Program-made: the position numbers and the translations under genes
Virus record (IMG/VR): IMGVR_UViG_2731957841_000003
Reading direction: 5' to 3' (one strand)
From: a virus
Lineage: Duplodnaviria > Heunggongvirae > Uroviricota > Caudoviricetes
Length of the DNA: 29,158 bases
In this document: positions 1 to 29,158 of the stretch, piece after piece
Layout: each line of letters opens with the position of its first letter
How positions within the stretch are numbered: position 1 is the stretch's first letter
The notes under the pieces: generated by a model
Told to the model about the DNA's origin: nothing
The model's input: the letters and a program-made list of their open reading frames with translations, nothing else
The model's database searches: none

Positions 1-79
1 GTCATAGAACTTCCATTATTCTCCTGAAGATAATAATCGCCAAATAAACCAATACTCAGCTTTACAATATACTAACTAA

Positions 80-113
80 CCGCAGAACGTTATTTCATAC
101 AACGTTTCTGCGG
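80..113 (-). terminator. Stem-loop (12-bp stem with one bulge) just downstream of the tail fibre gene; possible terminator or structured element
   Basis: Inverted repeat ccgcagaacgtt / aacgtttctgcgg with a 9-nt loop, about 200 nt downstream of the stf stop. No clean U-tract follows on either strand. Confidence 0.3.
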
Positions 114-311
114 CATATCACAAAACGATTACTCCATAACAGGGACAGCAGGCCACTCAATATCAGGTGCAGTTGATGTATCAACACGGTTCAGCAACAC
201 CCGATACTTCTTCCAGGCTTCCAGCAACGAGTTTTCTTCCTCCGTTGCGATCTCCAGCTCAACAACAGTCTGAACGTACCAGGAACAGCCTCCTTCAGGG
301 CTTGAAGGATA

Positions 312-3300
312 TCAATGTTCGCTTCCTGTTAACTGCCCGACAAGTGCAACCAGTTCGCTTACCTGATTTTCCAGAGTGCTGATCCGGGTGCCTGCTGTTG
401 CCATATTTTTACGTAGCGTTATGTTTTCCTCTTCCAGCGCGGTAACGCGACCATCTGTTTCACGGGCGACCTGAACAAGTAACCCCGTCACGGCGGAGTA
501 GTCAACATTAAGATAGCGAGTTTCTTCGCGTAGCTCGTTGCCGTCAACGGTCGGACCTTGCAACTCTTCACCATAATGAGTAAACGATCCCACAGCTTCA
601 GGTATCGCCTCCATTACTTCCTGTGCAATAACGCCAGCATAAGGCATTCCGTTTTCCTTGAGCGTGTAGGTGTACCCGTTCATTTTACGGATTGCTTTCG
701 TCGCGTCGCTGATAACGCGAATATCGTCTTTAAGGTCGCGGTCTGATGACTGATTCAGCGTTGTGCAATTAATAGCGCCATTTACATCAAACAACTGGCC
801 TGCTGATGTTTTTTGCGCATAAAACAGATACGCAGCAGACGTTCCAACCTCAAAAACGTTTTGTCGATCACTTGATCCCCATACTTTTGCGGCAAATGAT
901 AGTTCTGTATTACCTAAGTTCTGTAAAACAAAACGATTGCCAGTCCCTGATTGCTTTGTAAGGGTTAAATCAACAGTTGAGTTAACCTCATCCTTGTTGA
1001 TAGTGAGCGCCTGCGCTTTAGCCCCGTTAACAGCACCTGTTTTGAGTTGAACCGCGCCGTCATTACCATTTAGCAGTATCTCAGCTCCGCTAAAGAAATT
1101 TTTTAGCGACAGCATCTTACTTACGCCGACTGATGAACCCAACGCCCACGCGAGAGAATTACCGGTGCTATCAAACCCACGTACAAAGCAATCCATTTTG
1201 CTATAGTCTGACGTGCTTCCAAGGACATCAATCCGCCCTCCGCCAGATTTTAACGGGTTAGATGTGGTTAATGACCTGACAGCAAGATCGGTGGATGAAT
1301 TTAGATCGTCTACTGTTAGTAATTTCTTCCATTCCTGCATCGTTCCGTTTTCAACTGTTCTTCCCCAAAAACCGGAATTGCGGCCTCCGAACTGCACAGC
1401 ATAATTTTTACTAAATTGAACATGAATGCCGCCAAGAACCATAGAACCTGCCGGGCCGTTTGTACTGCCTGCGATTGGTCTAAATTTGTCGACGTTATCA
1501 GTATGCTGAGAGTTCCAGTCATGACCTGTTAATGTTGCGATTCCTGAGTTAGCTGTAATTAACCCAGACGCTTTAAGATTTTGCACATCAATTCTGTCGT
1601 TTGCGAAATTATATGCAATTGCGTTACTAACGCTTCCGGCATCATCATAATCGCGTTTCTGAATAAACCAGTCGCCAGCATTAGCAATGAGAGTATAAGT
1701 AGGCGTGTTAGCCGGGCGATCTGTTTCATTAAATCTTATTGCTGGGTTAGCGCTCCTTATTTGTAAAGGTTTTTCAACCGTTGATTTCAGTATCGCACTA
1801 TCTACAATTAAATTACCTTCTGAGTTAAGGTTTAGATATTTTGAAGCACCAGTTGAACCATCGTATGTAAACCTTATTGTTAATTGACCTGGCTCATTTG
1901 ATAAAGTCTCAACATACATATCAGCACCAAGACGCACAGTGCTGTCAGTTGCTAACAGTCTTGTATGGAGAATACCACTAGATGTGTATGTATTGGTCGA
2001 ATCACTATATCTATCAAGAAATAGACTGTTAAGTTGAGGGCTATTACTCCTGCCTAATCCAAGATTCGTTCTGGCACCATCAATAGTTGCCGCACCAGTG
2101 CCACCATGAGAAACATCAAGCGGTATCCATTCTTTTTGTGTATCGCTGTAACAACCCCATGATGAGGCGGTTAAACCCAGGCGCATGGATTTATCATGGT
2201 TATATAACCATGTTTCGCTATTCAATTGGTCAAGACGGTCCACTTCATTTTTGCGAGCGTGGCGTGTCCATTGCGGGCCTATTGTCGGACTCCAGCGATA
2301 GGTATAAAGCGAGCGAGTAGTCCATCCCTGAAATACACCTGTATACGCTGGTGTTCCATCTACCTGACTAATAAAACCAGTAAGATTACCTTCGCCTGAT
2401 GCAATAGACGGAAAACCTGTTGCGGAAGCAAAAATGCGCATAAAGCCAATATAACCGGATGGATCACCGGAAATATCAGGACAATTGCGCGGTGATGATC
2501 CCAAACCGATGTTAGCACCAACAATACCCTGAGCATGGTTGCGATAATTAAGTGCGTCCGCCGCAGATTTCGCCGCGTTTGTTTCACTGGATTTAGCATT
2601 AGTTTCGCTGGCTTTAGCGTTGGTTTCGCTGCTCTTTGCTGCTGCCTCGCTATTTTTCGCGTTGGTTTCTGATTTTTTGGCTGCTGTCGCGGAGTTTGCC
2701 GATGCAGTTTGTGAGTCTGCTGCCGCCTGTGCGCTGTTATCCGCATTCGTCTCAGACGTTTTTGCGGCCTTCGCGGAATTTCCTGCCGCCGTTGCCGAGG
2801 AAGCTGCACTACTGGCACTTGATGATGCGTTCGTTTCTGATGATTTCGCTGCCTCTTTTGAGGCCGCCGCATCCCGGGCTGAGGTGGCAGCTTCTGACGC
2901 TTTCGTGGTCGCGGTGGATGCAGAAGTGGCGGCTGATTGTTGTGACGCTGCCGCATTCGTTTCTGACGTTTTCGCCGCACCGGCACTGGTGGCCGCCGCG
3001 CTTTTTGAGGACTCTGCAGCGGCAGCACTTTTTGATGCTTCAGTAGCCTTTGTTGATGCCGTTCCTGCGCTGGAAGACGCTGACTGAGCCGACGTCGCGG
3101 CCTGCCCGGCTGATGTGCTGGCTGCACGTGCTGAGCCTGCAGCATCAGTCGCATGGGTTGCCGCCTCACGGGCTGATGTACCGGCATCGCTGGCTGACTT
3201 CTTCGCGGCTGCCGTGTTCTGTGCCACTGCGGACGCGTTACGCGCCACCTCTTCCACCATCAGTTCAAAGCGGCGCAGTGCCTCCGGACGGGCATCATCC

Positions 3301-3485
3301 TCCGTCATAGCACCGAGAAAATCATTCAGCGTACCCGGTTGTGAGTCTTCATACACGGTGATGGTCCCGGCATGCGATGGCGGGAACCATGTTATCCAGT
3401 GACGAGAAATACGTGTTCTGCTTACCGTTATCCGTTGTCTGTGTGCGGGGAGTTCTGGCTTTCGGTGCCAGCATCTGAGCCACAC
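312..3485 (-). CDS. stf: Side tail fibre protein (lambda Stf-like) with Ala/Ser/Thr-rich repetitive shaft and C-terminal intramolecular-chaperone-like domain; extreme N-terminus is chimeric
   Basis: 1057-aa ORF. From about residue 34 (FPPSHAGTITVYEDSQPGTLNDF...) it matches my recollection of lambda Stf; the first ~33 codons overlap gene I in another frame. Long KTSETNA-type repeats. C-terminal ~150 aa resemble the self-cleaving chaperone domain of endosialidase/L-shaped tail fibres (recollection). Confidence 0.85.
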   Translation of the reverse strand: MWLRCWHRKPELPAHRQRITVSRTRISRHWITWFPPSHAGTITVYEDSQPGTLNDFLGAMTEDDARPEALRRFELMVEEVARNASAVAQNTAAAKKSASDAGTSAREAATHATDAAGSARAASTSAGQAATSAQSASSSAGTASTKATEASKSAAAAESSKSAAATSAGAAKTSETNAAASQQSAATSASTATTKASEAATSARDAAASKEAAKSSETNASSSASSAASSATAAGNSAKAAKTSETNADNSAQAAADSQTASANSATAAKKSETNAKNSEAAAKSSETNAKASETNAKSSETNAAKSAADALNYRNHAQGIVGANIGLGSSPRNCPDISGDPSGYIGFMRIFASATGFPSIASGEGNLTGFISQVDGTPAYTGVFQGWTTRSLYTYRWSPTIGPQWTRHARKNEVDRLDQLNSETWLYNHDKSMRLGLTASSWGCYSDTQKEWIPLDVSHGGTGAATIDGARTNLGLGRSNSPQLNSLFLDRYSDSTNTYTSSGILHTRLLATDSTVRLGADMYVETLSNEPGQLTIRFTYDGSTGASKYLNLNSEGNLIVDSAILKSTVEKPLQIRSANPAIRFNETDRPANTPTYTLIANAGDWFIQKRDYDDAGSVSNAIAYNFANDRIDVQNLKASGLITANSGIATLTGHDWNSQHTDNVDKFRPIAGSTNGPAGSMVLGGIHVQFSKNYAVQFGGRNSGFWGRTVENGTMQEWKKLLTVDDLNSSTDLAVRSLTTSNPLKSGGGRIDVLGSTSDYSKMDCFVRGFDSTGNSLAWALGSSVGVSKMLSLKNFFSGAEILLNGNDGAVQLKTGAVNGAKAQALTINKDEVNSTVDLTLTKQSGTGNRFVLQNLGNTELSFAAKVWGSSDRQNVFEVGTSAAYLFYAQKTSAGQLFDVNGAINCTTLNQSSDRDLKDDIRVISDATKAIRKMNGYTYTLKENGMPYAGVIAQEVMEAIPEAVGSFTHYGEELQGPTVDGNELREETRYLNVDYSAVTGLLVQVARETDGRVTALEEENITLRKNMATAGTRISTLENQVSELVALVGQLTGSEH
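2560..3200 (-). repeat. Imperfect tandem coding repeats inside the tail fibre shaft (SETNA/KSAA-type units)
   Basis: Recurring DNA units such as gcgttggtttc[g/t]ctg / tttagc... on the plus strand, matching the repeated protein motifs ...KTSETNA...KSSETNA... Confidence 0.6.
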
Positions 3486-3909
3486 CGCCCAGGATCATAC
3501 TGGCCCCTGCCGCATACATGCCCGATACAGCCGCGGTACCCAGCCAGCCCACAGGGTTCCACCATGCCACCGCAATCAGCGCCGCACCCAGCACTGCCTG
3601 AAAAACACCGCCACTTTTAGCTCCCGCCAGACGCGGCACAATGTGGATCACGGCACCATTTGCCAGCGGCTCATTAAGACGGGCAGATAATTCATTTTCT
3701 CCTGCATCACGCCCGACAATGCGCACCTGATACCAGCCGTCGCTCAGTTTCTGACGAAACGCCGGGAGCTGTGTGGCCAGTGCGCGGATGGCTTCAGCCC
3801 CCGTTTTCACACGAAGGTCGATGCGGCGGCCAAATCGTTGTAAATCCCCGTAAAGGCAGATGCGTGCCATTCCCGGTGACGCCAGAGGGAGTGTGTGCGT
3901 CGCTGCCAT
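3349..3909 (-). CDS. I: Tail tip assembly protein I-like, C-terminus replaced after ...SSLDNMV (deletion junction)
   Basis: 186-aa ORF starting MAATHTLPLASPGMARICLYGDLQRFGRR..., which I recognise as lambda gpI. Lambda gpI is 223 aa by memory; here the frame diverges after DNMV and stops 11 codons later. Confidence 0.8.
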   Translation of the reverse strand: MAATHTLPLASPGMARICLYGDLQRFGRRIDLRVKTGAEAIRALATQLPAFRQKLSDGWYQVRIVGRDAGENELSARLNEPLANGAVIHIVPRLAGAKSGGVFQAVLGAALIAVAWWNPVGWLGTAAVSGMYAAGASMILGGVAQMLAPKARTPRTQTTDNGKQNTYFSSLDNMVPAIACRDHHRV

Positions 3910-4549
3910 TTGTCGGTGTACCTCTCTCGTTTACTCAGTTGTTCAGGAATATGGTGCAGCAGCTCACCGTCACCACAGTAAATGGCGGCATGATTCGGCA
4001 CCGATGAACCAAAACAGCACAGCAGCACGTCGCCAGGCTGCGCCTCTGTCAGTGGGACACGGTAAAAACCCGTTGCCTCCATATTGTCAAGATAGAGATT
4101 CTGGCCGTGACGCCACCAGTCATCCCCGCGATGAAAATCCGGCATCTCAATTCCCGCCAGATGGTAAGCGTCCCGGAACAGCGTGTAACAGTCCGTCACC
4201 CCGTGCTCAAAGCGCCGCCCGGTGAGATGCGGCACACAGAGGAATTTATGAATCGCCCCCGGCAGACCAGCCACCACGGCAAATCACTCTGCACCTGCAG
4301 CCGCCGGTCGGCCTCACTCAGCCAGGGCAGACCACCGGGGTGGCTGTGGACCAGCGCCACAATCTCTCCCTGCATTTCTGCCTGCAGCCAGTCTTCCGGC
4401 GACATACGGAAATACGCCTCCGGCTCACCGGAGATATTCACGCAGGGGAAATATCTTTCCCCCTCCGGCGTGCTTACCACGAAGCCGCACGACTCCGCTG
4501 GCGCACATCGCCGGGCGTGCGCCAGAATCGCTGATTCTGTCTGTGTCAT
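3807..4549 (-). pseudogene. K: Tail assembly protein K-like (MPN/JAMM HSHPGG motif plus NlpC/P60-like C-terminal part), split by a frameshift into ORFs 4196..4549 and 3807..4277
   Basis: N-terminal ORF ends ...DLPWWLVCRG then out-of-frame tail; C-terminal ORF continues ...IHKFLCVPHLTGRRFEHGVTDCYTLFRD... in another frame. The frame switch maps to the C5 run at 4256..4260. Confidence 0.7.
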
Positions 4550-4554
4550 GGGAT

Positions 4555-5253
4555 TTACTGCGAAAGTTTGTTAATGGAAAGGAAGCCGCCAAAGTTGCCG
4601 ACGTTATTGCGAAACTTACAGCCGCTCAGGCATTTGCTGCATTTATCCTTCGTGATATCGGACGTCGGCTGGTCATATTCATCCGCGACTGCCGGACCGT
4701 GATAACCGCACTCATCACCGCGATAGGTCCAGGTGCAGGTGTTGGCCAGCATGATACGTCCCGGAAAAACAGCGCCGTCCGTTTCCGTCGGTGTGGAGAG
4801 CACAAAGGAGGCACTGACCGCGCTCAGTTCGCTGCACTGCTCGATGCGCCAGCGGCTGATCACCTCCTGCTCCGGATCGGCGTCACTGTTTCCGTTGACG
4901 AAGTTCACCGCATCCAGAAAACGGGCGTAAACCTTACGCCGGACCACCGTTCCGCCGACCAGACTCTGCAGATCTTCCGCCATCCCGGTGATCATGCCGT
5001 GCAGGTTAGAGACCGTCAGTGTCGGACGGGCAGCACTGCCCTTGCCGTTCATCTCAAATCCACTCCCCTGAATGGGATAGGCCTGATACTGCCGACTCTG
5101 CCAGGTGACCGACTCACCTTTTTCGTTCTGCTCATTACAGAAAAAGTAGCGATCCCCGCCTACCTCGGTCAGGTCGATTTCCCAGAGCACCACGCTGGCC
5201 GACTGCTCCGCACGAATGCATTCATTCAGCGTTTCCTGTTGTATGTCCTGCAT
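4555..5253 (-). CDS. L: Minor tail protein L
   Basis: 232-aa ORF; sequence and length match my recollection of lambda gpL; position between M and K. Confidence 0.85.
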   Translation of the reverse strand: MQDIQQETLNECIRAEQSASVVLWEIDLTEVGGDRYFFCNEQNEKGESVTWQSRQYQAYPIQGSGFEMNGKGSAARPTLTVSNLHGMITGMAEDLQSLVGGTVVRRKVYARFLDAVNFVNGNSDADPEQEVISRWRIEQCSELSAVSASFVLSTPTETDGAVFPGRIMLANTCTWTYRGDECGYHGPAVADEYDQPTSDITKDKCSKCLSGCKFRNNVGNFGGFLSINKLSQ

Positions 5254-5591
5254 CAGATTACCACTTCGTCAAACTGACACGAAAAATCGGTATAGGTGAT
5301 ATGTTCTGTCGCTGACCACGTTCGACACACCACTCTGATTTTTCTGTTAATACCCGGCGGGCGCCAAAAAAAAGATTTATAGCCTTCATGCCGGGCTAAA
5401 AATTTTTCAAATGAATCACGTTCATTCGCCTCAACTTTGAAATCACAGGTGAAAACGCGCAGAGAATGATTAAGTCCATTTGGACTTCGTTGCTCATAAC
5501 CATCGCCAAATCTTACAGTTTTTATCGATGGTTTATTTTCTGTTTTCATTCCATCCTCTGGTAACCAGTGAAATTCTTCCGTATTAGCCAC
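5253..5591 (-). CDS. M: Minor tail protein M
   Basis: 112-aa ORF with ...VRFGDGYEQRSPNGLN... resembling lambda gpM; start overlaps the tape measure stop and its stop overlaps the L start. Confidence 0.8.
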   Translation of the reverse strand: MANTEEFHWLPEDGMKTENKPSIKTVRFGDGYEQRSPNGLNHSLRVFTCDFKVEANERDSFEKFLARHEGYKSFFWRPPGINRKIRVVCRTWSATEHITYTDFSCQFDEVVI

Positions 5592-8500
5592 TTAACATTC
5601 CCCCATCACGTCGCATATTTAACAGATTGCCCTGCACCCGCTGATCAACCATCCCCATAAGTGCTTTTATTGCCTGAGGGCCAATCTCTCCATTCTGGCC
5701 GTCATTTTGAATAGTGATTTGGTATACAGGGGCATAGGTAATATCTCCGCCTCCATTACCACTTTTACTATTAATAGCTCTGACACCAAGAGAACCATCG
5801 GAAGTTCGTGTTAATGGCATAATGGCTTCCGGACCAGCCTCACCAAAAACACCAGCCCCTCTTGCAAAAGCAAAAAATTGCGGGGAGTCATAAATACCGT
5901 TCGAATACGTGTTCAATGACGGAGACTCATAAACACCGCCCTTTGCATTCGGAATAAATTTACTAATAGCACTCCCGATAGTTCCTAAAATCCCCCCAGA
6001 AGAACTGTTACTAATGCTGTCGAAAATCCCAGTAATTGAAGCCTTTAATGCTATTCGACTAAGATCCGAAATCACGGAAGTAGCGAAAGAACGAAAATTT
6101 GCCTTGCCTGTCGTGACAAAATCACCCAGCGCATCGGTCATTCCATCAAACATCTGAGTCGTGGTTGATTTTATCTGCTCACTGATATCCTTAGTGTCAT
6201 CCAGCCAGTTATTGAATCCCTGGGAGGCACCACTAACCCAGTCTCCTGCCTGAATATCGAGCTGCTCGTTTTTCTGTCTGACAATTTCTTTTTCTCGTTC
6301 CAGAGCATCATTCAGAGCCTGCATTTTCTCCTGAAAAACATGATTTGACATCCCACGGGATTTATCTGCATAGTCACGTTCAAGTTGCAGACGCTGATTG
6401 TTATATTCACGTTCAATCCGCAGTAATTCCTGCTGGCGTTGCTGATTTTTATCGCCAACCCCATAACCAGCAATCTGAATATCATACCCCTGTTGACGAT
6501 TATCAATCGAAGCCTGCAATGAATCACGCCATGCAGCTATTTCGGCGGATTCCTTGATTAGCCTGTTATTTTTTTCAATCGCAACATTTTTCTCCATCAA
6601 CGCGGTTATTTCTTCCCGGTGTAAGAGAAGCGATTTCTGATCCTGGGTTAATTTCGATGACGGTCGTGACTCCAGGTCGGCAATCTGCTGACGCCACTTA
6701 ACCAGTTCCTGTTCAGAGGAACTTAATTTAACGGTTAATTCAGTTTGTGAACTTAGTAACGCATTCTGTTGATTCAGATGATCAATCATTCGTTGGGCAG
6801 CATCATCCGAATAACCTTTCGCCTTTGGTTGCTTTGGATCTTTATAACGTTCATTTATTTGAGCGATAAAATTATTATATTCTTCCTTTGAATACTGACT
6901 CTTTAGCTTTTCCAGTTTTGCAAGTTCACTAGCTCTCTGCTGCTCCCGGGTCTGATATTGTTTTGAAAAGGCATCTGCTCTCTGTCTGAGTTCAATTCCT
7001 TCCTGTTGTCGCTTGTTGTAATCGTTTATTGATGAATTTAGGACGTCCTGAGCAATTTTTTCTGCTTGAAGTACGCCCAATTGCTGCTTTAATCGTGCCA
7101 GCCTTTTATTTTGAGCTCCGCCATCTCCAATGCCACCTAACCCGAAAACTCCGGGTCGGGTATTTTTTCTATTTCATCAATTTGACGGAGAACATCTGAG
7201 ATTTTTTGATCAAGGGAGGCCTCACGGCCAATATCCAGCATGGAATCCCATGCCCATTTTGCGGAGTCTGCGACAGCTTTCCATGCAGTCTCAAGATAAC
7301 CAAGATTTTCTTTAATCTGGTTGGTGCGCTGGATCATTGAGGATGAGTATGCTTCTGTCGCAATGCGGGCGGCCTCCTGCTGGTTCCCTTCATCCTGTAG
7401 CGCCTTAATCTGGTTATAAGTCGCAATTGTCAGAAAATGGTACTGATCATTAAGTTTTGATATGGCACTGACAGGATCCTTTGCAATTTCATTGAAGTCA
7501 TTAACCAGTTGTTCGGTTGATATTCCTGTTACTTCGCTCGTTTTTACTATCGCTGTCGTCACTTGCTCCAGCGAACTGCTCGCTACCTTTCCCGAACGCA
7601 CAAGCTGGTTTAATACTGCCGCCGCAGCGCCAGTTGTCGAATCAGCCGCATTCCCGGCACGTTGAGCTATATCGGCCAATTGCCCGCTGGTTGTCCCCAA
7701 CTGATTTCCGGTAAGAATAAGAGATTTATTAAATTCGTCCTGCTCCTGAGAGCCTTTATAGTAAGCCAGCCCTAAGACGCCAACGGCTGCTGCGGCCAGG
7801 GTAAAAGGATTAATTAATCCCAGCACATAAGAACCAACACCTTTGATCGCCGGGCCAATCCCACCGAACATATCTTTTAGCTGGCCGCCCTGCTGCATTA
7901 ACACCATAAAAGGCGACTGACCAGTGGACAACCCAACAACAATATCCGTCATTTGTGCAGGCAACATGCGCATAGCAAAAGCCGTTTGTTTTGCCGACAT
8001 TCCGGTTTTGCTTAATTGAGATTGAGTAACCTCAAGCTCACTCCGCATAGCACGAAGTTTTCCAGAAAGTTCCTCATACATTTCAGGAGAGAGCATCCCC
8101 TTAGCTTTTGCTTCATTGAGCTGTTTCTGTTGTTCTACCAGACGATTAAAAGCAGTTCCGACAGGGTCAAGTTGAGCAATCAGACGTTGCAAAGCAGCAA
8201 CCTGTTCATCATGCGCTTTTGCTGCTTCTCGCTCTGCCTGAGCCTCTCCGGTAAGCTCTCGCCGTGTTTCCTGTATTTTTCGGCTATAATTCTCAAACTG
8301 AGAACCATTTATTTTCCCGGATGCAAACGCAGCATTAAGTTCATCCTGCTGTTGTTCAAGATTTCTTAGCGCCGCAGCCAGAGGGTCGATCTTGTCCAGC
8401 ATTCTTTGAAAGGCCTGAGCCTGCGCTTCCTGCTGGGCGGCAGCAAGTTTTCCGGCCTTCTCGGCTTCTCTCTGCGCTTGCGCAACCCCGCTCAATTCCT

Positions 8501-8816
8501 CTGTGGTTTCATTAAGTTTACGGACAAGAAATTCATATTCTTCTTTATCAATAAGCCCTTTATCGAAAAATTTCTTTAATTCAGAATAGCGTCGACCGAC
8601 AGTATCAATTGCGGCACCAACTGGATCAATAGCTGCTTTTAATTTTGCGAGCGCGTTCTTCTCATCTTCTGTTGCCTTAGTCACTTTCCCTGCGCTATTT
8701 GCAGCAGTTTCCCCGGCCTGCGTCATTTTGACTAATGAGGAGGTCAGATTGTCAGCATTATTTTTTGCTCCAGTGCTATCAATAATTATTGCGAGACGCG
8801 AGGTTTGCTCTGCCAT
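5584..8816 (-). pseudogene. H: Tail tape measure protein, interrupted by a frameshift (ORFs 7137..8816 and 5584..7080)
   Basis: Two long coiled-coil-rich ORFs in different frames, both open across 7140..7173. The region contains a T6/A6 homopolymer (7163..7168). Combined length of about 1060 aa and position upstream of M/L/K/I fit a tape measure protein. Confidence 0.75.
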
Positions 8817-8979
8817 TTATTAAAACTCCAGACAACAAAAAGCCCACCGAAGTGGGTTTCAGGCGACATAATAGTAGATATAGCGATTACGAGGCCACGC
8901 AATGCTTTTCTCCAGGAGCATCATCGATTTAATTAAAGACACCATCACATCTCTGTAACAGAGTGTACGTAATTAACAA

Positions 8980-9578
8980 CTACACACACTGATCCTGAAA
9001 ATACTGGTCATCCAGTGCAAAGATCACTGCTTCAAACTCATCGCGCTCAATCAATACCGGATGAGTGGCTAAATATTCATTTATCTCTGTCAGAGATAAA
9101 GGCAAAGGCACCCCGGTCATTCCAGCATAACGTCGGGCACGGGATATTACCGAATAGGCGTACAACAATTCCTTAAGCACCGGGTCTATTTCTGGTTCCG
9201 GTATCGGTGGCAACCTGAGTTTTTCTCGCTTCCATCTTGCCTTTTCCCCCCTTTCTCCCCCGAACTCCGATAACCACCGCTGGGCGGCTATGGCTTTTTT
9301 ATCGTATCCTGCTTCTGCTGCTCTTTACCCTGGGCGATGCTGGCTGCTTCTGCAAGGATCTGCCAGTACAACTCTGGATTCTGCTTAAGCAGCGCGATCC
9401 CTCGTTCTGGCGTATATTCCAGTGCAACCTCAGCACCATTAACCAGTTCACCAACCCCTTTCCAGTCTTTCAGCAGATAACGAGCAGCATTATCAATGAG
9501 TAAATCATCAACAGAATCTACCTCGGAAACCTTTGAAATATCAAACTCCTTCGTTCCGACGTGCAAACTGGCATCCAT
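8980..9578 (-). CDS. GT: Tail assembly chaperone GT-like fusion produced by a predicted -1 ribosomal frameshift at 9294..9300
   Basis: The -1 frame is open from 9324 down to 8980 and joins the G frame at the heptamer (mRNA ...AUA AAA AAG CCA UAG; -1 reading gives KKAIAAQRWLSEFGG...PPIPEPEIDPV...). Conserved G/GT arrangement upstream of tape measure genes. Confidence 0.55.
9288..9578 (-). CDS. G: Tail assembly chaperone, G-like (0-frame product)
   Basis: 96-aa ORF immediately upstream of the tape measure gene; ends ...DTIKKP* with an A_AAA_AAG slippery heptamer in frame 6 codons before the stop. Confidence 0.6.
   Translation of the reverse strand: MDASLHVGTKEFDISKVSEVDSVDDLLIDNAARYLLKDWKGVGELVNGAEVALEYTPERGIALLKQNPELYWQILAEAASIAQGKEQQKQDTIKKP
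9294..9300 (-). other. Putative programmed -1 frameshift slippery heptamer A_AAA_AAG
   Basis: Plus-strand CTTTTTT is AAAAAAG on the minus strand, in the X_XXY_YYZ register of the G ORF, with the -1 frame open downstream. Confidence 0.55.
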
Positions 9579-9598
9579 TTTCTCAATGTGACGACGGA

Positions 9599-9796
9599 TT
9601 AATGCATTACGGGAGCGATACTGATCGTTATCGCTGCTTCACCTTTCGCTCTGCCCTTACGGATGGCCGCATAAAAATCTGTCATTGCTTCCCGATTTTC
9701 TTTCAGTCGGTTCAGATCAACATCCAGAACGTCAGCGATTTGTTGTGCAGTCATCCGGCACGCTGCCAGAGACTCGACTTTCGAATACGGAATCAT
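9599..9796 (-). CDS. Small hypothetical protein with HTH-like segment (possible remnant of a packaging/terminase small subunit gene)
   Basis: 65-aa ORF (…MTAQQIADVLDVDLNRLKE…). Its 5' end overlaps the 3' end of the upstream ORF by 65 nt. Weak call. Confidence 0.25.
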   Translation of the reverse strand: MIPYSKVESLAACRMTAQQIADVLDVDLNRLKENREAMTDFYAAIRKGRAKGEAAITISIAPVMH

Positions 9797-10664
9797 TTGT
9801 CACCCCCATTGATATGCAGGGTGTCTTCTTCCTGTATTTTTCGTGAAGGATTTTTACTGCAGCGTTGTTCCAGGTGACCTGATGGTGAATGCGTTTATGG
9901 CTGGCACCCATCAGTGAAATTTTTACGCACGACGGCGCATACATGACGGAGTAAAAACTTTTAACGTAGGTTCCGGAATCCAGATACAGCTCGGTCATTC
10001 CGCCGCTGTTTTTCTGCGTCTGTTTCTGCCCTAACTGGACAGCACCGATCGTCATAAACAATTCACCACAGCGACCGAGATTCGTGTACGTATTCACATC
10101 CTCGTTAATGCGCCCCATGAATGAGAACGGTCGATCAACCGAACAGATAAAGCTGTTCATTGCCTTGCGTTTCACCCACGAAGCATGGCCGCCATTGTCA
10201 CCAAGAAAATCCCCGCCCTGCGACATAGCGATGGAAAGAGCAGGTATTGATTCGTAGTACGCCAGCATTTCAGAAAGGATCGCATCCAGTTTCCTTATCG
10301 GAAAATAGGCCTGGTCATAGTTGCGATCCACCCGAAACTGGAACTCGTGATAATCATCATCGAGCTGAATGAAGTATTTACACCCGACCAGTTTTGCCAG
10401 GTCGAAACAGGCATTACGGGCGTAAAAAATTGAGCGGCGGTCACAGAAATTATCGGCTTCGTCAAAACGACTGGCGATATCGGTTTTGGAAAACACCAGC
10501 ACCTGTTCACCAAATTCAGCCATGTACTGATGCCGTGTCTTATCTTCATCATCAACAACGATAAAAATTTTCCCGGTATAGCCAGCACGACGCAACGTCC
10601 GGTAAGTCAGAACTTTGTCTGGTCGCCCGTGAGTCAGAATAAAGGCGCAAAAATCATCACGCAT
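9732..10664 (-). CDS. Hypothetical protein, unknown function (possible GT-A-like fold: ...IFIVVDDED... and ...QLDDDY...)
   Basis: ORF listed as 317 aa; likely start is the ATG at 10664 (MRDDFCAF...) preceded by GGAGGAGGAGG, 2 nt after the ParB-like stop. No motif secure enough for a functional call. Confidence 0.5.
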   Translation of the reverse strand: MRDDFCAFILTHGRPDKVLTYRTLRRAGYTGKIFIVVDDEDKTRHQYMAEFGEQVLVFSKTDIASRFDEADNFCDRRSIFYARNACFDLAKLVGCKYFIQLDDDYHEFQFRVDRNYDQAYFPIRKLDAILSEMLAYYESIPALSIAMSQGGDFLGDNGGHASWVKRKAMNSFICSVDRPFSFMGRINEDVNTYTNLGRCGELFMTIGAVQLGQKQTQKNSGGMTELYLDSGTYVKSFYSVMYAPSCVKISLMGASHKRIHHQVTWNNAAVKILHEKYRKKTPCISMGVTNDSVFESRVSGSVPDDCTTNR

Positions 10665-11448
10665 ATTCCTCCTCCTCACCACCATGCATGATCTCCACCA
10701 TGCGCTGCGTCATCCGGACAAATCCATTTTCAATAGCCTGCTGATAATCAATGATCACCAGCGCCGACTCCTCGAAAAAACACTGAATTTCAGCGGGGGC
10801 GTGAGCGTAATAGTCCGCAATTCTGCTGAAATTAAACACCGTGTGACGTTCTGCCGCACACAGGAGGAATTTCTCAATATCAGGCTCAAGGGACGCCGAA
10901 CGTATCCGGCTGATCAGCTCCTGAGTTTTCGTATCGTCGTACAGTTCACTGATATCCGGTTTACCGCCCGACGGCTCATAAACAGGCGTATCAATTTTCG
11001 TCGTATACGGCTCCTCCTCATTTCCTGTACCGGGCAAAACATCCGTCAACAGTTCATCAATTTCTGTCGGGATGAAGCCTGTCAGGGAGACATCAAAATC
11101 AGCATTGATTAGGTCCGACAGCTCCATCCGCAACAGATCTTCATCCCAGCCAGCATTCATCGGCAGGCGATTATCTGCCAGGCGGTACGCCTTTTTCTGC
11201 TCATCCGTCAGGCCAGACAGAACAATGACCGGAACAGAATCCATTTTGAGCATTTCAGCCGCCATAACACGACCGTGACCCGCAATAATTTCGCCCTTTT
11301 CGTCAATCAGCACCGGATTAGTCCAGCCGAATTGCTTAATACTTTCTACCAGTTGTGCCACCTGCTCAGGGCTGTGCGTCCTGGCGTTGTGCGCATACGG
11401 TGACAATTCTTGTAATGGGCGATAGACTATCTTTAATTTCTCGCTCAT
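10657..11448 (-). CDS. ParB-like nuclease domain protein (ParB/Srx N-terminal domain)
   Basis: N-terminus ...LQELSPYAHNARTHSPEQVAQLVESIKQFGWTNPVLIDEKGEIIAGHGRVMAA... fits the ParB N-terminal domain signature; acidic C-terminus. Confidence 0.7.
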   Translation of the reverse strand: MSEKLKIVYRPLQELSPYAHNARTHSPEQVAQLVESIKQFGWTNPVLIDEKGEIIAGHGRVMAAEMLKMDSVPVIVLSGLTDEQKKAYRLADNRLPMNAGWDEDLLRMELSDLINADFDVSLTGFIPTEIDELLTDVLPGTGNEEEPYTTKIDTPVYEPSGGKPDISELYDDTKTQELISRIRSASLEPDIEKFLLCAAERHTVFNFSRIADYYAHAPAEIQCFFEESALVIIDYQQAIENGFVRMTQRMVEIMHGGEEEEYA

Positions 11449-11585
11449 ACAGCCTTGCTTTATGAATAAAACGCACCCCAGCAGCCAGTGCTACTGGGGG
11501 CGGAGGTGTTGCTGGTAAAGTTAGGTATTGGATCAATGAGTGAGTCAACATAATATTAAACTCACAATTATAAATCAGCCATATA

Positions 11586-13043
11586 TTAGGAGCGCCAAAA
11601 AAAACCTGAAAACAATATAATAACAGGATAAATTTCAAGGCGACCAAGAATCATAGCTATGCACATTAAATATTTTGCAATGTCATTAAGCACTCCGAAT
11701 GACGATGCAGTAGCCCCAAAACCTAATCCCATATTATTAATACATGCAGCCACTGTTGCAAATGATGTAAGAAAATCATATCCCATACCATTTAACACCA
11801 GTATAAAAAACACCGTAAAGAGAGTATAAAGAAAAAAGAAACTCCATACAGACCTCATTACACGATCTGTAACTATCTTCCCTCCTACATTTACACTCAA
11901 CAACGCTCTGGGATGAGAAAGCTGATTTATCTCGTGTTTGCTTTGTTTGAAAAGTATAAGAAATCGAAGTGACTTAATTCCACCACAAGTTGAACCTATA
12001 CATCCCCCAAAGAAACTTGACAACAGCAAAAACACTATCGTGTGCGTGGGCCAGCTTGCATAATCCTGCGTAGCTAAACCATTATCAGTGAGCATGGAGC
12101 TGGCAAGAAAAAACGAATGAATAAAACTTCCATGCAAGTCATACATACCTATATGCCAGACCTGGAAAGAGGTAACAATGATCACCCCTAAGGCTATTAA
12201 CAGAAAGAAACGAAGTTCAATATCTCTGATTAAAGGTTTTATCGTTTTCCTGCTAATAACAATATACCAAAGAGTGAAGTTGAAAGCCGATAGCAGGGAA
12301 AAAGAACCAGCCACCAGCTCAACCAAATAGTTATTAAAATATCCGATACTCTCGCTATGAGTTGAGAAACCACCAAGCGAAACTGTGGAAATCCCGTGAC
12401 AAATAGCATCAAACAAAGGCATTCCTGCAAGTCTATAACAGACAATACAAGCAATACCTAATAAAGAATAAGTTATCCACAGTGTCCGTGACGTATCGGC
12501 CAGGCGGGGAGTGAGTTTGTCATCCTTAAATGGCCCCGGCATTTCTGACTGATAAAGCTTTGCACCACCAATACCCAATAATGGCAATACAGCAACCGCC
12601 AGAACAATAACTCCTAAACCACCTATAAAATTTAACTGTGACCGATAGTACAAATATGCCCGAGGTAATGAACTAACATCATCAATTACAGTTGCTCCTG
12701 TTGTTGTTATTCCAGAAATCCCTTCAAACAGAGCATCAATGAACGTTAAATTAAGTTCTGAGTCAATCCATAAAGGGAATGCACTAATAACAGAAAACAA
12801 AATCCAAAACATTACAATTATAATAAACCCATCACGGGTACGTAATTGAATGCCAGATTTCTTAGTTGTATACCACGCTCCGCCACCAATACAAAAAAAT
12901 ATAACGAAAGTTATAAAGAAAACGAACAGGCTTTTTTCTTTATAAAACAATGCTACAACCATTGGTGGCAACATTGAAAGACTATAGAGCCAAACCAGGA
13001 ACCCACACATATGAGTAACAACTCTTACATGAGATGTATTCAT
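11586..13043 (-). CDS. trkG: Potassium uptake protein TrkG (Trk system membrane subunit), AT-rich prophage cargo
   Basis: 485 aa from MNTSHVRVVTHMCGFLVWLYSL...; polytopic hydrophobic protein; markedly AT-rich relative to flanking phage genes. K-12 Rac carries trkG (established). Confidence 0.9.
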   Translation of the reverse strand: MNTSHVRVVTHMCGFLVWLYSLSMLPPMVVALFYKEKSLFVFFITFVIFFCIGGGAWYTTKKSGIQLRTRDGFIIIVMFWILFSVISAFPLWIDSELNLTFIDALFEGISGITTTGATVIDDVSSLPRAYLYYRSQLNFIGGLGVIVLAVAVLPLLGIGGAKLYQSEMPGPFKDDKLTPRLADTSRTLWITYSLLGIACIVCYRLAGMPLFDAICHGISTVSLGGFSTHSESIGYFNNYLVELVAGSFSLLSAFNFTLWYIVISRKTIKPLIRDIELRFFLLIALGVIIVTSFQVWHIGMYDLHGSFIHSFFLASSMLTDNGLATQDYASWPTHTIVFLLLSSFFGGCIGSTCGGIKSLRFLILFKQSKHEINQLSHPRALLSVNVGGKIVTDRVMRSVWSFFFLYTLFTVFFILVLNGMGYDFLTSFATVAACINNMGLGFGATASSFGVLNDIAKYLMCIAMILGRLEIYPVIILFSGFFWRS

Positions 13044-13180
13044 ATCTAAATATTCTTTCAATTATAACCACCTTGCTGCAATATTATGATTATACTGTAT
13101 AAAATTTAACTCCTCTTAGATCTTACTTCACTGTTCCTTATGAAACAATCATCAAAATGAATCATATTGTAGTTAAGATT

Positions 13181-13645
13181 TTACTTTAAACACTGTTCGG
13201 TTATGTATTGCTGAGCACCTTCAAGTTGGGCCTGCATCATTACCAGTCGTTCCCGGAGGGTGAAATAATCCCGTTCAGCGGTGTCTGCCAGTCGGGGGGA
13301 GGCTGCATTATCCACGCCGGAGGCGGTGGTGGCTTCACGCACTGACTGACAGACTGCTTTGATGTGCAACCGACGACGACCAGCGGCAACATCATCACGC
13401 AGAGCATCATTTTCAGCTTTCGCATCAGCTAACTCCTTCGTGTATTTTGCATCGAGCGCAGCAACATCACGCTGACGCATCTGCATGTCAGTAATTGCCG
13501 CGTTCGCCAGCTTCAGTTCTCTGGCATTTTTGTCGCGCTGCTCTTTGTAGGCGGTGGCGTTATCACGGTAATGATTAACAGCCCATGACAGGCAGACGAT
13601 GATGCAGATAACCAGAGCATAAATAATCGCGGCGACTCTGCTCAC
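13181..13645 (-). CDS. Rz: Spanin inner-membrane subunit Rz (GTG start overlapping endolysin stop)
   Basis: (V/M)[29 protein letters not shown]... closely matches lambda Rz by recollection; GTGA start/stop overlap with the endolysin gene. Confidence 0.8.
13240..13425 (-). CDS. Rz1: Spanin outer-membrane lipoprotein Rz1, embedded in the +1 frame of Rz
   Basis: 61-aa [27 protein letters not shown]...PPPPP...; lipobox LVVVGC and proline-rich region; entirely inside Rz. Confidence 0.8.
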
Positions 13646-14175
13646 TGATCTATCCCCCAACAGGCTAATGCGCTTTCCTGGTCACGACGAATAACCTGTC
13701 CATAGCAGTTATTTGAACGTATGCGGCAATCGCGCCCACCATCTTTTATCCACCAGCGAATCGCCTCGCATGCACCCTTACGATCACCGGCATTCAGCCG
13801 CTTATAAAACGTCGACGGGAAACACTTACCGGGGCCAATGTTATAGGGACAAAATGACGCTATACCCGCTTTCTGTGGTTCGGTCAGTGGTACTTTAATA
13901 TTGCGCTCCACCCATGCCAGCGCCTTATCACGTTCAATAGCGTTAACCTGGTCGCATTTTTCCTTCGACAGCCTCATTCCCGGTATGACGGGCTTACCAT
14001 CCACCATTGTGGCACCACGACAGATGGTCCATATACCGGAACCATCGCGGTATGCCGTTGTGTGGTTACCTTCTTTTTCATCCAGAAACTGGTCGAGAAT
14101 ATCAGGCGCAGGCGCACCGACGGCAATCAGTGCCAGAACGGCAGCCGACAGGCCGTATCTGATTTTTGCGTTCAT
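13642..14175 (-). CDS. R: SAR endolysin (GH24 T4-lysozyme-like with N-terminal signal-anchor-release segment)
   Basis: 177-aa ORF with N-terminal hydrophobic [16 protein letters not shown] followed by ...[22 protein letters not shown]... lysozyme motif; sits in the lysis cassette. Confidence 0.85.
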
Positions 14176-14280
14176 GGATATTTATCAGGATTTATCGGTT
14201 TCTGAACCCTGGATATGTTTATCTGTCCCGGCCTGTTGAATCAGGCAAGGAATAGTTAAATACAATAGAGAGGATTGTTT

Positions 14281-14553
14281 ATGGACAATAGCACCATTTC
14301 TCTACAGGAGTTGCTCGACTGCATTTCCAAGCTTCGGGATGATGTAAATGCCCTTACTGTCGCATTTTCATATCTGGCATTCTCAATTCCCAAGGAACAA
14401 ATGCAACCAACACTGGCATCGCTCCAGCTTGAATCACTCAACCCCAAATGGTCCCAGCAACAACAAAATTCTTTCAAGTGGCTGGCGGTATTACTGGAAG
14501 AAAAATATGCTGGTGAAATTACCATTTCGGCGGAGTCTTCAGTGAACCAGTAA
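14281..14553 (+). CDS. Hypothetical 90-aa protein on the opposite strand inside the lysis cassette
   Basis: ATG at 14281 preceded by AGAGAGG; protein-like helical composition; its 3' end overlaps the 3' end of the DUF1327-like gene by 35 nt (convergent). Confidence 0.4.
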   Translation: MDNSTISLQELLDCISKLRDDVNALTVAFSYLAFSIPKEQMQPTLASLQLESLNPKWSQQQQNSFKWLAVLLEEKYAGEITISAESSVNQ

Positions 14554-14863
14554 TTCTTCCCGGCAGTTTTCCTTTGTAGGTTATCCACACACCCTGCGCC
14601 TCTAAAATTATGGGGCGCTTTTCCGGTGACTGCTCATCCCCTTCACATAACCCGGCAGCAACATCCAGGAAGACCTGTCTGATGCTCCTTCTGGCTGCTG
14701 CCTCATAAAACTCCAGCGCGGCACCTTCAACACGGTCCAGCGAGATGTCCAGGTCTAAAATTTCACCGTCAAAGCGTTTTTTGTCCCGTAACGCTAAAGT
14801 TACCGTAACTTTATTCTCAAAATTGCGGATCCCTTTCACAATCAGTTCATAGTTTTGAGTCAT
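14519..14863 (-). CDS. DUF1327-family lysis-cassette protein (YdfR-like)
   Basis: 114-aa ORF directly downstream of the holin (MTQNYELIVKGIRNFENKVTVTLALRDKKRFDGEI...); position and N-terminal sequence resemble YdfR-type proteins (recollection). Confidence 0.6.
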   Translation of the reverse strand: MTQNYELIVKGIRNFENKVTVTLALRDKKRFDGEILDLDISLDRVEGAALEFYEAAARRSIRQVFLDVAAGLCEGDEQSPEKRPIILEAQGVWITYKGKLPGRITGSLKTPPKW

Positions 14864-14867
14864 TGAA

Positions 14868-15083
14868 TTACTCTCCCCGTGCAGCCTTACGCTTATCTTC
14901 TTTAATCTTGAAATAAAGATTTGTCAGATACGTCAACAGGCCAAACACCAGACTACCCAGCACACCTATTGCTGCCCACTGTGAGGGCGTGACTCTATCG
15001 AGCAACTGTAAAAACCAGTAGCCAGCACTGCCTGCGGAGGTGCCATAGGCGACACCTGTTGTTAACTTATCCATGGATTTCAT
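14868..15083 (-). CDS. S: Pinholin (phage 21 S21-like class II holin) with dual-start motif MKSM
   Basis: [71 protein letters not shown], 71 aa; strong SD GAGGTGGGGG upstream; paired with a SAR endolysin. Confidence 0.85.
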
Positions 15084-15422
15084 AACCCCCACCTCGCAGA
15101 TGCGGGCGCTGTGTAATGGAAACAAAAAATGGCCACCAGCGGCCCGTAAAAAACACCCCGTCAAAAGCACCGGCATCCGCAGATGCCCTTTGCGTGGCGT
15201 TATTTGATGCGCGCCAGGTGTGGCGCAAAGAAATGAAATAAGACTTATCGAAAATTAAGGTTAATTTGATGATTTAAACCACTTCTGAAGCTTAGTAGTA
15301 TGAACATGTCCCCAGAAGGGGCCAATACTTATTATTCTTCATGGACTTTGTCCCGCGGTCTTAATCCGACGACCGCGCTACTTTTCACCCTCTCGCAAAT
15401 TGCTATCTAAAGGACGTTGTCC

Positions 15423-15455
15423 CACGAGTATTCCTGTATGCTCGTGTCTTTTTTT
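15423..15455 (+). terminator. Rho-independent terminator, plus strand
   Basis: 8-bp stem cacgagta/tatgctcgtg with 8-nt loop followed by TCTTTTTTTG. Confidence 0.6.
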
Positions 15456-15471
15456 GTCCTGAGAAAGGAAT

Positions 15472-15496
15472 AAAAAAAACCGCCAGATATGGCGGT
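15472..15496 (-). terminator. Rho-independent terminator, minus strand, downstream of the tRNA pair
   Basis: 7-bp stem accgcca/tggcggt with 4-nt loop; on the minus strand it is followed by a run of 7-8 U (plus-strand A-run 15472..15478). Confidence 0.6.
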
Positions 15497-15859
15497 TGGT
15501 CAATGCAAGGGATGAATTTTTTAATTGTTATTAAACCGAGGCGTCGGGTGCCTCCCGAAGTATTCCGTGCTGCATGGATACTGTGGTTTCCCGCTAAACC
15601 GACTCTTTAAACCACCCTCGCACTGAGGAGCGCCTCTGTGGTGCTTTTACAACACCAAAATGATGCATCACCGACCCTGCCAGGAAATACAAAATCTCCA
15701 CCGATAATGCACCATTCTGCTGCCGTAAAAAATTAGCACTGAGGCTACACCCGGCCTCAAATCATAGCCAGAGAACAGAATGCTTTTTCAAAACAACCTG
15801 CTCCCACGTAATAAAAAAATACGCCAGTGCCGTAATACAATAAGGCTTGTTTTAAATGC

Positions 15860-15934
<75 letters not shown>

Positions 15935-15937
15935 ATA

Positions 15938-16013
<76 letters not shown>

Positions 16014-16248
16014 ATTGGTTCTTCAGGGGAGCGATATCACCGAGCAAAGAAGAGTTCCCCCTCAGAACCGTTTTCGATGATACGATTTAATATTCCAATC
16101 GCAACAACACTTTGCGTCAAGCTATGTAAATTTATTTATGTATTTTTATTTTATGTGAACATTTCACCTTCACTTAAAATATACGCGACAATATATAAAC
16201 AAATTTATTTTGAAGGCAATATTAAATGTCGTTTCTTATATCACACCA

Positions 16249-16280
16249 CAATAACAACAAAACCCGCTTGATGGCGGGTT
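16249..16280 (-). terminator. Candidate tR'-like terminator about 90 nt downstream of the Q stop
   Basis: 7-bp stem aacccgc/gcgggtt with 6-nt loop; minus-strand downstream sequence is U-rich (UUUGUUGUUAUU). Confidence 0.4.
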
Positions 16281-16365
16281 CTATTAAAGTTTAATTGCGC
16301 TTGATTCGCCTCGCGATACAGCTTTGCGAAGCGTAGCAAAATTGAAGCAGTTTACGCGTAAAAAA

Positions 16366-16908
16366 TCAAGCCGTTTTTTGAGCGAATGATTCTCGCATGG
16401 GAATGTATAGCGCATACTCAGCAACGGCCAACCAATTAGCAATTCGCTTTTCGCATGTGCTAAAACACCACTCTGGGTGTGCATCATTTAGCAATTCAGC
16501 CATTTTGCGTTTGGTCATCCCCCGCCCCTCATACCGTTGCCGAAGGACGCTAATCAATCCTGGATGCTCTGCCAGCACCTCACTTATGACCCGATCAATA
16601 CATAACGCCTCTGCATCAGTACAATGCGCCAGCCAGCTCTTTTGCTTACCGTTAATCATATCCCGCAAAAAAGCCTCAAGTTCAGACTTGTTCAGACCTG
16701 CTTTTTTCATCCTCCGGAGCGCCTCGTTAATTGCCGTTTTTGTCAGCTTTTTAGAGGCCAACAACTGGTTGAACATATTCCCCGTCTTACCGCCGCCAAT
16801 ATACGACCAGCGCCCCCACATGCGCAGTTTTCCCTGAATCCAGACACTTTCCAGCGTGGTGAGACGAAGGTGTTCCCCGCTTTTGCCTGTATTTGTTGGG
16901 TAAATCAT
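16366..16908 (-). CDS. Late-gene antiterminator Q-like protein
   Basis: 180 aa from MIYPTNTGKSGEHLRLTTLESVWIQGKLRMWGRW...; ATGA overlap with the upstream DUF1364 gene; lies immediately upstream of terminator, tRNAs and lysis genes (classic Q position). Family assignment by context and partial motif recollection. Confidence 0.6.
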   Translation of the reverse strand: MIYPTNTGKSGEHLRLTTLESVWIQGKLRMWGRWSYIGGGKTGNMFNQLLASKKLTKTAINEALRRMKKAGLNKSELEAFLRDMINGKQKSWLAHCTDAEALCIDRVISEVLAEHPGLISVLRQRYEGRGMTKRKMAELLNDAHPEWCFSTCEKRIANWLAVAEYALYIPMRESFAQKTA

Positions 16909-17195
16909 AAATAACCTTCCTTTCTCCAGATTTCTTGCGTGCGAAAAACACCTTCTGCATGCATCAGGCGTAAATCTTCTTTGGTGTAATCGCTTGTTTT
17001 TACCCGCCCGTCGATTAAATCGTGGCATGAGCTACAGGCAATCGCCGCCTGCATATCGTGTGGTTTTGTCGCTGTTCCGCACGTTCCCGCCAGTCGGTAA
17101 TGCGCCAGCACAGACGTTTCCGGATCGTGATTGCTGTAGCCAAGAATTCTGACGGTGCACATCCGCCCCCGCGCCGCTTTACGTAAATCCACCAT
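16905..17195 (-). CDS. DUF1364-family protein (YbcO-like, Cys-rich putative nuclease)
   Basis: 96 aa with conserved Cys/His pattern (C...C...CSSCHD); translationally coupled to flanking genes (TAATG and ATGA overlaps); DLP12 ybcO occupies the equivalent position upstream of Q (recollection). Confidence 0.55.
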   Translation of the reverse strand: MVDLRKAARGRMCTVRILGYSNHDPETSVLAHYRLAGTCGTATKPHDMQAAIACSSCHDLIDGRVKTSDYTKEDLRLMHAEGVFRTQEIWRKEGYL

Positions 17196-17794
17196 TACGC
17201 AAACTCCAGCAGCTGCGCGGCCACATTTTCGACTTGTTCCGGAGAGGAAAATTTACGGAACAGAATCCAGTTCCACAGCACATTCAGAACAGATTTATAA
17301 ACCTGCTGAAACTCGGTTTCGTCCATATTCGCAAAAGCGATAGATTTTGCCCGACGCCCGCGGCTACCGTCCGGATAAAAATGTTCGGTGTAAAATCCAG
17401 CCTGAATGGTTACCCACTCGCGAAAAGCCTCAAACGACTTTAGCAATGCCGTATCCCGGGTTCTGCGTGTCGCAACTGTATTCAGATATTGCTCTGCGGC
17501 ATCACTCAGGGCTGGCGTGTGTTCCCGACCAACTGATTCGCACAAGTAATCCACGAAACCAGACAGCAGTTCTCGTTCGCGAGGTGTGATCGCCCCACCG
17601 ACCGGAGTCCAGTAATCGAATCCCAGTTGCAGGAGTTTGAAAAAACGCTTGTGGAATGCGTAGTTACGCACACGCTTAAAGTCTGCGTGTATCCACTCAC
17701 CTATTTTGATTTGATGCAGAAAATCGCAACTCTCCGGCGTCGCCGGGAGAAGTAAACCAGAAGAGGTTTGTTTGACCAGTTGTATATGCGCCAT
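17195..17794 (-). CDS. DUF1367-family lambdoid phage protein (YbcN/YdfU-like)
   Basis: 199-aa ORF; position upstream of DUF1364 and Q as in DLP12/Qin (recollection). Confidence 0.55.
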   Translation of the reverse strand: MAHIQLVKQTSSGLLLPATPESCDFLHQIKIGEWIHADFKRVRNYAFHKRFFKLLQLGFDYWTPVGGAITPRERELLSGFVDYLCESVGREHTPALSDAAEQYLNTVATRRTRDTALLKSFEAFREWVTIQAGFYTEHFYPDGSRGRRAKSIAFANMDETEFQQVYKSVLNVLWNWILFRKFSSPEQVENVAAQLLEFA

Positions 17795-18074
17795 TTCTCA
17801 ATCTCTCGATGGCGCAGCGCAGCAGATGCCAGTTGTTCAGGCTGACGAATAAAGTATAAATAAACTGGCTATGGTGTAAAGCCCCACATAGCATGAACAA
17901 ACACTACATATCAAATAGCTGGTACAAGGATAGAAATACGACACTTATTATTAAAAACGATTAGATAAATTACATTTTAATGTTATGCAAAAGTTCTTTT
18001 TTATCATAACATTTCAATAAAAGCATTACAGATGCAATCATCCCGTCATCATCAATTATTTAAGGTGGTTAAAC

Positions 18075-18161
18075 ATGGAAAATAACAAGTTCGCACATCT
18101 CGCTCCTTTTTTATCCGTAATCCTTTTCGCTTGTTGTTTTATATGGGCATTATTTTTATAA
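18075..18161 (+). CDS. 28-aa hydrophobic peptide (MENNKFAHLAPFLSVILFACCFIWALFL): possible small membrane protein or type I toxin-like peptide
   Basis: ATG preceded by AAGGTGG at 6-nt spacing; single predicted transmembrane helix; sits in an AT-rich intergenic stretch. Confidence 0.4.
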   Translation: MENNKFAHLAPFLSVILFACCFIWALFL

Positions 18162-18552
18162 AGTAGCCACATGATAAGTTGCTGGAATCATATTTCCCAC
18201 TCAAGTCATTAACATTTGATAAGATATATCTAAAAGGACGCCTTTACATTATTTATGCGTATATAATTTATTTATATACACAGTAAAGGTATCCTGGGAA
18301 AATATTTATCGTTAAAAAATACATCATAAATAATTAAGCTGAAATTTCAGAACACAACTAATACACACAATAAGGTTCAGTAACAGTAATCTATGTGGAC
18401 TACATCGAGATTTTTTGATTAAACTTTAATAACTTATTCCTAACACACAGAATGCATAAACTAAAAGTAAAACAAATAGTTATACGAAAAACAACCATAT
18501 TTATTCTATCTTCTCCTCTAATCAACATATCAATTATGTGTTTCATAACAGC

Positions 18553-18592
18553 TTGACATAACCCTCCAAAAGATGCATTTTTAATGCATGTT
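18553..18592 (+). promoter_or_regulatory. Putative promoter (-35 TTGACA at 18553..18558) with overlapping NsrR-type operator AAGATGCATTT-T-TAATGCATGTT (18570..18592)
   Basis: Perfect -35 hexamer; 11-1-11 inverted repeat with ATGCAT cores matching the NsrR consensus as I recall it; about 15 nt upstream of the SD of the yeaR-like gene. Confidence 0.55.
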
Positions 18593-18607
18593 TTGGAGGA
18601 GGTGGTT

Positions 18608-18946
18608 ATGACACACAAGAGAATTCCTAAAGATTGGGTAATCAAACGCTCAACTCCGTTCTTCACAAAAGAGAACGTACCTTCAGCGTTATTAACACAT
18701 CATAATACAGCAGCAGGTGTTTTTGGGCAGTTGTGCGTAATGGAAGGCACTGTAACATATTATGGTTTTACTGATGAGAATGCTACTGAACCGGAGATAA
18801 AAGTAGTCATTAATGCTGGCGCTTTTGCAACAAGCCCACCACAATACTGGCACCGTGTTGAACTAAGCGATGATGCTCAGTTTAATATTAACTTTTGGGT
18901 CGCTCCAGACTTCTCGGGCGAAAAAGTCTATAGCACCAAAAAATAG
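18608..18946 (+). CDS. YeaR-like DUF1971 protein (TehB-related)
   Basis: 112 aa from MTHKRIPKDWVIKRSTPFFTKENVPSALLTHH...; strong SD GGAGGAGGTGG; similar to E. coli YeaR as I recall it (...RSTPFWNKQTAPAG...); opposite strand to flanking phage genes. Confidence 0.7.
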   Translation: MTHKRIPKDWVIKRSTPFFTKENVPSALLTHHNTAAGVFGQLCVMEGTVTYYGFTDENATEPEIKVVINAGAFATSPPQYWHRVELSDDAQFNINFWVAPDFSGEKVYSTKK

Positions 18947-18975
18947 ATGATCATATTAAAAATGCTTTAACAGTC

Positions 18976-19012
18976 AGACCCGGCAGGGCTATCCCCGACG
19001 GGTCTCATTTTT
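18976..19012 (+). terminator. Candidate rho-independent terminator for the yeaR-like gene
   Basis: Stem agacccg/cgggtct (large loop) followed by CATTTTTG, 30 nt after the stop codon. Confidence 0.45.
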
Positions 19013-19566
19013 GTAAATATATTGGTTCTACATTGACAGGAGACTTCAACCATAAGAAGTAATCTGAATACTTGAGCAATAAATTTACTTAAGATTAATG
19101 AGCGCACCTTGCCGGACAAAGATAAACCAAGGTAACACCTTTTTTCTAGCCAGTATGTAATCAATCAGAAAGCCGCTCCATAAGAACAACAGCAAGACAA
19201 TAAATTGCCATTACAGCCGCAATAGCCAGCGCACATTTGAGAACCAGCACGACAACCCCCTGTATTAGACGCACACCAGTCCTGATAAATATGAGGCTGT
19301 ATCGTCAGTGATTCAATACAACTATTGGGTATAGTTTCTGTGATTTTATTCTGTAGAAATGGAACACAACAACCAGTCACCACCAGCACTTCCTTAAATG
19401 CTCTAAGTCAGAAACAAGCCAACATTTTAGTCCGCTTTGAGCGATCTGCAGACATTGCTAGCAGCCTTCTGTGTGAATTCTCAGGGAGCAGGTCGGCATA
19501 GCATCACGTTGAGGCTCTTACCCTACTTGTTCACACCAACCCTAACTCCACAGACTGATTCATAAA

Positions 19567-20568
19567 TTAGTAATCTGCGTGTTTCGCACTTTTCAGAAAT
19601 GCTTTCATATTTTCATTAGGTCGCTCAATTTCGAAGTTACTTCCATATAACTCTTGTAATTTTGGCCATAACTTACTTAATAACCCTCTCCTGCGATAAA
19701 ATGGATGTATCCAAACGGTAGATAGGTACGGAGAATTTGCATTTGAATTGTTTATTGTGACCAGCCCAACTAAACATTGTCGATAACCACTATTATCCAT
19801 TGATTGTATTTCTTCGACGAATGGATACGCGATTACATCAGTCCAACCATGATCGGTTGTATCCCATTGCATTCCGTCATGACATTCCTTCGACTGATAG
19901 CGGCGTAAAGCTACACACGCGAGCTTTTGCCAATCTGGAGAATTAATTGTGATCTCTTCATCGTATGACGCGCCTATTGGAGCGGGTATTGGTCTGATTA
20001 ATCCAGCATGGCATTCATCATAGAACTTCATGTTTCCCTCAGAAACGTTGTGTACGTTGGGTTGCTCCATGTGTGCGCCATTCAAAAATAGCTCTGATAG
20101 TAGTGTATCTACACTGTAATCTTTATTGATTATTGTCGGCTTAGAGTTTTTCTTATTAAGGCCGCGAGTAACGATTTTTTGATCAATGTTAACAACATGG
20201 AATAATCCGTCGGGGAGGCTAGCGAACCACGATGGGGCATCGGACCAGAATAGCATGCCTTTTGTACTTCTTAAGAGTTTAATTAAGTTAATACAAGCTT
20301 CTTCACTAGTCTTGCCGTTGATGCGAAGTATGTTAGGACTAAAGTAATATTCATCCATATCAGGGAATGCAGCTTCGCAAAACTCCTGTACATAATTTAG
20401 CACCTGGATTCTACAGAGATCATCATAGCTGGTAATAACTAAGGGGGTATCTTCATTACTATTATGATTATCAATAATGCAATCTATAGCGAGACTTACT
20501 GCTTTGCGTATCACTTCAGTTGAATCTAACGACTCTAAAAATTTTGTCTTTCGTGTGCGAATATCCAT
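19567..20568 (-). CDS. Hypothetical 333-aa protein with C-terminal GNAT-like acetyltransferase motif (second gene of AT-rich cargo cassette)
   Basis: C-terminal ...LSTVWIHPFYRRRGLLSKLWPKLQEL... resembles GNAT motif A (beta4-alpha3, R-x-x-G); N-terminal ~250 aa unassigned; AT-rich codon usage; 15-bp gap to upstream gene. Confidence 0.5.
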   Translation of the reverse strand: MDIRTRKTKFLESLDSTEVIRKAVSLAIDCIIDNHNSNEDTPLVITSYDDLCRIQVLNYVQEFCEAAFPDMDEYYFSPNILRINGKTSEEACINLIKLLRSTKGMLFWSDAPSWFASLPDGLFHVVNIDQKIVTRGLNKKNSKPTIINKDYSVDTLLSELFLNGAHMEQPNVHNVSEGNMKFYDECHAGLIRPIPAPIGASYDEEITINSPDWQKLACVALRRYQSKECHDGMQWDTTDHGWTDVIAYPFVEEIQSMDNSGYRQCLVGLVTINNSNANSPYLSTVWIHPFYRRRGLLSKLWPKLQELYGSNFEIERPNENMKAFLKSAKHADY

Positions 20569-20583
20569 GTATGACCTGCGCTA

Positions 20584-21606
20584 TTAAAATTCATGAATGA
20601 ACGGTTTGTCATCTGGTTGCAAAATGGTGGTTTTATTCGTTGCTACATTTAAACTGTTGTAGAGCATAATTGCCAGGTTCGATGCATTTTCAATCAGCGT
20701 TTCAAGATCCTGGTCTGTAATCACTACGAGGTTCCCTTCTTTATCCTTTCCACCACGATGCACTAAGTGATTTCGATTGAGGGTTGCCAATTCAATAGCT
20801 TCTATCGGACAGTCTTTTTGTACTTTTATATCGAATGTAGCTTCATAGCGGTCGATTACCTTTTTAGTGCTATGCCAGCTTGCACTGATCAAGTGTTCCT
20901 TGATTGACCTGATTAGCTCTCCCCTAATTTTCTCGATGGGTTCACCCTTGAAAGGCAACGCAGCAATATCTTTGCTTACTTTAAATTCAGTCTTACCTTT
21001 TTCTATACAATTGGCTATGTAGACATCATCTTTCTCTATAGAATTAATGAATAGCTCAACATAAAGCGTTTCCAAAGCTGTAATAACATTCGTGTAGAGC
21101 AAACTAAGCAAGTGGTTTTTTTGCTGTTGTTCAGTTTTATCTTTTGCAAGTTTTTTTATTTTATCGATATTATCAATGAATTTTAAATACGGATTACCGG
21201 AAGACGTTACAGCGTCGTAGATATCATCATCGTACCAATCATCTATATTATTTGAGTTTCCAGACCAGTCAAAACATTGTGTTTGTAATTCATCTACTAA
21301 TTCCTCAATATACTCAGATTTAACATATTGACCGAAGATGGATTGTAGTTCTTCGCTCGCATCATACGGCCCGCCATATATGTAAGCATAGCCACCTTCT
21401 CTACTTTCATACGGACAAGCATTTGCCGGATCTTCAAAGTTTTCAAAGAACCAGTTTTTCATTACTTCGAGTTGATCTTTTTTGCTTATGTATTTTAAAG
21501 ATTTTAGTGGAACTTTCTTTCCATTAACCTCGAAAACAATTTTCACGATGTAACGCTCCCTTGTATCAATTGCGCAACTATTATACCACAGCGAAATACA
21601 GGGCAT
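20584..21606 (-). CDS. Hypothetical 340-aa protein with C-terminal R-x4-H (HEPN-like) motif (first gene of AT-rich cargo cassette)
   Basis: ORF listed as 363 aa; preferred start is the ATG at 21606 (MPCISLWYNS...) preceded by AAGGAGG. C-terminal ...ELATLNRNHLVHRGG... carries R-x4-H; strongly AT-rich. Confidence 0.5.
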   Translation of the reverse strand: MPCISLWYNSCAIDTRERYIVKIVFEVNGKKVPLKSLKYISKKDQLEVMKNWFFENFEDPANACPYESREGGYAYIYGGPYDASEELQSIFGQYVKSEYIEELVDELQTQCFDWSGNSNNIDDWYDDDIYDAVTSSGNPYLKFIDNIDKIKKLAKDKTEQQQKNHLLSLLYTNVITALETLYVELFINSIEKDDVYIANCIEKGKTEFKVSKDIAALPFKGEPIEKIRGELIRSIKEHLISASWHSTKKVIDRYEATFDIKVQKDCPIEAIELATLNRNHLVHRGGKDKEGNLVVITDQDLETLIENASNLAIMLYNSLNVATNKTTILQPDDKPFIHEF

Positions 21607-21744
21607 AACCTGCCTCCTTAAACTAACATACCATGAGCCAGCAATGTCCGCTATTGGCACAAAGCGGACAACCACGCTAGCTCTCCCCTGTGCCAGAAAA
21701 ATGTCAATTTACATATGAACTAATGCTCTTTGATCTAGTAACGT

Positions 21745-22176
21745 CTATAAATACCGAAGATTTCCTTGATAAAATGCCAGTACACGTTTCATAACTTCAC
21801 TCTTCCGGCACTCGCGACAGATTATGTTCTGACGCCTGTCATAGCGGCGTATTTCTCCGTCTGGTAATGACCAGATAAGGTCAGGATCAACCACAACCGT
21901 TTTTTTCACCTTTGCCCTGGATAGTTTTTTGCGGGCGTTTTTCCAATCCTTACGAGCCTGTTCAGACGGGAATAACCCATAGCCAGAGTTGTATACATCG
22001 CCACTGGCAACCAACTCTCTGGCAAGAATGCTCATCAGATATCTTGTCGCACCTGTCTTGGCCTCCAGTTGCCTTAACGTCTCGCGCCCACTCTGGCGTA
22101 CCAACTCAACAACCTGCTCCTTAATTTTTTCACGCTCTTCCTGTGTAAAAACTTTTGCCATAAGCGCCTCCGGCAA
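21745..22176 (-). CDS. Hypothetical basic 143-aa protein (nin-region-like position)
   Basis: ORF contiguous with the upstream gene (stop/start adjacent at 22176/22177); lysine/arginine-rich; no recognisable motif. Confidence 0.45.
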   Translation of the reverse strand: MPEALMAKVFTQEEREKIKEQVVELVRQSGRETLRQLEAKTGATRYLMSILARELVASGDVYNSGYGLFPSEQARKDWKNARKKLSRAKVKKTVVVDPDLIWSLPDGEIRRYDRRQNIICRECRKSEVMKRVLAFYQGNLRYL

Positions 22177-22938
22177 TCACTTTTCCGACACAATACGACT
22201 GGAGGAATCGACAATCTGTCGGACAATATCCCGGTGCTTGTTCAGCTCCCGCAGCGCGGCGCAGACTCGCTCCCACTTCTGGACATGATTTTTCGCCCGA
22301 CGCAGTTCGCGGTTTGCCATATGCAGCGATGGTAAAACTAGGTCATCCGCTTGCGTTTCAGTAAACGATGGCAGCGACTGCACAATGTCCGCCACAGTTT
22401 CTGTTTTAATATCTTCCTGTGTTGCCGCTTCCTGTACTGGTAACGCAACACCGGCTGGCTGAGGAAAGGCTTTACCATCAGTTTCCGCTACCGATGCAGC
22501 TTTCGGCTCTGCTGGTAAATTATCGCCCGGCATGCAGTAACGAAATTTACCGTTCTGGTTTACGCGAATCAGGCGTCCTTTGCTGATTGCCATTGCCAGC
22601 GTTGAAGCAACTTTGCGGGATGTTGTACCGAACAGCGTAGCCAGTTCATCCGCCGTTTGTGGTCCGCGTTGTTCAATCGTCGCGGTTAAATCGCACTCTG
22701 AGATTTTCACTACAGTTGCCGTGGTGGTTTCTTCCGGCAGTTCTGCCTGCATTGGCTGTTCCTGCTGAACGTTGTTATCAGCCACACGCCAGGTGTACGC
22801 GCTTTTATCAACGAAACCAGCTTTTTTCAGTTCCCATAGTTCGTTCAGCACTTCTTCACGACTGATATCAAGTCGCGCAGCAAGTTCTATGGATGTGGCT
22901 TTTCCCATTGCTTTCAGTGCGTCAAAAACAGTCTCCAT
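22177..22938 (-). CDS. Hypothetical protein with two winged-helix-like segments, downstream of the DnaC-like gene
   Basis: Likely start ATG at 22938 ([43 protein letters not shown]...) preceded by GGGAGG; second similar segment [32 protein letters not shown]. Confidence 0.5.
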
Positions 22939-22960
22939 AAAAATTTCCTCCCGGTAAAAA

Positions 22961-23707
22961 TTACTTCTCAATTCCTGGCTGGACGACATTCGGACGCCAG
23001 CTCTCCCAGTTAAAATTCACCCATCGCCCGCCGTTCATGGTCATGCGATCCATAATCCGCTCGCCGAGCAATGTTTTCATGGCCTCATAGTTCAGGTTTG
23101 TCAGCATCCCCACGCTGCGCATCGACGCTGTCCGGCGATCAACAATCTGGTGCAGCACCACCTGCTCGTTTTTCGTCTCGCGCTGAATGCCAATTTCATC
23201 AAGAACCAGCAGATCCACTTCGCATAGTTCCCGCAAAAATTTTTCGCCTGACTGCCCATCGTCATAGCTGGCGTGCAGGGCACTCATAACATCAGCCACG
23301 GTAACCACAATCACTGTCTGAACGTCTTTCAGCAGGCGATTCCCGATAGCTGCCGCTAAGTGGTTCTTCCCGGTACCAGGTTTTCCGCTGAACGCAAAAT
23401 TTGTACACCCGGTCATCAGTTCATCAGCGATGGATTTCGCCTGACTCAACGCGTATCGCTGCGCTTCGTTCTGCACCTGGTAATTCGAAAACGAGCATTT
23501 GCGGTGCAATGGCTGGATGCCAGAGCGATTCAGAATTTTTTCCACCCGCAACTGACGATTCTGACGGTTGATCTCCTCACAACGTTTCTGGCCTTCGGAA
23601 AGTTGCCACTCGCGCCACTCCGCTACCGTCTTGAATGGCGCGGTTACATGTGACGGGGCCAGTCTGCGGATACGTTCAAGAACGTCGCCTGTCGCAATAT
23701 TTTTCAT
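22961..23707 (-). CDS. ydaV: DnaC/IstB-like replication helicase loader (YdaV-like)
   Basis: Walker [16 protein letters not shown] and Walker [10 protein letters not shown]; 248 aa. Confidence 0.85.
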
Positions 23708-23713
23708 GGTCAG

Positions 23714-24475
23714 TTACCCCCTGAAGCCTGGCGGGATCGCACTATCCGGTAACGAGACGGTGTTAACCTGTCGGAGTAACGTCTCAGGTCGAACACCTTT
23801 CGGCGCGAACAAGCCCTGGTATTCATTGGCGATGCTGTGTCGAATCACCTGCTCAGGTGAAAAACCCTGCTGGCGGAATTTTTCCAGCTCCCGTATCGCC
23901 CCGTTAGCGCCCTGCTCCGTTCGAATCGGTTTTCGCAATGCCTGGCGAAATTCAACCCACTCACGCCAAAGCGAGACAGAAATCCAGTTCGGCAAAGCAA
24001 TATCCAGAGGGTCAAACTTTTTGACACCTCGATTCCCCCGGGGGGGATTTAGGGGGGGATCTGTTTTTAGATCTTTATCTGTATCTTTATTAGTTGCCTT
24101 TGTGTTGACATCATGTTCAAACACCACTTCAACATCTGTTTGAACACCTGTTAAATTTCTCTCTTGTTTTGTTTGAACATCTGCTTCCTTTCTGCTTCTT
24201 CTGGCCTGAACAGATGCTTTTCCTGCGGCTGATTTTTTGGTTAATTTTTCCCTGACTGATGCCAGATCTTCCTCAATCCGAAGATGCACCCATTCCTCGC
24301 CGTTATCGCAAAAAAACTCCTGCAAGGATGGTTCAACATCAGCCCATCGCTCGTTAGTCAGACGGGCAATTTTTGCCAGCCTGTTTTTAGGTATTGGCTT
24401 TCCTGTTTGCCAGTAATTGAACATCAGCAACAAATACGCACCATGCTCCTCTGCTGAAGGGTAATCGTGTTTCAC
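23714..24475 (-). pseudogene. ydaU: DUF1376 replication protein (YdaU-like), 5'-truncated at a deletion junction
   Basis: ORF begins with GTG at 24475 ((M)[24 protein letters not shown]...) and an in-frame stop lies 2 codons upstream, so the usual N-terminal ~25-30 residues of this family are absent. K-12 YdaU is 285 aa by memory versus 253 here. Confidence 0.6.
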
Positions 24476-24476
24476 A

Positions 24477-26373
24477 CATCACTCGCACGGCTTCCGGTGC
24501 TAATGCTGGCGGCGGAAACCTCACCGATCGCGGCGAAGGTTTCGTACACGATCTGACGTCACTGGCGCGGGACGTAGCCACTGGCGTACTGGCCCGTTCA
24601 ATGGATCTGGACATCTATAACCTTCATCCGGCACACGCTAAACGCATTGAGGAAATTATCGCTGAAAATAAACCGCCCTTTTCTGTTTTCCGCGACAAAT
24701 TCATCACCATGCCTGGCGGGCTGGATTATTCCCGCGCCATCGTGGTTGCGTCCGTAAAAGAAGCACCAATTGGGATCGAGGTCATCCCCGCGCACGTCAC
24801 TGAATATCTGAACAAAGTACTGACTGAAACCGATCATGCCAACCCTGATCCGGAAATCGTGGATATTGCCTGCGGTCGCTCCTCTGCCCCGATGCCGCAG
24901 CGAGTAACAGAAGAAGGAAAACAGGATGATGAAGAAAAACCGCAACCATCTGGAACAACGGCAGTTGAACAGGGAGAGGCTGAAACAATGGAACCGGACG
25001 CAACTGAACATCATCAGGACACGCAGCCGCTGGATGCTCAGTCACAGGTAAATTCTGTTGATGCGAAATATCAGGAACTGCGGGCAGAACTCCATGAAGC
25101 CCGGAAAAACATTCCATCAAAAAATCCTGTCGATGCCGATAAATTGCTTGCTGCATCACGTGGTGAATTTGTTGACGGAATTAGCGACCCGAACGATCCG
25201 AAATGGGTAAAGGGGATCCAGACTCGCGATTGTGTGTACCAGAACCAGCCAGAAACGGAAAAAACCAGCCCGGATATGAATCAACCTGAGCCAGTAGTGC
25301 AACAGGAACCGGAAATAGCCTGCAATGCCTGCGGCCAGACTGGCGGGGATAACTGCCCTGACTGTGGTGCGGTGATGGGCGACGCAACATACCAGGAAAC
25401 ATTCGATGAAGAGAGTCAGGTTGAAGCTAAGGAAAATGATCCGGAGGAAATGGAAGGCGCTGAACATCCGCACAATGAGAATGCTGGCAGCGATCCGCAT
25501 CGCGATTGCAGTGATGAAACTGGCGAAGTCGCAGATCCCGTAATCGTAGAAGACATAGAGCCAGGTATTTATTACGGAATTTCGAATGAGAATTACCACG
25601 CGGGTCCCGGTGTCAGTAAGTCTCAGCTCGATGACATTGCTGATACTCCGGCACTGTATTTGTGGCGTAAAAATGCCCCCGTGGACACCACAAAGACAAA
25701 AACGCTCGATTTAGGAACCGCTTTCCACTGCCGGGTACTTGAGCCGGAAGAATTCAGTAACCGCTTTATCGTAGCACCTGAATTTAACCGCCGGACAAAC
25801 TCCGGAAAAGAAGAAGAGAAAGCGTTTCTGAGGGAATGCGCAAGCACAGGAAAAACGGTTATCACTGCCGAAGAAGGCCGGAAAATTGAACTCATGTATC
25901 AGAGCGTTATGGCTTTGCCGCTGGGGCAATGGCTTGTTGAAAGCGCCGGACACGCTGAATCATCAATTTACTGGGAAGATCCTGAAACAGCAATTTTGTG
26001 TCGGTGCCGTCCGGACAAAATTATCCCTGAATTTCACTGGATCATGGACGTGAAAACTACGGCGGATATTCAACGATTCAAAACCGCTTATTACGACTAC
26101 CGCTATCACGTTCAGGATGCATTCTACAGTGACGGTTATGAAGCACAGTTTGGAGTGCAGCCAACTTTCGTTTTTCTGGTTGCCAGCACAACTATTGAAT
26201 GCGGACGTTATCCGGTTGAAATTTTCATGATGGGCGAAGAAGCAAAACTGGCAGGTCAGCTGGAATATCACCGCAATCTGCGAACCCTGGCTGACTGCCT
26301 CAATACCGATGAATGGCCAGCTATTAAGACGTTATCACTGCCCCGCTGGGCTAAGGAATATGCAAATGACTAA
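24477..26373 (+). pseudogene. recE: Exonuclease VIII RecE, 5'-truncated (C-terminal ~2/3 retained; first in-frame ATG at 24601)
   Basis: 590-aa ORF from the 24601 ATG whose frame is open upstream to 24421; C-terminal nuclease region; TAA overlaps the recT ATG (ATGACTAA). K-12 RecE is 866 aa by memory. Confidence 0.75.
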
Positions 26374-27175
26374 GCAACCACCAATCGCAAAAGCCGATCT
26401 GCAAAAAACTCAGGGAAACCGTGCACCAGCAGCAATTAAAAATAACGACGTGATTAGTTTTATTAACCAGCCATCAATGAAAGAGCAACTGGCAGCAGCT
26501 CTTCCACGCCATATGACGGCTGAACGTATGATCCGTATCGCCACCACAGAAATTCGTAAAGTTCCGGCGTTAGGAAACTGTGACACTATGAGTTTTGTCA
26601 GTGCAATCGTACAGTGTTCACAGCTCGGACTTGAGCCCGGTAGCGCCCTCGGTCATGCATATTTACTGCCTTTTGGTAATAAAAACGAAAAGAGCGGTAA
26701 AAAAAACGTTCAGCTAATCATTGGCTATCGCGGCATGATTGATCTGGCTCGCCGTTCAGGTCAAATCGCCAGCCTGTCAGCCCGTGTTGTCCGTGAAGGT
26801 GACGAGTTTAATTTCGAATTTGGCCTTGATGAAAAGTTAATACACCGCCCAGGAGAAAACGAAGATGCCCCTGTTACCCACGTCTATGCTGTCGCAAGAC
26901 TGAAAGACGGAGGTACTCAGTTTGAAGTTATGACGCGCAAACAGATTGAGCTGGTGCGCAGCCAGAGTAAAGCTGGTAATAACGGGCCGTGGGTAACTCA
27001 CTGGGAAGAAATGGCAAAGAAAACGGCTATTCGTCGCCTGTTCAAATATCTGCCCGTATCAATTGAGATCCAGCGTGCAGTATCAATGGATGAAAAGGAA
27101 CCACTGACAATCGATCCTGCAGATTCCTCTGTATTAACCGGGGAATACAGTGTAATCGATAATTCAGAGGAATAA
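26366..27175 (+). CDS. recT: Recombinase RecT (single-strand annealing protein)
   Basis: 269 aa from [27 protein letters not shown]...; matches my recollection of K-12 RecT; canonical position after recE. Confidence 0.9.
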
Positions 27176-27230
27176 TTCAGCCTGGCGGTGTAATGCACCG
27201 CCAACTTGAAATATTTTTATGAGAAAAATT

Positions 27231-27380
27231 ATGAGATATGACAATGTTAAACCATGTCCATTTTGTGGTTGTCCATCAGTAACGGTGAAAGCCATTTCAG
27301 GATATTACCGAGCGAAGTGTAACGGATGCGAATCCCGAACCGGTTATGGTGGAAGTGAAAAAGAAGCACTCGAACGATGA
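27231..27380 (+). pseudogene. ralR: Restriction-alleviation protein/type I toxin RalR (Lar) with in-frame TGA at codon 50
   Basis: MRYDNVKPCPFCGCPSVTVKAISGYYRAKCNGCESRTGYGGSEKEALER then TGA; the same frame continues NKRTTGNNNGGVHV to a TAA at 27423..27425 overlapping the ydaC ATG, giving the 64 aa I recall for Lar. Confidence 0.6.
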
Positions 27381-27417
27381 AATAAACGAACCACTGGAAA
27401 TAATAATGGAGGTGTTC

Positions 27418-27606
27418 ATGTATAAAATTACCGCCACTATTGAAAAGGAAGGTGGCACTCCTACTAACTGGACAAGATATTCAAAATCTAAACTAACGAA
27501 ATCAGAATGCGAAAAAATGCTCTCAGGTAAAAAAGAAGCAGGCGTTTCCAGAGAGCAGAAAGTAAAACTGATAAATTTTAATTGCGAGAAACTTCAGTCC
27601 TCGTGA
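27418..27606 (+). CDS. ydaC: Rac-type small protein YdaC
   Basis: 62-aa ORF MYKITATIEKEGGTPTNWTRYSKSKL... with SD GGAGG at 5-nt spacing; position between ralR and xis. Confidence 0.7.
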   Translation: MYKITATIEKEGGTPTNWTRYSKSKLTKSECEKMLSGKKEAGVSREQKVKLINFNCEKLQSS

Positions 27607-27705
27607 ATTGCATTGTATTCAAATTAAAACTTCATAGCTGATTATTAATAATCAACATCGGGCGTCAATTTAAGTCTAACATTGGCGCCTGCCAGAGGTG
27701 ATGCG

Positions 27706-27921
27706 ATGGCACAAGTAATCTTTAATGAAGAGTGGATGGTTGAATACGGCCTGATGCTTCGCACTGGTCTGGGGGCCAGACAAATTGAAGCATACCGCCA
27801 GAACTGTTGGGTGGAAGGCTTCCACTTCAAACGAGTATCTCCTTTAGGGAAGCCAGACAGTAAGCGAGGGATTATCTGGTATAACTATCCAAAGATAAAT
27901 CAGTTTATCAAAGACTCATGA
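27706..27921 (+). CDS. xisR: Excisionase (XisR/YdaQ-like)
   Basis: 71 aa from [43 protein letters not shown]...; stop 1 nt before the int ATG. Confidence 0.75.
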
Positions 27922-27922
27922 T

Positions 27923-29158
27923 ATGTCTAAATTACCAACAGGTGTCGAGATTCGAGGTAAATACATTCGCATCTGGTTCATGTTTCGAGGAAAACGATGT
28001 CGGGAAACATTGAAAGGCTGGGAGGTTACTAACAGTAACATTAAAAAAGCTGGGAATTTAAGAGCGTTGATAGTTCATGAAATCAATTCCGGTGAGTTTG
28101 AGTATTTAAGACGTTTTCCCCAGCCCAGCACTGGGGCAAAAATAGTGACAACGAGGGTCATAAAAACGTTCGGGGAGCTTTGTGATATCTGGACAAAAAT
28201 TAAAGAAACAGAGTTAACAACAAACACAATGAAGAAAACGAAATCACAATTAAAAACACTCAGGATAATAATTTGTGAGAGTACTCCGATATCGCATATT
28301 CGTTATAGCGATATCTTAAACTACCGGAATGAACTGCTGCATGGAGAAACGCTTTACCTGGATAATCCAAGATCCAACAAAAAAGGAAGAACCGTGCGCA
28401 CAGTTGATAACTATATCGCCCTGCTCTGTTCGTTGTTACGTTTTGCGTATCAGTCGGGATTTATATCAACCAAACCATTTGAAGGAGTAAAGAAATTACA
28501 GAGAAACAGAATAAAGCCTGACCCGTTATCTAAAACAGAATTCAATGCATTAATGGAAAGTGAAAAAGGACAGAGCCAGAACTTGTGGAAATTTGCCGTA
28601 TACTCCGGGCTTCGTCACGGGGAACTGGCTGCTCTGGCGTGGGAGGATGTGGATTTCGAGAAGGGAGTTGTGAATGTCAGAAGAAACCTGACGATACTGG
28701 ATATGTTCGGTCCCCCAAAAACAAATGCGGGGATCCGGACGGTAACACTACTGCAGCCTGCTCTTGAAGCACTGAAGGAGCAATACAAACTGACCGGGCA
28801 TCATCGCAAAAGCGAAATCACTTTTTATCATCGGGAGTACGGCAGAACCGAAAAGCAAAAACTGCATTTTGTTTTCATGCCCAGAGTGTGTAACGGAAAA
28901 CAGAAACCTTATTACTCGGTAAGCAGTTTGGGTGCGAGATGGAATGCAGCAGTAAAACGTGCTGGTATTCGCCGCCGTAATCCGTACCATACGCGGCATA
29001 CTTTTGCCTGCTGGCTGTTGACGGCAGGAGCGAACCCGGCGTTTATAGCCAGCCAGATGGGGCATGAAACTGCGCAGATGGTGTATGAAATTTACGGTAT
29101 GTGGATTGATGACATGAACGACGAACAGGTAGCCATGTTGAATGCGCGGTTATCGTAG
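27923..29158 (+). CDS. intR: Tyrosine site-specific integrase (Rac IntR-like)
   Basis: 411-aa ORF with the C-terminal catalytic region ...HTRHTFACWLL...GHETAQMVYEIYGMW...; ends at the last base of the window. Confidence 0.9.
   Translation: MSKLPTGVEIRGKYIRIWFMFRGKRCRETLKGWEVTNSNIKKAGNLRALIVHEINSGEFEYLRRFPQPSTGAKIVTTRVIKTFGELCDIWTKIKETELTTNTMKKTKSQLKTLRIIICESTPISHIRYSDILNYRNELLHGETLYLDNPRSNKKGRTVRTVDNYIALLCSLLRFAYQSGFISTKPFEGVKKLQRNRIKPDPLSKTEFNALMESEKGQSQNLWKFAVYSGLRHGELAALAWEDVDFEKGVVNVRRNLTILDMFGPPKTNAGIRTVTLLQPALEALKEQYKLTGHHRKSEITFYHREYGRTEKQKLHFVFMPRVCNGKQKPYYSVSSLGARWNAAVKRAGIRRRNPYHTRHTFACWLLTAGANPAFIASQMGHETAQMVYEIYGMWIDDMNDEQVAMLNARLS

Follow-up and report, generated by a model that had tools for sequence, protein, structure and literature searches.

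RalR, identical with the Lar protein of King and Murray 1995, belongs to the Lar family (PF14354, TIGR03655), in which a CPFCG...C..C zinc ribbon is followed by a helix carrying an invariant C-terminal W-N-x-R motif. [quoted passage not shown] Decayed chromosomal type I toxins are represented in E. coli K-12 by inactive copies of hok (PMC4041452).

The window described here, meaning the whole stretch of 29,158 nucleotides of viral DNA that was analysed, contains the left arm of a Rac-type prophage with recE (5'-truncated here), recT, ralR, ydaC, xisR and intR. The locus and the order recT-ralR-ydaC-xisR-intR beside ttcA are shared with the RalR/RalA system of K-12, and the same gene order, beside ttcA, is found in related genomes. 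In comparison to K-12, the first 49 residues of RalR are identical, a full-length RalA is present and the 16-nt pairing site is unchanged; K-12 ralR, however, has TGG at codon 50 and encodes 64 residues, whereas the window has TGA and encodes 49, without WNKR and the tail that follows. The K-12 ralR stop overlaps the ydaC start, but the premature stop of the allele described here (W50*) does not. With the Lar family at large the product shares the zinc ribbon and subsequent helix, and exceeds both curated cut-offs, but it is missing the W-N-x-R motif. The hok copies offer a further parallel, in that a toxin gene appears here likewise to be disabled by a simple mutation with its antitoxin RNA left in place. 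The hok genes carry insertions or rearrangements, whereas a single nonsense codon common to many strains is found here, in a resident prophage, and the inactivity is predicted. The features referred to below are as follows.

26366..27175, plus strand: recT, the upstream neighbour, in the same block as the TGA allele
27231..27380, plus strand: ralR (lar) W50* allele, 49 codons and TGA, with zinc ribbon C9, C12, C30 and C33 retained
27353..27368, plus strand: 16-nt RalA target in ralR, codons 41-46, intact and upstream of the stop
27378..27380, plus strand: premature TGA at codon 50, TGG (Trp50) in K-12, variant base A at 27380
27381..27425, plus strand: untranslated remnant of the ralR frame, 14 codons (NKRTTGNNNGGVHV) and TAA, holding the conserved N51 and R53 and a variable tail
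27418..27606, plus strand: ydaC/DUF1187 (K-12 rcbA homologue), 62 codons, Pfam PF06688 at 132 bits, also annotated by RefSeq on identical DNA
27424..27602, minus strand: full-length antitoxin small RNA RalA, antisense to ydaC, Rfam RF02694
27525..27540, minus strand: RalA segment of 16 nt that pairs with ralR, minus-strand sequence TGCTTCTTTTTTACCT

Direct reading and translation place the ralR ATG at 27231-27233, and the translated frame runs as MRYDNVKPCPFCGCPSVTVKAISGYYRAKCNGCESRTGYGGSEKEALER up to the TGA and as NKRTTGNNNGGVHV between the TGA and the TAA at 27423-27425 that closes the old frame. That frame overlaps ydaC, whose ATG is at 27418-27420, by 8 nt (ATGTATAA). In an alignment of the ralR region that took in K-12 DH1 and strain L73, the coding sequence differs from that of DH1 at just two positions. 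At 27375 a C replaces A and the change is synonymous (CGA versus AGA, both Arg49); at 27380 an A replaces G, giving TGA in place of TGG, so that a single G-to-A transition makes W50*. An earlier note on this DNA had named the gene ralR (lar) of a Rac-type prophage, which is right on the evidence of the translation, the RefSeq annotation of identical DNA and the K-12 alignment. Its coordinates and 64-codon reference frame also proved correct on direct reading, translation and alignment with K-12 DH1. The same alignment shows TGG at codon 50 in K-12 and confirms the note's proposal that one TGG-to-TGA change accounts for the stop, and the overlap it described between the terminal TAA and the ydaC start is evident from direct reading. 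We consider it probable that W50* is a natural nonsense allele of single origin that has spread with the surrounding block, and that its product is inactive or strongly weakened.

The effect of the stop on the protein was assessed against family profiles. The stop lowers the Pfam PF14354 score by about 15 bits, from 53.5 for the restored form to 39 for the 49-residue form, whose match spans only positions 2-52 of the 58 in the profile. With the NCBIfam RalR equivalog NF007260 as reference, the short form scores 126.9 bits over profile positions 1-49 of 64, above the cut-off of 113, and the restored 64-residue form scores 166 bits. A word-indexed protein search reached close relatives only; family-wide conservation was taken from an exhaustive profile search, which returned 3,611 representatives of the Lar family, and was measured on 77 diverse single-domain members having 30-77% identity with RalR. 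Ten columns are invariant in all 77: C9, P10, F11, C12, G13, C30, C33, W50, N51 and R53. The four cysteines of the zinc ribbon (CPFCG ... C..C) are present in the truncated product, but the stop at codon 50 removes three of the ten invariant residues, with W50 replaced by the stop itself and N51 and R53 left untranslated. All 77 members extend at least as far as the Trp, and even the shortest continues for a single residue beyond R53.

An AlphaFold model (mean pLDDT 77.7) comprises strands at residues 17-22 and 25-30 and a helix at 43-52, whose last turn contains W50; the tail at 54-64 is modelled with low confidence. A PDB sequence search gave no meaningful match, with two weak hits to a chitin-binding protein, and a Foldseek search with the model returned generic zinc ribbons only, none at an E-value of 0.001 or better, so that no nuclease fold can be assigned. 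Toxicity is lost when residues 43-46 are changed (Guo et al. 2014, PMC4041452), which indicates that the C-terminal helix matters. Translation of the W50* allele would terminate after Arg49, and the product would keep its four-cysteine zinc ribbon and lose the C-terminal helix's final turn, and with it the invariant W-N-x-R. Judged by conservation, both its DNase toxicity and its activity in restriction alleviation are most likely lost or strongly reduced. The suggestion of the earlier note that truncation may inactivate RalR is thus plausible, and is supported by the family-wide invariance of W50, N51 and R53. A literature search on the truncated allele found no experiment on the 49-residue form.

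It seems unlikely that the 49-residue zinc-ribbon protein is instead a working short isoform, functional as a toxin, in restriction alleviation or in some other role. Retention of all four cysteines and passage of both the Pfam and the NCBIfam thresholds would agree with such a protein, but it would have to function without three residues found in 77 of 77 relatives, with no natural member to set a precedent for ending before the Trp, and without an intact C-terminal helix, which is required for toxicity (PMC4041452). The allele reaches an appreciable frequency in several lineages and occurs in prophages with full structural modules, and a neutral product, or one still of use, would be compatible with a frequent allele in otherwise complete-looking prophages; the frequency is, however, sufficiently explained if the allele hitch-hikes with a spreading block.

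Leakiness of the stop provides a second alternative. Of the stop codons, UGA is the leakiest in E. coli, with tRNA-Trp as its natural misreader; release factor 2 is present in its efficient form in most non-K-12 strains. Near-cognate reading by tRNA-Trp would rebuild the exact 64-residue RalR at no more than about 1%, making the allele an attenuated toxin gene and not a null, and the frame past the stop is indeed open and unchanged. Such basal readthrough would be general to UGA and not peculiar to this site. We regard this explanation as improbable, given the efficient release factor 2 of most non-K-12 strains and the lack of any stimulatory structure after the stop or of an Rfam recoding element, and because an intact downstream frame is equally to be expected of a young allele, and of a frame that overlaps the ribosome-binding site and start of ydaC. 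For 27370-27440 the predicted fold does not exceed shuffled sequence in stability (z = 0.62), and RalA was the sole hit of an Rfam scan that admitted E-values up to 1. Selenocysteine insertion or structure-driven readthrough was rejected on the same two grounds. Little credence is given to the related idea that W50* acts as a dimmer switch, holding toxin and restriction alleviation at about 1/100 of normal and so tolerable for wide spread of the block, or that the 49-residue ribbon has a separate activity.

The preferred reading, a nonsense allele with an inactive or strongly weakened product, leaves the RNA component of the system to be accounted for. RalA matches RF02694 over model positions 1-179 of 179, scoring 225.1 bits where the gathering score is 170. 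Its target in ralR is the 16-nt site defined by Guo et al. 2014 (PMC4041452), which is the same as in K-12 and ends 10 nt ahead of the TGA. Pairing between 27353-27368 and 27525-27540 extends over 15 of the 16 positions, including one G-U pair, and the last 11 are contiguous and perfect, as in K-12. With a full-length RalA and an intact target upstream of the TGA, the toxin-antitoxin module retains its RNA component unaltered. Persistence of both might be explained by the position of RalA antisense to ydaC, and by there having been too little time for either to decay.

The frequency of the allele was estimated with an allele-specific search, using a 55-mer centred on the variant base such that each 28-nt seed word necessarily includes that base. 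The TGA form was found in 310 of 5,426 complete E. coli genomes, each 100% identical over the 55 nt, and the same kind of search found the TGG form in 1,310 of the 5,426; both counts are lower bounds, as divergent copies do not seed. Codons 51-59 are unchanged in all 310 hits, with zero variation within the 55-mer, and thus no decay after the stop is seen in the codons covered. The wider 501-nt ralR region is matched in 1,922 genomes, many of them 100% identical throughout, and three deposited phage records (vB_EcoS-666R9, -673R7 and -613R10) are likewise 100% identical across it, two of them annotating ralR as an endodeoxyribonuclease toxin. The exact 49-residue protein is present on at least 1000 contigs, from several species according to one source and from Enterobacteriaceae according to another. 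Among the TGA carriers are strains labelled O26, O103, O111 and O157:H7, together with human, canine, feline and wastewater isolates. An error in sequencing or assembly at the TGA, or a mutation private to one isolate, has negligible probability in view of the 310 independent complete genomes that match the 55-mer centred on A without a mismatch, the many genomes identical over 501 nt, the three phage records and the contigs.

RefSeq names the short gene ralR (WP_001443846.1, 150 nt, 49 residues) and gives it no pseudogene label; it is listed as an ordinary ralR because its 126.9 bits exceed the NCBIfam equivalog cut-off. W50* is a common natural variant already catalogued in sequence databases. 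The rarity implied by the earlier note is not supported, given the 310 genomes, three phage records and contigs that share the allele, and reference alleles that end at this codon, which the note had named as evidence against its reading, do exist in the form of the 49-residue RalR of RefSeq. About 1 in 6 of the E. coli genomes with this ralR region carries a version that is probably unable to make active toxin, and automated annotation calls this version RalR without comment. Codon 50 is therefore worth checking before toxin-antitoxin content, fosfomycin-related phenotypes or restriction alleviation are deduced from annotation.

The direction of the change can be deduced from relatives. Orthologues from Salmonella and Citrobacter retain RWN(K/R)R, and the Trp is invariant in the 77 distant relatives; the Trp is therefore ancestral, and TGA as the ancestral state is ruled out. 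A TGG haplotype that equals the 55-mer of the window apart from the variant base is present in 123 genomes. Among the TGA haplotypes, recT through ydaC is identical except at 26774 and at 26731, the latter a difference private to O157:H7 F7349; their other differences fall in xisR/intR, numbering 12 in this window and 43 in strain E2865. Over the 2,794 nt from recT to intR, the TGA strains ECOCN22, AR_0015, O157:H7 F7349 and EC09 differ by 0-1 nt. Their chromosomal flanks (ttcA..zntB) are identical in ECOCN22 and AR_0015, but differ at 38-82 nt over about 3,190 in all other pairs of these four. EC09 lies only 2 nt from K-12 in the flank, versus 60 nt in the prophage segment.

A near-identical recT-ralR-ydaC block set within differing chromosomal flanks fits one origin, on the TGG haplotype of the 123 genomes, with horizontal spread and recombination afterwards. 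In the proposed sequence of events, one G-to-A transition in the Trp codon would most likely have arisen once, on the haplotype with CGA at codon 49, and would then have been carried among E. coli lineages within the conserved block by phage transfer or recombination. A rare 49-residue variant with N5D (P0003) could mean a second origin, but a later substitution or recombination is the simpler explanation. W50* is most likely a toxin knockout that spread along with its prophage block, and it offers a handy marker by which horizontal transfer of the Rac-type left arm can be followed.

Several further observations concern ydaC and the immediate surroundings of ralR. The gene has its own GGAGG at 27409-27413. 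At 27604 the window has T, which gives the TGA that ends ydaC, where K-12 has A (AGA) and a 69-codon rcbA; strain L73 shares the T, and the K-12 extension of rcbA consequently looks derived. Upstream of its start, the ydaC frame stays open as far as an ATG at 27346, and the resulting 86-codon ORF (27346-27606, plus strand) overlaps the 3' end of ralR; in this frame the G-to-A change substitutes Glu for Gly. The same upstream frame is open in a K-12-like sequence (P0047), and the ORF is probably incidental. Between recT and ralR, at 27184-27202, a 7-bp GC-rich hairpin (GGCGGTG, a 5-nt loop, CACCGCC) is found with no T run after it; strain L73 has a different sequence there.

RalR-YdaC fusion proteins are encoded in some E. 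coli genomes (P0040, P0043). They consist of RalR residues 1-45 or 1-46 and an internal part of YdaC, joined at short GAAAAAGAAG-like repeats whose counterparts in the window are 27353-27368 and 27525-27540. This arrangement suggests that the fusions arose by deletion between direct repeats, the same ones that make up the RalA pairing site.

The remainder of the prophage left arm shows other departures from its relatives. Similarity to Rac recE starts at 24455, corresponding to about codon 228 of the 866-codon gene (junction region 23968-24601), and a minus-strand DUF1376 replication-type gene adjoins the truncated recE. Relative to the Rac-type prophage of O157:H7 F7349, the window is without the 5' part of recE, a racC-like gene, ydaE, kilR, sieB and ydaF, and also without the repressor and cro-like genes and ydaT. 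From these missing genes and the DUF1376 gene abutting recE, the prophage in the window is seen to lack an immunity region, and the normal early promoter of recE-recT-ralR has probably been lost. Further upstream, at 19567-21675 on the minus strand, are ORFs of 333 and 363 codons with weak Pfam hints only (GNAT; HEPN/RES N-terminal domain). The corresponding site in O157:H7 F7349 is occupied by genes for a cytosine methyltransferase, an O-methyltransferase and an ATP-binding protein, and NACHT, SIR2 and ATP-dependent nuclease genes are annotated inside the matched prophage region of other genomes. The segment looks like variable cargo or a defence hotspot.
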